IMG/VR virus record: IMGVR_UViG_3300009408_000001
Coordinates: 1-64,000 of that record
DNA length: 64,000 nucleotides
Strand: one strand, 5' to 3'
From: a virus
A model generated the notes under the pieces. That model worked only from the letters and a program-made list of their open reading frames with translations. It had not been told where the DNA came from and did not search any database. Made by a program: the position numbers and the translations under genes. Below, one piece after another: positions 1 to 64,000 of the stretch; position 1 is the stretch's first letter; the number at the start of each line of letters is the position of its first letter.

Positions 1-96
1 CTTGTGGATGACTCCGGGGTGGCTGTTAAGGTCCGTCGGGCAATGACAACTACGGCAGAAATTGCAGCATACAACATCGTGGAAGAGGTCCACTAA
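1..96 (+). CDS. 3' end of a gene entering from the left edge (partial)
   Basis: Frame 1 open from base 1 to TAA at 94-96 (LVDDSGVAVKVRRAMTTTAEIAAYNIVEEVH*), followed by a hairpin. Confidence 0.55.
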   Translation, partial: LVDDSGVAVKVRRAMTTTAEIAAYNIVEEVH

Positions 97-112
97 AGTA
101 GTCACCTGACAA

Positions 113-147
113 CATAGATCCCCGCCCTACTTGGGCGGGGGTTTATG
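113..147. terminator. Bidirectional intrinsic terminator between convergent genes
   Basis: cccgccc-tactt-gggcggg stem flanked by CATA (113) and tttTATG (144-147). Confidence 0.65.
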
Positions 148-663
148 CTATATTACACCAGTCATGGCACCTAAAAACAATCGGGCTGGTCCGATAATTT
201 CACCAAAGCCATATTTATCACCACTGGCTACTGTAAACGAGGCGTACAATACCAGAACCGTTAAGGTGATGATAACCCCCTTAAGAAAGGAGTAACCCCC
301 CTTCTTTTTTTTTGCCGGTCCATACAGGTATTCCACTCTTTGTCGTTCTACTGGTACGGCACTTTGTTCTGGAAGCCGTTGTCGTTCGTGTTTGCGTCTC
401 CGCAGTTCCTCACGTACCCGACGCTTCTTTCTACGGTACCTCCATTCAGATAACTCATAGTACGCAGTAATCAAGGTAACTGTTAGTGTAGCACAAATTA
501 GTAAAATAGAACCTAGGTCTGATACACTCATACCTAGGACGTGTGGCTTTCCAGCAACGATCGACCACCAGTCCATTGGTATGTGTTCCACCACCGGAAC
601 CTCGTCTGTAACCAGTCCAGCAGCACCAATGCTACCAGCCAGCCCATTTTGCACATAAGCCAT
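148..663 (-). CDS. Hypothetical membrane protein (two hydrophobic segments, basic linker)
   Basis: 171-aa ORF; TM-like LGSILLICATLTVTLITAYY followed by RYRRKKRR; second TM near the C-terminus. Confidence 0.55.
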   Translation of the reverse strand: MAYVQNGLAGSIGAAGLVTDEVPVVEHIPMDWWSIVAGKPHVLGMSVSDLGSILLICATLTVTLITAYYELSEWRYRRKKRRVREELRRRKHERQRLPEQSAVPVERQRVEYLYGPAKKKKGGYSFLKGVIITLTVLVLYASFTVASGDKYGFGEIIGPARLFLGAMTGVI

Positions 664-672
664 ACCTTTCTC

Positions 673-1224
673 CTACTTTCCAGAATGGGCCCACAGTCCA
701 ATACAGATAGCATCGACAGCATGTTCATCTAATGCTGAAGCGTACTGTGGTAACCAAACCCCGGGCATTCCAAATAATGCCTGGCGCATGTGGTCCTTGT
801 CAGAGCTGTTTCCTTTAACACCCATTGCAACTTTAGCCGCAGAGGGAGTAACCTTCTTATACGGGACTGTAGGGTCCCAACTCATTGTCTCTCGTATGAA
901 GGAGATCGACAACTCGTTCAGGGCTTTGAACGCCTGTGGGAAGCGTTCCATGTAGGAGGTCTCTACTGCAACCACCGTGGGTTCCCACGTTAACAGCAAG
1001 TTACGGAACGATAGGCTATATCCCATGACCGCAACTTCCCGTTCCTCGTATTGTTCTGACAAGAACGGTTTATTTCTAACTAAGTCTTTACGATGAACTG
1101 TAAAGGCCATTGGTACGTGTATCTCTCCCGTACTTAGATCCTTTTCTACGATAGCAAAACCAGTGTGAGTGGTTCCGGGATCTACAGATAAGACCCGTTC
1201 CCGGTCAGGGTATGGGATGTGCAT
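673..1224 (-). CDS. ruvC: RuvC-like Holliday junction resolvase
   Basis: VLSVDPGTTHTGFA (catalytic D), VVAVETSY (E), TPSAAKVAMGVKGNSSDK, EHAVDAICIG (D) match the RuvC motifs. Confidence 0.9.
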   Translation of the reverse strand: MHIPYPDRERVLSVDPGTTHTGFAIVEKDLSTGEIHVPMAFTVHRKDLVRNKPFLSEQYEEREVAVMGYSLSFRNLLLTWEPTVVAVETSYMERFPQAFKALNELSISFIRETMSWDPTVPYKKVTPSAAKVAMGVKGNSSDKDHMRQALFGMPGVWLPQYASALDEHAVDAICIGLWAHSGK

Positions 1225-1248
1225 TATTTATCGCTCCACTGTTATGTC

Positions 1249-2079
1249 CTAAGACCTCAAAGGAACGTCAGTGGCTTCAGAGTAAGTTTGTCTGAAACCA
1301 CGTGACGTGATTTCCAGAACGACCATAACAGGAACATGTGCGGCAATTTGTGCCCCGACTGCTTCTTCGTAGGTAATGTTAATCCCACCTAATGTGGAAT
1401 CTACCTGCGTTGGAACAGCTTGCACTACCGCCATCTCTGATATGACTGCCAATCCTGGATCGCCGTATATCGTCAAACACGCCTCCATCATCTCTGCCAC
1501 GTCAGAAGCAGTGATCACGAACTCACTGTTTGTCGCTACCGAGGCCAAAGTTTGTCCAACAACAATTGCATTTGCATCTGTAGCAATAGCGGTTGGGTGT
1601 AACTGACTGCTTGTTGCAGTATATTCTTCACTGGTCGACACCCCATCAATGGTAGTCACAATCTCAACAATTGGTAACGCAGTGTCAAACGGAATTCGCT
1701 TTAGGTAGTATGCAAAATAATCTACACCCGAAACGGTTATCAATGTCCGCATCCCATACCCTGTTCGTTCAGCGACGGTTAAGTCATTTGAAACCGGACG
1801 GATAATAAAGGGAATGTGTTCATATAGCGCCGCATCGGTTGGGGAATGTACTGCTGTACCAATCGCGGTCTTGTTATCCGTAGTTTGTCTCCACAGGTGT
1901 GCCCCTCGACCAGCAGCCACGTAATGGTTTTGTGGGTACGTGCCATTAGGGTATGTCGCATCGGGCTGCACTGAGAACAGTTCGTTTAAGGTTGAGTATG
2001 CCATAGGGGTGTAGACTTGTTGCTTCTTTTGACATTGCTCAAGCATCGAACTGTAAATGGTCTTTGTTGTTTCGAACAT
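1249..2079 (-). CDS. phiKZ-like virion structural protein (gp127-like by synteny)
   Basis: ATG at 2079 with AAGGA RBS; resembles a conserved phiKZ-family virion protein (LYEHIPFIIRPVSNDLT..ER..YGMR..FAYYLKRI); lies between ruvC and the gp128-like gene. Confidence 0.6.
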   Translation of the reverse strand: MFETTKTIYSSMLEQCQKKQQVYTPMAYSTLNELFSVQPDATYPNGTYPQNHYVAAGRGAHLWRQTTDNKTAIGTAVHSPTDAALYEHIPFIIRPVSNDLTVAERTGYGMRTLITVSGVDYFAYYLKRIPFDTALPIVEIVTTIDGVSTSEEYTATSSQLHPTAIATDANAIVVGQTLASVATNSEFVITASDVAEMMEACLTIYGDPGLAVISEMAVVQAVPTQVDSTLGGINITYEEAVGAQIAAHVPVMVVLEITSRGFRQTYSEATDVPLRS

Positions 2080-2089
2080 GGTTCTTCCT

Positions 2090-4162
2090 TTATAGTAAAA
2101 TGGTTTCGGTCCGCCCACCTACGGCCGACCCGCTGTGCAGTACGCTGATGCCAGTCTGGTATATGCTGGACGTTGGCCTGGACATGGCCATAGGGACTAA
2201 TTCGTTTGAACCGTATGTTTCCACCGCAATGGATGTAATGACCGTACCTCGATCTACATTGCTGAACAGTTCTTGAGAGACTGCCCTTCCCATTGCCCCG
2301 GTCAACACAACTGCTTCTCCGTCTGCCTCGGTAGAGACTCCTGCCGGATATGTCCCAATGTCGCTATTTCTTGGACCCGCTCTTTTCTTCTTACCCTTTA
2401 CATACATGCACCCATAGCTGGTTAGTGTACGGAGGATGTCAGTCATTGCATTGAACCGGGCATCGGTGTTACCAGATAGGTACGACGAACCGGTTATCGC
2501 TTCGAGTACGGTTCCTACCAAATCACCAGGGTCGCTACTTTCAATGCCCGTTAGGTTCAGGCTTTTAGCCCACGTGCCATAGGACATGTCCTCCGGACCA
2601 AGTGCAACGGACATAGTGGTAAACAACGACTGCATCACCTTCTTTGTTTCTCCACGGAACCGTGCTGTTACGGTACCTACCATGTAGGTGTACATTTTGT
2701 AGTACGCGATAGAACAGGCATTGGCATAGGTTGCGAGTTCCCCAGTCGTACGAATGGGTACCATTTTAGGTAACAGCGAGTACAGGTAGTCCACCGCACC
2801 TGTGTCCCGGTATTTCTTAGACACACTGGCGTACAGTAGATTGATTGGTACCGGCTCCACTGGGGTTACCCCATATATCTGGACACGCGGTATCAAATCG
2901 TCAGGGCTTCCACCGTCTGCCAGGTTCAACGCATACATGAGTAAAACCGCAGCGTCTTTAGATGACAGAGTCACGTCTACCTGACCCGGTTGCCGTAAGG
3001 TCATTATGGTTGGGAAGTAATCCACGGATGCCGCGTAAAACCAAGTCTGCAAAGTAAGGAAATCCACATTAGCGATGTCCTCGTTAGGAGCGTACTCTTG
3101 CTTCAGCTCAACAAGCCCAGTTGGAACCGCATCTACGGTCGTTGCCGAAATGGTTCTCCGCATCGTGGCGGTATCCTCATCTCGTTCCAAGTCATTCCAC
3201 AGGGCCAGTCCTGTCATGTCCCCGTATACGTGCTCTGTGTCCTCTCTGTGGTCTTTACGTATCTCAGTCCTTGCGTTAGCATATCCTGTAGGTATAAAGG
3301 CCGGAGAACACACCCTGTCCCTTATAAGGTGTTCTTCGGTCTGGGTTATCTCATATCGGAACGCCTTAATCCTAGCCGGTTCGGTTATGTTCTTTTGCAA
3401 AAGCAACATGGTACTGTCTTTACCCACGTTGTGTTTGATGTATCGGATGTTCCTATACAGGAACAGTGCTTGCTTATGGGTAAGGTGTTCCCGATACCGA
3501 GAAAGTCCCATGTTACTGGACAGGTAGTTCCACAGGTGAAAAGACCCCACCGAGGAGGTATGACAGTTCCTAAGTCTTATTGAGATTACTTCAAGTGCAA
3601 GGGTTTGGTACATGACCGCCAAGTAAGAAGCCGCATATAAGGGGTGGGATACAGAGTATGCCGATACCACCCAGCGTTGTAGGAAGGAGTACAACCATTC
3701 CTGCAATCCGGAAATTAAGTTATCTTCTCCCTCGCCAACCAGCGTTTTATCATACGTCATGATCGTGTGGTCAGGTGAAGATATTGCCGTCTCCATCTCT
3801 ACAGGATAAAAAATCCTGGGGATTAAGTTTACCTGGTCAGGATACCGCTTGAGGAGTTCTTTGTGATATATCCCACGTGGACCGTATTCTGATCGTGTGA
3901 TTGGATGATCTTTAAGTACCTCAGGTGACAAGGTTATTTCAAGGTGACTGTCCGAGGAAACAACCTTGATCTCACTGTCGGATTCATGGTACAGTCCAGC
4001 CAGGTTAAGGTAGGTCTTCCATGTCCGTGGGTCGTCTAGGACCAGGTATCCCATGTAAGTTAAGTATTCATTTACCTGCTCAATACTGTGATGGGACTTG
4101 ATCACCATTCCTCGAATGAGCGTAATTGACTCTTTTAAGTAAAGTCTATATTCCGCGTTCAT
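2090..4162 (-). CDS. phiKZ gp128-like virion structural protein
   Basis: 690 aa; N-terminal MVIKS..DDPRTWKTYLNLAGLYHESD..ELLKRYPDQ pattern recalled from the phiKZ-family protein; head-to-head with the portal. Confidence 0.65.
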   Translation of the reverse strand: MNAEYRLYLKESITLIRGMVIKSHHSIEQVNEYLTYMGYLVLDDPRTWKTYLNLAGLYHESDSEIKVVSSDSHLEITLSPEVLKDHPITRSEYGPRGIYHKELLKRYPDQVNLIPRIFYPVEMETAISSPDHTIMTYDKTLVGEGEDNLISGLQEWLYSFLQRWVVSAYSVSHPLYAASYLAVMYQTLALEVISIRLRNCHTSSVGSFHLWNYLSSNMGLSRYREHLTHKQALFLYRNIRYIKHNVGKDSTMLLLQKNITEPARIKAFRYEITQTEEHLIRDRVCSPAFIPTGYANARTEIRKDHREDTEHVYGDMTGLALWNDLERDEDTATMRRTISATTVDAVPTGLVELKQEYAPNEDIANVDFLTLQTWFYAASVDYFPTIMTLRQPGQVDVTLSSKDAAVLLMYALNLADGGSPDDLIPRVQIYGVTPVEPVPINLLYASVSKKYRDTGAVDYLYSLLPKMVPIRTTGELATYANACSIAYYKMYTYMVGTVTARFRGETKKVMQSLFTTMSVALGPEDMSYGTWAKSLNLTGIESSDPGDLVGTVLEAITGSSYLSGNTDARFNAMTDILRTLTSYGCMYVKGKKKRAGPRNSDIGTYPAGVSTEADGEAVVLTGAMGRAVSQELFSNVDRGTVITSIAVETYGSNELVPMAMSRPTSSIYQTGISVLHSGSAVGGRTETILL

Positions 4163-4234
4163 AGTGTATTACTCGTTCTAAGGTAACGGTGCAGGTCGCA
4201 CCACTCATACAATTTATAGGGGTCTGTAACAACC

Positions 4235-6595
4235 ATGGCTAAGGGTAAGGATAAAGATAAAATGCCTCCAACGACGAAACCAGCGGCGGTGGCAGCTAAA
4301 GCAACAATTGACGCAAGGGTGTACTTGCCTACCACTAAGAAAAGAAACGCCGGTAAAACACAGAACCTCGATGGGGTTGTACAGGCCCTGTTGAAAAATG
4401 TGACCGACTCCATGGATGACAATTCGGCACACATGCGGTTGCTTCCTGACATAAAGCTCGTCATGCGGGTACTCGTGGCATCCATCCTTTCACCTAAGGA
4501 CTTGCTCGAACCCACTTTAAACTTCACCGCCAAATCCCCAGACACCTCTAAAGAGTTACCGGCTGGGTTACTAAACGAGATATCGGAGTACTTCACAACC
4601 GATGAGGGGTATAACCTTCTTCCAAAATTGCAGAACATGTTAGAAGAAGCGTTGTTTAAGGTTGGGTCGTTCACCTTACTTACATTGCCGGAGTCAACCA
4701 TAGTAGACCTTGTTCAGGAAACAAAGGCATATACTGCCGCACGTAACAATCTGGGCCTAGAGTCATACGGTGCAACTACCCCGGTGATATGGGGTAACCA
4801 ACCGGGTACAACAAAGATGTCAAACCTGGGTACCCTTTACAGCGACAAAGGATCGCGTTTCCGGTTACCCGAACTCATCAAACGAGATAGGTCAAACAGT
4901 ACCGCTAAGTCGTATGGCATGGAGAGTTTCTCGGCACCGGGAATACCCATGCGTAAGGTCGGAAACAGTGGTCCTGGTGAGAACGATGAGTCCACTCCTC
5001 TCGTTAAGATTGTACCTGCTGATTGTGTCTTACCTATTGTCGGGGACGGGGAACCACGTGGGTACATGTTGTTAACCTCTAGGTCCGGTAGTTTCGTGTC
5101 CAGAACAAAGAGTGATTCGGCTATCACTGCAATGCGGAAAGAATTACTTAAGCAAGCAGCGTCCTCTGCACTGGGTAACTTAATGCGTGCAACCGGCATG
5201 GAGACAAAGCAAACCGAAGTACTGGAACGCCCTGAAGAATTGCTGGCGGCGTACTCTGAAAGTATTGATGCTGAGATTCTAGAACAGTTAGAGACAGGGG
5301 GCGGTGAGGCAGGAGAACTTTCTGTGTCCGCATCCAATGAGGTATACGCCCTCATGCTTACCAGGGCACTGGCCGGAATTCCAACGGTGTTGATGTTTGT
5401 ACCCCCCGAACTGGTTACTTACTACGCCTTCGATAAAAACAAGTTGGGTATCGGGGTTTCCATTCTGGAGGAGACCAAAGATTATGGCCTGTTACGTGCT
5501 ACGCTTATGATCTCCATGGTAATGTCAAGCATAAAGAACGGGGTGGGCCACAGTAAGCTCTCCATTGAACTGGATGATGATGATCCAGATGCACCCACTA
5601 CCATTGACCAGGTCATGCAGAACCACGCGGGTTACCAGGTGAATCTATTTCACGATTCATTTCGGTCCTTCCCGGAAATCGCAGAAAGTCTACAGCGGGC
5701 AGGAGTCGAGTTAGAAGTTACCGGTGGTGATACTTTCCCAGGAACAAAAAGTTCATTGGAAGACGCGTCCCGGGATCACCAGACTCCTGACACGGATCTA
5801 CTAGATACACTCCGAAGATGGGAGTATTCTGGTTGGGGGGTTCAACCCGAGATGATTGACAGCACCCTTGAAGGGGAGTTAGCCACCTCTGTAGTATCTC
5901 GGTCAACCATGTTTGCTAAGACGGTGATTGGGTATGCTTCAATATCTGGTTCACACCTATCACACTTTGTGAGGTACTACATCTTCTCTTCTGGTAAGTT
6001 AATCAAGAAGATAAAAGAAGAATACCCGGATGAAGAAGATCGTCGGAAATTCATTAACAGTATCGAGGTAAAGCACCCAATGCCAGATCTGGTTAAGATC
6101 AAAGCACAGTCTGATGCGCTTGAGGAATACACCAACCTTGTAGAGTCGGTTACCAGGTCTGCGGTATCCGAAGACATGTTATCGGAGTTAATGGACGGTG
6201 ACATTGATGCCAGTGTAATGGAGAGTATCCGGAATTCATTCTCTTCCGCCATTATTCGAGATTGGATAAAGGACCAGAATATCCTCCCAGAGGTACATGA
6301 GCTCTTTTCCTCCGAAGGTGGTGAGGTCTTAACAGATCGTATCACTGGACACAATGAGACCCTAATGAAGATCATGGGTAAGGTCATTACCAAGCTGTCC
6401 AAGACCGAACGTAAAGTCGGAGATAAGATCGACAAGGCACGCAATCCTCCTGAGCCAGAAGAAGAACCCACACCAGAACAACCTAGTACAGAAGAACCCA
6501 CACCAGAACAACCTAGTACAGAAGAACCCACATCAGAACAACCTGGTCCAGAAGAACCTGGTCCAGAAGAACCTGGTCTAGTAGGAGAGTTGTAG
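4235..6595 (+). CDS. Portal protein (phiKZ gp129-like)
   Basis: 786 aa; LLPDIKLVMRVLVASILSPKDL and EALFKVGSFTLLTLPEST resemble phiKZ-family portal motifs; divergent from the gp128-like gene; acidic Pro-rich tail. Confidence 0.7.
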   Translation: MAKGKDKDKMPPTTKPAAVAAKATIDARVYLPTTKKRNAGKTQNLDGVVQALLKNVTDSMDDNSAHMRLLPDIKLVMRVLVASILSPKDLLEPTLNFTAKSPDTSKELPAGLLNEISEYFTTDEGYNLLPKLQNMLEEALFKVGSFTLLTLPESTIVDLVQETKAYTAARNNLGLESYGATTPVIWGNQPGTTKMSNLGTLYSDKGSRFRLPELIKRDRSNSTAKSYGMESFSAPGIPMRKVGNSGPGENDESTPLVKIVPADCVLPIVGDGEPRGYMLLTSRSGSFVSRTKSDSAITAMRKELLKQAASSALGNLMRATGMETKQTEVLERPEELLAAYSESIDAEILEQLETGGGEAGELSVSASNEVYALMLTRALAGIPTVLMFVPPELVTYYAFDKNKLGIGVSILEETKDYGLLRATLMISMVMSSIKNGVGHSKLSIELDDDDPDAPTTIDQVMQNHAGYQVNLFHDSFRSFPEIAESLQRAGVELEVTGGDTFPGTKSSLEDASRDHQTPDTDLLDTLRRWEYSGWGVQPEMIDSTLEGELATSVVSRSTMFAKTVIGYASISGSHLSHFVRYYIFSSGKLIKKIKEEYPDEEDRRKFINSIEVKHPMPDLVKIKAQSDALEEYTNLVESVTRSAVSEDMLSELMDGDIDASVMESIRNSFSSAIIRDWIKDQNILPEVHELFSSEGGEVLTDRITGHNETLMKIMGKVITKLSKTERKVGDKIDKARNPPEPEEEPTPEQPSTEEPTPEQPSTEEPTSEQPGPEEPGPEEPGLVGEL
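6461..6580 (+). repeat. In-frame tandem repeats at the portal C-terminus
   Basis: 30-bp unit gaagaacccacaccagaacaacctagtaca x3 (third is a variant), then 15-bp gaagaacctggtc(c/t)a x2; encodes EEPTPEQPST / EEPGP. Confidence 0.95.
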
Positions 6596-6596
6596 G

Positions 6597-7013
6597 ATGA
6601 AGTACATCCACTTGGTTATACCGGGAAATGAACAAGTTGTACCATATTGTGATATTTTATGTGCTGAAAAGGACCTTGTCGTAGGTCACTTTCCACTGGC
6701 AGGAGGAACCCCGGGTGAGGCGATCGTTGTCAAAACCACGAGGGTTCCATCCTGTCGGTACATTGATGTCCGTGTTCCAGAAAAGTGCGGGTGGTCCCAA
6801 CTCGGCAGGGTTCGCATACACGGGACAGGTGACATCGCGTGGGTAGATGTATTTACCCTTCTGGGAGAGAGACGTATAGTGGTATCACAACATGCACCTG
6901 GCGAGACAGAAGTCTATTCAGTGTATGACCACGATGGTAACGGGTGGTGGGTTAAGTCGTTGTCTCTGACAGAGTTATTTGTTCTGTCTGTGTCACTGGT
7001 ACCGCCCGAGTAA
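6597..7013 (+). CDS. Hypothetical protein
   Basis: 138-aa ORF starting 1 nt after the portal stop; GGAG upstream. Confidence 0.6.
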   Translation: MKYIHLVIPGNEQVVPYCDILCAEKDLVVGHFPLAGGTPGEAIVVKTTRVPSCRYIDVRVPEKCGWSQLGRVRIHGTGDIAWVDVFTLLGERRIVVSQHAPGETEVYSVYDHDGNGWWVKSLSLTELFVLSVSLVPPE

Positions 7014-7071
7014 TCGGTGTGTCTTGGCGAGATAGGTATCCATTCGGATACCACTTACCAGGAAGGATCGC

Positions 7072-7221
7072 ATGACTAAATATGAAATGATAGAAGCGGG
7101 TCTAACGGGTACGGTAGTTTCGGTACTTCTGTACATGATAACCCAAACCTGGTTGGATATGTATGATCCACCGGTAATGATCCGGGCGGTGGATACCATT
7201 GTACTCGGACTTAGAGGATGA
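7072..7221 (+). CDS. Small membrane protein (49 aa, not in ORF track)
   Basis: AGGAAGGA RBS; MTKYEMIEAGLTGTVVSVLLYMITQTWLD... with one TM segment. Confidence 0.55.
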   Translation: MTKYEMIEAGLTGTVVSVLLYMITQTWLDMYDPPVMIRAVDTIVLGLRG

Positions 7222-7225
7222 ATAA

Positions 7226-7396
7226 ATGCTTAAGTGTGACACCATTATAGTTGGGGCTGGGATCGTCACGGGAGTAATTAGTCTCTTATTGGCAGCCAGC
7301 GTTATCTACGGCGGCAGCCTGACCTCTCAGCTAGAGGAAACAAAAATGCTACTTAGGGAGAGTCAAACGGTAGCCGCTCTATGTAACCGCAAGTAG
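7226..7396 (+). CDS. Small membrane protein (56 aa, not in ORF track)
   Basis: AGAGGA RBS; MLKCDTIIVGAGIVTGVISLLLAASVIYGG... single TM plus short helical tail. Confidence 0.55.
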   Translation: MLKCDTIIVGAGIVTGVISLLLAASVIYGGSLTSQLEETKMLLRESQTVAALCNRK

Positions 7397-7401
7397 TCAC
7401 C

Positions 7402-7524
7402 ATGTGGACCTATGACAAAGTGGTAGACGTGGTTTCTTTATTCTCTGTAACCGCCATATTGGTGACGTACATAGCGAAGACAGTATATCTGTATTGGTTA
7501 TTTATGTCATACATGGGCGACTAA
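7402..7524 (+). CDS. Small membrane protein (40 aa, not in ORF track)
   Basis: MWTYDKVVDVVSLFSVTAILVTYIAKTVYLYWLFMSYMGD; packed directly after the previous ORF. Confidence 0.45.
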   Translation: MWTYDKVVDVVSLFSVTAILVTYIAKTVYLYWLFMSYMGD

Positions 7525-7600
7525 CCCCCGGTGTACCCGGGACTCGGCGAGGCGTGTTGAAGACATTACGTTCGACATAGGTCGGACAAACGTTAACACG

Positions 7601-8203
7601 GTGGTTATCATGAACAATGATATCTTTTACGATGAAGTCGCCAACGCCCCTTATGTAGAGTCCGGTGATAAGTCAACGGTCCTTTTGGGACTGCCTACCG
7701 ATTCGGGCGGAATCGGAAAAGTCGAGGTTTACCAGGGAACAGGACCTGGAAAGCGAGTGAAGGTATGCGAGCTTACCATGGAAATAGGGGATCGTGGGTA
7801 CGGGTTCGGTGGGGCCTTAGGACTATCTCGAAACGGAAATGTACTTGCAGTGGGTTCATCTCCACCAGACGAGGTGTTTGGAACATGTGGGACTGTGTTC
7901 TTATACCTTAAAACTGGGAAGCAGGAGTGGACAAGGGTAACCTCACTCGCTATAACTGGAACAGGACTGGAAAAAGATTACCAGTTGTTCACAGAAGACA
8001 TTGTCATTTCAAAAGGGGGGCTTACCTTAGTTATCGGTGGTGGTACATCACACTACGGGGGCTTGGTTACCTTTAACCTGGACGTTAAGAATGCAGTGTG
8101 GTTATCCACGGGTGCGTTTATAGACAAGGATTCAGGGGAAACCCAATCTGACGCTGCTGTCTCTACACTGGGGCGACTACGTGGTTTGTGGAGTAAGACA
8201 TGA
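7601..8203 (+). CDS. Degenerate FG-GAP/integrin-type beta-propeller fragment
   Basis: GYGFGGALGLSRNGNVLAVGS..GTVFLY..EW repeat signature. Confidence 0.6.
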   Translation: MVIMNNDIFYDEVANAPYVESGDKSTVLLGLPTDSGGIGKVEVYQGTGPGKRVKVCELTMEIGDRGYGFGGALGLSRNGNVLAVGSSPPDEVFGTCGTVFLYLKTGKQEWTRVTSLAITGTGLEKDYQLFTEDIVISKGGLTLVIGGGTSHYGGLVTFNLDVKNAVWLSTGAFIDKDSGETQSDAAVSTLGRLRGLWSKT

Positions 8204-8862
8204 ACAGCCTTGCTTCCGGGGCGGTTGTTTCTTACCTCTCTGGGAGGCCAGTACCTGGGTTCCCAGTCAGCGTGTCTAAGGACGGAAACATTGCAGTGGT
8301 GGGTATGCCATATTACGGCGGAGGGACAGGTAGGGTGTTTGTCCACAGGTACGTTGACAAACACTGGACTGAAATAGCTACCCTATCTACAGACGACCCA
8401 GATGTTGGGTTTTACGGAAAGGGGGTTGGTTTGTCTGATAACGGGACTACCCTAGCCGTACTATCTGCTTCCCAGCTTCCTTCTGGTCGGCACCTTGCCA
8501 CCGCATTGGAGTGTTTTAAGTTGGGACCGGGTGGTAGACTCACGCCTATTTACACGGCACTTCTGTTCTCTAGTACACCCTGGGAATATTCCAGAGTGTC
8601 CGTATCGGATGATTCCATGGTTTGTATTTTAATGGATAAGTTCGGTGCGATGCGCGCCGTAAAACGGGTGGTCAATAGTGTGGGATATGCTTATGATCTG
8701 GACCCACCAGAACATACTGCACTTGCGGTTACTGCCCCTGTGAAGAAAGAGCCACGCTACTGGGGAGGTACACTCAGCAGCATTGAGTTCGTCTCCACGG
8801 GTTTTGTACTGGGACTTGGCTTTTGGGCAATGGAATGGCTCTTAGTTAAACTGTCGCCATAA
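8200..8862 (+). CDS. Degenerate FG-GAP beta-propeller fragment
   Basis: VSVSKDGNIAVVGMPYYGGGTGRVFVHRY..W and FYGKGVGLSDNGTTLAV repeats; ATGA overlap with the previous gene. Confidence 0.65.
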   Translation: MNSLASGAVVSYLSGRPVPGFPVSVSKDGNIAVVGMPYYGGGTGRVFVHRYVDKHWTEIATLSTDDPDVGFYGKGVGLSDNGTTLAVLSASQLPSGRHLATALECFKLGPGGRLTPIYTALLFSSTPWEYSRVSVSDDSMVCILMDKFGAMRAVKRVVNSVGYAYDLDPPEHTALAVTAPVKKEPRYWGGTLSSIEFVSTGFVLGLGFWAMEWLLVKLSP

Positions 8863-8873
8863 AGGAAGACGAC

Positions 8874-9401
8874 ATGGAAACTCAAACCACTCCTGGGTTT
8901 TTTAAACCCCTTGACATTGAGGCGTTACCGTACCAACAATCCGGAAATGGCGAGTATGTTGTTGTCGGAACTACGGGAAGGTACGCTTCAGGTAAAGAAG
9001 TGGGGGTCTATAGGGTTACACACGGCAAGTTGTCACATGTAAAAGACCTTGTAACACGACAAGGAGATATGGGAACGAGTTATGGCGTGGTAGTGGCTAT
9101 CTCCGAGGAAGGCAACTATGTTGCTGTAGGTACTCAAGTAAAGAGTGCTGTCCGAGTGGATATCTACGTTGGCGAGGGTTTGTGGGAACACGCATCTACG
9201 GTGTACATCACCAGTGCGGACTATCGCAAAACAAAACTAAAGGTAACCTCTACCGGGGGTGTCGTGTATTCTTACGATGGCAACCCACACCTTACGTGTG
9301 GACCTCGTCGTGTGAACATGCGAAACTTGCTCGGGGTTGCATACCTCATGGGCTGCATTGGTGCAGTCCTTCATCAATTAGTTCTAACAGCCTTTCCATA
9401 G
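8874..9401 (+). CDS. Degenerate FG-GAP-like protein
   Basis: SGNGEYVVVG and SYGVVVAISEEGNYVAVG repeats. Confidence 0.55.
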   Translation: METQTTPGFFKPLDIEALPYQQSGNGEYVVVGTTGRYASGKEVGVYRVTHGKLSHVKDLVTRQGDMGTSYGVVVAISEEGNYVAVGTQVKSAVRVDIYVGEGLWEHASTVYITSADYRKTKLKVTSTGGVVYSYDGNPHLTCGPRRVNMRNLLGVAYLMGCIGAVLHQLVLTAFP

Positions 9402-9409
9402 GAGACATC

Positions 9410-9661
9410 ATGGCAAAGTCCGAAGTCAAGAAGAACATCCCCGTTACAAAAACAAAGCCGAAGAAGACCCCACTCGGTTCCATGGTCGCTGGGTTAGTCC
9501 GAGAAGGGTTAAGTAAGTACCTGAAGACGGGTGGTGTGATTGCGATCCTGGTCGTGTCCGCACTGTATCTAACCGCATCTACCGTTTGTGACCTCAACCC
9601 TGAAATCACAGCGTGTGTTTACGTGAGTGATTCTATTCCAGCACCTACACTGGAACCATAG
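9410..9661 (+). CDS. Small membrane protein (83 aa)
   Basis: GGAGA RBS, ATG at 9410; basic N-terminus, TM GVIAILVVSALYLTAS. Confidence 0.6.
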   Translation: MAKSEVKKNIPVTKTKPKKTPLGSMVAGLVREGLSKYLKTGGVIAILVVSALYLTASTVCDLNPEITACVYVSDSIPAPTLEP

Positions 9662-9667
9662 TAAGTG

Positions 9668-9699
9668 AGCCGCTGACTTATAGTCAGTGGTTTTTTATG
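9668..9699 (+). terminator. Intrinsic terminator
   Basis: gccgctgact-tat-agtcagtggt followed by tttttTATG. Confidence 0.7.
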
Positions 9700-9878
9700 C
9701 CGCATGCTGGTATTATGAACCCACTTAGGAGAAACACGCATGACGACGACCGTGTGGCCAAGATTGCAGTTGCTGCAACACTGGAAGGTATCGAACTGGC
9801 ACGACTGGTAAATACCCATGCTAGTTAACAGAGAACCACACTGGCAGCACTTAGAGATATTCTTTTCACATAGACGTA

Positions 9879-10613
9879 ATGTCTAACACACTGGTAAACA
9901 GAGGAAGTAAAATGGGCGACAACGACGAAGTAACAATCGAACACCCTCGGGACGAAGGCATGTATGTGTTCACCTACTCTACTGCGGAGCATGGCGTAAC
10001 TTCACTACGGGTTATGGATAAGAAGTTTAAAGTACCACCGAAGTCAGCCACAATGATAGTAAGGGAGAAAACGAATTACTTCCACATCATCCGACAGGAC
10101 GGTGAGGGGTTCTTGGTGGAGCAGGGTGTACCCACTCGCCTGTATCCTTGGGCAGGCGATATACTGGTCGATTACAATGGGGACGGAGGTGTACTGACTC
10201 TGGACGATGTTGGTTTGTCTACCTTCCGATTACCCAACGGGATCAAATACCCAGTTTATGACACTTGTGTGGAGGAAGCCGTTGCAGTTAGACGGTACGG
10301 TACCATCCTGTGTATTGTTGGTAGTACAGGTCAGGTGGCTTTCATTGACATGCTGGACTTTAGGGTGTTGTCGGTAGTTCAGATGGAAACACCTCTAGAG
10401 TACAGATGTGTCTTCTTAGCCAAAGAAGACATGTTCGGCCGTATTTCGGTAACACAGATGTCTAAGCCAATGCCAGGAAGTAGTTTGTCAATGAACTACA
10501 ACTTTACATCGTTTCACTTAATCCCTGGTTGGTGGAGTGGAAAGAAGGTAAGTCGGTATCTGATGTCTAAGTTTGTTTCAGCCGTGTACCGTGTACGCGG
10601 GTTCTTCAGATAG
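9879..10613 (+). CDS. Hypothetical protein
   Basis: 244-aa ORF (possible start 9912 with GAGG RBS) ending at a terminator. Confidence 0.65.
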   Translation: MSNTLVNRGSKMGDNDEVTIEHPRDEGMYVFTYSTAEHGVTSLRVMDKKFKVPPKSATMIVREKTNYFHIIRQDGEGFLVEQGVPTRLYPWAGDILVDYNGDGGVLTLDDVGLSTFRLPNGIKYPVYDTCVEEAVAVRRYGTILCIVGSTGQVAFIDMLDFRVLSVVQMETPLEYRCVFLAKEDMFGRISVTQMSKPMPGSSLSMNYNFTSFHLIPGWWSGKKVSRYLMSKFVSAVYRVRGFFR

Positions 10614-10620
10614 CATGAAC

Positions 10621-10650
10621 AGGAGGCCCTTAACGGGGCCTCCTTTTTTC
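10621..10650 (+). terminator. Intrinsic terminator (repeat family aggaggccc-ttaacg-gggcctc)
   Basis: Perfect 9-bp stem plus T tract. Confidence 0.85.
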
Positions 10651-10733
10651 TTTGCCGTTTCAGCCATTATTAAGAACCATATTACCCTAATGATAACACG
10701 CCCGTGTTATTTAAATTTTTGGAGATTTAAATT
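10651..10733 (+). promoter_or_regulatory. phiKZ-type early promoter module
   Basis: aagaaccaTATTAC (10680-10685), ataacac-gccc-gtgttat hairpin, GGAGA RBS. Confidence 0.8.
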
Positions 10734-11183
10734 ATGTCTGATGTTAAATTGTATTTGGTTCGGGGTCTACCTGGTTCAGGTAAGACCACACATGCCCATA
10801 ATAGAATCGCTGCCTTCAATGGGTCTGCGGTACTGGTCGAAGCCGACCAGTTCTTCATGAAAGGAGGACTGTACGTCTTCGACCCAAAAAGACTTAAGGA
10901 AGCACATGCGTGGTGCCTCTCCGAGGCACATCGCCACCTCCTACTTGGGAGTGACGTGTACGTGGCAAACACGTTCATCCAAACGTGGGAGATGGCACCC
11001 TATGTTAAACTGGGATTTCCGACCACGGTACTCTCCTGCAAGGGTGAGTTCACCTCGGTACACGATGTACCTCAACATGCGATCGACCGCATGAAGGAAC
11101 GATGGGACTCTGACGAGGCGATTGCCAAAGCGTTAAGGCCAGTCATGGAAATGACAAAGGCCCTTCGTGCGATTGAGGTATAG
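10734..11183 (+). CDS. P-loop kinase, AAA_33 / polynucleotide-kinase-like
   Basis: LYLVRGLPGSGKTT Walker A; EADQFF..Y.FD..L.EAH.WC; DVYVANTF..WEM.PY; HDVP..I.RM typical of this phage family. Confidence 0.85.
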   Translation: MSDVKLYLVRGLPGSGKTTHAHNRIAAFNGSAVLVEADQFFMKGGLYVFDPKRLKEAHAWCLSEAHRHLLLGSDVYVANTFIQTWEMAPYVKLGFPTTVLSCKGEFTSVHDVPQHAIDRMKERWDSDEAIAKALRPVMEMTKALRAIEV

Positions 11184-11225
11184 TACACCGTGACCATGAG
11201 CAATTGTGCCCATGGCGCATTGATA

Positions 11226-11258
11226 TATTACTGCTCTTACTGAGCAAAGGATTTAAAC
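11226..11258 (+). promoter_or_regulatory. Early promoter with 5' hairpin and RBS
   Basis: TATTAC at 11226-11231, tgctc-ttact-gagca hairpin, AAGGA. Confidence 0.6.
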
Positions 11259-12164
11259 ATGCATACATTCACAAGCTGGACAGCAGAAACCGTGCTATCG
11301 GATAACTTCTGGGAAGAGCTGAATGCCACCGCCCCTAGTCTGTTCGGGGAGGTTAAGGCCGCCTTTAGCGGGAACTACTTCCACCTTCTTCCCGAGTTGG
11401 CAGCCGATGTAATGGTGGCTTACAGCTCGCCGTGTACGATCCCATCTGCTTCCCCAGCACCAGCTGGGACTAAGGTCCCCCTCGCCTCCACCATCGGGCG
11501 TGCGGGAGGAAGCATCGTAGGCCGAGTTCGTTTAGCAAAGTATCAGTATCCTCCACAGGTCATCGAGATCATCCTCACCGGTGGTGGCAGTCTGAGAATC
11601 CAGGAGGCCCTGAAGGCGAATGGAGACACTTCCCTGACACACATACGTCAAGTCCTCACAGGCAAGTGGTCCAAATACCCCGTACAGTACCTAGCCAAAT
11701 TGCACGTTAAGTCCAAACCGACAGTATCCCCAGAGGACAAACGGGCCATGCTGGAGGCCATGGGTGGTGATCTCGGGACAATGGGGGCATTGCCTTTACG
11801 GGAGGCGGCGGAGTACTTCGCCGCAAAAACAATGGGGCCTGTGATGGCCCAGCTGATGAACACTATGTTCGAAGGAGACGACTTCGTGCCGTCACCCAAA
11901 CTGCTAGAGAAGGCAAATGAATTCTCATTAGCAGTATGTGTAGACAAACTGCTAATTAGTGAATGGGTATCCTTTTATGAGGAGAACAAGACATACGTCG
12001 AGGTGGCAGGTGGTGCGGCAGTACCACTTATTACAGAAGTACCAGAGGAAAACGATGGGGGTACGACAGTACCTCCAGCCGAAGGAACCCCGACGGAAAA
12101 GAATGCGAAACTTGACGATGAACTAATTGAAGCATTGCGGGACAGTATGTCCGGTAGGAAGTAA
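11259..12164 (+). CDS. Hypothetical protein (monocistronic early gene)
   Basis: 301-aa ORF between a TATTAC promoter and a terminator. Confidence 0.7.
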   Translation: MHTFTSWTAETVLSDNFWEELNATAPSLFGEVKAAFSGNYFHLLPELAADVMVAYSSPCTIPSASPAPAGTKVPLASTIGRAGGSIVGRVRLAKYQYPPQVIEIILTGGGSLRIQEALKANGDTSLTHIRQVLTGKWSKYPVQYLAKLHVKSKPTVSPEDKRAMLEAMGGDLGTMGALPLREAAEYFAAKTMGPVMAQLMNTMFEGDDFVPSPKLLEKANEFSLAVCVDKLLISEWVSFYEENKTYVEVAGGAAVPLITEVPEENDGGTTVPPAEGTPTEKNAKLDDELIEALRDSMSGRK

Positions 12165-12168
12165 CAGG

Positions 12169-12201
12169 ATAAAGGGGCCCTTCGGGGCCTCTTTATTTTT
12201 T
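12169..12201 (+). terminator. Intrinsic terminator
   Basis: ataaaggggccc-ttcg-gggcctctttat plus T tract. Confidence 0.85.
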
Positions 12202-12280
12202 GCCGTTTCAGCCATTATTAAGAACCACATTACCTTAATGATAACACACCCGTGTTATTTATTCTAAATGGAGATTTACC
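12202..12280 (+). promoter_or_regulatory. Early promoter module
   Basis: gccgtttcagccattattaagaaccaCATTAC (12228-12233), ataacac-accc-gtgttat hairpin, GGAGA RBS. Confidence 0.8.
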
Positions 12281-12495
12281 ATGGTTAAATCCAGCAATGG
12301 CACAACCACCACCCCATTTACTTTAACGGTTTGGAAGGCATTATTCCAAACACCCGTGAAAGGGTAGTTAATAGCATCGGCGTCCTCGTTGTGAAAGACA
12401 ATGACGTTTACGAGTTGGTCGGGGTAGCGAGGGGTGGATCCGAAGAGCAGTACCTTCTGGATCGCCGCCGTTTGCAAACCCTCTTAAGACTTTAA
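12281..12495 (+). pseudogene. Frameshifted small gene (about 71 aa if one A is added)
   Basis: The ATG frame stops after 28 codons; another frame reads IQQWHNHHPIYFNGLEG...LQTLLRL* to 12495; adding one A in atggttAAAtcc joins them. Confidence 0.6.
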
Positions 12496-12513
12496 CTGCC
12501 CCGTGAATAAACC

Positions 12514-13095
12514 ATGGGGTTATTGGAGTATATGACGATGGGGACCAAGAAGTTACCGTTAGCGGTACTTGGCGAAATCCTATCCCCTACATCAAAGTCA
12601 CATGACCTGCACCTATCGGAGGACAGGTCTACTTTTCTGTCGGTAGTTACCCTAGAGGGGTCTAACGTTAGAAAGGTAAGGACATTCCATGATGATGGGT
12701 ATGGGTATCGTGAACAAGGTACGATCGGGGTAGCTGATCCAGAGAGCTACAGAGGGGCAAGCTTCGCAACACACTGTGCAATGACAACGGGTGGTGCATA
12801 TGCCCTAGTCGGGTCTAGGATAAGTTCTGGACTGGTCCAGGTTCCGTCTCTCATCCTCTTTTGTAGGGATAGGGGTCGTTGGACAAAAACGTTTGAAGCC
12901 ATATTGCCACATGAGAAACCCGTTGAATCCAGCATGTATTCGCTAGGTGTTATGTCTGGCGGTACACACGTTTGGATGACGGTTAAATTCCGTGGGGATA
13001 ATCACCTCACAAAACATGTGTACATTTACACCGATGAATACGGATGGCACAAGTCCTCCGTATCAAAGGTACTACAGGAGAAGAAGTATGTTTGA
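12514..13095 (+). CDS. Hypothetical protein, weak FG-GAP-like repeat
   Basis: ASFATHCAMTTGGAYALVGS..LILF.R..G.W pattern. Confidence 0.5.
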   Translation: MGLLEYMTMGTKKLPLAVLGEILSPTSKSHDLHLSEDRSTFLSVVTLEGSNVRKVRTFHDDGYGYREQGTIGVADPESYRGASFATHCAMTTGGAYALVGSRISSGLVQVPSLILFCRDRGRWTKTFEAILPHEKPVESSMYSLGVMSGGTHVWMTVKFRGDNHLTKHVYIYTDEYGWHKSSVSKVLQEKKYV

Positions 13096-13972
13096 TTTAG
13101 AAAAAATGCAACGCACATTACCCGGTATTGCCAGTGACGTTTTAGGGGGGCAGCCGGATGGGATTGCTAACTCCGTAATCCTGGATGACACGCTAGGTTA
13201 TGGCCTTCCAATCGCGTACCTACAGGGTGAGTACGCTGAGGTATATTTCTACCACGAAGATTGTAACACGATTTCCTTCCTTAGAACCATCCCACTTAAA
13301 ATGGTACCCAACCCAGTGGATCTTGACATTGTTGATGACATGCTGATCGTCGTTGGTGAAAGCCTGGTCTTTATCTTGGACCTTGTTACTGGCGGGGTTA
13401 TCCGAGAACTCACCATGGGTCGAGCCCTCTTCGGTTGCATTAGCGAGGAGAACGCCGCTAACATTGCATTGACCACCACATCAGAGGGGGATGGCAGCGT
13501 GAACGGTGGTAGTGCCAACTATGACACCTTGGACATCATTGATGCGGGTACAGGGGAGTTGGTTTACTCTCCCTACTTACCAGAGGGTATGTCGACCTTG
13601 GGCGTGACACAGGTAAGTGGTGGCGGATTTGCGGTGGAGATGTCACCGGACGATATGTGTTCCAGTCGTATCGTAGTACCCGTTTACCAGAACAAACAGG
13701 GTGTTTGGAAAACACTACCCATGGGTATTCCAAAGTACGGGGTGGTTGGTAGTGAGCCACTGTTTAAGTCCGCCAGTATGGAGATTTTAGAGGCTTCCAG
13801 TCTTGCAGATACAGACTGTTACGCATACTGCCTCACCGACGACGCCAACGTCACTTGGATCTGGTTCTGTACTGAAGGTGGAAATGCGATGCCTCCCACT
13901 GCTGTCAGACGTGGAGAAAAGTGGCCTGTATGGCTCACGCACGCGCTCGGTTACGATGAGTCTGGCAAGTAA
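13088..13972 (+). CDS. Hypothetical beta-rich protein
   Basis: ATG at 13088 with AGGAGA RBS, overlapping the previous stop. Confidence 0.65.
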   Translation: MFDLEKMQRTLPGIASDVLGGQPDGIANSVILDDTLGYGLPIAYLQGEYAEVYFYHEDCNTISFLRTIPLKMVPNPVDLDIVDDMLIVVGESLVFILDLVTGGVIRELTMGRALFGCISEENAANIALTTTSEGDGSVNGGSANYDTLDIIDAGTGELVYSPYLPEGMSTLGVTQVSGGGFAVEMSPDDMCSSRIVVPVYQNKQGVWKTLPMGIPKYGVVGSEPLFKSASMEILEASSLADTDCYAYCLTDDANVTWIWFCTEGGNAMPPTAVRRGEKWPVWLTHALGYDESGK

Positions 13973-14057
13973 CACAGTACGTACGCGTACGGTGGTATTT
14001 ACCACAATCGCTCTACTCCTGGTGTGGGTAGGGCTTCCTTGGGTACTAACAGAATAG
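13956..14057 (+). CDS. Small membrane peptide (33 aa)
   Basis: MSLASNTVRTRTVVFTTIALLLVWVGLPWVLTE. Confidence 0.4.
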   Translation: MSLASNTVRTRTVVFTTIALLLVWVGLPWVLTE

Positions 14058-14064
14058 GACGGTT

Positions 14065-14160
14065 ATGAAAGGGTTACTTGTAAACCAGGTGTGGCAGTGG
14101 GCACATGTTGGGGTGGTGGTGGTGTATTTAGTCATCACGGCCATTTGGAAGTTAGTATGA
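14065..14160 (+). CDS. Small membrane peptide (31 aa, not in ORF track)
   Basis: AGGA RBS; MKGLLVNQVWQWAHVGVVVVYLVITAIWKLV; ATGA overlap with the next gene. Confidence 0.5.
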   Translation: MKGLLVNQVWQWAHVGVVVVYLVITAIWKLV

Positions 14161-14480
14161 ACACGATACTCTCTGGATTCCCGAAGGGTCTACGCTGTAT
14201 CGGGCTTTCCGAAGAAAGAGTCTACTTAGACTACCTGCCGTCACGGGGGGTGTCATTGCAGGTAGACGAAGTTCGGATGCACCTTCGGGTCTCTGAAGAA
14301 GATGCAACAACCTACGTTGCTACACGAAGTAACATGGGAGAAGTGGACTTGACAGTCCGAATCAGTACAACGGGTATTCGTTCTAGAGAGAGGTTCATCA
14401 CTTCTATGGATATCCAATCATTTTTGAACCACGTCGAAGGAACTTTTACCTTCGCACTAAACCGTATACCAAGAGGATAA
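14157..14480 (+). CDS. Hypothetical protein
   Basis: ATG at 14157 overlapping the previous stop. Confidence 0.6.
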   Translation: MNTILSGFPKGLRCIGLSEERVYLDYLPSRGVSLQVDEVRMHLRVSEEDATTYVATRSNMGEVDLTVRISTTGIRSRERFITSMDIQSFLNHVEGTFTFALNRIPRG

Positions 14481-14481
14481 C

Positions 14482-15387
14482 ATGACACATAACGAAAGCA
14501 ACATCACGAACGTAACCCCAGAAATGGTAGAAGAACTGGAAAACGAAGGGATTGGGAGCCTGTGTGAAAGTAACGAACCGCACTATCCGCCACTGAATGT
14601 CAGTGAACACAGTCCTGCCCTTCAACAACACCTCGAGGCACTGGAGGACCGTACTTACTTCGGCGGTTTGGATGCTGCGCCATGGCAGGTAGAGGACTTC
14701 ATTACCGAAGACGAATGGTTGTACAACGAAGATCCCACCGATGCGACACAGGGGTTGTCACTGTATGGTCGTCCCGATTATGGTATCGCCGCTGGCTCAC
14801 AGGGGCAGGTACTTAGACTGACCTTCGTACATGATGGCAAGGAAATTGGTACCGTTGAAAACGGCATCATGTCACAGGACCGTAATGGGAAGATCCTTGT
14901 GGATACCCGTAAGGGTCTGGTAATGTTGATTCGTCGTTCATTTGGCTCCCCAATCTGGGGCGGACAGACTACTACCGGACTGCATACTCGGCAGACAGTA
15001 ACCCTGTACCAGTACAATGTGACCTATCAGGATGAGCCCGGCTGTGTAGATACCCTCGGGTCGTACACCTTTGACATGGGGGAAGACATGCGGTACAACG
15101 GCCTTTCTGTACTTGGTCTGGAACGCATTGCGGATTACATGGACGTCTGGGATTCTGCTCACCACACAGTGGGGCATACCTTGTCAGACGCTGGTAAAGC
15201 CGAGTTGGCTATGATAGTCCAGAACCAGATCAGTGAGATCATTGCTCCCTTCCAGGTGGTTATCTCCCCTATTGTTCCAGGCAGAGAACGCACTTGGCAC
15301 ACTGTCCCAGTAGCGATTAAGGGTTTAGAACCTGACTTTGCCAGTAAACGCATTGGGCTTACACAGTCAAAGCACCGGGCGAAGTAA
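14482..15387 (+). CDS. Hypothetical protein
   Basis: 301-aa ORF, AGAGGA RBS, operon packing. Confidence 0.7.
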   Translation: MTHNESNITNVTPEMVEELENEGIGSLCESNEPHYPPLNVSEHSPALQQHLEALEDRTYFGGLDAAPWQVEDFITEDEWLYNEDPTDATQGLSLYGRPDYGIAAGSQGQVLRLTFVHDGKEIGTVENGIMSQDRNGKILVDTRKGLVMLIRRSFGSPIWGGQTTTGLHTRQTVTLYQYNVTYQDEPGCVDTLGSYTFDMGEDMRYNGLSVLGLERIADYMDVWDSAHHTVGHTLSDAGKAELAMIVQNQISEIIAPFQVVISPIVPGRERTWHTVPVAIKGLEPDFASKRIGLTQSKHRAK

Positions 15388-15390
15388 CCC

Positions 15391-15675
15391 GTGTTCATCA
15401 ACCTATCAGAGTTAGAGCTTGCTTCTGAAAACGTAGAAGCTACGGTATATACTCTGACCTCACCCGGTGGTAAAGACGCGCGGTTGTGTATAACCTATAT
15501 CAAGATGGGAGACACCGCATTGGAACCGGTAACCGTGCACGGGGTGGATGCGTTCGCCGCAGAAGAAACAAAGGAAAGAAAAGAAGCCCTGTATGCCATC
15601 GCAACAACCGGCGTACAGGAAACAACCGGATTCACAGTCAATATAACGGACTGGCTGGATGTTTTAAAGTCCTAG
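15391..15675 (+). CDS. Hypothetical protein
   Basis: 94-aa ORF with GTG start, operon packing. Confidence 0.55.
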   Translation: MFINLSELELASENVEATVYTLTSPGGKDARLCITYIKMGDTALEPVTVHGVDAFAAEETKERKEALYAIATTGVQETTGFTVNITDWLDVLKS

Positions 15676-15729
15676 GTACCTAGGCAACCTCACCGGTTGG
15701 TTTAACCGGTAACTTAAAGGAGTAACACA

Positions 15730-15960
15730 ATGTTTGACCGATGTAAGAGTGCGACAACCGTACCAGAAACTGGCGCATTTGCGGATTACCTACTGTACAC
15801 CCTGTTTGCTGTACTGTCAATGGTGTTAAGCGGGTGGTGTGCACTAGTACGTGCCTGTATCTACAAGAAGACAGTCCTGGCTGTATTGGGGGTTGTCGTA
15901 CTGCCTCTCGTGGTAGGCGTCATGGTACAACCACTCTATGTTTTCCTATTCGGGAAATAA
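15730..15960 (+). CDS. Small membrane protein (2 TM)
   Basis: AAGGAG RBS; two hydrophobic segments. Confidence 0.65.
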   Translation: MFDRCKSATTVPETGAFADYLLYTLFAVLSMVLSGWCALVRACIYKKTVLAVLGVVVLPLVVGVMVQPLYVFLFGK

Positions 15961-15966
15961 TCCAAC

Positions 15967-15994
15967 ATGACTGCCCTTTGGGCGGTCATTTTTT
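15967..15994 (+). terminator. Intrinsic terminator
   Basis: atgactgccc-ttt-gggcggtcat plus T tract. Confidence 0.75.
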
Positions 15995-16010
15995 ATTGTA
16001 CTCAGGAGTA

Positions 16011-18512
16011 ATGAACATGAAGAAACATCAGACTTACATTGGAACAAGTGTAGAAATCCTTGATCCAACAACAGCGCCTGACGGGGAAGTAACCACTACC
16101 GTTCTTTTTAATATACCGGGTACGCCTGGTTCCACGGTGGCCAGGGAAGTAACAAACCTAGATACACCCCTAGACGGAATGTGTCTGGCCCATGGCGGTA
16201 CGGCAGTGGTACACGGTGACCACTCCCTGTCAGTCATACATGTAGAGGGCAGTACCCAAACCTACGAGTTTACCCGAAAGATCACTGGGGTTGTTACGGA
16301 TGGGGCTGGAACCTGGATGTGTACCCTAGAAGCGGACAACGGGTTCATTGGCCTAGTGGACGTATCCCCTATTGTCCCGGGTACGGTAAAGTTGGTTTTC
16401 CCAAGTACACAGGAGATCCGGGAACAATTGCTCTCCACCGGGGTCAATGCTGGCGCAACGCTTGTAATTCAGGCGTTATATAACCGTGCAGTCAAGGCAG
16501 GTGAGTTAGAACCGGGTGTTTCTAGACGATCACATAACCGCAGTGACCTCACTGCCATCGGTCTACCCCACACTGGTCCTGATTGTGAGGGTGTGGAGGA
16601 AGTGAGGTACATAGGTCCAAGCGTCAGTCTTTCCCATGGGACCCTGATATACAAACACTGTGACTACACTTCGGATCCTGAAGAGATCCCCTTCTACCGC
16701 GTTCCATGTGACATTGGGGTCGGTAAGAGCAGAGTGGTACTGGTAAACGGAAACCACTTCGATGTAAGACTGCGCTCGGATGGATTCGAACCAGGTGTAA
16801 ACAGTAGGATTTATACAGAGGTAACTCCTTACTCGGTGTTACCAACACCCCAGCTAATAGCTATCTCCGAAAATGACCAATTTTGGTTCTATGAGGTAGA
16901 AGAGTTCGGTGTGGTTAACCTGGTGTTATTGGACACGGATACTTCCCGTACTAAACCGGTACTTCGTACTCGCATCAAAGATACCTGGATTGATGAGAAT
17001 GAGAACATCTGCTTTAGCTATGTTGGATACATGGCAGCCGACACGGGAGAATCCTTCGCCATCACCTTCGACAGCGATACCGGTGTGGAAGTTCCAAATA
17101 CCACAGGTACCATGTACAAACTAACCGGCCTTGAAGACACCACCCTGGAACATCTCCAGGACAACCTTCCTGGAGCCAGTATGTTAGGTACAGTAGACGA
17201 TGTAACCGGGGTACAGGCGCTAGCCAACGTGACTCCGGATGGTAAACTAAACATGTACTGGAGTGAGGGGGAGTCGGGAAACAACCGTGTAGAAAGAGCT
17301 CTGGACCTGTTCCCTGAACTAGAAGAGATGCCAGAGTCCTTTGACATCACCCTGTACGGAAATGCAGTTTGCGTCTATGGACTAGAAGACAAGTCAAAGA
17401 TCCATTGCTTCAGATTGTCCACTACCGAACCAATGGTGTCAAAGGTCATTGAGGTTAGCGTAGCCGTGGCCTTTCCAGAAACGGTATTCTGGGATGGGGA
17501 AGACCCGTTCGTGTGTTACAAGCAACCTGGGGGGTATCCTGACTCGACTAGCCTGGGAGTCATGATGACAAATGAACATGGGATACGTGGACTGTTCCAA
17601 TTGCCTCCCGCCGTACAGACGAAACCACTAACCGACTTACATACTTTGAAAAAGTGCAACCCGGCAAATGGGTTTACTTGGGACATGGGTTTGCCTGCTA
17701 AGACAGAACGTACCCAACTGGTAATGGCAATTGGGACCGCTCCATTAACATATACCAAGGTGGAAGCCAACATTGGTTTCATTCATTGCCAACGTAAAAT
17801 AAACGATGGCATCGTCCTCGAGTACGTCTGTGATGCTCCACTCCCAATCGAGGAATTGTACGTGGGTACCAGTTGTGTTATTTACCGGTCGGTTAGACGC
17901 TGGGACCTATTTGGGTTTACTCCGGTAGACGGAAGAAATAATGCAATCGTCTCTGTGGCAGGTGACGACGTGATTTACCCAATCCATAAGCGAGAATGGG
18001 AAGGGGTCTGTTGTGACGTGACGGGTAAAATCATGTTGCTGGTTAAACGAGAGGAGGAACAAACCACATTCCTGACGGTCAACTTCTTTCCAGTTACCCT
18101 GATTGAAAAGCTAGTGGTCATGGGCAAAGCTACTGTCGGTACCCCGCGTCTTGAATACGGAGAAGCTTCGGTAACCCGGGTGGTAGACGTTACCAGTGAA
18201 TATGGACAAAGTCTTACCATTTCGGTAACCGCCATTGCATCCAAGACGAACGCACCGTCCACAACGGAGGAGACAACCGGTTATTCTGATGACGAAGAAA
18301 CGGAGTATTTGGCGTTAGATGTTGAATGCCCGGGACTAGCGGGGGTATCGGAATGCAATGAACGCGTACTTAACTCCCCCCACATTCCAAGTGCAGATGT
18401 CAGGACGGTAGACAACCTATCCACCTGCGCTACCGAGACGGTAGACAGTACCCGTACCGATTCTGGAACAGGTTACACTGCTTCAGGTGATTCTGGATGC
18501 AACGCGGGTTAA
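16011..18512 (+). CDS. Large beta-rich hypothetical protein (833 aa)
   Basis: CAGGAG RBS before ATG 16011; the upstream in-frame extension overlaps a terminator and was rejected. Confidence 0.7.
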   Translation: MNMKKHQTYIGTSVEILDPTTAPDGEVTTTVLFNIPGTPGSTVAREVTNLDTPLDGMCLAHGGTAVVHGDHSLSVIHVEGSTQTYEFTRKITGVVTDGAGTWMCTLEADNGFIGLVDVSPIVPGTVKLVFPSTQEIREQLLSTGVNAGATLVIQALYNRAVKAGELEPGVSRRSHNRSDLTAIGLPHTGPDCEGVEEVRYIGPSVSLSHGTLIYKHCDYTSDPEEIPFYRVPCDIGVGKSRVVLVNGNHFDVRLRSDGFEPGVNSRIYTEVTPYSVLPTPQLIAISENDQFWFYEVEEFGVVNLVLLDTDTSRTKPVLRTRIKDTWIDENENICFSYVGYMAADTGESFAITFDSDTGVEVPNTTGTMYKLTGLEDTTLEHLQDNLPGASMLGTVDDVTGVQALANVTPDGKLNMYWSEGESGNNRVERALDLFPELEEMPESFDITLYGNAVCVYGLEDKSKIHCFRLSTTEPMVSKVIEVSVAVAFPETVFWDGEDPFVCYKQPGGYPDSTSLGVMMTNEHGIRGLFQLPPAVQTKPLTDLHTLKKCNPANGFTWDMGLPAKTERTQLVMAIGTAPLTYTKVEANIGFIHCQRKINDGIVLEYVCDAPLPIEELYVGTSCVIYRSVRRWDLFGFTPVDGRNNAIVSVAGDDVIYPIHKREWEGVCCDVTGKIMLLVKREEEQTTFLTVNFFPVTLIEKLVVMGKATVGTPRLEYGEASVTRVVDVTSEYGQSLTISVTAIASKTNAPSTTEETTGYSDDEETEYLALDVECPGLAGVSECNERVLNSPHIPSADVRTVDNLSTCATETVDSTRTDSGTGYTASGDSGCNAG

Positions 18513-18577
18513 AAACCATATTACTGTAGTGACACAATGACAATTCTGTCCGTGTCAATTAAACTAGGAGCAACACA
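18511..18577 (+). promoter_or_regulatory. Early promoter
   Basis: aaaaaccaTATTAC (18519-18524), gacac...gtgtc hairpin, AGGAG RBS. Confidence 0.7.
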
Positions 18578-19234
18578 ATGCACGATTTAAAGAACGTATG
18601 GGACCCATTGAACTTACCGGACGGTGAAACACTGCCCATCCACTATACCAAACTGGGACTTAAGGCAAGTGTAGAAAAGGGGACACCAAAGTGTACCCTG
18701 CGCATTTGGAAAGCAGGTAACGAACACATGGAAGATACCATGTTATGTTCATTTGAAATTGGACAACGTCCTATCCAAGATTCAACAATTCCAGATGTTG
18801 CATCAATCATGTCCACCGTTCCAGAGGGTTTAATTACCCAACTCAACGACCTGTCCTTTGTGGAAGTGGGAACATGGGTACCCGACGACCTGGATCCACA
18901 TGTAACCAAACATGCAAATGGCACGAATACCGTTAGATTTGTATCGGAGACATGCATTACCATTGTAGCCGAAGTAACCCATGTTCTGGAGGTACCCAGT
19001 GCGTTATCCGGTTTCTCTACATTGGCTACGCATCGGGTAGCAGCGGATGGTGTTGATGGACGTACAGGGTATGTGTCGCTGTTCCTGATAAACACCCATA
19101 CGAACGAAGGCGTAGCGGAAGCACACATGCCCGTTGGGGAAGATGACCGTGACTGGACACACGCCATGGGTTTATTAAATGACAGACTCGCACTTGTCTA
19201 TGCTCAGCTTAATACACCAGAGGAGGATTTATAG
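18578..19234 (+). CDS. Hypothetical protein
   Basis: 218-aa ORF, first gene after an early promoter. Confidence 0.7.
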   Translation: MHDLKNVWDPLNLPDGETLPIHYTKLGLKASVEKGTPKCTLRIWKAGNEHMEDTMLCSFEIGQRPIQDSTIPDVASIMSTVPEGLITQLNDLSFVEVGTWVPDDLDPHVTKHANGTNTVRFVSETCITIVAEVTHVLEVPSALSGFSTLATHRVAADGVDGRTGYVSLFLINTHTNEGVAEAHMPVGEDDRDWTHAMGLLNDRLALVYAQLNTPEEDL

Positions 19235-19860
19235 TGAAAGGTAAGTTTATCGTAATCGAGGGACCGGATCATTCCGGTAAGTCCACGTTGCTTCACGGAC
19301 TGGAACAGTTGTTGTCCGATACGGCAACCTATAAGTTCACCCGTGAACCAGGTGGGTCTGCACTTGCGGAAGAAATACGAGCTGTATGGTTGTCCTCGGA
19401 GGGAGACGTGGTCCCGAGTGCCAGAACGGAACTGTTTCTAATGGCAGCAAGTAGATCTGACCACATCGAAAAGACCATTCTACCTGCAATGGCAGATGGG
19501 GTTACCGTGTTATCCTCCAGATACACTGACTCTACACTGGCGTATCAGGTAACCGGTGGCATGCCTGAAGCGATGGTAACCAACGTGATCAAGCAGTCAA
19601 CAGATGGACTCGTTCCTGAATTAACCATCCTGGTGGACATTGATGAGGAAACACGTCTACGGCGACATTCAGAACTGGCTTCCGCCGACTACATTGAAAA
19701 TAGGGGATCGGAGTTCCACATCCAGGTAAGGGAACAATACCTTGCTCTAGCTAAAATCAGTCCTGAGCGGTATTTGGTTATTCCAGGTACGCTACCGATA
19801 GAACAAGTACTGGCAAAGGCCATGTCCCGAATACTGGAAACGGTACACGGGAAAGGTTAA
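19234..19860 (+). CDS. tmk: Thymidylate kinase
   Basis: GKFIVIEGPDHSGKST P-loop, TREPGG, ELFLMAASR..H, RYTDSTLAYQ, PELTILVDID. Confidence 0.92.
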   Translation: MKGKFIVIEGPDHSGKSTLLHGLEQLLSDTATYKFTREPGGSALAEEIRAVWLSSEGDVVPSARTELFLMAASRSDHIEKTILPAMADGVTVLSSRYTDSTLAYQVTGGMPEAMVTNVIKQSTDGLVPELTILVDIDEETRLRRHSELASADYIENRGSEFHIQVREQYLALAKISPERYLVIPGTLPIEQVLAKAMSRILETVHGKG

Positions 19861-19916
19861 CCAACCAGCAGGGAGGAATTCCTCTCTGCTACACCACAAC
19901 TGGAGTTACAACGACC

Positions 19917-20225
19917 ATGAACACCAACCTTAAAAACGCGTTATCCTATTACGACTGTGTCATGGGAAACCATAATTTTTATGCCAAAGAAGGCACCCTA
20001 ACTCAGGCAATCGCGGTTGTGAAGTTTAAGAAACAACCGTTAGAGAACCACGAGGGTGAGAGGCCACTGGAACAAACCCTGGCCGAAGTAGAAGAGAACT
20101 TCGCTTCTGCGCTTGCAATGATCCGGGAACAGGGGATCGTTCCCGGGGATGAACCCGGTGTCGTTGCCGAGATGCAACGAGTAATCGCACCCTTGCGATT
20201 CTTGTTAGACTGCGACGAAGCATAA
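19917..20225 (+). CDS. Hypothetical protein
   Basis: 102-aa ORF, GGAG RBS, ends at a terminator. Confidence 0.6.
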   Translation: MNTNLKNALSYYDCVMGNHNFYAKEGTLTQAIAVVKFKKQPLENHEGERPLEQTLAEVEENFASALAMIREQGIVPGDEPGVVAEMQRVIAPLRFLLDCDEA

Positions 20226-20227
20226 AC

Positions 20228-20260
20228 AGGAGGCCCCCTTAACGGGGCCTCTTTCTTTTT
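20228..20260 (+). terminator. Intrinsic terminator (repeat family)
   Basis: aggaggcccc-cttaac-ggggcctct plus T tract. Confidence 0.8.
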
Positions 20261-20337
20261 TACCGTCTCACTCATATTTCAAACCTACATTACTACTATG
20301 AGGACGATCTTGTCCTAGTTATAGCTGGAGTAACACA
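20261..20337 (+). promoter_or_regulatory. Early promoter (variant)
   Basis: aaacctaCATTAC (20288-20293), aggac-gatctt-gtcct hairpin, GGAG RBS. Confidence 0.6.
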
Positions 20338-20811
20338 ATGAGTAAGACAATGCGTAAGAAACTAACCGTACCCACCGAACTGATTACAGAAATCAAGGAG
20401 GTGCAACACACCCTTCTAAATCTTAAGGGTGAAAAACCCATCGACCTGTTTAGGCTTCCAGCCGAACGGTTCATTAGGGAATCTCTGAAATTACTGGACC
20501 CGGGTAAGGATAAGGAACCTGGGACAGCGGAAGAGTACTACGAGTGCTTACCCTCTGACATTACTCCTGAACAAGCGGACTCTGTACATCTGCATGACCA
20601 ACGGTACATCCTAGCACAGAGTGTCGTTGGTAACCACGAGTGTGTCCTAGGGAACTTTGTTCCAGAGGTTCGCACTTCTGTGTATGTGACAAGTAGCTCG
20701 GGTCGAGGGGTCAGTTCCTCTATGACTCCGGCCCTACCAGAGCTTGGGGATAGGACCCCTGAAATTGCACACGTTGCAAGGGCTATTTACATGGGAGAAA
20801 ACAATGAGTAA
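20338..20811 (+). CDS. Paralogue A1 of the YYxxLP...VHxHD family
   Basis: EEYYECLPSDITPEQADSVHLHDQRY. Confidence 0.75.
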   Translation: MSKTMRKKLTVPTELITEIKEVQHTLLNLKGEKPIDLFRLPAERFIRESLKLLDPGKDKEPGTAEEYYECLPSDITPEQADSVHLHDQRYILAQSVVGNHECVLGNFVPEVRTSVYVTSSSGRGVSSSMTPALPELGDRTPEIAHVARAIYMGENNE

Positions 20812-21124
20812 AGTTTGGAAAGAAGCAGAAACGGCTTCAAAGGTAGCTGACGCGGCGGATGCAAAGTTAGAAATCGCCAAGGCAAAACTTCAAACGGTAA
20901 CTGAAAAAGTGGTTAGACACGTTATCGCTGAAGTTGGTCCTATGCCTCCCAATGCTTCCTATGTGGGAGAACGCAGGTACCATGGTAAGGTCCACTATGG
21001 CTGTTGTAGACTACTCTATACCGATGTGGATGTTATCGACGCACAAGCCTCCATGACTTCCCGCGATTTCGGATACCTTCGGAATGTCATCAATTCTGTA
21101 TTGGACGGAGAAAATAATGCGTAA
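20804..21124 (+). CDS. Protein B1 (helical N-terminus)
   Basis: ATG at 20804 overlapping the A1 stop, GGAGA RBS. Confidence 0.65.
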   Translation: MSKVWKEAETASKVADAADAKLEIAKAKLQTVTEKVVRHVIAEVGPMPPNASYVGERRYHGKVHYGCCRLLYTDVDVIDAQASMTSRDFGYLRNVINSVLDGENNA

Positions 21125-21581
21125 AGCAAAATTGACAGATGAAGAACTGGATTCCCTGATGGGTGAACTGGGTAGCAAGTTGTACACCCACACCAACCTG
21201 GTTACCCCAAACATGGATGCCGCTTTCCGTGAACCAGCTAGGTTGTTTTTGAAACAAGCCAAGGCGTACATGGCTCCTGCTGCTTCATTGCCCTTTGGGT
21301 CAAGGGAGGCCTACTACGCTTGTCTACCAGGAAAACTGACCAAAGAAACTGTAGATGCGGTACATACACATGACGACATGTACTTGAACTCTGCGTTCCT
21401 AACCGGGCACGGTTCGTACGACGAGCTGTGTGAAGTATCCATTGGTACTGGGACATCAGTGTTAGGCTATGAGACAGACGTTGTCCTGAAGGAGAATAAG
21501 CTCGAAGCCCTTAAGGGTTACACCCCGCAAATTATGGCGGCTGCCATCGACATTCTAGATGAGGACGAATCACGTGATTAA
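21117..21581 (+). CDS. Paralogue A2 of the YYxxLP...VHxHD family
   Basis: EAYYACLPGKLTKETVDAVHTHDDMY; ATG 21117 overlaps the B1 stop. Confidence 0.75.
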   Translation: MRKAKLTDEELDSLMGELGSKLYTHTNLVTPNMDAAFREPARLFLKQAKAYMAPAASLPFGSREAYYACLPGKLTKETVDAVHTHDDMYLNSAFLTGHGSYDELCEVSIGTGTSVLGYETDVVLKENKLEALKGYTPQIMAAAIDILDEDESRD

Positions 21582-21915
21582 TAAATCTGAAGCTAACGAA
21601 CTGGCCAGGTCAATTGACAAAGCAGTGGGTGTGTTCAAAGAGGAACAGCGGAAAAACAATCAGGTGATGGACAAGATCTACACGGTGTATAGTGAGGTTG
21701 CTATTCGTGCAACTGCACAACATGTGAAAAAACAGGCATGTACCGGGGGTGAGGACCCGACCACAGTTACCGGGATACTTGAGGAAGTCCACATCCGAAA
21801 CAGTGCGAGAGCCTATGTAATGGCAGCTGTGGTTACCAGGTCATTCCCACCTAATGGCATGGACGTTATCACCGACCGGGTAAAAGACGCAATGTGCGCA
21901 CTGAAGGACACCTAG
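21574..21915 (+). CDS. Protein B2 (helical)
   Basis: GTG at 21574 with GAGGA RBS, overlaps the A2 stop. Confidence 0.6.
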   Translation: MINKSEANELARSIDKAVGVFKEEQRKNNQVMDKIYTVYSEVAIRATAQHVKKQACTGGEDPTTVTGILEEVHIRNSARAYVMAAVVTRSFPPNGMDVITDRVKDAMCALKDT

Positions 21916-21916
21916 T

Positions 21917-22390
21917 ATGAAATCCACAGAACTGAGTAAAGATGTCGAGAAAGAACTCATTGCACTTAAGGACGCACTCCTGTGTCCACCTTCGGTAGTG
22001 AGTACCAGTATGTTCATCCCCGCAGCAAAGCGTTTGATCCATGAAACCGAAGTCATACTGAAACCGATTGGCGATGCAGTACCGGGTTCCATTGAGGCGT
22101 ACTACGCTTGTCTACCCGCTGGCTTAGACCCGAAGGTAGTAGACATGGTACACGACCACGATGCCCTGTATCTAACAGCAGGTGTGCTAGCCGCTGTTAC
22201 TTCGGAGTGTGACCCTGGCAATTACACCTCCATTGGTAAACAAATGCAGGTGGCTGTGGACAGTGGGGGAGGGCGAAAGTTTGTATATGGCGAAGCGTTA
22301 TTAGCGGTTCCTGGACTAGGAGACCACAGTGATACCGTTCTTTTGGAAGCAGTAGACCTGCTTGAGAAACAGTGCGAGGATGAGAAATGA
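21917..22390 (+). CDS. Paralogue A3 of the YYxxLP...VHxHD family
   Basis: EAYYACLPAGLDPKVVDMVHDHDALY. Confidence 0.75.
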   Translation: MKSTELSKDVEKELIALKDALLCPPSVVSTSMFIPAAKRLIHETEVILKPIGDAVPGSIEAYYACLPAGLDPKVVDMVHDHDALYLTAGVLAAVTSECDPGNYTSIGKQMQVAVDSGGGRKFVYGEALLAVPGLGDHSDTVLLEAVDLLEKQCEDEK

Positions 22391-22767
22391 GTACAACATG
22401 GGACGAGGTAGCTGAAGCTACAGCCGAATACGATTCCTTGGTAGCAGAAGAACTGAGACTGAAAGAGCGCATCCACAGTGTTTTAAAGAAGGTAGTTGCG
22501 GCACAGCCTGACGACCTGGACCAGGCGGAAAGAACGGTCGCAAGTGCATTATTCGTGGAGCAAGTGTTGGGTGAGTACGTTCCAGGTCCAGCCGAAAAGG
22601 TCAGCCTGACGAACAACGTAGCGCTGTTGGGACATCTAGAGCAGGTAGATCCCTCCCCGGCAGGTTGGAACACGGTCCATGTTCCAGGTATGGGGGGGTT
22701 ACATAAGCTTATCGCTGCTATGGAGGATGCTGAAGTGGCCCGAACGAGGAGAAACCAGGGGGAGTAA
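22387..22767 (+). CDS. Protein B3 (helical N-terminus)
   Basis: ATGA overlap with A3; N-terminus resembles B1 (MSTTWDEVAEA vs MSKVWKEAETA). Confidence 0.65.
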   Translation: MSTTWDEVAEATAEYDSLVAEELRLKERIHSVLKKVVAAQPDDLDQAERTVASALFVEQVLGEYVPGPAEKVSLTNNVALLGHLEQVDPSPAGWNTVHVPGMGGLHKLIAAMEDAEVARTRRNQGE

Positions 22768-22769
22768 AC

Positions 22770-23087
22770 ATGTCGGAGGAACAAACTAACCCCGAGTTTC
22801 TGACGACTCTCATGGGTACCATGAAGTCGATCTCAGCGGTAGAGGGGGATACGGTCGACCCAACAGAGTGGGACGATGCATATTACATCACCCTTCCTGA
22901 CGACATCACTATGGAAGTTGCTGATGCTGTTCACAAACACGACCAGAACTTCACTGTGGCGTCGAATATCGCATCCACACACATGGGAGTACCTTCTCCC
23001 GGGAAACGGTGTGGTACTCCACAACCCCAACCCAGTGTCGACATCGTAGCAATGTGTCTAGAGATACTGGACAAGTACAAAACATAA
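22770..23087 (+). CDS. Paralogue A4 of the YYxxLP...VHxHD family (short)
   Basis: DAYYITLPDDITMEVADAVHKHDQNF. Confidence 0.7.
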   Translation: MSEEQTNPEFLTTLMGTMKSISAVEGDTVDPTEWDDAYYITLPDDITMEVADAVHKHDQNFTVASNIASTHMGVPSPGKRCGTPQPQPSVDIVAMCLEILDKYKT

Positions 23088-23139
23088 CGTACACCCCCAG
23101 GTAGGAATCCTTCCTACCTGTAACCTTGAAGGAAATACA

Positions 23140-23931
23140 ATGACAACACCTAGTCAACATGCAGTTCGTTTTAGCAGTAATATGGAACCCGTTGTAAATG
23201 GGAAGTATTCCGTTGTATTAGGAGGTAATGCCGATCTCCTCCTTATGAAGGGCGATGAGTTGCTGAACCGTATCTCCTATGTCACAATTGCAGATGGTAG
23301 TTGGGGCATTGGGTTTATTGTGATGATGTCGGGTGACAAACATGTCTGTGTGGGTACCGGTAAGGCTGGAGTTAACACGGGTTTCCGTATCCGTATGGTT
23401 GAACTGGCAACCGGTGTAGTGACTGGTCAGGTTTACGTCACACTGCCTGTGACTGGTAGAATTCCAGGTACTTACTTAGACCGGTTACTGGCACTGTCTA
23501 CCCGCAGTATTTATGACCGGACAAAGGACATTGGGTTACCCGGGTTGTTCACCAAGAAGAAGAGCTACACGTCTAAGTCGTTCACAGAGAACACCTTACT
23601 GCCTTCTTCTGGGGATTCGGCGGTGATTTATCTTAACAACTGTAGACAACTTGGAGTACGTCTACACAACGACAAGGTGGTGTGCATTACAGACTTACTC
23701 GGTGTTAAGGAGACCCCTTCTACCGGTGGGGTAGTGTATGACGATAACGGTTTGGTGGTGGCATACTACCACCCATACCGGGGTGACCGTAGAAACGTGA
23801 AGATCATCAATGCTACCACGGGCATGTGTTACGGCAGCCTTAGCATCTGGCGTCCTGGTGCAAGTCTGTCTGGAACGGTGTTGTCGTCGGTTTGTAGGGA
23901 TCTTATATCACTACAAGTACCCAAAGCGTAG
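23140..23931 (+). CDS. Hypothetical protein
   Basis: 263-aa ORF, AAGGA RBS. Confidence 0.65.
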   Translation: MTTPSQHAVRFSSNMEPVVNGKYSVVLGGNADLLLMKGDELLNRISYVTIADGSWGIGFIVMMSGDKHVCVGTGKAGVNTGFRIRMVELATGVVTGQVYVTLPVTGRIPGTYLDRLLALSTRSIYDRTKDIGLPGLFTKKKSYTSKSFTENTLLPSSGDSAVIYLNNCRQLGVRLHNDKVVCITDLLGVKETPSTGGVVYDDNGLVVAYYHPYRGDRRNVKIINATTGMCYGSLSIWRPGASLSGTVLSSVCRDLISLQVPKA

Positions 23932-23941
23932 TCAGTTAACG

Positions 23942-23966
23942 AGAGGGAGTAACTTCCCTCTTTTTT
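23942..23966 (+). terminator. Intrinsic terminator
   Basis: agagggag-taa-cttccctct plus T tract. Confidence 0.6.
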
Positions 23967-23976
23967 GGAGTAAGCC

Positions 23977-24510
23977 ATGGCAACAAGTAAGTCACCTGAT
24001 CTATCTCCGTGGATTAGGGTGTTGAACAGTGTGGAGGATATGGTCCCACATCACACACGTATGAAGGAGAGTAGGCGAACCGGGTTGATCGAAACCGATG
24101 CACCACACATGGGCCTGTGGGTAAATTGGGATGGGAAGTCAAAAGTTACCGTGACCGGGTGTACTAAGAACCCACTGGGTAAGGAAGCCAATGTCTTGTA
24201 CGGTAAAGACATCTTCCCCTTGACGTGTTTTTACTATGTGGATAGTAATGAGTTGTCTGGCGAGATTGGACTGTTACCCATGGTACCAACCATGCCGGTC
24301 TTATTCATACACGACAACCGACTTGCACAGTTGTTTGAAGAGGCGCGTTATTACCGGGGAATATTCACCAGTGTCAACGGGGTAGTGTTTGTTAAGTTCG
24401 TAAAACGCCATCACGGTACGGTACTAAACGATGCGAATCTGGTAAGACCGGAACCCCCTTGGATTGTACGGGTGAAGCGCGGTTTGAAGAAGGCAATATT
24501 TAGACGATAA
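23977..24510 (+). CDS. Hypothetical protein
   Basis: 177-aa ORF, GGAG RBS. Confidence 0.65.
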   Translation: MATSKSPDLSPWIRVLNSVEDMVPHHTRMKESRRTGLIETDAPHMGLWVNWDGKSKVTVTGCTKNPLGKEANVLYGKDIFPLTCFYYVDSNELSGEIGLLPMVPTMPVLFIHDNRLAQLFEEARYYRGIFTSVNGVVFVKFVKRHHGTVLNDANLVRPEPPWIVRVKRGLKKAIFRR

Positions 24511-24552
24511 GCTGAGCGGACTTGTCCGCTTTCCTTATGCTGTTATCTATAA

Positions 24553-26625
24553 ATGAGTGACCAAATTTATACATGGGAGAATGTAATGACTAAAGGCAAA
24601 CGAGATAAACGCAAAGAACAACACCGGGAGGAGTACCTAGAAGGAAAACTCCTTAAAGCCCACCGAGATTACTACAACGGGGATGAATGCGAGTTCACTG
24701 ACAAAGAGTACGAGTCACTCAAACGCCGTTACCTGAGTCTGTGTACACAGAATGCCAGTACACCTAACCCAGACATCGTAGAACGTGTAGGTGCGGCTGT
24801 AGACACCAGTGTGGACAAGGTAGCACATACCTCACCGATGTTATCACTGGATAACGTGTTTAGCGAAGACGAGCTACGAGATTGGGTGTTGAAGTGCCGC
24901 GAAACACTGGGAAAGGATTCTCACTTCTCGGTTGAACCTAAATACGACGGACTTGCTGTAGAGGCAGTTTATATCGCAGGTAAGTTAACTCGGTTGAGTA
25001 CCCGTGGAGATGGGGTTACAGGGGAATCGGTCCTGTACAACGCAGGAACAGTAGATGGCCTGCCCACGTTTCTACACCGGAAAGCCCGTGACCTGCCTCG
25101 AGTGGTTACAATACGGGGTGAAGTCGTAATGACCGCTAAGGACATGAAGGAAGAAAACCACCTACGAGTCCAACAGGGGAGTCGTCCGTACTCCAACACA
25201 CGAAATGCAGCGGCGGGTGCATTGCGTAGGTCAAACAGCGAGAGCCCCCTGACCTTCTATCCGTATGAAATGTCTCCTCCCGTTGGCGACTCTTATACGG
25301 ATACGATCAAAGAGACCTACGAGCTACTTGGACTAGGTGCAAGATATGTCGACATGTACCTTCCCACCATAGGGGAGTACTCGCGTGACTTAGATGTGTC
25401 TCGGCCACTGGAAGATGACGCCACGGTTCCACTGGATGGGTACGTTATAAAGGTTACACCCTTGGTTGACCAGATTTCACTGGGCAAGACCACTAGGGTA
25501 CCACGGTGGGCCATCGCCTTAAAGTTCGAGGAGATAGAAGAAACCGCTGAAGTACTGTCTGTGATATGGCAGGTAGGTAGAACGGGTGCAATCAGTCCAG
25601 TAGCCAGACTTACACCAACGCCTGTTTCAGGGGTAACCGTTACCCGTGCTACGCTTGCCAACCTACATGTCCTTAAGACAAAGGGGATTATGGTAGGTGC
25701 TATTGTGGGTTTGCAACGCGCGGGTGGTGTAGTCCCTGAGATTACCCGAGTGATTGACTACCCGGAAGATGCAGCAGAAGTGGTTATCCCAACGGTTTGT
25801 CCATCCTGTGGAGGTGGTGTAAGTACGTTGCCATCGGCAGATGGGAAGGTCGAGAAGATGCACCTTGTATGTTCTACAGGTATTGCCTGTCCCGCACGGG
25901 CCACAGGAGAGCTTCTCAAGCTTACATCTCGTCCCGTGTTAAATGTGTTAGGGATTGGGAAAGTAGCGGCTGACAAGTTAACAGGAGCCCCCTGGTGGGT
26001 AGATGCGTACAGTATCTTTACCTGTGACTTAGGGAAGCTGACGGAAAGAGGCATTGGGCACGCTGACGCGGTTAAGATCCTGGCTAACCTGGAGAAGGCT
26101 ACGAATACCGATCTGGCTAAATTCATACTGGCACTTGGAATAGACCATGTAGGAAAGTCACTTTCTCCTAAGGTAGCCGAGCACTTTCAGAACCTGGAAG
26201 AGTTCACCCATGCTACGGTGAGTGACTTGCTCGAGGTAAGTGACCTAGGTGAGGAAATTGCAGAATCAATCGTAGCCTTCTTCAAGAGTGATTTTGGAAA
26301 ACGGAGGTTGGATGGTCTTATTACTGCTGGGTTAAGTTACGGGTTCAAAGGCATTGTCAGGGCCACGGACACTCCGTTGTATGGTAAATCGGTTTGCATT
26401 ACCGGTAAGTTCTACAAGAACAGGGAGGAGATAGCAGATGACTTAAAGAAAATGGGAGCAACCGTCACGAGCAATGTGTCCGCTAAGACATGGGGCATTG
26501 TGCTAGGAGAAAAGCCATCCGCAGCTAAGGTGGCAAAAGCAAACAAACTGTCCACTGTGTCATTTACCTTCGGTCCCCCAGAAGGACACGATGGCATGTG
26601 GGACACGGTAAAACTAATGGGTTAA
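24553..26625 (+). CDS. ligA: NAD-dependent DNA ligase
   Basis: HTSPMLSLDN, EPKYDGLA (KxDG), TRGDG..GE, NTRNAAAG, DGYVIK, PRWAIALKF, QVGRTG, Zn finger CPSC...C...C, HhH repeats, BRCT (CITG). Confidence 0.96.
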   Translation: MSDQIYTWENVMTKGKRDKRKEQHREEYLEGKLLKAHRDYYNGDECEFTDKEYESLKRRYLSLCTQNASTPNPDIVERVGAAVDTSVDKVAHTSPMLSLDNVFSEDELRDWVLKCRETLGKDSHFSVEPKYDGLAVEAVYIAGKLTRLSTRGDGVTGESVLYNAGTVDGLPTFLHRKARDLPRVVTIRGEVVMTAKDMKEENHLRVQQGSRPYSNTRNAAAGALRRSNSESPLTFYPYEMSPPVGDSYTDTIKETYELLGLGARYVDMYLPTIGEYSRDLDVSRPLEDDATVPLDGYVIKVTPLVDQISLGKTTRVPRWAIALKFEEIEETAEVLSVIWQVGRTGAISPVARLTPTPVSGVTVTRATLANLHVLKTKGIMVGAIVGLQRAGGVVPEITRVIDYPEDAAEVVIPTVCPSCGGGVSTLPSADGKVEKMHLVCSTGIACPARATGELLKLTSRPVLNVLGIGKVAADKLTGAPWWVDAYSIFTCDLGKLTERGIGHADAVKILANLEKATNTDLAKFILALGIDHVGKSLSPKVAEHFQNLEEFTHATVSDLLEVSDLGEEIAESIVAFFKSDFGKRRLDGLITAGLSYGFKGIVRATDTPLYGKSVCITGKFYKNREEIADDLKKMGATVTSNVSAKTWGIVLGEKPSAAKVAKANKLSTVSFTFGPPEGHDGMWDTVKLMG

Positions 26626-26634
26626 GGAATACAC

Positions 26635-27030
26635 ATGGTTAAGAAGAGTTCACTGCGGTGTGCCATAGAAGAGGCTGCCAGGAACAGCGGGATGTCGTAT
26701 GCGGAGGTGGCCAGTGGTTGTGGCCTCACCCTTAAACGCATGACGAACATGCTTAACGGAAACGCCAGTATGACGTTAACCGAGTCGGATACAATCTGTT
26801 ACACTGCTGGGTTAGAACGGGGTGTAGGGCGGTACCTGTTTGAGCGACTCATCCGTGATACAGGACACTTCAGTATGGATCTCTCTAAGGTATCGGCCGC
26901 ACTGAGATCTGAACTCGTCTCTTCAATAATGGCACCGTACCACACACAGGGGGTAGCTATTTCAGGAGAAGCACTTTCCACGGGTAAGCGACGTGGGGCA
27001 CCCTGTCCTGCCCAACCATCCCTTTTCTAA
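26635..27030 (+). CDS. XRE-like HTH protein
   Basis: LRCAIEEAARNSGMSYAEVASGCGLTLKRMTNMLNG. Confidence 0.7.
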   Translation: MVKKSSLRCAIEEAARNSGMSYAEVASGCGLTLKRMTNMLNGNASMTLTESDTICYTAGLERGVGRYLFERLIRDTGHFSMDLSKVSAALRSELVSSIMAPYHTQGVAISGEALSTGKRRGAPCPAQPSLF

Positions 27031-27050
27031 CAAGTCCTCGAGGAGGTCAC

Positions 27051-28235
27051 ATGGCTTTTACGAAAGCAATAGGGGTGGATTTACTGACACCACCCCAGGA
27101 GAAAGAGAACACACTGGCAAATGCTACCCAGGACATAATCGACAGCTGGGACATCCCTATCATGAACTGTGATAAGGAAGAGGAAAAGGTAGCGTCGGTT
27201 ATGTCAGGTGGTGATATTTCTACGGAAGCAGTCAGTGCCTCAGACAAGCGGATTGTAAACGGCACTTCTGACATTAACCAACTAGCACCGTTTAAGTACA
27301 AATGGGCCTGGAGCTATTTCCTAAACGCCAACAAGAATCACTGGACGCCCTTGGACGTCAACATGACTCAGGACATTGCTGACTACAATCAGAACCTGTC
27401 TGAGGTAGAGAAACACGTTTACTCTACGGTGTTGTCCTACCTCACGACCTCTGACATCATTGCAATGCGGAATATTGCGATTGCGGTTATGGAAAAGATG
27501 TCTGCCCCTGAGTTACAGATCTACCAGGCCAGACAGATTTACGAGGAGGCACTACATAGTTGGACATATCAGCATTGTATTGAAACTATCGGTTTAGACC
27601 AGAAAGAAGTCTACAATCGGTACCGGGTTGTACCCGCTATTAACGCTAAGATCCAATTGGCTAATAAGAAGATGAACGCGATCATGGATCCGGACATTGA
27701 CTTGAAGACACCAGAAGGGTTACGTGCGTTCCTGATGGGGTATATTTTCTTTGCAGCGGTATTTGAAGGGACCTGGTTCTACAATGGATTCGCCCCGATA
27801 TTTGCACTCCAACGCCGAGGTAAGATGAAAGGTACTGCTGAACAATTACAGTACATCATGCGAGATGAAGTAATGCACTGTAGTTTTGGCATCCGTGTCT
27901 GTAAGAACATCATGGCGGAAGAGAACATTGTTCCTGATCCAGCTGAGATTTCCAAGATGTGGAAAGAGGCAGAGGCAGCCGAGCACCTGTACGCCAGTCA
28001 CCTGTTACGTAACCCACTCTTGGGGTACAACTTAGAACAGCACATGGACCAATTTAGGTTCACAGCGAATCGACGATCCAGAAGCTTAGGCTTCGAGGAG
28101 CCCTATCCGGGTGCAATAGACGCAATGCCTTGGTTGGACGAACAATCGAACATGCGTAAAGAGAAGAACTTTTTCGAGACACGGGTTACGGAGTATCAAA
28201 CCGGATCTGCGTTGGAATGGAAAGAAGACAAGTAA
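27051..28235 (+). CDS. nrdB: Ribonucleotide reductase class I beta subunit
   Basis: W.PLDVNM..D, TTSD, EEALHSWTY (ExxH plus radical Tyr), FEGTWFYNGF, RDEVMH, NFFETRVTEY. Confidence 0.95.
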   Translation: MAFTKAIGVDLLTPPQEKENTLANATQDIIDSWDIPIMNCDKEEEKVASVMSGGDISTEAVSASDKRIVNGTSDINQLAPFKYKWAWSYFLNANKNHWTPLDVNMTQDIADYNQNLSEVEKHVYSTVLSYLTTSDIIAMRNIAIAVMEKMSAPELQIYQARQIYEEALHSWTYQHCIETIGLDQKEVYNRYRVVPAINAKIQLANKKMNAIMDPDIDLKTPEGLRAFLMGYIFFAAVFEGTWFYNGFAPIFALQRRGKMKGTAEQLQYIMRDEVMHCSFGIRVCKNIMAEENIVPDPAEISKMWKEAEAAEHLYASHLLRNPLLGYNLEQHMDQFRFTANRRSRSLGFEEPYPGAIDAMPWLDEQSNMRKEKNFFETRVTEYQTGSALEWKEDK

Positions 28236-28281
28236 ACCACCGGGTACCCATTTCGGGTACCTTAACCTAGAAGAGAATAAC

Positions 28282-28947
28282 ATGAACGAAAATACACCTA
28301 GAAACCACTTCGGTACCCGTTTGCAAGCAGCCTTGGCCTTCCATGGCGAAGACACCAAATGGTTGTCATCGGTGACAGGTATCCCACGGGGTACTCTAAA
28401 CAAGTACCTTTGTAATGATAAGTGCCCAACGAACGGTAATGGTTGGGAGTTAGCAGTAGGTTTGGGCACCACCAGCGCGTGGATGGAATCCGGTTGCAGT
28501 ACCCTGGTTTACTATTCGGGTGTAATCGCTTCGTTCAACAACGACCAATACGACATGGTTAAGGCAATCAAACATCTCATGGGTCTCAAGGGGGCCAACG
28601 TAAAGAACGTGTCAAACCTGTCTGTTCATCTGGTTAACCGAATGATGGACAAATCCGAATACAGTTTCGAAACATTAAAACGGTACCTGGACGCTGTCGA
28701 CATTCCAATGGGAGAGGTTATCGCCGCACAACCCAACATGACCCCACTGTCCGACAAGGAGATTTACCTGTACAGTGCGCTCATGGAAAAGAAAGGTAAC
28801 ACTTACGTGTGTCGGTTAACCGGTAAGAGTTATTGGGTGTGCATGGATGATGGCGGTTCGTACAAAGTGTGTGGTAAACAGTTGCGTAAAATGCGTAAAG
28901 AGGGATTGTTCACCGCGTCAACCATGGTCGTCAAAAACCGTAAGTAA
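28282..28947 (+). CDS. XRE-like tandem HTH protein
   Basis: FGTRLQAAL...LSSVTGIPRGTLNKYL...LAVGLGTTSAWMESG plus a second HTH-like segment. Confidence 0.7.
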   Translation: MNENTPRNHFGTRLQAALAFHGEDTKWLSSVTGIPRGTLNKYLCNDKCPTNGNGWELAVGLGTTSAWMESGCSTLVYYSGVIASFNNDQYDMVKAIKHLMGLKGANVKNVSNLSVHLVNRMMDKSEYSFETLKRYLDAVDIPMGEVIAAQPNMTPLSDKEIYLYSALMEKKGNTYVCRLTGKSYWVCMDDGGSYKVCGKQLRKMRKEGLFTASTMVVKNRK

Positions 28948-29006
28948 ACAACGGCATAAACACCAGGGGCAATCCGCCCCTGGCATATGCTTAAATCGGA
29001 GTACAC

Positions 29007-29627
29007 ATGAAACACACATTTTACCATTACGGATATGCCGGTTACAAACAGTTGCAGTCCAGAGCCAAACAGGGGTCGAACGATCCTGGTGAAAGAAAGA
29101 GAATGCAGGACTTGGCAGACATCGCTGGATACCCCGGTATTTATCCGGATCACATCTCGCTGTTCATTGAACGCATCCCAGTGCAACACATGGGTGCCAT
29201 CTACAAGAAGAGTCACGAGGTGTGGTTCGCAGGAAATGTTATTACCGAGTACCAGATTGAGTTAAGTGCCTTGAAGGATGCCGGGTATGTACTAGAAGAA
29301 ACCCCAGAGAAACGAGAGTTTTACCATGGTCCACTGGCCGATGCATGGTACGATGAAAACGCAAGTGAAGACGAACGTGCAAAGGTAAAGAAACGCTTAA
29401 ACGAGCTCCGGGCTAAGAACCACACCATTGGTAAGGGTACCAAAGAACTCATGAAAGGAATCACCCCCTTCCTAGGTACCACCCGCGATGCTTTCTTTGC
29501 ACTGGAAGGAAATGATACGGACAAATACGCACCGTATGTACCGCACCTCATGATGTGGCCAGTTGGTGGAACCATTGAGATTGCAGGAAGTAGAAAGGTA
29601 CGAATTGGGGATAAGAAACTGGGGTAG
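29007..29627 (+). CDS. Hypothetical phage protein
   Basis: 206 aa, GGAG RBS; FYHY..Y..L.SR and YPDHISLF..IP pattern resembles a jumbo-phage family of unknown function. Confidence 0.7.
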   Translation: MKHTFYHYGYAGYKQLQSRAKQGSNDPGERKRMQDLADIAGYPGIYPDHISLFIERIPVQHMGAIYKKSHEVWFAGNVITEYQIELSALKDAGYVLEETPEKREFYHGPLADAWYDENASEDERAKVKKRLNELRAKNHTIGKGTKELMKGITPFLGTTRDAFFALEGNDTDKYAPYVPHLMMWPVGGTIEIAGSRKVRIGDKKLG

Positions 29628-29774
29628 TGTAAGATGACAACCATTTACAGGATAGGGTTTATCAGTAAAGACGCCTCCTTAACGAAGCAGGATTAGAGAA
29701 AATAAGTTAGGTTGTGCGGTACCCTAACCCCTGGTCAAACCTGTATACTCGACATTACACGAGAGGAGTTTAAG

Positions 29775-30038
29775 ATGTTTGAAGATGAAACCCCAACTGG
29801 GGTGGTGACTGCCATGACAGTTGCTTTATTTTTTGCGGTGTTAACTTGGATTATGTTGTACATACACAACACCCCGGTGGACATTGACGACACCGTGTTC
29901 TTATCCATAACCGTACCCTTTGTACTACTGTGGTTGACTCAGAATAAGTTTAGCTGGACTGTACTTGTAATATATTCCATACAACAACATTGGAGTATGT
30001 ACTTTCCCCAGGGAATGTCACTCCCGTCGTTCTACTAA
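29775..30038 (+). CDS. Small membrane protein
   Basis: GAGGAG RBS before ATG 29775; 2-3 hydrophobic segments. Confidence 0.6.
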   Translation: MFEDETPTGVVTAMTVALFFAVLTWIMLYIHNTPVDIDDTVFLSITVPFVLLWLTQNKFSWTVLVIYSIQQHWSMYFPQGMSLPSFY

Positions 30039-30049
30039 TCACCCGTATT

Positions 30050-30112
30050 TAAGAACCATATTACCTTAATGATAACACACTCGTGTTATTTAATCAATTT
30101 GGAGATTTAACT
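30050..30112 (+). promoter_or_regulatory. Early promoter module
   Basis: aagaaccaTATTAC (30059-30064), ataacac-actc-gtgttat hairpin, GGAGA RBS. Confidence 0.8.
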
Positions 30113-30748
30113 ATGGGTTTTCGTATAGAGATCGGCATTCGCCTTGAAGCGATTATCAGAGTAAAGCGCATGCGCGTAGATACAGTGGCAGAGGAGGCAA
30201 ACCTCTCCCCATCCACGGTGAAGAACATCCTGAAGGGGAAGAACTACCCCTCTAAACCCACCTTGGCTTCACTGGCAAAGGCAGTCGGTACGACCATGGC
30301 ATGGCTAGCCTTCGGGTGCGTCTCCCACCGTCGGGATGAAGATACTGGGCAGATTTCCAATGTAGATATTTCCTGGGAAGAGGTACAACTGTACCTTAAT
30401 AACCTCAGGACGGAAAGGGGATACACGCTATTGTCCTTGGCAGAGGCAGCAGATCTAGACCCTCGGATTGTCTCGGATACGCTGTATGGTACAATGGGAC
30501 CATACCGACACCTATTGCCCGTCGCGGAAGCGCTTGACATTACCATGCAACAAGTGGTGACACTCGGGAAATCCAACCGGCGGGTACATACCCATCCACC
30601 CATGACTTCTTCTATGGTCGGTCTACTTGTTGAACGACTGTGGTACTGGAAACCAGGGGGGTTTTACCTCTGCGGTGACGGTTCCGTAATTGACCCAGTG
30701 CAAGCATGGGTGGAGGTATACGACTATGATGAAGCCCACAGCGTTTAA
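30113..30748 (+). CDS. XRE tandem HTH protein
   Basis: GIRLEAII...VAEEANLSPSTVKNILKGKNYPS..TL..LA.A.G..MAWLAFG; second HTH LRTERGYTL..LAEAA. Confidence 0.8.
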   Translation: MGFRIEIGIRLEAIIRVKRMRVDTVAEEANLSPSTVKNILKGKNYPSKPTLASLAKAVGTTMAWLAFGCVSHRRDEDTGQISNVDISWEEVQLYLNNLRTERGYTLLSLAEAADLDPRIVSDTLYGTMGPYRHLLPVAEALDITMQQVVTLGKSNRRVHTHPPMTSSMVGLLVERLWYWKPGGFYLCGDGSVIDPVQAWVEVYDYDEAHSV

Positions 30749-31379
30749 CCTGGAGGTCTCTTCCAGACTTAAAGAGACCAGAATGGGACTGGGACTTACA
30801 TTGGATCAGGTGGGTATCTTTTTGACCGGTCAAAGGGTTGATAACGTTGCAATGGAACACCCCCTGTATAAGTTACAATCCTCGTTGGTTTATGACCTCT
30901 GTGACCTATATGGAATTACACCGGAGTGGGCGTTTTATGGTGTAGATTCGTCACACGCCGATCACTTCGCTGTTGGATCTAACCGGTTGGATTTGCCAGG
31001 AATAGCTTCCAGGTTACGAATGATCCGAAAGGAAAAGGGTCTAACCCAACGGAGCCTTTGCGATTCTTCCAGTGTCAACATCCAGGCGGTCGGGTGTTGG
31101 GAAAGAACATCGTGGCCTAGTCATCACAGTTTGGTTAAAATTGCTGCCGGACTGTACGTGGGTATATCTGAGTTACTTTACCCGAGTAGGCAAACGAACC
31201 CACCGTTGATGAACACGATCCCGGAAATGCCTTGTTCTCAAAAGGTATGGGCTGTTTGCAAAGAAGATAACCGACTCGTCAGAGTACATACTCCAGGGAA
31301 GGAATTTCACCCTACCACACCAGGCGGTGTCAAGGGGTATTTCCTGGAGAACGCCGAATGTTACAAATACCGGCAGTAG
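30726..31379 (+). CDS. XRE tandem HTH protein
   Basis: SSRLKETRMGLGLTLDQV and ASRLRMIRKEKGLTQRSL...AVGCWE; GGAGG RBS. Confidence 0.8.
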   Translation: MMKPTAFNLEVSSRLKETRMGLGLTLDQVGIFLTGQRVDNVAMEHPLYKLQSSLVYDLCDLYGITPEWAFYGVDSSHADHFAVGSNRLDLPGIASRLRMIRKEKGLTQRSLCDSSSVNIQAVGCWERTSWPSHHSLVKIAAGLYVGISELLYPSRQTNPPLMNTIPEMPCSQKVWAVCKEDNRLVRVHTPGKEFHPTTPGGVKGYFLENAECYKYRQ

Positions 31380-31969
31380 TATCTGGATTTCCAGATAGGT
31401 TCGAGTTGACAATGTCACATTGCGGCATGTCGATGGAAGAGCTGGGTAGATGCATACGGGTTGGCCCTATCCGGTTGAACCATATCCCAACCGGGGAAGT
31501 AACACCCCTTGTATTACGCAAGGTTTCAGAGGCACTTGGAGTCACAACAGGATGGTTGGCATATGGGATAGAAGGCTACCACTACCGTGGAACTAGGTTG
31601 GGGACGCAGAACCTGGACCGCCGTGAGATAGCCGGTCGCCTTCTGGAACTCAGATACCACTTTGGAATCCACAGGATGGATGTTTCACGTGCACTTGGAT
31701 TCAATATAAGTTCTATTGAAGAGGCCCGGGGTGTTCCAGCCCGCTATCTGGATACCATAGCAAATTACTATGGGATGGATTTACATTGGGTACTGTACGG
31801 TGCGTGGACTACCGTCCCTGACTGGAAAAGGTATACCCCAGGAATAACCTTCGAAAGGGGAGTTTACTGGGTGAGATACAAAGATGGTCATATACGAAAG
31901 ACCACGGGGGTAGGTATGAATACCCTCCAACACCCTCAATGTATTACACATTGGGTACACGAAATATAA
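31358..31969 (+). CDS. XRE tandem HTH protein
   Basis: DRF..TM...GMSMEELG...ALGVTTGWLAYG and IAGRLLELR...YYGMDLHWVLYG. Confidence 0.75.
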   Translation: MLQIPAVVSGFPDRFELTMSHCGMSMEELGRCIRVGPIRLNHIPTGEVTPLVLRKVSEALGVTTGWLAYGIEGYHYRGTRLGTQNLDRREIAGRLLELRYHFGIHRMDVSRALGFNISSIEEARGVPARYLDTIANYYGMDLHWVLYGAWTTVPDWKRYTPGITFERGVYWVRYKDGHIRKTTGVGMNTLQHPQCITHWVHEI

Positions 31970-32005
31970 CACTGGGATTGTTCCCAGTAACACTGGAGTA
32001 TTAAC

Positions 32006-32515
32006 ATGTTGAGCATGAAAACGCTGGGTCAGAAAGTCCGCACCGAGCGGAACATAAAAGGAATCACCATTAAGGACTTGTCAAAGAGTTCAGGTGTGTC
32101 CGCCAGTACCATCTCCCGGGTGGAGAATGGTTTACCAGTAAAGGAGGCCATCCTTGCAAGGGTTTTACATGCAAGTGGCCTGTCCACCGAAGACTATTAT
32201 TTCGGTAAGGATGAACCCGTGTGGATCAAGGCAGGTGAATACATTCCGGAAGACCATAATGCACCATCCTACTGGATCTACAGTAAACAGAACGGGGTGA
32301 GTCTCATTCCTCGCCGTACCTTCTTGCACAAGGTGGCCACACACTGCCCTACTATGTGTATGTTCCAGTTGTCAGATGTGAGACTCCCGCCTCCTCCGGT
32401 AGGGGTACACATGGAAGACAATGTGTACACACCGGTCATCACCGTCACCTCTGCTGTCCCTCCAGAACACCTGGATGCGTATGAACGAATGCGCAACGAC
32501 TTGGCTGGCCTATAA
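32006..32515 (+). CDS. XRE HTH protein with DUF551-like Trp-rich C-terminal part
   Basis: LGQKVRTERNIKGITIKDLSKSSGVSASTISRVENG; then WIKAGEYIPE...YW. Confidence 0.8.
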   Translation: MLSMKTLGQKVRTERNIKGITIKDLSKSSGVSASTISRVENGLPVKEAILARVLHASGLSTEDYYFGKDEPVWIKAGEYIPEDHNAPSYWIYSKQNGVSLIPRRTFLHKVATHCPTMCMFQLSDVRLPPPPVGVHMEDNVYTPVITVTSAVPPEHLDAYERMRNDLAGL

Positions 32516-32562
32516 AGGTATGTAGGTGTGCGTTTCGCACACCAATTGCCGAGGGTTCTAAG

Positions 32563-32760
32563 GTGCCTACCGTTGTTAAAGTACTTATGGTTGTTGTGTC
32601 ACTAATATTGCTCGTCTACTTGGAAGGCGAGTTTGTATTCCGGTTCATTGACGGTGGATTTATACACCGAACGGTTGTTTACGGCAGGGTCGCCATGGTA
32701 ACCTGTTGTATTGTAATTGTATCAGTCATAGGTTACTGGTACTATGAAAAGGAGAAGTAA
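32563..32760 (+). CDS. Small membrane protein (2 TM)
   Basis: 65-aa hydrophobic ORF. Confidence 0.55.
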   Translation: MPTVVKVLMVVVSLILLVYLEGEFVFRFIDGGFIHRTVVYGRVAMVTCCIVIVSVIGYWYYEKEK

Positions 32761-33008
32761 TGGAACTGTTTGCTAATGTGGTTTCTGTATTGTTTTGGAT
32801 GCTTGTGACCTTTGTGCTACTTGGAACGGTATCCGCCATCGCACTGGTGGTGTATGGCGATTCCCTAGTAGGGGAAGCAAGTACCGGGGAGGTCATAGCC
32901 ACCCGGATAACATTGTTCGTTATTTCAATATTGTTGTTCACATTGAACATCCCGAAAACAACATACGGAACCGTGCTGTTCATATATGTATCATACATGT
33001 TCGTATGA
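32760..33008 (+). CDS. Small membrane protein (multi-TM)
   Basis: AGGAG RBS, TAATG overlap, 82 aa and highly hydrophobic; followed by a hairpin and T tract at 33017-33045. Confidence 0.6.
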   Translation: MELFANVVSVLFWMLVTFVLLGTVSAIALVVYGDSLVGEASTGEVIATRITLFVISILLFTLNIPKTTYGTVLFIYVSYMFV

Positions 33009-33085
33009 TGTTGCGAGACACCCGTTGGGTGTCCGTTTTTTTATGCCGGGAGTTAGTTATATGTGGCACGCACTGGGAGTGGGAT

Positions 33086-33295
33086 GTGATTCATGAAAGA
33101 CCCGATGGTACTGTAAGGGAGACGTTCTGTCTTTCTACCGGGCATTGGATAGTGATTGAAAATGAAAGTTACGTTAGCGTAGATACGAGTGCGGTATTTA
33201 CTGGGGCGCGTGTACGGTATTATCCTGGGGGATACACCTGTGTATCTCAAACAGGAGAGGTTATATTCTTACTTAGTAAACGAGGGGTGCCCTAA
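33086..33295 (+). CDS. Hypothetical protein
   Basis: GTG at 33086 with GGGAG upstream; 3' part of track ORF 32795-33295. Confidence 0.45.
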   Translation: MIHERPDGTVRETFCLSTGHWIVIENESYVSVDTSAVFTGARVRYYPGGYTCVSQTGEVIFLLSKRGVP

Positions 33296-33319
33296 TTGGG
33301 GTTACTGGAACAGGAGTAG

Positions 33320-33514
33320 ATGATGAACAAGTATGAAGTGATGGCTTGGGCAGTTGGAACCATTGCCACCATGATGTTTGTAACCAACCTAACCAGCAAC
33401 GAGTTGGCAAAGGGAGGGACCAGTTACCGACACACCCGTGTACCTGTAGCAATCGATCAGTTTTCGACTGATACTATCCCTACCCTAAACCAGGGTCAAT
33501 TACACACAAGGTGA
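33320..33514 (+). CDS. Small membrane-anchored protein
   Basis: AGGAG RBS; N-terminal hydrophobic segment. Confidence 0.55.
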   Translation: MMNKYEVMAWAVGTIATMMFVTNLTSNELAKGGTSYRHTRVPVAIDQFSTDTIPTLNQGQLHTR

Positions 33515-33520
33515 TTTAAC

Positions 33521-33799
33521 ATGATAGTGGACACACTGTTAACAACAGAAGATACCCCAGGTATAAGGAAACTTTACCTTAAACGCAATGGGGGTAAACG
33601 AGTACTGGGTATATTTGACACCACTATTGCTGCACCGAATCCAAGCAGCGGTACACTCCCTGTAGAGTGGAAAGAAGGTAAGTTGGGTACCCGGCACCTC
33701 AAAGTGGATGGATACGCGAATGGGAAACGCTGTTTCTGGTATGTTGTAGATGAGGGTAAACGCTACCCACAGATGCGCGAACAATACGTCTTGTATTAA
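33521..33799 (+). CDS. Hypothetical protein
   Basis: 92-aa ORF, AAGGTG RBS. Confidence 0.55.
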   Translation: MIVDTLLTTEDTPGIRKLYLKRNGGKRVLGIFDTTIAAPNPSSGTLPVEWKEGKLGTRHLKVDGYANGKRCFWYVVDEGKRYPQMREQYVLY

Positions 33800-33851
33800 A
33801 GGGGAAGTAGATGAAATAACTTAAAGAAGTAATGCGACGCTGGTCCCCCAT

Positions 33852-34277
33852 GTGGCGGGATTGAGTTACAGACTGATGCTCACCGTGTGTATCGCATCGG
33901 TTTATCTGTATACAACAAAGGCTCCTTACAGGAGTGTACCACCAACCCGAGGATTTAAGAAAATGTTTACCATGGTATTTTGGATTTACACTTTATTCCG
34001 CATTGTGGATTACATTGACGATAGGCATTGGAGAAAGGTAGGGTTAACACCAACCACGTATGTGTATAGGGGAAAGGGATTTAGGTTTGGTAGGGTAACC
34101 GAGAACACTGGGTACCTTAGCAGACCTATCTTTAACCGATACCTAAACCGTCGGCATGGCAACGATCCCCTACCCCTGGTAAAGGTTAAGGAAGGTTACG
34201 TGTTCAAACAGCCGGAGCGCAGCTACCTACTCAGAAGTACCGACCACAAAATCGTTGTCTGGACTGACAACAAATAA
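33852..34277 (+). CDS. Hypothetical membrane-anchored protein
   Basis: 141-aa ORF with hydrophobic N-terminal segments; start uncertain. Confidence 0.5.
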   Translation: MAGLSYRLMLTVCIASVYLYTTKAPYRSVPPTRGFKKMFTMVFWIYTLFRIVDYIDDRHWRKVGLTPTTYVYRGKGFRFGRVTENTGYLSRPIFNRYLNRRHGNDPLPLVKVKEGYVFKQPERSYLLRSTDHKIVVWTDNK

Positions 34278-34317
34278 CCCAGGTGCCCAAACGGGCACCT
34301 GCACTAGGAGAAGTAAA

Positions 34318-35124
34318 ATGAAACAGTATAAAGCATTGATTCAAGAAGTCGTTGACAATGGTTCATTTCGACCAGATCGGACTGGGACGGGTACCTTCGG
34401 GTACTTCGGGTTACAACAGGAGTGGGACCTTAGAAAGGGGTTTCCACTGGTAACCGGGAAGAAAACTAACTTCGACATGATCGCCACAGAGTTACATTGG
34501 TTCCTATTGGGCGGTACAAACACCCGCTACCTAACAGACCGAGGGTGTAAGATCTGGAATGAGTGGGCAGATGAAAAGGGTGAATTGGGTCCTGTGTATG
34601 GTAAACAGTGGCGTAGTTGGTTGGATTCTGAAGGGTTCACTCACGACCAACTGGAAACCCTGATTGACGGTCTCATAGGTAACCCGTATGGCCGACGACA
34701 CATTGTCTCCGCTTGGAACACAGGTGACCTACAGCGGATGGCACTGGAGCCCTGTCACATTTTGTTTCAGTGTCACGTACAGGATGGGGTGTTGTCACTG
34801 CACATGTACCAACGCAGTGCGGACCTCTTCTTAGGGGTCCCTTACAACATTGCCTCCTACGCATACTTGCTGCACCTTCTAGCTGCGTACACGGGTCTCA
34901 CGGTGGGTAGACTGATTGTAAGTTATGGAGACATCCACATTTATAACAACCACCAGCAACAGATTGCGGAGTACATGCACTCCCCCACATACACCTTACC
35001 CGAACTGATCCTAGATGTCGATGCCGTTAAGCGATCGGACCTGTTGACACAGTTACCTGACAAACCGTATACGTTAGTCGAGTACGAACATGGTCCTTAC
35101 ATTGCCGCTAAAGTCGCAGTATGA
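34318..35124 (+). CDS. thyA: Thymidylate synthase
   Basis: AGGAGA RBS, ATG 34318; DRTGTGT, GFPLVTGKK, ELHWFL.G, LGPVYGKQWR, RRHIVSAWN, MALEPCH, YQRSADLFLGVPYNIASY, GDIHIY.NH. Confidence 0.97.
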   Translation: MKQYKALIQEVVDNGSFRPDRTGTGTFGYFGLQQEWDLRKGFPLVTGKKTNFDMIATELHWFLLGGTNTRYLTDRGCKIWNEWADEKGELGPVYGKQWRSWLDSEGFTHDQLETLIDGLIGNPYGRRHIVSAWNTGDLQRMALEPCHILFQCHVQDGVLSLHMYQRSADLFLGVPYNIASYAYLLHLLAAYTGLTVGRLIVSYGDIHIYNNHQQQIAEYMHSPTYTLPELILDVDAVKRSDLLTQLPDKPYTLVEYEHGPYIAAKVAV

Positions 35125-35552
35125 ACACGACAAGGACAACACCAGAATACAACACGCGGTTCAAGCCCAGGACTTCGGTTACACTGGAACCGGGCATGGG
35201 GCTATACGACGTCAGTGTTACAGATTCCAATGGTGTTGCGGTTGCCACGTATTCAAACTACATAGTCCCTATGGTGGTGGTAGATGGGTTAGTAGCCTGG
35301 GTACCGGATACAGGATTCCTATATGGGTGTGGCATTCCCAATATGCCTCTTACCATGTATCGCATGGTTCCAGACATTGATGTAGAGATATCACGGGCGC
35401 TTAAGTTTGACCCCGTCCGTATTCTTCAGAAAAAGAAACAATTACTTATCCCAGTTTACACCTCCGGATTAGTATTAAGTGGCTATATTCTTGGGATAGC
35501 TACCTCGGTGTTTTTCTCCCTATTCTTCGAAATGAGCATACCGTGGAGGTAA
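35121..35552 (+). CDS. Hypothetical protein with C-terminal TM
   Basis: ATGA overlap with thyA. Confidence 0.6.
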   Translation: MNTTRTTPEYNTRFKPRTSVTLEPGMGLYDVSVTDSNGVAVATYSNYIVPMVVVDGLVAWVPDTGFLYGCGIPNMPLTMYRMVPDIDVEISRALKFDPVRILQKKKQLLIPVYTSGLVLSGYILGIATSVFFSLFFEMSIPWR

Positions 35553-35554
35553 CC

Positions 35555-36061
35555 ATGTGTAAGTTAAGTTTGTTCACGGCTGTCAGTATGGACAGTTATT
35601 TGGGAGACACGGCCTCCCGTTTGTTATTTACAAACCCACACGCACTGAAGCGACTGAAGGAGATTTCACAGAACAGTGCGTTGATCGTGGGTAAGCACAC
35701 CCATGCACTACATGTAGACCAACTGAAGGGAACAGCGTGTACAGTGGTCACAAAGGATGCAGAATACACCGTACCGACTGGACATAACCTGGCGTACAGT
35801 CTCGTGGAGGCACTAACGTGTACAGCGTGGGACTCGAAGAAACTGCACTTTAAGAACGGACCGTATGTGATCGGAGGGGAGTCTCTTTTGGGGGAGGCAG
35901 TAGCAAGGGGTGCCTTCTGTGAGGTAATGTTTCTAAAGGACTGTATCCGAGAGGGCATTCATTTCAAGACAGACTTCCTCATTCCCCATGCGCGGGAGGT
36001 TGCGATTATGCATTTGGCGGAAGGGGGTACCCACTCTACCGCGTATGGCCTGGGATCTTAA
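35555..36061 (+). CDS. folA: Dihydrofolate reductase homologue, active site degenerate
   Basis: GGAGGT RBS; DHFR pattern LSLFTAVSMD..LG, LIVGKHT, YVIGG..L; folate-binding Asp and Arg positions replaced. Confidence 0.7.
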   Translation: MCKLSLFTAVSMDSYLGDTASRLLFTNPHALKRLKEISQNSALIVGKHTHALHVDQLKGTACTVVTKDAEYTVPTGHNLAYSLVEALTCTAWDSKKLHFKNGPYVIGGESLLGEAVARGAFCEVMFLKDCIREGIHFKTDFLIPHAREVAIMHLAEGGTHSTAYGLGS

Positions 36062-36084
36062 TAAGGTTGGATCAAGCCGGATTA

Positions 36085-36168
36085 AAAACCATATTACCTT
36101 AACGATCATAAGCGTTGTGTTTATGGCATTATATTAATCACCGCTCTTACTGAGCAAAGGATACCCAT
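36085..36168 (+). promoter_or_regulatory. Early promoter with two leader hairpins
   Basis: aaaaaccaTATTAC (36092-36097), cataagc..gtttatg and gctc-ttact-gagc hairpins, AAGGA. Confidence 0.7.
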
Positions 36169-36588
36169 ATGTTTAATCGCGGCCAAGCAGTCCAAACGAT
36201 GAAAAAATTTATCTTCACCACCGGCACCAGGGCTACTGATGTGTGGGTTGGAGCTGGAGGAGCAATGCTCCTGAAAAGCAAATACCTGAGAACGATGACG
36301 TCAGACCTAGATGTTGGGGTGGATGCAAGGGAGTACAACCGGCTGAAGTCTCACCCACTGTGTCTTGGCGAACAGCCGATCCATGGGATGCCTGGGGAGT
36401 TCCTACTCTCCTTCCCGGATGAGGTTGATGTACACAAGGAGGACCGCCGCTTCCTTAAGCTGGAGTCGTACTGCGGCATTCTTCACTGGTCGATGGGGGA
36501 CGTGCTGAAACTAAAGTTACGTCTCAACCGGCCGAAGGACATTGGTGACATCGCCAAACTGAAAAGTCCAAAGGGGAATTGGCTGTGA
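36169..36588 (+). CDS. Nucleotidyltransferase, AbiEii/Pol-beta-like minimal
   Basis: VGAGGAMLL...LRTMTSDLDV (GG...DxD) and KLRLNRPKDIGDI (KD..D) motifs. Confidence 0.7.
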   Translation: MFNRGQAVQTMKKFIFTTGTRATDVWVGAGGAMLLKSKYLRTMTSDLDVGVDAREYNRLKSHPLCLGEQPIHGMPGEFLLSFPDEVDVHKEDRRFLKLESYCGILHWSMGDVLKLKLRLNRPKDIGDIAKLKSPKGNWL

Positions 36589-36764
36589 CACCCAGTGTAA
36601 TTGGAATCCTGGTCGCCCTCCTGGCAGGGTGTGCTTGGATCGCCAGTTCGCTACGGGAAAAGAAACTGGATTCGTGGGTTAAGTCCCACACTCCAGTTGT
36701 AATAACCTCTCCTTCCTCCCGGAAGGAGAACTCAATCCCGACTCTTACGGACCGGGTAAACTAA
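36585..36764 (+). CDS. Small membrane protein
   Basis: GTGA overlap; TM VIGILVALLAGCAWIA. Confidence 0.55.
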   Translation: MTPSVIGILVALLAGCAWIASSLREKKLDSWVKSHTPVVITSPSSRKENSIPTLTDRVN

Positions 36765-36809
36765 TAAACGACCGGGTGTAACACTCACCCGGTCAAGGAG
36801 TATGCTATA

Positions 36810-37718
36810 ATGAGTAAATCCCGCGCACCAGTATTTTCCCAGTCGGCTGCACCGTCTGGCCCATTGTCCATCCACCCACTTCCCGTCGGGCGGAGTGGCC
36901 ATGTCGAAGTCCGAACCGCCAACGGGCAAACCCGCCTGGTGGTCAAGCCAGTAAAACGCAATACCTATATCTCCATCCGGACACTAAGTCCGGATGAGCG
37001 TTATCAGAGAGGCTTCTCCACGGTCTCTGATTGTGGTAGATATTTCGCCTTCGGGCATGTAGAAAACAATAAGAAAAGGGAGAGAGCAATCGCTGTCTTA
37101 CTTTACTCCAGTACCGGTCGGTACTACGGAGTGGTACGTCAACTTGACTCCTCAAGGGGAGTCGAGGTCCTCACCGCTGAAGAGATCACCGCGATCACTG
37201 GTACAATCCACGAGGCGGCCACAACACCGCCCAATCTGGCTAATGTGGACCTGGGGAAGTATTCCTCGTCCATTGGGTCGATGCTTAACCCTCTTCTTCC
37301 GGACATTTCAACCCCCCAACAACTATGTTACGGAGCGTTCCTTCGCTCCGGTGTAGAAGGCGGTGCATACCTCCACCTTGATCTGGTTGACCCAATGGGC
37401 GAAAGCCTGTTAAAGGAACCACTTAAGGTCATAGCGAGATCAGATGCTGTGGCATCAGACGACAGTACTGTGGTCATTACCGTCAGTGCCGTCATGTTCC
37501 ACTCACAGATTATGGAGATTATGAAAGTCCACATTCTGTCGGACGGACACCTGTGGCCGGTTGCAGAGGTGTCTCTTGCTAAGGGCGTTCGTGCCAACAT
37601 GGCGGTGGCAACCGCTGTTGGTAAAGCAAGTTTCCTCCTCGAGGCTGCAGCCTTGATAAAGACTGATCTCCCCGGATGTTCAGGCATTGCGCCGTATTCC
37701 GTTTCGGATATCGCGTAA
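36810..37718 (+). CDS. Hypothetical protein
   Basis: 302 aa, AAGGAG RBS. Confidence 0.65.
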   Translation: MSKSRAPVFSQSAAPSGPLSIHPLPVGRSGHVEVRTANGQTRLVVKPVKRNTYISIRTLSPDERYQRGFSTVSDCGRYFAFGHVENNKKRERAIAVLLYSSTGRYYGVVRQLDSSRGVEVLTAEEITAITGTIHEAATTPPNLANVDLGKYSSSIGSMLNPLLPDISTPQQLCYGAFLRSGVEGGAYLHLDLVDPMGESLLKEPLKVIARSDAVASDDSTVVITVSAVMFHSQIMEIMKVHILSDGHLWPVAEVSLAKGVRANMAVATAVGKASFLLEAAALIKTDLPGCSGIAPYSVSDIA

Positions 37719-37723
37719 TTAAG

Positions 37724-37752
37724 AGGAGGGGATATCCCCTCCTTATTTTTTT
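37724..37752 (+). terminator. Intrinsic terminator
   Basis: aggagggg-atat-cccctcct plus T tract. Confidence 0.75.
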
Positions 37753-37755
37753 CCA

Positions 37756-38181
37756 ATGGAGTACAGTATGTATACGGAGTTAGAGAGACTGGTAATAGAT
37801 ATGGCGGAAATGTTACAGTTACTCCAGAAAGGAGTTCACTGGATTGCAGATGGGGAAAAACTGACAGATAAAAATGTCACTGCGTTACCCTGTCCAACCC
37901 TTACCGAGATCATAAAAAAACTGCAGCAGGCTACCTTCCTGACTAGTCCTGAGAAGCTGGCCGCTTTCGCAAGAGGAGAGTACAATGGTACAGATCTACT
38001 CAATGTTAAAGAGGATATCGTGACCATTGACAATGCGCAGGTTGGCATCCGGGTAGCAATGACACTGGGAAATGTAGCACCGAGACACAAAGCGATCCTT
38101 AAGAACATGTACAATTTCGAAGGGTCGCTTACCTGTACAATTGGTCCACCAGAACCACCCATGTCCAATACCATACACTAG
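37756..38181 (+). CDS. Hypothetical protein
   Basis: 141-aa ORF; start uncertain (37756, 37768 or 37801). Confidence 0.55.
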   Translation: MEYSMYTELERLVIDMAEMLQLLQKGVHWIADGEKLTDKNVTALPCPTLTEIIKKLQQATFLTSPEKLAAFARGEYNGTDLLNVKEDIVTIDNAQVGIRVAMTLGNVAPRHKAILKNMYNFEGSLTCTIGPPEPPMSNTIH

Positions 38182-38190
38182 GAGAAACAG

Positions 38191-39267
38191 ATGCCCTCTA
38201 GTATATCGTACCGCCTAAATCCCACTGTAGCAAAATCCCTTACTACCTTTAATGCATCGGGAACCCACATGGCGGTGTTTGTCACACATGTAAGAAGGGA
38301 ACCCGTTATAAAGGTGTACCAAAATAACACTGCTGGAGAGTGGGTGGAGATACATGTCATCACCTCAAACCTCACTCCCGTGCTGTCCATGTCGGGTGAC
38401 GGAAGTGTTTTGTACTTCTTGAGGGGCGGCGTTACCAGTGGACTGTTTTCACTTAACCTGAGTACCCTTGGTGAAACACGGGTGGGTGAAATCCTACCGT
38501 ATACCACTGCGATGATGGTATCTCACTTAGGGAACACCGTAGTTAGACATCTTAACATGGGAATTGGGTACGCCCCAGAGGTGTGTATCGAACGAATAGA
38601 TGCGGGCGTTTCCATTGACACGGTCACGGTGGAAGGAGATTCCTGTACAGTTTCAAACAGTGGGGATACCTGTGTTGTAAGTTACCCCTGTCGAACTGGA
38701 GTACCCGGAGACAGTCGGGTCATAGAGTGTGTTTCTAATACGTGGAAGGTAGGTTCCGCTACACTGGGTTCCATGTTGACAGGACGCACTTCAAACGACC
38801 ATGGTCTCGCTGCAATCTCTGGAGATGGGAATGTCATATTTGCTGTAATGGTAATCGTGAGTTCCAGAGGGCGACAAAAGGTAAGTGACGTAGAGACGCT
38901 TGTTCAATATAAGCGAAGTCCAACTGGCTGGCAGTACGTGGGGAGTGTTACTGGCGGAGGGGCCTGTGGTAAGGAACCTGTCCTTAAACCGATCAGTGCG
39001 ATAGTGTGTTGCAACCGAGGGGCACACCTGGTGATGTACGGCCTTATGGAAGCTTCATTACCCGCAGGAAGGTTGTTTAAACAGGATGGCAATGGTAGTT
39101 GGTCCAAACACGAACTCCCAGTCAGTACTGAAAGTGTACTGAGTCAGTCACGTGAAACACCCTGTAAGCCAGGACTTTACGTAACCGCTAAAGAAGCGAC
39201 ACTCGAAATACGTCACACCTGTGAGGGTGGAATGTCAAGTGTCTTACTGATGCTTGATTCACTATAG
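38191..39267 (+). CDS. Degenerate FG-GAP-like beta-propeller
   Basis: LSMSGDGSVLYF, TVSNSGDTCVV, AAISGDGNVIFA repeats. Confidence 0.65.
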   Translation: MPSSISYRLNPTVAKSLTTFNASGTHMAVFVTHVRREPVIKVYQNNTAGEWVEIHVITSNLTPVLSMSGDGSVLYFLRGGVTSGLFSLNLSTLGETRVGEILPYTTAMMVSHLGNTVVRHLNMGIGYAPEVCIERIDAGVSIDTVTVEGDSCTVSNSGDTCVVSYPCRTGVPGDSRVIECVSNTWKVGSATLGSMLTGRTSNDHGLAAISGDGNVIFAVMVIVSSRGRQKVSDVETLVQYKRSPTGWQYVGSVTGGGACGKEPVLKPISAIVCCNRGAHLVMYGLMEASLPAGRLFKQDGNGSWSKHELPVSTESVLSQSRETPCKPGLYVTAKEATLEIRHTCEGGMSSVLLMLDSL

Positions 39268-39276
39268 GAGAACAAA

Positions 39277-39666
39277 ATGAAGAGAAGATTTACAAACACA
39301 GTTGCATTGTTAGACAACTTGATTGACGGTTTCCCCATTCCGGTACTAGGGGTACACAACGGTAGGATCATACGGGTATTCGCTAAAGAATTCGAGGAAC
39401 CTTTCCCGGGTGTGTTACTGGACCCAAACAAGGATGACTGGTTTTACAATGGGATCCCTTCTGGAGGTGGCATTGTTACATGTGGTGACACCCTGTATCT
39501 GGTTTCCAGAAGGACGAATCGCGTATTTTCAACAGGCGGGGATACAATCACGTATGTATCCGTTGACCCACATACTGAGGAGATCACTGTGAAAACAGAA
39601 GGTGGGACGACGGTGTCCTTCTACGATGTGACATGTCCGGTAGACTTACCAGGGTGGTCAGGATGA
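39277..39666 (+). CDS. Hypothetical protein
   Basis: 129 aa, AGGAGA RBS. Confidence 0.65.
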   Translation: MKRRFTNTVALLDNLIDGFPIPVLGVHNGRIIRVFAKEFEEPFPGVLLDPNKDDWFYNGIPSGGGIVTCGDTLYLVSRRTNRVFSTGGDTITYVSVDPHTEEITVKTEGGTTVSFYDVTCPVDLPGWSG

Positions 39667-40814
39667 TTGTCATTCCCGATCCAGTGACGAGCGAATACAT
39701 CAGCCGAATCGGCTGTATCTCTATCGCAATGGACGGTACTAGAGTGGTGGGTTGTCCGGACACAAATGAGGTGTTCATCGAATACCCGGACCCACTGGTT
39801 AGACCCACCCACCACATTGGCCTTTCCGACCTTACGGGGTACGGTATTGCAGTAATGATATCCCCTGACGCGAATGTGTTGGCAGTGGTATCATATGAAT
39901 CACCGTTTCTCACTCCAGTTGAATCTGACTTAAATCCGTCTTTCATATCCCTGTACGTGTACCAGTACGTGGGGGGCGTGTGGCAGGAACGGGAGGTACA
40001 TGAATCTATTTGCATGGCAACTCCCCATGCTGGCATGTTGGACATGTCGGATGATGGATCCACTATTGTCCTGTCCGGTTCACTGGAGTACGAGGTACAT
40101 GGTTCTTCAGATCCAGCAGTGGGTGGTCAAGATGTCATTGAATTCAGTGATAGGTCCGCTGAAGTTATCCTCCTTACATCGGTTGACCTGGTAACGTGGT
40201 CCACTACAAACCGCAGCATCGCGGGTAACATTCGTGGACTGCCTCAAAACTTCGATACACCTGCGTTCATTAACTCTACCGGAGATGAACTGTACACGGT
40301 ATGCTGTTGGTCTACTGGAGGTAGTTCGGGGTCAAGACTTTATGTATCTAAGCTAGTGGGTGGCTTCTGGTCGGCACCTCAGTTGGTGATATCCGAAATA
40401 GGTGGAAACTTATCCCTTTCGGCAAACAAGACAGTTGGGGTTTGCTCCTATGTTGAAACCGCACCTATCAACGGTCACTTCTGGTCACTGGCGAAAGGTC
40501 CGGTAGGTTGGGCACAGGTGAACATTCTTCCAGACCCTGCGGCACGTTTGGATCCACTGATGTTAGGTAAGAGTGTTAAGGCTGGGTTGGCTGGTAGGAT
40601 CATGGCAGTAACCTCTAGATTCGATGAAGCGGTTTCGGGTAACATATCGCTGTTCACCGCCGGTGGAGCCTGGACACAGGCTACCATACAAACACCGGAT
40701 TCACAGCTGGGTCATTTCGGACACTTGCTACAGGTAGACGACAGAAACCCTTTAGAGACAATTCTTTTAACCACACATGACAAGACGCTGTATACGTACA
40801 CTGTTGCAGTCTAG
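39633..40814 (+). CDS. Degenerate FG-GAP beta-propeller
   Basis: GYGIAVMISPDANVLAV, LDMSDDGSTIVL, GHFGHLLQV repeats. Confidence 0.7.
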   Translation: MSGRLTRVVRMIVIPDPVTSEYISRIGCISIAMDGTRVVGCPDTNEVFIEYPDPLVRPTHHIGLSDLTGYGIAVMISPDANVLAVVSYESPFLTPVESDLNPSFISLYVYQYVGGVWQEREVHESICMATPHAGMLDMSDDGSTIVLSGSLEYEVHGSSDPAVGGQDVIEFSDRSAEVILLTSVDLVTWSTTNRSIAGNIRGLPQNFDTPAFINSTGDELYTVCCWSTGGSSGSRLYVSKLVGGFWSAPQLVISEIGGNLSLSANKTVGVCSYVETAPINGHFWSLAKGPVGWAQVNILPDPAARLDPLMLGKSVKAGLAGRIMAVTSRFDEAVSGNISLFTAGGAWTQATIQTPDSQLGHFGHLLQVDDRNPLETILLTTHDKTLYTYTVAV

Positions 40815-40822
40815 GAAACACG

Positions 40823-41968
40823 ATGGTAACAATAAACATTGACCCACCCCAGCCAGTGGACGGCATGAGGTTTGGATCGCACTTGGCAATGAGTCGATGT
40901 GGAAGGATTCTAGCAGTAGGTTCGGACGGATTGTGGAGTAAAGACCACAATGTGTTCCAAATCGATTTATATGAGTTACACGGGGAAGAGCGGGTTAAGC
41001 ACTTACAGCAAATCACTGTAAAGCTCCCAACAATCTTTCCTGTAACAGAGGTTGGTGGAATGGCACTGTCTGAACACGGCAGTACCCTAGTAGTGTCGGT
41101 GGGGGGTAACATCATTACCTATTCCAACTTCACACAGTCAACCACCTGGAATGTACGCCAGTTTTACTCCCTTGTAAAACCATGGAGTCGCATTCGGAAC
41201 TGGAAGGTTAGCTGCAATACTAACGGCACTATTTGTACCGCAACGCCCACGTGTCTATTTCGAACAGAGAGTGGCAGTGGTCCGATGTTATCGCTGTTTA
41301 AGAAGTCAAATTGGGAAGTGAAGAGTAGAGAAACAACGTACTTCCCTATGGCTGGCTCTTCTGCATCTGAAGAACTGGATACTTGTTTGTCTGACAACGG
41401 TAAAACATTGTTACACCAGTCGATAGTAGGTCGTGGTACCGGTGAAGGACGTCGCCGTATTTCCACATCCCGTCGAGACGGGGGAGGAGAATGGTTGTAT
41501 GACCAAAGCTGTAATGTTCCAAGTGGTGACCCATGGCCAGGTCGGAGTGGACCAGGGATTGCATTGTCCGGTAACGGTAAGGTAGCATACGCGCTTGATA
41601 CGGGACCTGCCTTGTTTAAGATGAAGGTGTCTCGACAGAAGACTACAGCGAGAATCCGGTGTACATTACCAACGTACGCATACACCGGAATGCTCGGTTG
41701 CAGCGTGGATGGTAGATTTGTGTTTCTAGGGTATACCGCACCTAAGGGAGGAAGCTTCACAAATAACATCCTGTACGGGGAGATAGATGAACAGGACCCG
41801 GAAGCAACTCCCTTTAAAACACTTACATCCTTTCCGGGGTACAGTGGCTCAAAACAAGAGTTCGTCGTAGATAGGAATGGCGCTACAATTGTAGTTTCGG
41901 ACCGACACCATGGAGTAGAAGGACACCAATACGGGAGGGTTCATCTCCACCTTACCAATCGGTTGTAA
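40823..41968 (+). CDS. Degenerate FG-GAP beta-propeller
   Basis: RFGSHLAMSRCGRILAVG, ALSEHGSTLVVS, LSDNGKTL, IALSGNGKVAY, GRVHLH. Confidence 0.7.
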   Translation: MVTINIDPPQPVDGMRFGSHLAMSRCGRILAVGSDGLWSKDHNVFQIDLYELHGEERVKHLQQITVKLPTIFPVTEVGGMALSEHGSTLVVSVGGNIITYSNFTQSTTWNVRQFYSLVKPWSRIRNWKVSCNTNGTICTATPTCLFRTESGSGPMLSLFKKSNWEVKSRETTYFPMAGSSASEELDTCLSDNGKTLLHQSIVGRGTGEGRRRISTSRRDGGGEWLYDQSCNVPSGDPWPGRSGPGIALSGNGKVAYALDTGPALFKMKVSRQKTTARIRCTLPTYAYTGMLGCSVDGRFVFLGYTAPKGGSFTNNILYGEIDEQDPEATPFKTLTSFPGYSGSKQEFVVDRNGATIVVSDRHHGVEGHQYGRVHLHLTNRL

Positions 41969-41970
41969 AC

Positions 41971-42000
41971 AGGAGGCCCTTCACGGGGCCTCTTTTTTCT
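41971..42000 (+). terminator. Intrinsic terminator (repeat family)
   Basis: aggaggccc-ttcacg-gggcctct plus T tract. Confidence 0.8.
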
Positions 42001-42081
42001 TTGCGTTTCAGACATTATTAAGAACCACATTACCTTAATGATAACACCTCCGTGTTATTTAATTCATTTGGAGATACTAAG
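42001..42081 (+). promoter_or_regulatory. Early promoter module
   Basis: aagaaccaCATTAC (42028-42033), ataacac-ctcc-gtgttat hairpin, GGAGA RBS. Confidence 0.8.
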
Positions 42082-42395
42082 ATGACACATGCTGAACAGG
42101 CAGAACGGATACGCCATTTGGAACTAATGGTAACATCCCTAAAGTTTGACCTAGCCGAAGTACGAGGGGAGCTACGTAAGGAATTACTGGATCACAGCGG
42201 ATCCCTGGACAACCACACCTTGAGCGACAAGCGACACCTAAAGCTAGCCACAGCGACTCCCTGGACAACCACACCTTGAGCGACAATCGATACCTAAAAC
42301 TAGTCACACAAGCACTGGACACGGTTAAAGCAGTAGAGGCTAGAGAGGCGATAAATGGGATACCATCCTACATCAACCCTGTGGAAAAGGACTAG
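42082..42395 (+). pseudogene. Small coiled-coil gene interrupted by a 56-bp tandem duplication
   Basis: The ATG 42082 frame ends at 42279; the second repeat copy continues in another frame (SLDNHTLSDNRYLKLVTQALD...) to TAG 42395. Confidence 0.55.
42202..42313 (+). repeat. Two-copy 56-bp tandem repeat
   Basis: tccctggacaaccacaccttgagcgacaa identical at 42202 and 42258, diverged afterwards. Confidence 0.9.
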
Positions 42396-42452
42396 GTCAC
42401 CAGTCACCGGGGTTCCCAGCAACAAAGACGATACCGATAAACCAACATAAAT

Positions 42453-42483
42453 AGGAGGCCCCTTTACGGGGCCTCTTTTTTTT
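42453..42483 (+). terminator. Intrinsic terminator (repeat family)
   Basis: aggaggcccc-tttac-ggggcctct plus T tract. Confidence 0.8.
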
Positions 42484-42532
42484 GCCCATATCCGCATAGA
42501 AATACTATGCACAACAACAAGGATACATTGTT

Positions 42533-43750
42533 ATGGCTACCAAGTCTCATTGGGACACCGTTACTGACGTGGCTCCTGACACTGAGTTTACCGGAAAAGA
42601 TTCCCTTAGGATCTGTATGGCGATCTCAGCTAATGGTCAAGTTTCAGTAACGGGGAATCCAGGCGATGGCGTTGTGCGCGTACTTAGGTTGTTCCCTGAC
42701 TCAGGGTGGGAAGAGACTGCGTCTCTCTCTGTAGATCAGGAAGGTCCTCTTCAGAAGTCTGCATTTGGCACTTCTGTAGGGATTTCATCTGATGGTACCA
42801 CGATTGTAGTGGGTGATCCCGATGACGACGAACGTGCGTTGCACGGTGGATCAGCGTATGTATTTACATACCGACGAGGCGAGTGGAAGCTTTCAGGAAA
42901 GTTTTATCCGACTGACCTACATTTTGCTGCTAAGTTTGGGCATTCTGTCAGTATCTCGGGTGATGGTAAAGTGGTAGCGGTTGGGGCATACATGAGTTCC
43001 AACAGTTCTGATTACGCGGGAGATGTATACCTGCTTAGGAAAGGATTGTTTGGTTGGGACGAGTTGTGCATATTGTCCCCACCTGTGCCACGTACGGGTT
43101 CTTTTTTTGGCATCAGTGTGTCTCTATCCTTTTCGGGTAAAGAGCTCCTGGTGGGCGCTGATGGAAGCGAGCGGGCATACATCTATGGGACGTATGACTT
43201 CTCCAGGTGGATTCTCATAAAAGAACTTGTTCCAACTGCTAAGGGTAAGCACAACTTTACTCAGTTTGGTGCCTCTTGTGCGATTGCTGCGGACGGGAAG
43301 TCTGCGGTAGTAAGTGCGCATACAGAAGACATCAGGCAAGTGATTGGTGCTGGTGCAATTTACCATTACATTTCCTGCCGTGACCAGTGGGTCCAACGTT
43401 CTAAGATTTCGTTAAAGAATGGAAAGACGTTGGATTATTTTGGGTATAACCTGGATCTGTCCGGAGACGGAAGTGTCCTTGTAGTAGGTGGATACGCCTC
43501 TGTTGTAGATGGTGTTTGTGATCGGGGTGGTTATGTCATGCGTCTGGAATCTGGAGGTTGGGAACTGGATCGTAAGATCTCTCCAACGGACATTAAGGAA
43601 GATTCTGTTTTATCCTACGTAGCGGCAGTTGACCATTCTGGAGAAACGGTGGCATTAGCAAGAGGAGTCTCAACAGCTCCACTTGAGAAAAATGACCTCG
43701 CTAGCAATCTTCTCCGGCAACAGCTAAAGGACAAGCAAAGGAAGGCATAA
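42533..43750 (+). CDS. FG-GAP repeat beta-propeller protein (stand-alone)
   Basis: Canonical repeats FGTSVGISSDGTTIVVGDP..GGSAYVF, FGHSVSISGDGKVVAVGA..AGDVY, FGISVSLS, FGYNLDLSGDG. Confidence 0.85.
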   Translation: MATKSHWDTVTDVAPDTEFTGKDSLRICMAISANGQVSVTGNPGDGVVRVLRLFPDSGWEETASLSVDQEGPLQKSAFGTSVGISSDGTTIVVGDPDDDERALHGGSAYVFTYRRGEWKLSGKFYPTDLHFAAKFGHSVSISGDGKVVAVGAYMSSNSSDYAGDVYLLRKGLFGWDELCILSPPVPRTGSFFGISVSLSFSGKELLVGADGSERAYIYGTYDFSRWILIKELVPTAKGKHNFTQFGASCAIAADGKSAVVSAHTEDIRQVIGAGAIYHYISCRDQWVQRSKISLKNGKTLDYFGYNLDLSGDGSVLVVGGYASVVDGVCDRGGYVMRLESGGWELDRKISPTDIKEDSVLSYVAAVDHSGETVALARGVSTAPLEKNDLASNLLRQQLKDKQRKA

Positions 43751-43763
43751 CTCAGTAACTGGT

Positions 43764-43794
43764 TCCCAGGGCAGAAATGTCCTGGGATTTTATG
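43764..43794 (+). terminator. Hairpin followed by ttttATG
   Basis: tcccagg-gcagaaatgt-cctggga then ttttatgc. Confidence 0.55.
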
Positions 43795-43813
43795 CAATCA
43801 TCAGGAGAATGCA

Positions 43814-44737
43814 ATGGAGTCGTGTACAAAGATAATGTCACTTGGGTATGTGGCCATGAACAAACCCACCGATAGCAACCTAATTGAAGTCTGTCCAATC
43901 GAACACCTACACCGTTTGGACGGTGAGATCACTACAGACACCGTAGAGGTGAGTTCATGTGGGATTGATAAGGAAGGTACACCTTACACCGTAAGCATCA
44001 ACATGGGCACCACCGTACCTTGTACGTGGTATGGTGAGACAAACCACATGTTATCCCCCGATGTCCGGCGGGGTGAACAAGTTTGGATATGGGCAATGGG
44101 AGACAGTAACCAGTACTATTGGATGAGTGCCGGTAGAGATGATCACCTTAGACGACTAGAGACACAGCGTTACAGGTGGAGTGGACTGCCGGACAACATA
44201 GATGAAGAGATCAATGAAGGCAACTCGTACTACCTGGAGATCTCCACACATAAAAAGACGGTTACCTTTAAGACATCGATGCGAAACGGGGAACGTGCAG
44301 GATACACAATGCAGTTTAACACCGGTGACGGCCAGGTTACCCTAGTAGACAATGAAAAGAATATCTTCCAACTGGACACGGCCAATACCCATATCTGGAT
44401 GGAAAACTCCAGGGGGTCCATTGTAGAGTTAAATAAACAAAACATACGGGCGTGGAATCCCGGTAACTGTGAAGTATGGCTAAAGGACAAGGACATATTT
44501 GTTCATAACGGGAACGGTGTTAAGGTTGAACTGGTTGGTCCCAACCTTACTACCACTGCACCAGGTACCCACACTTTAAATGCAGCGGCGTTCATAGTGA
44601 ATGCCCCTACGAAGCACAACAAGCCGGTTGTAGGTGGAACAGCGACGTATTCGAAGATTAACGCAGGTAGTATCTCCGCTGGTAAGATTAGCGTTGGCAT
44701 ACTGGTAGCAGGTAAGTTCAACTATCCAAAGCCCTAA
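43814..44737 (+). CDS. Baseplate central spike (gp5/gpV-like; phiKZ gp164-like)
   Basis: SLGYVAMNKP...IEV.PIE...W....SPDVRRGEQV.I...D...YYW...LRRLET N-terminal OB-like region, followed by short beta-strand repeats typical of beta-helix spikes. Confidence 0.7.
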   Translation: MESCTKIMSLGYVAMNKPTDSNLIEVCPIEHLHRLDGEITTDTVEVSSCGIDKEGTPYTVSINMGTTVPCTWYGETNHMLSPDVRRGEQVWIWAMGDSNQYYWMSAGRDDHLRRLETQRYRWSGLPDNIDEEINEGNSYYLEISTHKKTVTFKTSMRNGERAGYTMQFNTGDGQVTLVDNEKNIFQLDTANTHIWMENSRGSIVELNKQNIRAWNPGNCEVWLKDKDIFVHNGNGVKVELVGPNLTTTAPGTHTLNAAAFIVNAPTKHNKPVVGGTATYSKINAGSISAGKISVGILVAGKFNYPKP

Positions 44738-44743
44738 TTACGA

Positions 44744-44784
44744 CATAAAAGGAAACCTCCCGGATAGGGAGGTTTCTTTCTATG
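44744..44784. terminator. Bidirectional terminator between convergent genes
   Basis: CATAaaaggaaacctcc-cggatag-ggaggtttctttcTATG. Confidence 0.8.
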
Positions 44785-44805
44785 CCCGGCTGACAGGGTC
44801 CGCCG

Positions 44806-45387
44806 TCATCGAATGAATTCCCTTGTGAGGAACTCCCGATGTGCTTTGTCATACAGGTTATAAACCGGTACTCCAAAATGCCTTGCAGTTCTAACCGCCA
44901 CCGCTGGATACCCAGCAAAGGGACTTGATGTAGACTCGGTGTAAATTATCACCATCTTTGAAACATCAGAGGGACGCAGTGAGGAAAGTGCGGGTGAACG
45001 GTTAGAACCCACTCTAACATCATCCCACTCTCCAGCAACGGAATGGAACTGACTTGCGTCTTCCATCTTTACCGCTTTAGAGTGGCGAATTATCCCAGGA
45101 GAGATGGATTCCTTGTCCAGGTAATGCACAGCATCTATTAGACCTCTTCCTTGTAAGCTGAACCGGTACTTGGTACTGAAACATTCATCCTTCCTATAAC
45201 CAGAAGAACAAACCCAGGCTTCCCTGTTAGGAGACACCCTTTCAAATGCCTCGCACATCCCAGCCTTCCCGTTGCTTCTAAGGTTCCATCCTTTGAGGTC
45301 CAATGCCGTACCCAATTCCTTAGCGAAATCACACGCCCAACTGGGAGCATCTTCCGGTCCGATCCCCGTATACCACAGTTCACTCAT
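44806..45387 (-). CDS. DprA/Smf-like SLOG-family protein (degenerate)
   Basis: WYTGIG..P......A..L...G..LRS.G..G...AFE and VRTAR..GVPVYNL. Confidence 0.65.
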   Translation of the reverse strand: MSELWYTGIGPEDAPSWACDFAKELGTALDLKGWNLRSNGKAGMCEAFERVSPNREAWVCSSGYRKDECFSTKYRFSLQGRGLIDAVHYLDKESISPGIIRHSKAVKMEDASQFHSVAGEWDDVRVGSNRSPALSSLRPSDVSKMVIIYTESTSSPFAGYPAVAVRTARHFGVPVYNLYDKAHREFLTREFIR

Positions 45388-45424
45388 CGTACTACCCTTC
45401 TGTATTTACCATACACAATCGTGA

Positions 45425-46873
45425 TTAGATTACCCCACAATCGACTTCGTCGACAAACAGGACGTCTGGTAGTTTCGGAACGATGATTGCTTCACCCATG
45501 ATGTACCCATCGAAGATGTCACCATCTGCGAACACTTCAACAACCACTGTTTCAGTAGCGTCTGGTGAGGCAGGATCACTGACGTCGCCATCGGTCACAT
45601 TCGAATCGGTGGTGGACGTGTCGCTGACATTGGAATCCGCGATATCAACCACTGTGTCAGACCCATCCGTATTGGCAGTATCGCTTGCGGACTGGGCTTC
45701 TAAGACATCTACAGTATCTGACACCGTCGTGGTAGAGGCCGCTCCATCCGGTCGGGTTATGGTCGTGGTCGTATTAGTCCCATCGTCCACAGCGACAGCC
45801 ACAGTGCCATCTACATAGAGCGTGGTAACTGTGCTGGTGCCATCTGGATTGGTAACCGTAGTGACCGATGCCACTGCACTTGCGATTTCGGTAGCTGTGT
45901 CAGACACCTGTCCATCGCTGGAATCCGAGACAGAACCGTCGCTGGAGGCAGTGTCGGTGGAATCCGAAGCCGTGTCACCACTGGAGGTAGTGTCGGTGGA
46001 ATCCGAAACAGAGCTGTCACTTGATGTGTTATCTGTGGAATCCGAAGCCGTGTCACCACTGGAGGTAGTGTCGGTGGAATCCGAAACATTCGAACTGGTG
46101 GTGGTTGTGGTGACAACCCCTTCGGAGTCCGTCTCAGTGGCGATAACCGTTACTGTAGTGTGGTTAGCAAGATGGGCGTCAAACTCCCCACGTAACGTCG
46201 AAATGGTCCCAAGTGCTACATCGTACTTGTCTTGTAAAACACGCATGTTACTGAACATCATGTTCATGTCTTCGCGTATTCTACCAATGACCTGCATGGT
46301 GCGTTCGTCTTGGTTCCTAAGTTCCTCTGCCGAACCCACAAGTGTACGAGAGCCTAAGAAGGCAGAAGCCAGTTCTTTTAGCGCTCTTGGAATGGGGTCC
46401 AGCTCGATGAGATCCTGCAACCGATGATCGTGTTCCCCAGGTGTCCACAGTACCGGTTTGCCCTTGAGGGAGTTAAAATCAACCTCCCTTCCCAACGCTG
46501 CGGTGATTGCCTTTTCGATGTTTTCCAGGACACGGGTTGTCTTAGATTCTGAACCACCTACGGCGTTGTACGTTACGTATATCGTACCGTACAACTGTGC
46601 ATTGGTTAACACTATACTGCCTGCAACTTCTAGCCCTGTATAGGCGGTTGCTTCTGGATCGAAGCCTTCGAATTTGTAATCTGTCCCAGGGACAAGAGGT
46701 GCCGAAGACCCTTCTGCACGTACGGAGAATCCTTTTGTGTAAAAGATTCCCTCCCGCATGAGGATATCATTACCACCTATCGCATTTAACACATGTGGTT
46801 CATCTACAATGTTGTTTGTCGGGTTTGTACCCGACCCATCTACGGAGTACTTTGATAGCTGGAAGACGCTCAT
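45425..46873 (-). CDS. Tail/baseplate-associated virion protein (phiKZ gp131-type N-domain) with a Ser/Asp/Thr-rich stalk
   Basis: D.SGTNPTN.I.DE.H...G.FY...L..GTDY...YNAVGG...KP....P.EH.H..DL; then low-complexity SDSTDT repeats. Confidence 0.65.
   Translation of the reverse strand: MSVFQLSKYSVDGSGTNPTNNIVDEPHVLNAIGGNDILMREGIFYTKGFSVRAEGSSAPLVPGTDYKFEGFDPEATAYTGLEVAGSIVLTNAQLYGTIYVTYNAVGGSESKTTRVLENIEKAITAALGREVDFNSLKGKPVLWTPGEHDHRLQDLIELDPIPRALKELASAFLGSRTLVGSAEELRNQDERTMQVIGRIREDMNMMFSNMRVLQDKYDVALGTISTLRGEFDAHLANHTTVTVIATETDSEGVVTTTTTSSNVSDSTDTTSSGDTASDSTDNTSSDSSVSDSTDTTSSGDTASDSTDTASSDGSVSDSSDGQVSDTATEIASAVASVTTVTNPDGTSTVTTLYVDGTVAVAVDDGTNTTTTITRPDGAASTTTVSDTVDVLEAQSASDTANTDGSDTVVDIADSNVSDTSTTDSNVTDGDVSDPASPDATETVVVEVFADGDIFDGYIMGEAIIVPKLPDVLFVDEVDCGVI
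45920..46090. repeat. In-frame 39/78-bp repeats encoding SDSTDTTSSGDTA-like units
   Basis: 54-bp string gtggaatccgaagccgtgtcaccactggaggtagtgtcggtggaatccgaaaca at 45957 and 46035. Confidence 0.9.
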
Positions 46874-46915
46874 TTGCTATCCTCCCATTTGTTACGGATG
46901 ACCATGTCTCTCTCC

Positions 46916-48634
46916 TTAGCCTAGAACGTAAGCTGTTCCAGAGAGGTTTCCGGCTGCATCAACGCCATCTGCTCCCGCAATACCCCTAGAGCCATCCCAG
47001 TTAGAAGAGACAGAGGTACCAAGATAATCCAATGTCAGTGCAGAAGCTACCGTAACTTTGATACTTTCTGTCCATACACCAGCCACATTGCTCATAACGT
47101 AAACCGCACCTGTGTCAACCGCACTGCCGTCTACACCCATTGCGCCAATCAACAGTGTTGCACCGTCACTAGACAGGTCAACAGCGTGTCCATACAGGTC
47201 ACCGGTTGCTTTCACAGTTGAACCCAACTTAGCACTAAATGCCCACCCGGATGCAGTGAGATCGTAAACGAACACACTTCCCGCATTTGACACGATACTG
47301 TCTTCACCCTTAGCACCCACTACCACGCGTTTGCCATCACCGGACATGGTAACAGAACATCCGTAGTAATCGTAGATGCTTACATCGGTACTGGTTAACT
47401 CGACCAGTTCTGTCCATGCACCAGCGACGTTACTGAATAGGTACGCTGTTCCAGAGTAAGTCCCTCTTGTGGAATCTCCCTGTACCCCGATTACCATGGT
47501 TGACGCGGTAGAGTCAGTTGCAACGTCCCAGCCAAAAAAGGCAGACGCCGATGGGGTGACAGCGGTTATCTTAGAAGACTGTGCCCACTGTGAGAGTGAA
47601 TCACGGGTGTAGGTAAACACAGCCCCTGCGTCGGCCAAGGTACCAGAATCCTTCATAGGAGCACCTACGGTTACCGTAGAGCCATCCCCAGATACATCCA
47701 CAGAGTGACCATATCCATCATAGTTCGCATGATCCAGTGCGGTTAACTGTGTTTCCTCAGACCAACCACCACCGTTGTTAAGGAAGACATAGGCTTTCCC
47801 GGAGTTAGTTAACAGTCCGGTTGGTGCATCTCCACTTGAACCCACTACGATTACGGTACCGTTGTCACTTATGGACAGGGCATTTCCAAAAAGACCCGAA
47901 GCGACCGGAGTAGATGACACCAGTTTGGCTTCTTCAACATATACCCCGTTTGTAAGGCGATACACGTAAACCGCTCCTGCAAAGGAACCTGCGGTAGAAT
48001 CCCCAGGAGCACCTACTGCAATAACCGTACTGTCAGCAGAAATAACGCTCGCACCACCGTAACCCGCATCGGCTACTGGTGTAGATGCAGTTACTGTAGA
48101 AGAGACACCGGTGATGTTATCCGGTTCCACCGAAAAGTAACTTACTGGTCCAAATGGACTCACCACACCAGATACACCTTCATGGGCACAGCGTACGTAA
48201 TACGTAGTACTCCCCAATAAGGACACTCCGGCAGCGGCTAGGTTATATTCCGATAAGTACGTGGTGGTTCTCCCACTGGCGTGGTCGACTGTACCAAACG
48301 CTGGGTCAGTTGAAAACTCCCAATAGGCGGCAGACTGTACTTCACTTTCATATGCCTGTGTGATTCCAACGAACAAACTCGATGTAATCGTTGGGGTGGA
48401 TACAATACCCACCGCCCCGGTTACGGGGTGTGTGATTTCCGGAATGGCAATACCGGTGATGATCGTTGGTTCGATGGGTTCCCCACCGGGGGTTGTAGCA
48501 TTGTGGATACACAACTTATTCACATTTGATGTGAAGTCAACGGTCATCTCGTCCATAGCGCCCACATACGCGGCGTGGGCGGGAGATGCCCCTTGCTTCC
48601 AGCGCCAAGGCTGGGTCATTAACTTGAGTGTCAT
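46916..48634 (-). CDS. Putative tail fibre / receptor-binding protein: Mtd-N-like + Ig/FnIII-like + FG-GAP propeller
   Basis: KQGASPAHAAYVGAMDEMTVD...IHNATTPGG N-terminus; TPTITS..AAYWEFSTD..YYVR; about seven FG-GAP repeats. Confidence 0.75.
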   Translation of the reverse strand: MTLKLMTQPWRWKQGASPAHAAYVGAMDEMTVDFTSNVNKLCIHNATTPGGEPIEPTIITGIAIPEITHPVTGAVGIVSTPTITSSLFVGITQAYESEVQSAAYWEFSTDPAFGTVDHASGRTTTYLSEYNLAAAGVSLLGSTTYYVRCAHEGVSGVVSPFGPVSYFSVEPDNITGVSSTVTASTPVADAGYGGASVISADSTVIAVGAPGDSTAGSFAGAVYVYRLTNGVYVEEAKLVSSTPVASGLFGNALSISDNGTVIVVGSSGDAPTGLLTNSGKAYVFLNNGGGWSEETQLTALDHANYDGYGHSVDVSGDGSTVTVGAPMKDSGTLADAGAVFTYTRDSLSQWAQSSKITAVTPSASAFFGWDVATDSTASTMVIGVQGDSTRGTYSGTAYLFSNVAGAWTELVELTSTDVSIYDYYGCSVTMSGDGKRVVVGAKGEDSIVSNAGSVFVYDLTASGWAFSAKLGSTVKATGDLYGHAVDLSSDGATLLIGAMGVDGSAVDTGAVYVMSNVAGVWTESIKVTVASALTLDYLGTSVSSNWDGSRGIAGADGVDAAGNLSGTAYVLG

Positions 48635-48642
48635 ATCTAGTC

Positions 48643-50307
48643 CTAGATTAGAACGTAAGCTGCACCAGCCTCGTTTCCGTTTGTACCTTCCCCAAACGCA
48701 CCAACCACTCCGACAGTACCGGCGTCATTAAGTGACACAGAAATACCATAGTAGTCATATGAGGTACTGTTGGATGCAGTAATTGTAGAAGAGGTCTGTG
48801 CCCATTGGCCTGCTGCATCCACACCAAAGATGTACGCTGCACCGGCCACGGCGTTCACCGCATATGCCCCAACCAGGATGGTGGAACCGTTTCCAGAAAT
48901 ACATACAGAACGACCAAATGCATCTCCGTCGGTAGACGTACTTGCTACAATCCGTTGTCCAGCATCCCAGTTTCCGTTGGTCTCGGTAAAGACGTACGCC
49001 CCACCTGCATTCGGGGTGGTTAAGTCAGAACCGTACGAACCAACTACCGCAATTGTACCGGAAGAGTCAATGTCTACACTGTATCCGAAGTACCCGTATG
49101 CTTCTGCCACAGGCGAAACGAGTGCAGCGACTTCTGAGAAACCCCCTTTACCGTCGTGATCGAATATGTAGGCAGCACCTGCATCCACTTCACCGGATGG
49201 CACGTTGAACATCTGTGCGCCAACGATGAATCTGGAGCCGTCTCCACACATTGCGACAGAGATACCCACCTGGTCACCGTAGATGGTATTGTTGCCGATT
49301 AACTCGACAGGTTTAAGAAACCCACCGCCATCGTCCCACCATGCGTATACCGCACCAGAGGAGGTCCCATTGACATCGGCCAGATTAGCTCCAGAAATAA
49401 CCAGAGTAGCGTCATCTGAAATGGCCACGGAGATACCCACCTGGTCACCGTTGTTGCCGTTACCTACAAGAAAGTCCTGTTCCTTCCAGGGTTGGCGATC
49501 TTTGAACACATAGACACTACCATCATCCACACCGGCATCGTCCATCATGTATGCGCCGATGGCACAGAATGCCCCATCTATATTCAAGGCCACGGAGTAA
49601 CCAAATCGGTCACCGGCACCACCTGGATTTGGAATGATATCTGTCTCTACCCATGTACCACCCGACATACGAAAGATGTACACTTGTCCACCGTCTGTCC
49701 CGTTAGAATCTTGTAGGTAAGATCCCACTGCAATAGTAGAACCATCTCCAGATACACTGACAGACTGACCAAAGCGATCAGACCCCAGTGCATCCGATGC
49801 AAACAAGATCGCTTCCTCTGTAGTAACCGCAGCAGATGCAACGGTAAAGCCGACTTCCACGGCCCATGGTGATAAGGGTGCTAGACTGGATTCATGTCTG
49901 ACACGGGCGTAGTACGTTAGCCCAGAAGAAAGAACGGTGCTTGTTGCAGACAAATCCATATTCGTCAGGTTAACCGTATCTCGGCCACTGTCAAAAATGA
50001 TTGCATTGAATGCAGCATCCAAGGCAACTTGCCAGAAGGACGCAACATGTACACCGTCTCCTACCATGGCAGTCGCGGTCAGTACCGGAACAATACCGAC
50101 TCCTGTAGCACCGGAGAGTGGAGAGGTCATTGATGGGGTGGATATCAAATAGGTAACTGGGACAATGGCTGACCCTCCTAAGGTAGTACCGTCCTGGATA
50201 CGGATGTCTCCACCCCCATCACGAATGACCAGTTCCCCAATTGGACCAACATACTGGTCAACCAGGGTTGCTGATCCTTGCTTTAACTTAACTCGGATGT
50301 TAGCCAT
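48643..50307 (-). CDS. Putative tail fibre / receptor-binding protein: Mtd-N-like + Ig/FnIII-like + FG-GAP propeller
   Basis: VKLKQGS....YVGPIGELVI....IRIQDGTTLGG; TPSMTSP..SFWQVA..YYARVR; repeats such as DRFGQSVSVSGDGSTIAVG. Confidence 0.8.
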   Translation of the reverse strand: MANIRVKLKQGSATLVDQYVGPIGELVIRDGGGDIRIQDGTTLGGSAIVPVTYLISTPSMTSPLSGATGVGIVPVLTATAMVGDGVHVASFWQVALDAAFNAIIFDSGRDTVNLTNMDLSATSTVLSSGLTYYARVRHESSLAPLSPWAVEVGFTVASAAVTTEEAILFASDALGSDRFGQSVSVSGDGSTIAVGSYLQDSNGTDGGQVYIFRMSGGTWVETDIIPNPGGAGDRFGYSVALNIDGAFCAIGAYMMDDAGVDDGSVYVFKDRQPWKEQDFLVGNGNNGDQVGISVAISDDATLVISGANLADVNGTSSGAVYAWWDDGGGFLKPVELIGNNTIYGDQVGISVAMCGDGSRFIVGAQMFNVPSGEVDAGAAYIFDHDGKGGFSEVAALVSPVAEAYGYFGYSVDIDSSGTIAVVGSYGSDLTTPNAGGAYVFTETNGNWDAGQRIVASTSTDGDAFGRSVCISGNGSTILVGAYAVNAVAGAAYIFGVDAAGQWAQTSSTITASNSTSYDYYGISVSLNDAGTVGVVGAFGEGTNGNEAGAAYVLI

Positions 50308-50318
50308 GGTAGGTTCCC

Positions 50319-51014
50319 TTAGTTAACCAGTTGGTAAAGTTGAGCACGTGGGTTGATTGTAACTAACCGGTTACGGTCACCTGCTAATAAGGCGGTGGTG
50401 ATTTCATCTTCTGCCATAGACAGCGCACTGTGACAGTTTGCATTACGCGTAACCATGGTACTGCACAGCTCTTCCATTTGTTTCAACGTGTCGATCTCAA
50501 TGTTTTTTCGAACATTGGCATTTGAAAAGTCCCCACTCAATGAAGGTGTAACCGGTACCTTTCCACGCCAGATGAGTGAACGAAGCCAACCCTTCTCCAT
50601 GAAAGACAACTGACTCATTGCGGTAGTCACTGACTCTGCATTAGCCCGGATCATTACACCCCGGAACTCGAACCGACCTTCCAGGAGTTCTTTAAAGGCA
50701 ACCTTCGCTTCCAACAGCCGTTGTTTGGCCAACTTACCGGTGTCAATACCGCGTACTTCGTAGTCCAGCACAACCACCGAACCCGTATCCCGCCGTGTCC
50801 AGTTACCGTATTCTTCACCTCGTTCTAATGGGGGTTTGTTCTCCACCACTTGGATCACTTGCAGAAAACCACCTATGTTTGCACTGGCGCGCAATACGGG
50901 TGGTACCATGTCTGGGTTAATACCACGTGCAGCACATATGTCACGTAACATGTCCTGGCTGTACAGTAGTGGACCCGCGATTAACTCATCGTTGTAGTAA
51001 ATCTCGCATTTCAT
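50319..51014 (-). CDS. Tail-fibre-associated protein (DUF4376-like)
   Basis: Located between fibre genes; K..LL..K....L.G.F.F.G..I...ES.......W pattern. Confidence 0.5.
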   Translation of the reverse strand: MKCEIYYNDELIAGPLLYSQDMLRDICAARGINPDMVPPVLRASANIGGFLQVIQVVENKPPLERGEEYGNWTRRDTGSVVVLDYEVRGIDTGKLAKQRLLEAKVAFKELLEGRFEFRGVMIRANAESVTTAMSQLSFMEKGWLRSLIWRGKVPVTPSLSGDFSNANVRKNIEIDTLKQMEELCSTMVTRNANCHSALSMAEDEITTALLAGDRNRLVTINPRAQLYQLVN

Positions 51015-51023
51015 GTTATTCTC

Positions 51024-52730
51024 CTAACTAAAGATGATAGCGGTACCACCGCCTACAAAAAGACTCTCGTTACTCGGTGCGCCAGACAACAGGACATCCG
51101 CTCGAGATGATAGTGAAACAGAACTCCCTAACGCTGCTAACGCAGTGGTGGTCGAACTTGTTACTGTTCCAGAAGGAGGCCATGTGCCGCCAGCATCCTT
51201 ATTGAACAGGTGTACTGACCCAGAGTTATTCAGGGTGGTGTCGTTTCCAGGGGCACCCACTGCAATGGTAGAGCCATCGTCACAGACACTGACTGACTTA
51301 CCGAAGGTTTCAAGTGACACGTCGTTACCCAAGAGGCGTGTAGAAAACACAAAGTCCCCTGTTGTACTGGAACGGGCGTATACGTGACATGCCCCTGCCC
51401 CTGTGAGGGTGTGTACTTCTCCTGGTGCGCCGATGGCCAGAACATCACCGGTGTCACTCAGTGACAGGCTGGAGCCGTAGATGCCGCCAGCAGCAGGGTT
51501 ATTAGACGAGATCTTCTGAATCTCTACCCACCCGGCTACTTGTAACGCGTACACATACACTGATCCAGAATCGGTACTCACAGCATCATCTAGGTGTGCG
51601 CCAACCACAATCAAAGACGCGGTTGAGTTAATAGCGACAGCCTTACCAAACGACGTAGCGCTAAAACCATCTGCACTGGTTAAGGATCCACGCAGCACCC
51701 ATACCCCACTGACATCAAGTGTAAAAACAGATACCTCACCAACAAGCGTTGGGTTGGTAGACCCGATGACCACGGTAGTTAGGTTATCTGAAATGGCGAC
51801 GGACGTACCGAAGCGACCACCTACTTTCGGAGTGGGGGGTACGAAGTTACTGATGAGTGACCACACCCCACCGGAATCCTTTCGGTACAGATAAGCACCG
51901 CCCGATTCCACAAGGCCCGTGTTTGCACCTGGTTCTCCAACGATTGCAGTAGAGCCATCTGCACTCATAGCAACACTTGTTCCAAAGTACCCGGATGTAA
52001 TTGGACTGGGTGGAGATACTTTTGTAGTTTCTACCCAGCCACTGGCTGTGTTGGAATAGAAGTAAACTGATCCGGCTAAGGCTACACCACTAGGTGCTTC
52101 ACCGGGTGTCCCTATGACACAGGTAAGGCCGTCGTCTGACATCCCTGTAGCAGATCCAAACAAGTCACCGGTTGCCAGGTCAGAGGAGGTTACGGTAGCC
52201 CGTTGTGTCGTGGGCATCGCCTGAGATACATCAAATGTAACGGTAGCTGACCACTCGCTCAATATGCCTGTATCGCCCTCATATCGGACGCGTACGTACT
52301 GTGGGCCAATCGGAAGTACAACACCCACTGCATTCAAGTCTAAGGTAGTAAGGTAATCCGTTGTCAACCCGGACAAGTACGTGGTGGAAATAAAGCCAGC
52401 ATCCGCTGATACTTCCCAGTACGAACCCATGTGGTTGTCTAGGACATTCCCCTCTCCAATCCCGTTGAACAAGGATGCAGTAACGATGGGTGACGGGAGG
52501 ACACCCGCTGTCCCTGTACGTGGGGATATAATCACTGGGGTTGCTACACCCCCAGTACCGGCTGTCCCAACGGGGACACCACCGGGTTTACCATTCGCCC
52601 CAATCCGTAGCTTTGTTACCCCACCTCTTCTATCTATGATGAGTTCTCTGTCCAATGGAGTGAATGCGAACATCGTGTCGTCAGAAAACGACTGGAGTGG
52701 TACAGGACTGGTTGGTGTTTTCGTCGCCAT
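51024..52730 (-). CDS. Putative tail fibre / receptor-binding protein: degenerate Mtd-N + Ig/FnIII-like + FG-GAP propeller
   Basis: ELIID...LRIG.NG.PGG; TPVIISP..SYWEVSAD..YVRVRY..SEWS; FG-GAP repeats. Confidence 0.75.
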   Translation of the reverse strand: MATKTPTSPVPLQSFSDDTMFAFTPLDRELIIDRRGGVTKLRIGANGKPGGVPVGTAGTGGVATPVIISPRTGTAGVLPSPIVTASLFNGIGEGNVLDNHMGSYWEVSADAGFISTTYLSGLTTDYLTTLDLNAVGVVLPIGPQYVRVRYEGDTGILSEWSATVTFDVSQAMPTTQRATVTSSDLATGDLFGSATGMSDDGLTCVIGTPGEAPSGVALAGSVYFYSNTASGWVETTKVSPPSPITSGYFGTSVAMSADGSTAIVGEPGANTGLVESGGAYLYRKDSGGVWSLISNFVPPTPKVGGRFGTSVAISDNLTTVVIGSTNPTLVGEVSVFTLDVSGVWVLRGSLTSADGFSATSFGKAVAINSTASLIVVGAHLDDAVSTDSGSVYVYALQVAGWVEIQKISSNNPAAGGIYGSSLSLSDTGDVLAIGAPGEVHTLTGAGACHVYARSSTTGDFVFSTRLLGNDVSLETFGKSVSVCDDGSTIAVGAPGNDTTLNNSGSVHLFNKDAGGTWPPSGTVTSSTTTALAALGSSVSLSSRADVLLSGAPSNESLFVGGGTAIIFS

Positions 52731-52757
52731 TGTTTCGGTCCTCGTTGGTTTAACCGG

Positions 52758-52985
52758 TTATTTCAGCACATCTTCTTTAGATGTACCAATGAATGAAGAG
52801 GTCCCATTGCAGAAAGAGATTATCGCAGACAGACTACCGTATAGGGAGTCTACGCGCTTGGTTCTCTCTACTGGATCAGATGACTCTCTAATTAAGGCAT
52901 ACTGTTTGTCAAAGGACTCTCCTGCGCGCTTGAACCATGTCGCTAACCCCCTTGCGTCTTTTTCCTCACGTGACTCAACTGCCAT
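52758..52985 (-). CDS. Hypothetical protein
   Basis: ATG at 52985 with AGGAGA RBS. Confidence 0.55.
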   Translation of the reverse strand: MAVESREEKDARGLATWFKRAGESFDKQYALIRESSDPVERTKRVDSLYGSLSAIISFCNGTSSFIGTSKEDVLK

Positions 52986-53229
52986 TGGTATTCTCCTTTG
53001 AAAGCGCAATGGCTTCTTCTGCCACCTGGTTAGATAAGTGTAGGTAGTATCGTTTTAGAAACTCCACATGGGTTGTAAACTCTTGTCTGCTCTCTTTAGA
53101 AAGGACAAGTTCAGGTGGGTTGTTTGCAGCAGCCACCTGTAGGATAGTCAACACTCGTTTAATCTCAACGCTGGTTGCTTCCGATGTAGGTAGCTGACTT
53201 GTATCTTTATACGTAATTTCTAGTAACAT
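52975..53229 (-). CDS. Hypothetical protein
   Basis: 84 aa, overlapping the next start. Confidence 0.55.
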   Translation of the reverse strand: MLLEITYKDTSQLPTSEATSVEIKRVLTILQVAAANNPPELVLSKESRQEFTTHVEFLKRYYLHLSNQVAEEAIALSKENTNGS

Positions 53230-53231
53230 AG

Positions 53232-53264
53232 CATAAAAAGACAGGGGCCCAAACGGGCCCCTGA
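53232..53264 (-). terminator. Intrinsic terminator
   Basis: Minus strand caggggccc-gttt-gggcccctg then tctttttATG. Confidence 0.8.
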
Positions 53265-53324
53265 CTCCCTCATAGGTTAACCAGGCCGAGGTGACCTAGC
53301 AGTTTAATGATTTGGAACTTCAGC

Positions 53325-54347
53325 TTATACCAAAGCATCCAATTGACTCACCGTCATCTTAACGCGGAATGCTTCATACAGAACCAATTTCGCAGCTTTG
53401 GTGATGGGGTCCAGCTCGATGAGAGCCTGATCGTTAACCCATTTACCGGAGAGAGCGTCGTACATTTGTACTGTGGGGACCAAGAATTCTCCAGACAGAC
53501 CATGGGTGAACTGATGCAGGGTTCCTTCAGTAACAGAATCGAAGGTTGCAACGCGAGCGTTCAACTGGCTGGTAAGTGCAGATGCACCAGCACCAGCTTC
53601 AGCTTTAACACTGTTGATCGCGTCAACCAAGCTACCAGTGGCGCTTGTGGTCAAGTTGGCCAGATTACCTTCAGCCCCTTCAGCACGGAGTACTTCAGCG
53701 GCAAGGTCACCACCGAGTCCACTTACAACAGCATCGTTAGCGGTTTTGTAGTCACTCAGATCAACACCGTTTGTGGAAGCCAGTGCAGCCACTTCATTGA
53801 TTGCAGCAACCAAGCTGGAGGTGTTGGCGGTGTTCAGGACATGGATGTCACCAAGATCACTTGTGATCGAAGCGATGGCAGCCTGAGCTTCACCAAAGGT
53901 ATCCATTGCACTATCAGCAGTACCTTGAATGGTGGAGTCCAAATTAGCGATAGACACGTTGACCAGGTTGGTCAGGGTGTTAGCGATATCGGGATCATCA
54001 TTCAGTGCAGCAGCCAGTTTTGTCAGAGTGTCGAGAGCTGCAGGAACAGCGGTACCCAACAGACCAGCAATTTGTTGTGCAACAGAACCACTAATGGTAG
54101 CATCACCAGACAGTTGATCCACAACTGCTTTGATAACCAGCATATCTTCTTCTTCAGCGAAGGTACGAACAACGATTGCACCAGCACTATCCAAAGAGGA
54201 CAAGCGCATTACTTTATCGATGTTGTTGTACCAAATACGGCCAGCCGTAAGTGGAGTAGGATCAGCATCCAAACGTTCGACATTTAAGTTGTCGATCGTA
54301 GAGGAACCTGCCATTGACATACCGTGTACGCGTCTAAAACCAGCCAT
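53325..54347 (-). CDS. Tail fibre-like protein
   Basis: GRIWYN N-terminal motif; VPAALDTLTKLAAALNDDPDIANT fibre repeat; coiled coil; C-terminal HQFTHGL module. Confidence 0.7.
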   Translation of the reverse strand: MAGFRRVHGMSMAGSSTIDNLNVERLDADPTPLTAGRIWYNNIDKVMRLSSLDSAGAIVVRTFAEEEDMLVIKAVVDQLSGDATISGSVAQQIAGLLGTAVPAALDTLTKLAAALNDDPDIANTLTNLVNVSIANLDSTIQGTADSAMDTFGEAQAAIASITSDLGDIHVLNTANTSSLVAAINEVAALASTNGVDLSDYKTANDAVVSGLGGDLAAEVLRAEGAEGNLANLTTSATGSLVDAINSVKAEAGAGASALTSQLNARVATFDSVTEGTLHQFTHGLSGEFLVPTVQMYDALSGKWVNDQALIELDPITKAAKLVLYEAFRVKMTVSQLDALV

Positions 54348-54434
54348 GATAAATTACCCTTTTGTAGGAAAAAAAGAAACACACTTATCTCGCCTCGCCG
54401 TGTTTACATATTACCCGCAACTAAAAAGGTAGGG

Positions 54435-54746
54435 TTACCGCGTGTAACTGGACATGATGCGTCTAATTGCCAGTAGGGTATCATCTACCTTTCTGGAATG
54501 TGACCCAACGTGTTCAATGCGGTAACTGTTTTCTGACCTGTACGCTACGAAGTCAAAATACTGACCGTCGTACCCCAACATTTTACTATCGGCGTCCGTG
54601 TCGATGTAAGCCACAAGATGCAATTCCTTACGCGAAATGCGCATGACGTGTTCCTGAGACTCAGTCTTTTCGGACAGGTCAGACGTTCTATCCTGGCCCA
54701 TTGTCGATTCCATAACCTGTTCCTCATCTTTCAGTACGGTCCCCAT
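54435..54746 (-). CDS. Hypothetical protein
   Basis: 103-aa ORF within the minus-strand operon. Confidence 0.55.
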   Translation of the reverse strand: MGTVLKDEEQVMESTMGQDRTSDLSEKTESQEHVMRISRKELHLVAYIDTDADSKMLGYDGQYFDFVAYRSENSYRIEHVGSHSRKVDDTLLAIRRIMSSYTR

Positions 54747-54762
54747 ACTATTCTGTAATTAT

Positions 54763-56493
54763 TTAAACGGAACCCAAATCTATCACGTCATTAACAGTGA
54801 TGAGGTCCGAGATGAGTTTTCCACCAATGGTTGTCTGTGCTGCAAAGCTAGCTGCTACCGAAGCAGGTACGCTGGTTGCTACCTCGGTTGCTACTGCTGC
54901 TGGCACAGCAGCGGCTATCGCACTGTCCACAACAGCAGGCGTTTGAGACGCTACCTCTGAAGTAACAATGGCTGGAACGGTAGCCGCTACCGTGTCCGCT
55001 ACTTGTGTTCCCAGTATACCTGCAATGGCAGCGGGAAGCTGGGCTGTCACCTCTGTAGAAACGGTCCCAGGAACCAATGCGTTTACCAGTGTGGAGATCT
55101 CAGTGGTTAACTGTGCTGTTACCTCTGCGGCTACAGCAGTACCCACTACCGCCTGTACTTCTGTGGAAATAGCAGTGGCATATTGTGCGGTTACCTCTGC
55201 TGCCACACTGGCGGATAAGTTGGCGGTCATCCATGTGCCAATTTCCGTGGCAATGTTAGCCGCCGTCTCCGTAGCAATCACGTTACGCAGAGTTGACAGA
55301 TCAGTAACCATTGCTGCGGTTATTGACTGTAACTCGATAGGGAGGTTCGTAAGTACGTTAGCAGCGGTTAACGCTGCCTGTGCAGCAGCCGTTACAATGG
55401 GATCCAAGATAGTGGGCAGGTCTACCGATACAAAGTTAGCCATTGCCGCTGCAACCGTTGTTCCCGCTACTGCAGGGAAGGTGGTTTGTTCCAACTTCAA
55501 TATCTCAGCGGCCATACTGTTAACCACGTTTGTGTTCACAATGGTGGCTAAACTGGATAAATCCGAAACCATCTGTGCGGTGATCTGTGTTAGCTCCACC
55601 GGCAGTTGGTATGTGGTTTCGAAAACAGTCATCGCGTTCTGTACACCGGTGTTGATCGTGTTTTGGATATTAGCGGAGGCGATCGCTGCTGCTACTGTAC
55701 TGGCGATATTTCCTGGGATGTCCAACACGGTTAACTGGTTACCGACCACAGATGTAACTGTATCTGGGATCGTTGTGTTTAGGATAGGTGCAAGTGCGGT
55801 ATTCAATGCCGCTCCGACTTTCCCAGGAACATCCTCTGCGGTAACCCGTGCAGTTACTTCATTAGCGATGGTTGTTGGAATGGAAAGTGCCGCAATTGAG
55901 AGCGTTAGTTCCGCTTTAACAGCAGGTGTCAATCTCAGGTTAAGTGCATCCGTCACCATCGTTGCCGTAGTAGCAGATACCTGTGCAGGTATGTTTGCTG
56001 CAACCAGTGCGGAGTTCAACTCTGTCAGTACGACATTCGGAATATCCAACACGGTTAACTGGTTTTTAACCTGCAACAAGATTGCCGTTGCAATGTCACC
56101 TAAAATGGCGGCTTGCACCTGTGTTGTAACCTGACTCGTCACGGCGTTAGCCACTACTGTGTTCAGGTTAAGTACATCTGCCACCGCAGTAGCCGTAAGG
56201 GATTGGAGGTGTGCAGGTAATACGGTGGTCAGGTCGACTGCCGCAATGGCTGCAACGACCGCTGTATTTACATCAGCTGTAACACTGGCAACAGCCGTGG
56301 CTACACTCTCACCCAGCAATCGAAGATTGATCCACGGGGTACCCACTACAGAAGGCCAGTACCATAACTCACCCGAAATAGATACGAGTGACGGTAACTT
56401 TGGATCTACCGTTGGGAGTTGGGCAAGTTCAGGTAAACCAAATGGAGTGGTGAACTCCATCGGGGCTAAGATTTTTACAGGGTTGGAAACCAT
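54763..56493 (-). CDS. Ala/Val/Thr-rich helical-repeat protein, probably a virion fibre or stalk
   Basis: 576 aa with recurring (A/T)EVT(A/S)Q units; within the tail gene block. Confidence 0.65.
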   Translation of the reverse strand: MVSNPVKILAPMEFTTPFGLPELAQLPTVDPKLPSLVSISGELWYWPSVVGTPWINLRLLGESVATAVASVTADVNTAVVAAIAAVDLTTVLPAHLQSLTATAVADVLNLNTVVANAVTSQVTTQVQAAILGDIATAILLQVKNQLTVLDIPNVVLTELNSALVAANIPAQVSATTATMVTDALNLRLTPAVKAELTLSIAALSIPTTIANEVTARVTAEDVPGKVGAALNTALAPILNTTIPDTVTSVVGNQLTVLDIPGNIASTVAAAIASANIQNTINTGVQNAMTVFETTYQLPVELTQITAQMVSDLSSLATIVNTNVVNSMAAEILKLEQTTFPAVAGTTVAAAMANFVSVDLPTILDPIVTAAAQAALTAANVLTNLPIELQSITAAMVTDLSTLRNVIATETAANIATEIGTWMTANLSASVAAEVTAQYATAISTEVQAVVGTAVAAEVTAQLTTEISTLVNALVPGTVSTEVTAQLPAAIAGILGTQVADTVAATVPAIVTSEVASQTPAVVDSAIAAAVPAAVATEVATSVPASVAASFAAQTTIGGKLISDLITVNDVIDLGSV

Positions 56494-56495
56494 AG

Positions 56496-58196
56496 TTAAC
56501 TCCTACTTACTCTTGCTTCCACCATGCAGGAAACAGAGAGTGTTATTGAAATGGTGTCCGCATTAACGCGGTCCACACGCACTGCATCCCTTCGCCACAC
56601 GAGGTCTGTATCTTGTACCCAAATTACCGCAGATACAAAGTTATCGCCCAGCTTGTGGTTTATAGTGTGGACAGTACTCGGTTGGGTTGAGGAATAGTCG
56701 AAAGTACCGGACTTACCATCTAGCACAACTACCCGCAATGCTTCCATTGATGCTGCTAGTGCAGACAAGTCAAGGGTTAAACGATCTTGCTTATCCAGAA
56801 CAACCGCATGTTCAACTCTGGCCAACCCAGCAGCAGACGGGGAATCTTCCACGACTGGCTGAACAACCACCTTCATTCCTGAGTTGCCACTGGACGATAC
56901 CGCAACGGTGTTCAATGAAGACATGCTGATCTTTGTTAGATCATTGCGGTAAATACCCGCACCATCATGAACCCAAACTGTAACAGTAACGAACCCTGTG
57001 TTAAGTAAATGGTTTATGTTTTCCAGTGCAGAGGTGGATTCCAACTTTACAATGTACGCATTGGCCAGTGGTTTCTGAAGTACCACCTTGACGGTAGAGG
57101 GGAAGTCCGTTTCCACCAGAGCGTTGTTGTTGTCGAGGGTGGTTACCCGGGTCATGTCCTGTGTCCACAGGCCATTCCGTTTAACCCACACACAACTGGA
57201 TAGGAACCCACTGTTTAACTCATGTAGAATCGGGTGGTTTGTCTTAGCTGTGAGTGACTCGTACACAAACCCATTGGATATAACCCGTCTGATGCATGCA
57301 CGGAGTCGAATGGGAACGTCCGATGTTACCATAACGGTATTCGCGTCGGTCATCGTCGCATTGGTAATAGGTACAGCAAACGTACCGTCATCGTCTTCTG
57401 CCCAGAATTGAACATCTAGGTCAAAGGAGTTAAGCGCATGTGTGACGATGTGTTCCGTTGCAGGGAGTCTCGAATAGTAACTGTACCCGTCCACATTTTC
57501 GTACTGAGTGTAGTACCCGTCTTCAATAGTCTTCTTTAGAGAAGCGTATTCTTCAGAAGAATCTTTGAAGGACTGGTCAATCGCATTGAACTCAGATCTA
57601 ACGACACTCTGTTTCTGCTCTACGGTTTGTTGCCGCAGTTCGACCTCTGTAACCTGTACCAGGGTGGCCGACGTAGAGTTCTCTGGGGTAAGTCCCTTTA
57701 CCGTTTCCGCTATAGCGGAAACCCCGTCGGTAAGTGCAGCACAGAGTTGATCGTTTTTAAGAAGCGGCCGTCTAAACTCCCGCTGGTATCGTTCGTTTCC
57801 TCTGAAATCCAGCCAGTGTTGTGGACTAGATTTATCAAAGGTGGGTTTGACCATCTCTTCTTGGATCGCATTCACCAGGATCGTATCTACGTACCCACCA
57901 ACTGCTTGGTACGTTACGCGGATATATCTGAACCGGTTATTAGAAACCAGATAGGTGTGTACTTCCCTTGACGTCATGGACGTGAGGGGTAAGAAGAGTG
58001 GTGAGAAATGGTAATCGAGGTTTTCTTTAAGAGGGACCCACCCTGCGGTTTGTGCTAGGTCATTCCCTTCCAGTACTAAGGTGTGTTTGTAAAACGCACC
58101 ACGGGTTGGAAATATACCTACCGTCCTAAGGGTGTCATGTACTTCTGTGAATCGATTAGCCGCCGCGCCTGCTGTCTCGTCGTATGTAACCGCCAT
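56496..58196 (-). CDS. Tail-associated virion protein (gp131-type N-domain plus four H-x-L beta repeats)
   Basis: G.FY...L.EN.DY...YQAVGG; repeats HIVTHAL, HPILHEL, ENINHLL, HTINHKL each followed by V..W..D. Confidence 0.65.
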   Translation of the reverse strand: MAVTYDETAGAAANRFTEVHDTLRTVGIFPTRGAFYKHTLVLEGNDLAQTAGWVPLKENLDYHFSPLFLPLTSMTSREVHTYLVSNNRFRYIRVTYQAVGGYVDTILVNAIQEEMVKPTFDKSSPQHWLDFRGNERYQREFRRPLLKNDQLCAALTDGVSAIAETVKGLTPENSTSATLVQVTEVELRQQTVEQKQSVVRSEFNAIDQSFKDSSEEYASLKKTIEDGYYTQYENVDGYSYYSRLPATEHIVTHALNSFDLDVQFWAEDDDGTFAVPITNATMTDANTVMVTSDVPIRLRACIRRVISNGFVYESLTAKTNHPILHELNSGFLSSCVWVKRNGLWTQDMTRVTTLDNNNALVETDFPSTVKVVLQKPLANAYIVKLESTSALENINHLLNTGFVTVTVWVHDGAGIYRNDLTKISMSSLNTVAVSSSGNSGMKVVVQPVVEDSPSAAGLARVEHAVVLDKQDRLTLDLSALAASMEALRVVVLDGKSGTFDYSSTQPSTVHTINHKLGDNFVSAVIWVQDTDLVWRRDAVRVDRVNADTISITLSVSCMVEARVSRS

Positions 58197-59225
58197 TTAG
58201 GAACTCACTCTCACTAGGGTTATTCCACATGAAATCCCATCACCACTCACAATCGTTCGTGTGGATGAGGTCTTTACTGTCCGTATTTGTACCGAAACAG
58301 TATCTCGTGCTGCTAGTCCAAGTAAGTCATTCGCTAAAACAGAAGAAGGTTTGATTCTCCCATTCACCGCATATCGGAACTCGTACGCCAGTGGTCCACT
58401 CGCATCTGTCACCGTGGGGTTACCACAGACATTAAGCATATAGCTACCGGTGTACTGAACGGTTAAACTGAGTCCGATGTCCCTCCATTCTCCCGCAACT
58501 GAAATTCCCATGTCCCTAAGGAGACCACCGGTGTTTGCAGAGTTGTGATAAATGGTATTGGATTCCGCGATGATGCGAAGTGCATCGGCCAGGGAACTCA
58601 TTGACGTTACTATCGGTTCAACCAACGAAGTATCTAAGTCTAGGATATCTTCCATCATGATATTTCTATCTGGGGAAGCCAAGACTGTAGAAAGGACTTG
58701 TACTGCCTGCAAGATTGCATCAGTACCGGCCACATTTGAAAGTGTGACATTGTGTGGGGTTGGTGGGAACACTGGATCGACATTCACCACGGTTTCCCAT
58801 GGTGTGTTGATGAGAGAATTTAGCGTGTCCATACCGCTGGAAACCGCTTGGGTTTCTGCGTTTACGTACTTACCACCGAGTGTCCGGTAGATTAAGCGAT
58901 ATGACCCACTTCTGTTGGTATCTAAGAATCCGATTGCTCCAACAATGGGTTTACCTACCTCATCAGTGCCCTTTTCAAATGGCCATGCTGGAAAGTAGTC
59001 TCTCGTGGGTTCAAGCGGTTGGCCTGACTCCATGTCTATCACCACCACGGATTCCGCATAAAACGGAGCGTAGGTGGGTACCAAGTAGTTGTAAGAAGAG
59101 CCGTTGACGAGACTGATTGTGTGGACCTCGTCGGATATACGGTTACCTGGTAATGTTCCCAGGGGATCAAAATCGAAAGCCATAATGGTTACTCCTGGGC
59201 GATATTCATAATATTTAACTGACAC
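58197..59225 (-). CDS. Tail/baseplate-associated virion protein (phiKZ gp131-135-type N-domain)
   Basis: FDPLGTLPGNRISDEVH...VPTYAPFY...DY....YRTLGG...WE.V..V..FPP..H. Confidence 0.7.
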   Translation of the reverse strand: MSVKYYEYRPGVTIMAFDFDPLGTLPGNRISDEVHTISLVNGSSYNYLVPTYAPFYAESVVVIDMESGQPLEPTRDYFPAWPFEKGTDEVGKPIVGAIGFLDTNRSGSYRLIYRTLGGKYVNAETQAVSSGMDTLNSLINTPWETVVNVDPVFPPTPHNVTLSNVAGTDAILQAVQVLSTVLASPDRNIMMEDILDLDTSLVEPIVTSMSSLADALRIIAESNTIYHNSANTGGLLRDMGISVAGEWRDIGLSLTVQYTGSYMLNVCGNPTVTDASGPLAYEFRYAVNGRIKPSSVLANDLLGLAARDTVSVQIRTVKTSSTRTIVSGDGISCGITLVRVSS

Positions 59226-59246
59226 AACCCAATATGGATAAGAACT

Positions 59247-60467
59247 ATGTATGAACTAATCAAAACCTACGTTAGACTTAATTACGAGTGGTCGGTTCTA
59301 GACGCTTCGGATGTTGTTGTAAGTGAATTACTGGGTGCCTACGATACGGTACATGTGGTTATGCACGATGGAGAACAGAGTCACAATGTTATCGACCTTT
59401 ATGATTCCTCATTTGGACAAGACATCACCCGGTTATCCCAAACCCTGAGTACCTGGGTTGCGGCCACTTCCAGTACCGATATGGTAATGTTTGTTAGTCA
59501 CCTGGACCACTCTAAGGTAAAGCGAATGCACGTGAGTGATCTACTTGCGTACCCGGTGAAGATCGCACTTGGGGACTCTACCAACGTCGCAGATGAAGAA
59601 GTCCCACACGGTGGAGCACTGGACATGGTGATAACCAACAAACCGGATGCCGACAAGGATTACGTTTCCGCAATGGCCTCGGGTTGCCTGGTTGCGGTGA
59701 ATGATTATATCTTACCTACCACGTTAGTCGGTAAGTCTCTATTTGTAATTGATGCGAAACCCTTCCTGTCCCTTACAAAGGACACCGCACCCATGGTGAC
59801 CGTCTTAAACCTATCTCCCCTTGGTAAGTGGGTGGACTTTGAGATAACCCGTGAGAACGCACATGTGTTGGAGAGACGTGCAGTAGATAAGGACCGTAAC
59901 CAAACCAGAGTGATTGTAGAAGTCGGTACGTTGGCTGCGGGTACTCCTCTTCTGGTACTGGGTGGACAGCCTCATTTTCTAGATGGCACGGTCACCACTG
60001 TAGATCGAGAACACGTTACCATCATTGTGAGTCACAGATCGGTTGCACGCCGTGGGGTGGAACTCCCACCGGGGGTTGATACATATGGGACAACCATGTC
60101 TGGTGTGGTGGATTCTGACTTTGACCCAATTGGATACCTAATGGGCCCTATGTGTCGCCTCCTTCTGATGGAGAACGATGACATCAATCGAAACATCCGT
60201 TTAGCGGGTAGAACTGGGATCCCAGGCGAGTACACTTTGTTTCAGGGTACCGATGCGCTGATGGTACAATCTAACGGAGACATGGCTAGTTACTACATTA
60301 CGGGTAGGTCAGAGCACAACTTTGCGTTGAGTACCACGGTGGGAATGCGTAAGAACTACCTGAGTGAGACAGCGGGGCACGTACCCTGTGAAGGTGGGAA
60401 CCAACGGGTGGATACATCACCCTACCCGGACGAGGTGAGATTACTGGCATTGTACAGCACGAAGTAA
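59247..60467 (+). CDS. phiKZ-like virion structural protein
   Basis: 406 aa, divergent from the tail block; MY.....W...D.S....L...Y, CLVAVN, LLVLGG..H and R.G.PG.Y patterns recalled from phiKZ-family proteins. Confidence 0.55.
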   Translation: MYELIKTYVRLNYEWSVLDASDVVVSELLGAYDTVHVVMHDGEQSHNVIDLYDSSFGQDITRLSQTLSTWVAATSSTDMVMFVSHLDHSKVKRMHVSDLLAYPVKIALGDSTNVADEEVPHGGALDMVITNKPDADKDYVSAMASGCLVAVNDYILPTTLVGKSLFVIDAKPFLSLTKDTAPMVTVLNLSPLGKWVDFEITRENAHVLERRAVDKDRNQTRVIVEVGTLAAGTPLLVLGGQPHFLDGTVTTVDREHVTIIVSHRSVARRGVELPPGVDTYGTTMSGVVDSDFDPIGYLMGPMCRLLLMENDDINRNIRLAGRTGIPGEYTLFQGTDALMVQSNGDMASYYITGRSEHNFALSTTVGMRKNYLSETAGHVPCEGGNQRVDTSPYPDEVRLLALYSTK

Positions 60468-60489
60468 CCGGACTGTCTCTATTGGGCCC

Positions 60490-60560
60490 GAACCCGTTTC
60501 AAAACCGTATTACCTTACTGATAACACGTCCGTGTTATTTATTCTAAGTGGAGCAGTGGT
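60490..60560 (+). promoter_or_regulatory. Early promoter module, cassette 1
   Basis: aaaaccgTATTAC (60508-60513), ataacac-gtcc-gtgttat hairpin, GGAG. Confidence 0.8.
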
Positions 60561-60836
60561 ATGGAAAAGGGTATTAACGTGGGGTTCGAGAAATTAATCG
60601 AAAGCTTCAGGGCAGAGACAGTCCAACTCGAGGACAAATGGCGTGCAGGAACACTGTACCGGCAACTTAAGTACCGTCGGTTAATGGGTTACTCCCGTCA
60701 CCATCGGTCCATTGTGGATGTGGCTAAAAGGGAAGATGAGTTAGAGGAGGCTCACATCCTGATGCTCGCCGAAAGGACACGCGAATTTCACAAATACCTG
60801 AAGGGGTTCGGATACTACGGTTTGTTTCTAGGATAA
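60561..60836 (+). CDS. 91-aa helical early protein, paralogue 1
   Basis: F.KLIE..R..T.Q.E / HI..LAE.T..F...LK..GY.G.FL shared with the next two ORFs. Confidence 0.8.
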   Translation: MEKGINVGFEKLIESFRAETVQLEDKWRAGTLYRQLKYRRLMGYSRHHRSIVDVAKREDELEEAHILMLAERTREFHKYLKGFGYYGLFLG

Positions 60837-60848
60837 ACCAACATAAGC

Positions 60849-60879
60849 AGGAGGCCCTTAACGGGGCCTCTTTCTTTTT
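60849..60879 (+). terminator. Intrinsic terminator (repeat family)
   Basis: aggaggccc-ttaacg-gggcctct plus T tract. Confidence 0.85.
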
Positions 60880-60962
60880 GCCGTTTCAGCCATTATTAAA
60901 AACCATATTACCTTACTGATAACACATCCGTGTTATTTAACCAATTTGGAGATACAAAGATT
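60880..60962 (+). promoter_or_regulatory. Early promoter module, cassette 2
   Basis: aaaaaccaTATTAC (60906-60911), ataacac-atcc-gtgttat hairpin, GGAGA. Confidence 0.85.
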
Positions 60963-61238
60963 ATGGAAACAATTACCGATGAGATGTTCCAGAAATTAAT
61001 AGAAAAATTCAGAGTAGTGACAGTCCAGATCGAGGAGACATACCGTGCAAACGCACTTGTACGGCAACGTAAGTGCCGTCGGATAGTTGGCAATCCAAGT
61101 ACTCCGCGTCTCGAGGAGGAGTTGGTTAAAATGGAAGATAGGGCATGTGAGAGACACATCACGTTACTAGCAGAAAGGACACGCAGGTTTCAAGACCACC
61201 TGAAGCGGCTCGGATACCGTGGGGTGTTTCTAGGATAG
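60963..61238 (+). CDS. 91-aa helical early protein, paralogue 2
   Basis: ATG 60963; 276 nt like its paralogues. Confidence 0.8.
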   Translation: METITDEMFQKLIEKFRVVTVQIEETYRANALVRQRKCRRIVGNPSTPRLEEELVKMEDRACERHITLLAERTRRFQDHLKRLGYRGVFLG

Positions 61239-61249
61239 GCAACATAAGC

Positions 61250-61281
61250 AGGAGGCCCTTAACGGGGCCTCTTGTTTCTTT
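61250..61281 (+). terminator. Intrinsic terminator (repeat family)
   Basis: aggaggccc-ttaacg-gggcctct. Confidence 0.8.
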
Positions 61282-61371
61282 GCCGTTAATGGAATCAAGG
61301 ATTCTGAAATACCACATTACCTTACTGATAACACGTCCGTGTTATTTAATCCATTTGGAGATACAAAGACT
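61282..61371 (+). promoter_or_regulatory. Early promoter module, cassette 3
   Basis: accaCATTAC (61315-61320), ataacac-gtcc-gtgttat hairpin, GGAGA. Confidence 0.8.
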
Positions 61372-61647
61372 ATGGCAAAAATTACCGATGAGATGTTCCA
61401 GAAATTAATCGAAGAGCACCGGGAACTAACCACACAGCTCGAGAAAGCCTACCACACTGGTGTGGCAAAACGTAAGAACGAGGCCAACCTGGCCTTTGGT
61501 GACGCAATTAGCCCTCGTTTCGAGGAAAAAATGGCTAAACTTGAGGCGAAGATCCAAGAGGAGCACATCCTGTTCCTCGCCGAAAAGACACTCGAATTTA
61601 ACAAAGTACTTAAGAAGTACGGCTACACGGGGGTGTTTCTAAGATAG
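61372..61647 (+). CDS. 91-aa helical early protein, paralogue 3
   Basis: ATG 61372; 276 nt. Confidence 0.8.
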   Translation: MAKITDEMFQKLIEEHRELTTQLEKAYHTGVAKRKNEANLAFGDAISPRFEEKMAKLEAKIQEEHILFLAEKTLEFNKVLKKYGYTGVFLR

Positions 61648-61661
61648 TAAGTAACATAAGC

Positions 61662-61694
61662 AGGAGGCCCTTAACGGGGCCTCTTTCTTTTTTT
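61662..61694 (+). terminator. Intrinsic terminator (repeat family)
   Basis: aggaggccc-ttaacg-gggcctct plus T tract. Confidence 0.85.
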
Positions 61695-61846
61695 GCCGTA
61701 TTTACTAAAACTGGTTTCAATGATCCTGAAACATTAGATTACCTTAGCGAGCATAGACAATATTGTTTAGATCTATCATGGTACACAACCGTTAAGCGCA
61801 ACGGTTGTTTACCCGGGCAATATCGCCCAACCCTTAGGAGATTGAC
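61695..61846 (+). promoter_or_regulatory. Variant early promoter and structured leader of csx16
   Basis: GATTACctta (61738), acaaccgtt-aagcgc-aacggttgt perfect hairpin, gggc-aatatc-gccc, AGGAGA RBS. Confidence 0.55.
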
Positions 61847-62137
61847 ATGTTTAAAACTTACTTCATCTCGCGCCATGCCGGTGCACAGGACTGGGCCTTG
61901 GCCCAGGGTATTGAGGCCGAAATGGTCTCACACTTCGACCCATCTGTCGTTAAAGATGGTGACATTGTGATGGGCACATTGCCCGTCCAAATGGTGGCGG
62001 CTGTAGTCGCTTCCGGTGCTCGGTACTTGCACCTCACCATGTCCATCCCAGCAGAAATGCGTGGAAAAGAAATCAGTTCTTCCATGATGAACGAAATGGG
62101 GGCATCTCTGCAAGAGTTTACTGTTAAGGCCATTTAG
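61847..62137 (+). CDS. csx16: Csx16 (Cas_VVA1548) homologue; candidate cyclic-oligoadenylate ring nuclease / anti-type III CRISPR
   Basis: 96 aa; YFISRHAGAQDW, GDIVMGTLPVQMVAAV, GARYLHL, EMRGKEIS...MGASLQEF match the Csx16 family along its full length. Confidence 0.85.
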   Translation: MFKTYFISRHAGAQDWALAQGIEAEMVSHFDPSVVKDGDIVMGTLPVQMVAAVVASGARYLHLTMSIPAEMRGKEISSSMMNEMGASLQEFTVKAI

Positions 62138-62149
62138 GTCTTAGCAGTT

Positions 62150-62185
62150 CCCAGTGCGCGCTTGCGCTGGGGCTCTTTCTTTTTT
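62150..62185 (+). terminator. Intrinsic terminator
   Basis: cccagtgc-gcgctt-gcgctggg plus T-rich tract. Confidence 0.6.
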
Positions 62186-62199
62186 GTATCTCCGCAGGT

Positions 62200-62267
62200 A
62201 TTCAGAACCATATTACATAAGTGAGCATGAGCAATTGACTTATGTATTAATTATAACGGAGTACAAC
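62200..62267 (+). promoter_or_regulatory. Early promoter
   Basis: agaaccaTATTAC (62211-62216), ataagt...acttat hairpin, GGAG. Confidence 0.7.
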
Positions 62268-62501
62268 ATGTTGTATGTACAAAGACTGTGGGCGATATGT
62301 GTGATTGTCCACTCCCAGAAGACCCTGAGACAGGACTTCACGAAAACGACCTGGTTCTCCATAGCCAGTGGTTCAATCAAGGGCCCCAGAGGCATTGCCC
62401 TGTTCAGCACCTTCCCTGTAGTATCGGGGATCTTTGTATCGTTCATGGTAGTTTGGGCTATCCTGCGTCCCATCTTTAAACGAATAGGTAAGAAAATATG
62501 A
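62268..62501 (+). CDS. Small membrane protein
   Basis: ATG 62268; C-terminal TM plus basic tail. Confidence 0.6.
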   Translation: MLYVQRLWAICVIVHSQKTLRQDFTKTTWFSIASGSIKGPRGIALFSTFPVVSGIFVSFMVVWAILRPIFKRIGKKI

Positions 62502-62782
62502 AAGACGTATATCTAGTAATCGTAACATTGGTCTTGTTGGGTATTGCTCAGTTCGCACAGGCGAACAACGTAATTGTAGTTGCAGTACAATGTTCGTCCA
62601 ACGTGGTGGTCATTTCCATCAATGATAAGAAACAAACCACGGCGGTAACCATACCGTACAACCACCCTAACTACAGGGCAATACAAATGCGGGTGGATTC
62701 TCTTGCCGTGTGGGCAAATGGGAGCCGTGCTGTTGAACTGTGTCGGGTCTTCTCTGGAATGGGAGCACCTGGTGGTGTTTAA
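62498..62782 (+). CDS. Small exported protein (signal-peptide-like)
   Basis: MKDVYLVIVTLVLLGIAQFAQA-NN, AxA cleavage-like site; ATGA overlap. Confidence 0.6.
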   Translation: MKDVYLVIVTLVLLGIAQFAQANNVIVVAVQCSSNVVVISINDKKQTTAVTIPYNHPNYRAIQMRVDSLAVWANGSRAVELCRVFSGMGAPGGV

Positions 62783-62909
62783 GTGGTTACTGAGTTCGAT
62801 TGCCACACTGATGCTCTTAACCATACTAGGGTTATATTTCATTGTACCACACATGGTACCTACCGAGGTATATTACATGCAACCGGGAGCAATCGAACTC
62901 GACAAATAA
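62775..62909 (+). CDS. Small membrane protein (44 aa)
   Basis: GTG 62775 with GGGAG upstream; TM WLLSSIATLMLLTILGLYFIV. Confidence 0.5.
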   Translation: MFKWLLSSIATLMLLTILGLYFIVPHMVPTEVYYMQPGAIELDK

Positions 62910-62912
62910 CAG

Positions 62913-62947
62913 CATAAATCCTCCCCAGTATGGGGAGGGTTTCTATG
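62913..62947. terminator. Bidirectional terminator
   Basis: CATAaatcctcccca-gta-tggggagggtttcTATG. Confidence 0.8.
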
Positions 62948-63545
62948 CACCGAGGGCAACCAATGCTTCTTCCAGTAAAGCTATCTTTTTTTCCAATGTT
63001 CCGATGGTGTTGTTCAGGTGACTTACTGTGGCGTGGGCGGATGTCCTGTCTCGGATCGCAATAGACCTAGCTCGTTCCAATTCTAGTATGGACGATGCAG
63101 GAATTGGATAGGAGGTAGGGTACCTGTGTTCGGTTATGTGAGGCTTAACCCCAATTACATCTGAGCACAGGTCAGCTATGGCACCCTTCACTGACTTTAG
63201 GGGTAGGGCGTCCGAAACGTACCCCAGTGAAACTGAGAGGTATATTTCATTGTACCCACTGCCACCGCCTGTTGGAACACCGGTAAGGAAGGCATCCGGT
63301 AGGATAGCGCTAGCACCACCACCCGCAGGTGTCAAGGTGACCATACTTACACCCGCTTGCAGGTGTAACTGGTACGTTGCCTCGGTGATTCCTTTTGGGG
63401 CATAGTACGCTACGTATACGTTGGTACCCCGACTTGTCAGTTCACCAATCGTTTCAATCGCGGTACAGGTGTAGGTTACCCCGTTACCAACCACAAAGGG
63501 TGGGGATGCCGTGTAAATCCCCGTTGCGTTAATTAGGGGTACCAT
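62943..63545 (-). CDS. phiKZ-like virion structural protein
   Basis: P.IN..G.Y...PF....Y.C.AI....EL...G..Y..YY.P.G and Y....LSVSLG...D...L...I.....D.IGV.P pattern; C-terminal coiled coil. Confidence 0.6.
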   Translation of the reverse strand: MVPLINATGIYTASPPFVVGNGVTYTCTAIETIGELTSRGTNVYVAYYAPKGITEATYQLHLQAGVSMVTLTPAGGGASAILPDAFLTGVPTGGGSGYNEIYLSVSLGYVSDALPLKSVKGAIADLCSDVIGVKPHITEHRYPTSYPIPASSILELERARSIAIRDRTSAHATVSHLNNTIGTLEKKIALLEEALVALGA

Positions 63546-63548
63546 TGG

Positions 63549-64000
63549 TTATGCTCCTGTGTAGCTCTGTAAAGTCATTACACGGTGATTAACACCGTCT
63601 ACAATGTAAGTAATGTAAACCAACCCGAATTCTTCCAGTCGTTGGAACCCGGTTGGCAACTCTCCACCTCCGTTGTCTTTCTCGGCAATGCGAATGGCCT
63701 GTTCAATCGAAGCAATTGCGTTCCGAGTCTTGGAGGTAAGTAGACCGTTGTTTGATTCGTTCAACGGTATAATCGCGTAATCCGGGTATAGGTCTGAGAA
63801 GGACTTAGAGCTTCCAGGCCCATCGGGGAAAGCAACGAACCCAAGTGCTTTGAAATGGGTGGTTGCCCATCGTGCATTATCAAGTAGGTTAGCATCAACA
63901 CCAGACGGAAATCGCTTGGCCAATGCCGATGCCATACTGGATGGTGACATTACAGAGGAATAAGCATAGTGTGTAGCAACACTTGACGCGATCGCAATTG
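63549..64000 (-). CDS. 3' part of a larger phiKZ-like virion protein gene (runs off the right edge)
   Basis: Frame stays open from 63950 to the window end (IAIASSVATHYAYSSVMSP...). Confidence 0.6.
   Translation of the reverse strand, partial: IAIASSVATHYAYSSVMSPSSMASALAKRFPSGVDANLLDNARWATTHFKALGFVAFPDGPGSSKSFSDLYPDYAIIPLNESNNGLLTSKTRNAIASIEQAIRIAEKDNGGGELPTGFQRLEEFGLVYITYIVDGVNHRVMTLQSYTGA

Follow-up and report, generated by a model that had tools for sequence, protein, structure and literature searches.

We found that a chimallin-encoding, phiKZ-like jumbo phage carries a stand-alone csx16 gene, the product of which is probably an early-expressed ring nuclease that would blunt type III CRISPR signalling by degrading cyclic tetra-adenylate (cA4). 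The DNA analyzed (the window) covers the opening 64 kb of an IMG/VR virus record of 197,530 bp with a CheckV completeness of about 71%. An earlier note on the window had singled out a 96-aa ORF as a Csx16 protein and a candidate viral ring nuclease. The ORF and the elements around it are, in window coordinates:

61662..61693, + strand: terminator of the preceding cassette (stem 61662-61685), a 10-bp stem with 6 GC pairs followed by a T-run
61712..61746, + strand: promoter-like motif with core TAGATTACCTTA at 61735-61746, a "type B" variant of the repeated intergenic motif ..AACCAtATTACCTTA..
61748..61846, + strand: 5′ leader of about 100 nt, unusually long, with three hairpins including 61780-61813 (inverted repeat I2)
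61847..62137, + strand: csx16 coding sequence, 96 aa and a stop codon, ATG start; single-domain Csx16, predicted cA4 ring nuclease
62149..62185, + strand: terminator of the csx16 unit (stem 62149-62172), a 10-bp stem with 6 GC pairs and a T-run

The csx16 gene and its cassette

The 96-aa protein was compared with curated family profiles. Pfam PF09652 (Cas_VVA1548), the sole Pfam family found for it, aligned residues 5-93 with profile positions 1-90 of 91 (E 8.5e-30, 103.2 bits against a gathering cut-off of 25). NCBIfam TIGR02620 (Csx16) matched over positions 1-92 of 93 (E 6.6e-27, 93.6 bits, cut-off 46.35). With full-length matches above both curated cut-offs, there is a very strong case that the protein is a Csx16 member. 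The earlier note had claimed an end-to-end match from four motifs; the profile searches bear this out, and all four motifs are found in the protein as FISRHAGAQDW, GDIVMGTLP, GARYLHL and RGKEI. A 91-aa ORF overlapping csx16 on the opposite strand is a shadow of this gene.

Residue conservation was read from a 30-sequence alignment of single-domain family members. The phage protein retains 9 of 9 invariant columns (H10, W16, H29, D39, G43, L45, P46, R72 and A86) and 9 of 9 nearly invariant ones (R9, G12, A13, G38, G57, Y60, L63, G73 and L88), and the same conserved residues are kept across the closest six sequences. The residues expected of the family are all present, namely R-H after strand 1, W16, H29, D39, G-x-L-P, Y60 and R-G at 72-73. 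An AlphaFold2 model built with this alignment (pLDDT 96.7, pTM 0.86) has strands at 4-7, 25-27, 40-43, 59-64 and 87-91 with helices between them. The predicted five-stranded alpha/beta fold matches the published description of Csx16 as CARF-like and Rossmann-derived, with a five-stranded sheet and flanking helices. In the model the conserved polar residues map to loops after strands 1, 3 and 4. Loops after such strands are the usual ligand-binding edge of Rossmann-like folds, and from this placement we infer that the conserved polar residues take part in ligand binding.

To our knowledge, no Csx16 structure has been solved to date. A search of solved structures by sequence gave no match to phage Csx16, and Foldseek of the model against the PDB returned nothing at E ≤ 0.001; the weak rows include Crn1 Sis0455 and Cam1, and the fold matches are only generic Rossmann-like. 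Unlike AcrIII-1/Crn2 (DUF1874, PF08960), phage Csx16 is not a member of that family: PF08960 matched neither the protein nor anything else in the record, and the structural score against the AcrIII-1/Crn2 fold lay within the range of the generic Rossmann-like matches. Natural tandem Csx16-Csx16 fusions of about 200 aa (P0004, P0005, P0007 and P0008) rank among the best matches to the phage protein, which fits a two-domain working unit for Csx16; published AF3 models of the family are likewise dimers (PMC12409355). Many further family matches are 400-600 aa long and carry the Csx16 domain at the N- or C-terminus together with another fused part.

In family, length, single-domain architecture, invariant residues and predicted five-stranded alpha/beta fold, phage Csx16 resembles cellular Csx16 (PMC12409355), the nearest of which is about 50-53% identical to it. 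Unlike the cellular copies, which lie in type III operons or beside cA4 effectors, the phage copy stands alone in its own promoter-to-terminator cassette. The variant promoter-like motif and terminator attributed to the gene by the earlier note were both recovered, at 61735-61746 and 62149-62172, and a ribosome-binding site, AGGAG (61836-61840), lies 6 nt 5′ of the csx16 ATG.

About 24 well-formed copies of the ..AACCAtATTACCTTA.. motif were found in the 197-kb record. All are on the + strand, and each is followed by a ribosome-binding site and an ORF within 50-110 nt; the − strand of the record holds no copy with the extended context. The virion genes of the window sit on the − strand. The csx16 copy belongs to the rarer sub-type (type B) and groups with copies at 36090, 98204 and 160859. 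The commoner type A is exemplified by copies at 10678, 30057, 42026, 104615 and 184971 (positions in the whole record). The type A leader carries an ATAACAC-N4-GTGTTAT hairpin and the type B leader a ACAATATTGT-like palindrome instead, which suggests that the two leader types mark two regulatory sub-classes of one promoter.

The csx16 leader is predicted to fold at −28.8 kcal/mol (z −3.23), a stability reached by 1 of 200 shuffles, with the ribosome-binding site unpaired. The terminator stem at 61662-61685 (−18.9 kcal/mol, z −3.2) would isolate the csx16 unit from upstream transcription; near-identical copies of it close three upstream cassettes (family D6). The terminator stem of the csx16 unit itself folds at −17.2 kcal/mol (z −2.4). 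A scan for sigma-70 promoters near csx16 revealed nothing above chance, as one would expect where a phage relies on RNA polymerases of its own. In every RNAP-encoding jumbo phage profiled, the early promoter turned out to be a conserved AT-rich motif, recognizable from sequence, that precedes operons (PMC7598289). By this analogy the csx16 motif is presumed to be an early promoter of the virion RNAP.

Cassettes of similar build surround the gene. Upstream, at 60490-61700, three tandem single-gene cassettes encode 91-aa paralogues (60561-60836, 60963-61238 and 61372-61647), each with a near-identical promoter motif, leader hairpin and terminator. The cassette downstream of csx16 (62209-62936) holds a 77-aa ORF (62268-62501) and a 94-aa ORF (62498-62782) with a hydrophobic, signal-peptide-like N-terminus. 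No Pfam or PHROG family was found among these neighbouring genes.

The carrier phage

At about 71% completeness, a record of 197.5 kb implies a jumbo-sized genome. Large ORFs of the window match PHROGs of phage virion proteins and an NAD-dependent ligase. A 786-aa virion protein shares 27% identity with phiKZ gp129 and has matches in 257 phiKZ-like phage records. When phiKZ proteins were used as tblastn queries, DNA polymerase and subunits of the non-virion RNA polymerase (nvRNAP) were found in the record (E 1e-18 to 1e-106). The nvRNAP is of the split multisubunit type, with homologs of gp55, gp68, gp71, gp73 and gp74 (E 1e-18 to 1e-53). A second, short gp74-like match of about 85 aa and 29% identity (G000:C1:105148-105396) lies far from the subunit gene at 150206-152146.

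A 647-aa ORF occupies the position of phiKZ chimallin, between the DNA polymerase gene and the gp55-like gene. Residues 73-646 of its 647 align with phrog_4795, "nuclear shell protein" (E 8.8e-33), and by tblastn the ORF matches the RefSeq "nuclear shell protein" genes of Ralstonia phages RP12, RSL2 and RSF1. Phage phiKZ chimallin as a tblastn query gave no match in the record, nor did the narrow Phikzvirus chimallin model PF25677, and pairwise BLASTP of the 647-aa protein with phiKZ gp54 was marginal (E 0.088). PhuZ tubulin was found neither by tblastn with phiKZ gp39 nor with PF13809 in this record of about 71% completeness. No cultured phage has a DNA polymerase more than about 31% identical to that of the record, and the nearest cultured phages, at only about 27-31% identity, are spread over many host genera; with so deep a divergence the host cannot be read from the relatives. 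Megablast of the region against cultured phages gave no match, and the conserved flanking gene at 59247-60467, used as an anchor, had no relatives in IMG/VR. We conclude from gene content that the carrier is a deeply branching, chimallin-encoding phiKZ-like jumbo phage of the nucleus-forming type; the chimallin gene, the nvRNAP subunits and the phiKZ-family DNA polymerase agree with what the earlier note had supposed. No tRNA was found in the 64-kb window. In-frame tandem repeats occur within two virion-protein genes, at 6460-6578 and 45915-46088 (periods of 15/30 and 39/78 nt).

Exactly one Csx16 is encoded in the 197,530-bp record. The earlier observation that the 64 kb lack cas genes and arrays extends to the whole record, in which we found no Cas10 of the Cmr2 or Csm1 type, no other cas gene and no CRISPR-like repeat array. 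Phage Csx16 therefore has no genomic link to a type III locus or cA4 effector, which leaves its family membership unaffected; as expected of a viral ring-nuclease anti-CRISPR, it is encoded on a virus and apart from cas genes. Two other contigs, one of 176 kb from JGI and the other from an SRA run, have the same gene order. Both of these csx16-carrying contigs are 100% identical to the window and represent a single phage genotype, so that selection within this phage lineage is not measurable.

Relatives and origin of the phage gene

An exhaustive HMMER search yielded 1,021 Csx16 representatives at E ≤ 0.001. Single-sequence scans of viral and genome collections recovered no relatives, and relatives were recovered when the same collections were scanned with a 6-sequence alignment. 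The closest one, P0006, is 62% identical to the phage protein and is encoded on a 6.4-kb metagenome contig (L006, 148-597). On this contig small ORFs are followed by the two subunit genes of an N4-type RNAP II, the arrangement of the early region of an N4-like phage. P0006 has an extra C-terminal tail of about 55 aa without a Pfam match. A second N4-like contig, from IMG/VR (L009, 2972-8285), has its csx16, for a protein of 96 aa, in the corresponding position 5′ of the RNAP II genes. A divergently oriented gene for the terminase large subunit is about 2.4 kb away, so this csx16 probably lies close to where the genome ends meet and opens the early region.

The jumbo phage copy and P0006 are alike in their company of small genes in a region that is early-transcribed, or presumed to be so, upstream of the RNAP II genes in the N4-like case; they differ in that P0006 belongs to an unrelated phage family and carries the C-terminal extension. 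Both chimalliviruses and N4-like phages inject a virion RNA polymerase at the onset of infection.

Of the 50,697 records of cultured phages searched, only that of Methanobacterium virus Drs3 yielded a Csx16, which is annotated there as "putative CRISPR-associated protein". Like the window copy it stands alone on a virus; unlike it, the Drs3 copy belongs to an archaeal virus, is just 33% identical and has a very long branch in the tree. Csx16 is absent from all of the about 290 cultured chimalliviruses and is consequently not a general strategy of the group.

Cellular copies, mostly from Pseudomonadota, reach about 50-53% identity at best, and annotated csx16 genes occur on five plasmids. The near cellular relatives lie in type III contexts: one adjoins Card1, a cA4 effector, and another a Cas_NE0113 protein. 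In two Rhizobiaceae genomes (L011 and L015) csx16 is directly 3′ of cmr6 with Cas10/Cmr2 upstream, and in Stappia (L033) it is 3′ of a type III RAMP gene. No spacer-like matches to the phage were detected in 1.15 Mb of Csx16-bearing cellular loci.

In a maximum-likelihood tree of 88 sequences and 94 columns, with deeper branches unresolved and a bootstrap short of full convergence, P0006 was the sister of the window copy (UFboot 98 / SH-aLRT 94) within a poorly resolved cellular group. The four viral Csx16 copies require at least two to three origins on this tree. At 62% identity, the window copy and P0006 both retain the family-invariant residues, which points to sustained constraint in phages. 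The GC content of csx16 is 0.51 against 0.48 for the phage, a phage-like composition that would indicate residence long enough to ameliorate. The gene appears to descend ultimately from a cellular, type III-associated csx16 and to form, together with the N4-like phage copy, a small branch carried by phages; the immediate donor may have been another phage or an unsampled shared host. The capture of a host gene, as first proposed, would fit the nesting of the phage copy within cellular Csx16 diversity; a direct capture fits less well with a closest relative in an N4-like phage and a composition that is already phage-like.

Predicted function and alternative explanations

The known weak point of nucleus-forming phages is RNA-guided type III systems and Cas13. 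These phages evade DNA-targeting CRISPR but not type III, which defends against them by sensing exported mRNA (Mayo-Munoz et al., bioRxiv 10.1101/2022.06.20.496707; PMC13282480); the sensitivity stated in the earlier note is in this respect published. Its description of Csx16 as a cA4 ring nuclease is also correct. Purified cellular Csx16 at 1 µM fully degraded 100 µM cA4 to linear products in EDTA buffer; cA3 and cA6 were left intact, even with ten times as much enzyme (Hoikkala et al. 2025, PMC12409355). That viral ring nucleases act as anti-CRISPRs is established for AcrIII-1, as the note had stated, and has been proposed for Crn4b (PMC12830947).

We consider it likely that the phage gene encodes an early-expressed cA4 ring nuclease acting on type III signalling in the following way. 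Early in infection, virion RNA polymerase would start at the repeated ATTACCTTA-type promoter and transcribe the csx16 cassette as a unit of its own. The 96-aa protein would then be made in the cytoplasm and, to judge from the modelled dimers and tandem fusions of its family, would form a homodimer. It would bind cA4 produced by host Cas10 after type III complexes have recognized exported phage mRNA, and would cleave it without metal into linear products with 2′,3′-cyclic phosphate ends. Cleavage by the phage protein is predicted from its conserved residues, the activity being known for one cellular Csx16. With cA4 removed, effectors of the Card1, Csx1 and Can2 type would remain inactive and, by analogy with AcrIII-1, abortive infection or dormancy would not follow.

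Phage Csx16 is, on these grounds, a credible candidate anti-CRISPR against the one CRISPR type that still reaches such phages. Points in favour of this reading include the apparently independent gain of Csx16 by other viruses (two N4-like phages and Drs3), and the type III contexts of the nearest cellular relatives together with the lack of a cas partner in the phage. The virus SIRV2 encodes a ring nuclease homolog, gp37, that was without Acr activity in native archaeal infection, a failure attributed to its middle/late expression (bioRxiv 10.1101/2023.01.10.523387). The lack of a native Acr role for gp37 would weigh against an anti-CRISPR function of phage Csx16; the early-type promoter and the place of the gene in the early region of N4-like phages favour such a function, since gp37 failed through its middle/late timing. 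The one characterized type III system active against a nucleus-forming phage, which uses cA3 and NucC (bioRxiv 10.1101/2022.06.20.496707), also weighs against it, because a cA4-specific enzyme would not counter cA3.

Viral ring nucleases, the Csx16 family and phage-borne Csx16 were all known before; what is new here is a nucleus-forming phage as the carrier. Phage-borne Csx16 is less unusual than the earlier note assumed, as it had already been counted, with no further comment, in 2 of 28,114 phage genomes (PMC12409355). In the related papers that we read, no ring nuclease is described from a nucleus-forming phage, and a June 2026 review, silent on ring nucleases, names Tad1 as the sole anti-defence protein reported from jumbo phages (PMC13282480). 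Tad1 of phiKZ and, by prediction, phage Csx16 are both small proteins with which a nucleus-forming jumbo phage interferes with signalling. Unlike Tad1, which sequesters CBASS and Thoeris signals, phage Csx16 would destroy a type III signal enzymatically, and the two families are unrelated. Only tentatively, with confidence a little short of even, do we suggest that csx16 represents the first type III counter-measure in a chimallin phage, that type III systems signalling through cA4 impose real selection on such phages in nature, and that a phage-adapted Csx16 branch circulates among chimalliviruses and N4-like phages. If true, the type III weak point of nucleus-forming phages could be patched through cA4 destruction, and Csx16, a family without a characterized viral member, would supply a small candidate anti-CRISPR. 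No new principle would be involved, AcrIII-1 and Crn4b being earlier examples of viral ring nucleases.

Among the alternatives, a role unrelated to counter-defence is unlikely, whether as a neutral passenger or through interaction with a host protein. SIRV2 gp37 offers a model for the latter, as it inhibited a host methyltransferase (bioRxiv 10.1101/2023.01.10.523387), and csx16 has been seen in one genotype of this phage only. However, timing appears to set the two cases apart, gp37 being expressed in the middle/late period and phage csx16 lying behind a motif of the presumed early class. A passenger gene is also difficult to reconcile with a csx16 that is intact, phage-like in composition and in possession of all family-invariant residues since its split from the N4-like copy.

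Alternatively, phage Csx16 might be chiefly a sponge for, or a sensor of, cA4 or some related cyclic oligonucleotide, which it would bind and not turn over. Cyclic-nucleotide sponges occur in phages, Tad1 of phiKZ being one (cited in PMC13282480), and a sponge role was raised for the related Csx15, which has almost no activity (PMC12409355). We regard this as quite improbable, given that cellular Csx16 fully degraded a 100-fold excess of cA4 (PMC12409355) and that the phage protein keeps the invariant polar residues R9, H10, H29, D39 and R72, which would be dispensable for a pure binder.

There is an equally small chance that the protein is an active phosphodiesterase whose relevant target during infection is not type III cA4 but a different signal or defence, for example a pathway that uses another cyclic oligonucleotide. 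The specificity of cellular Csx16 for cA4, kept at tenfold higher enzyme concentration (PMC12409355), speaks against such a target, and so do the positions of cellular members of the clade in type III loci or next to Card1. In favour of a different target are the ring nucleases that cut several cOA species, namely Crn4 and, at high concentration, Csx20 (PMC12830947, PMC12409355), and the cA3 signalling of the sole type III system characterized against a nucleus-forming phage (bioRxiv 10.1101/2022.06.20.496707).

Finally, the reading of the stretch as host chromosome beside a cas operon, or as a mis-assembled cas locus with an ordinary cellular csx16, is ruled out by the viral context and the further contigs: in a single viral record of 197.5 kb free of Cas10 and arrays, csx16 is flanked by virion structural genes and phiKZ-family genes, and the JGI and SRA contigs repeat the same gene order.
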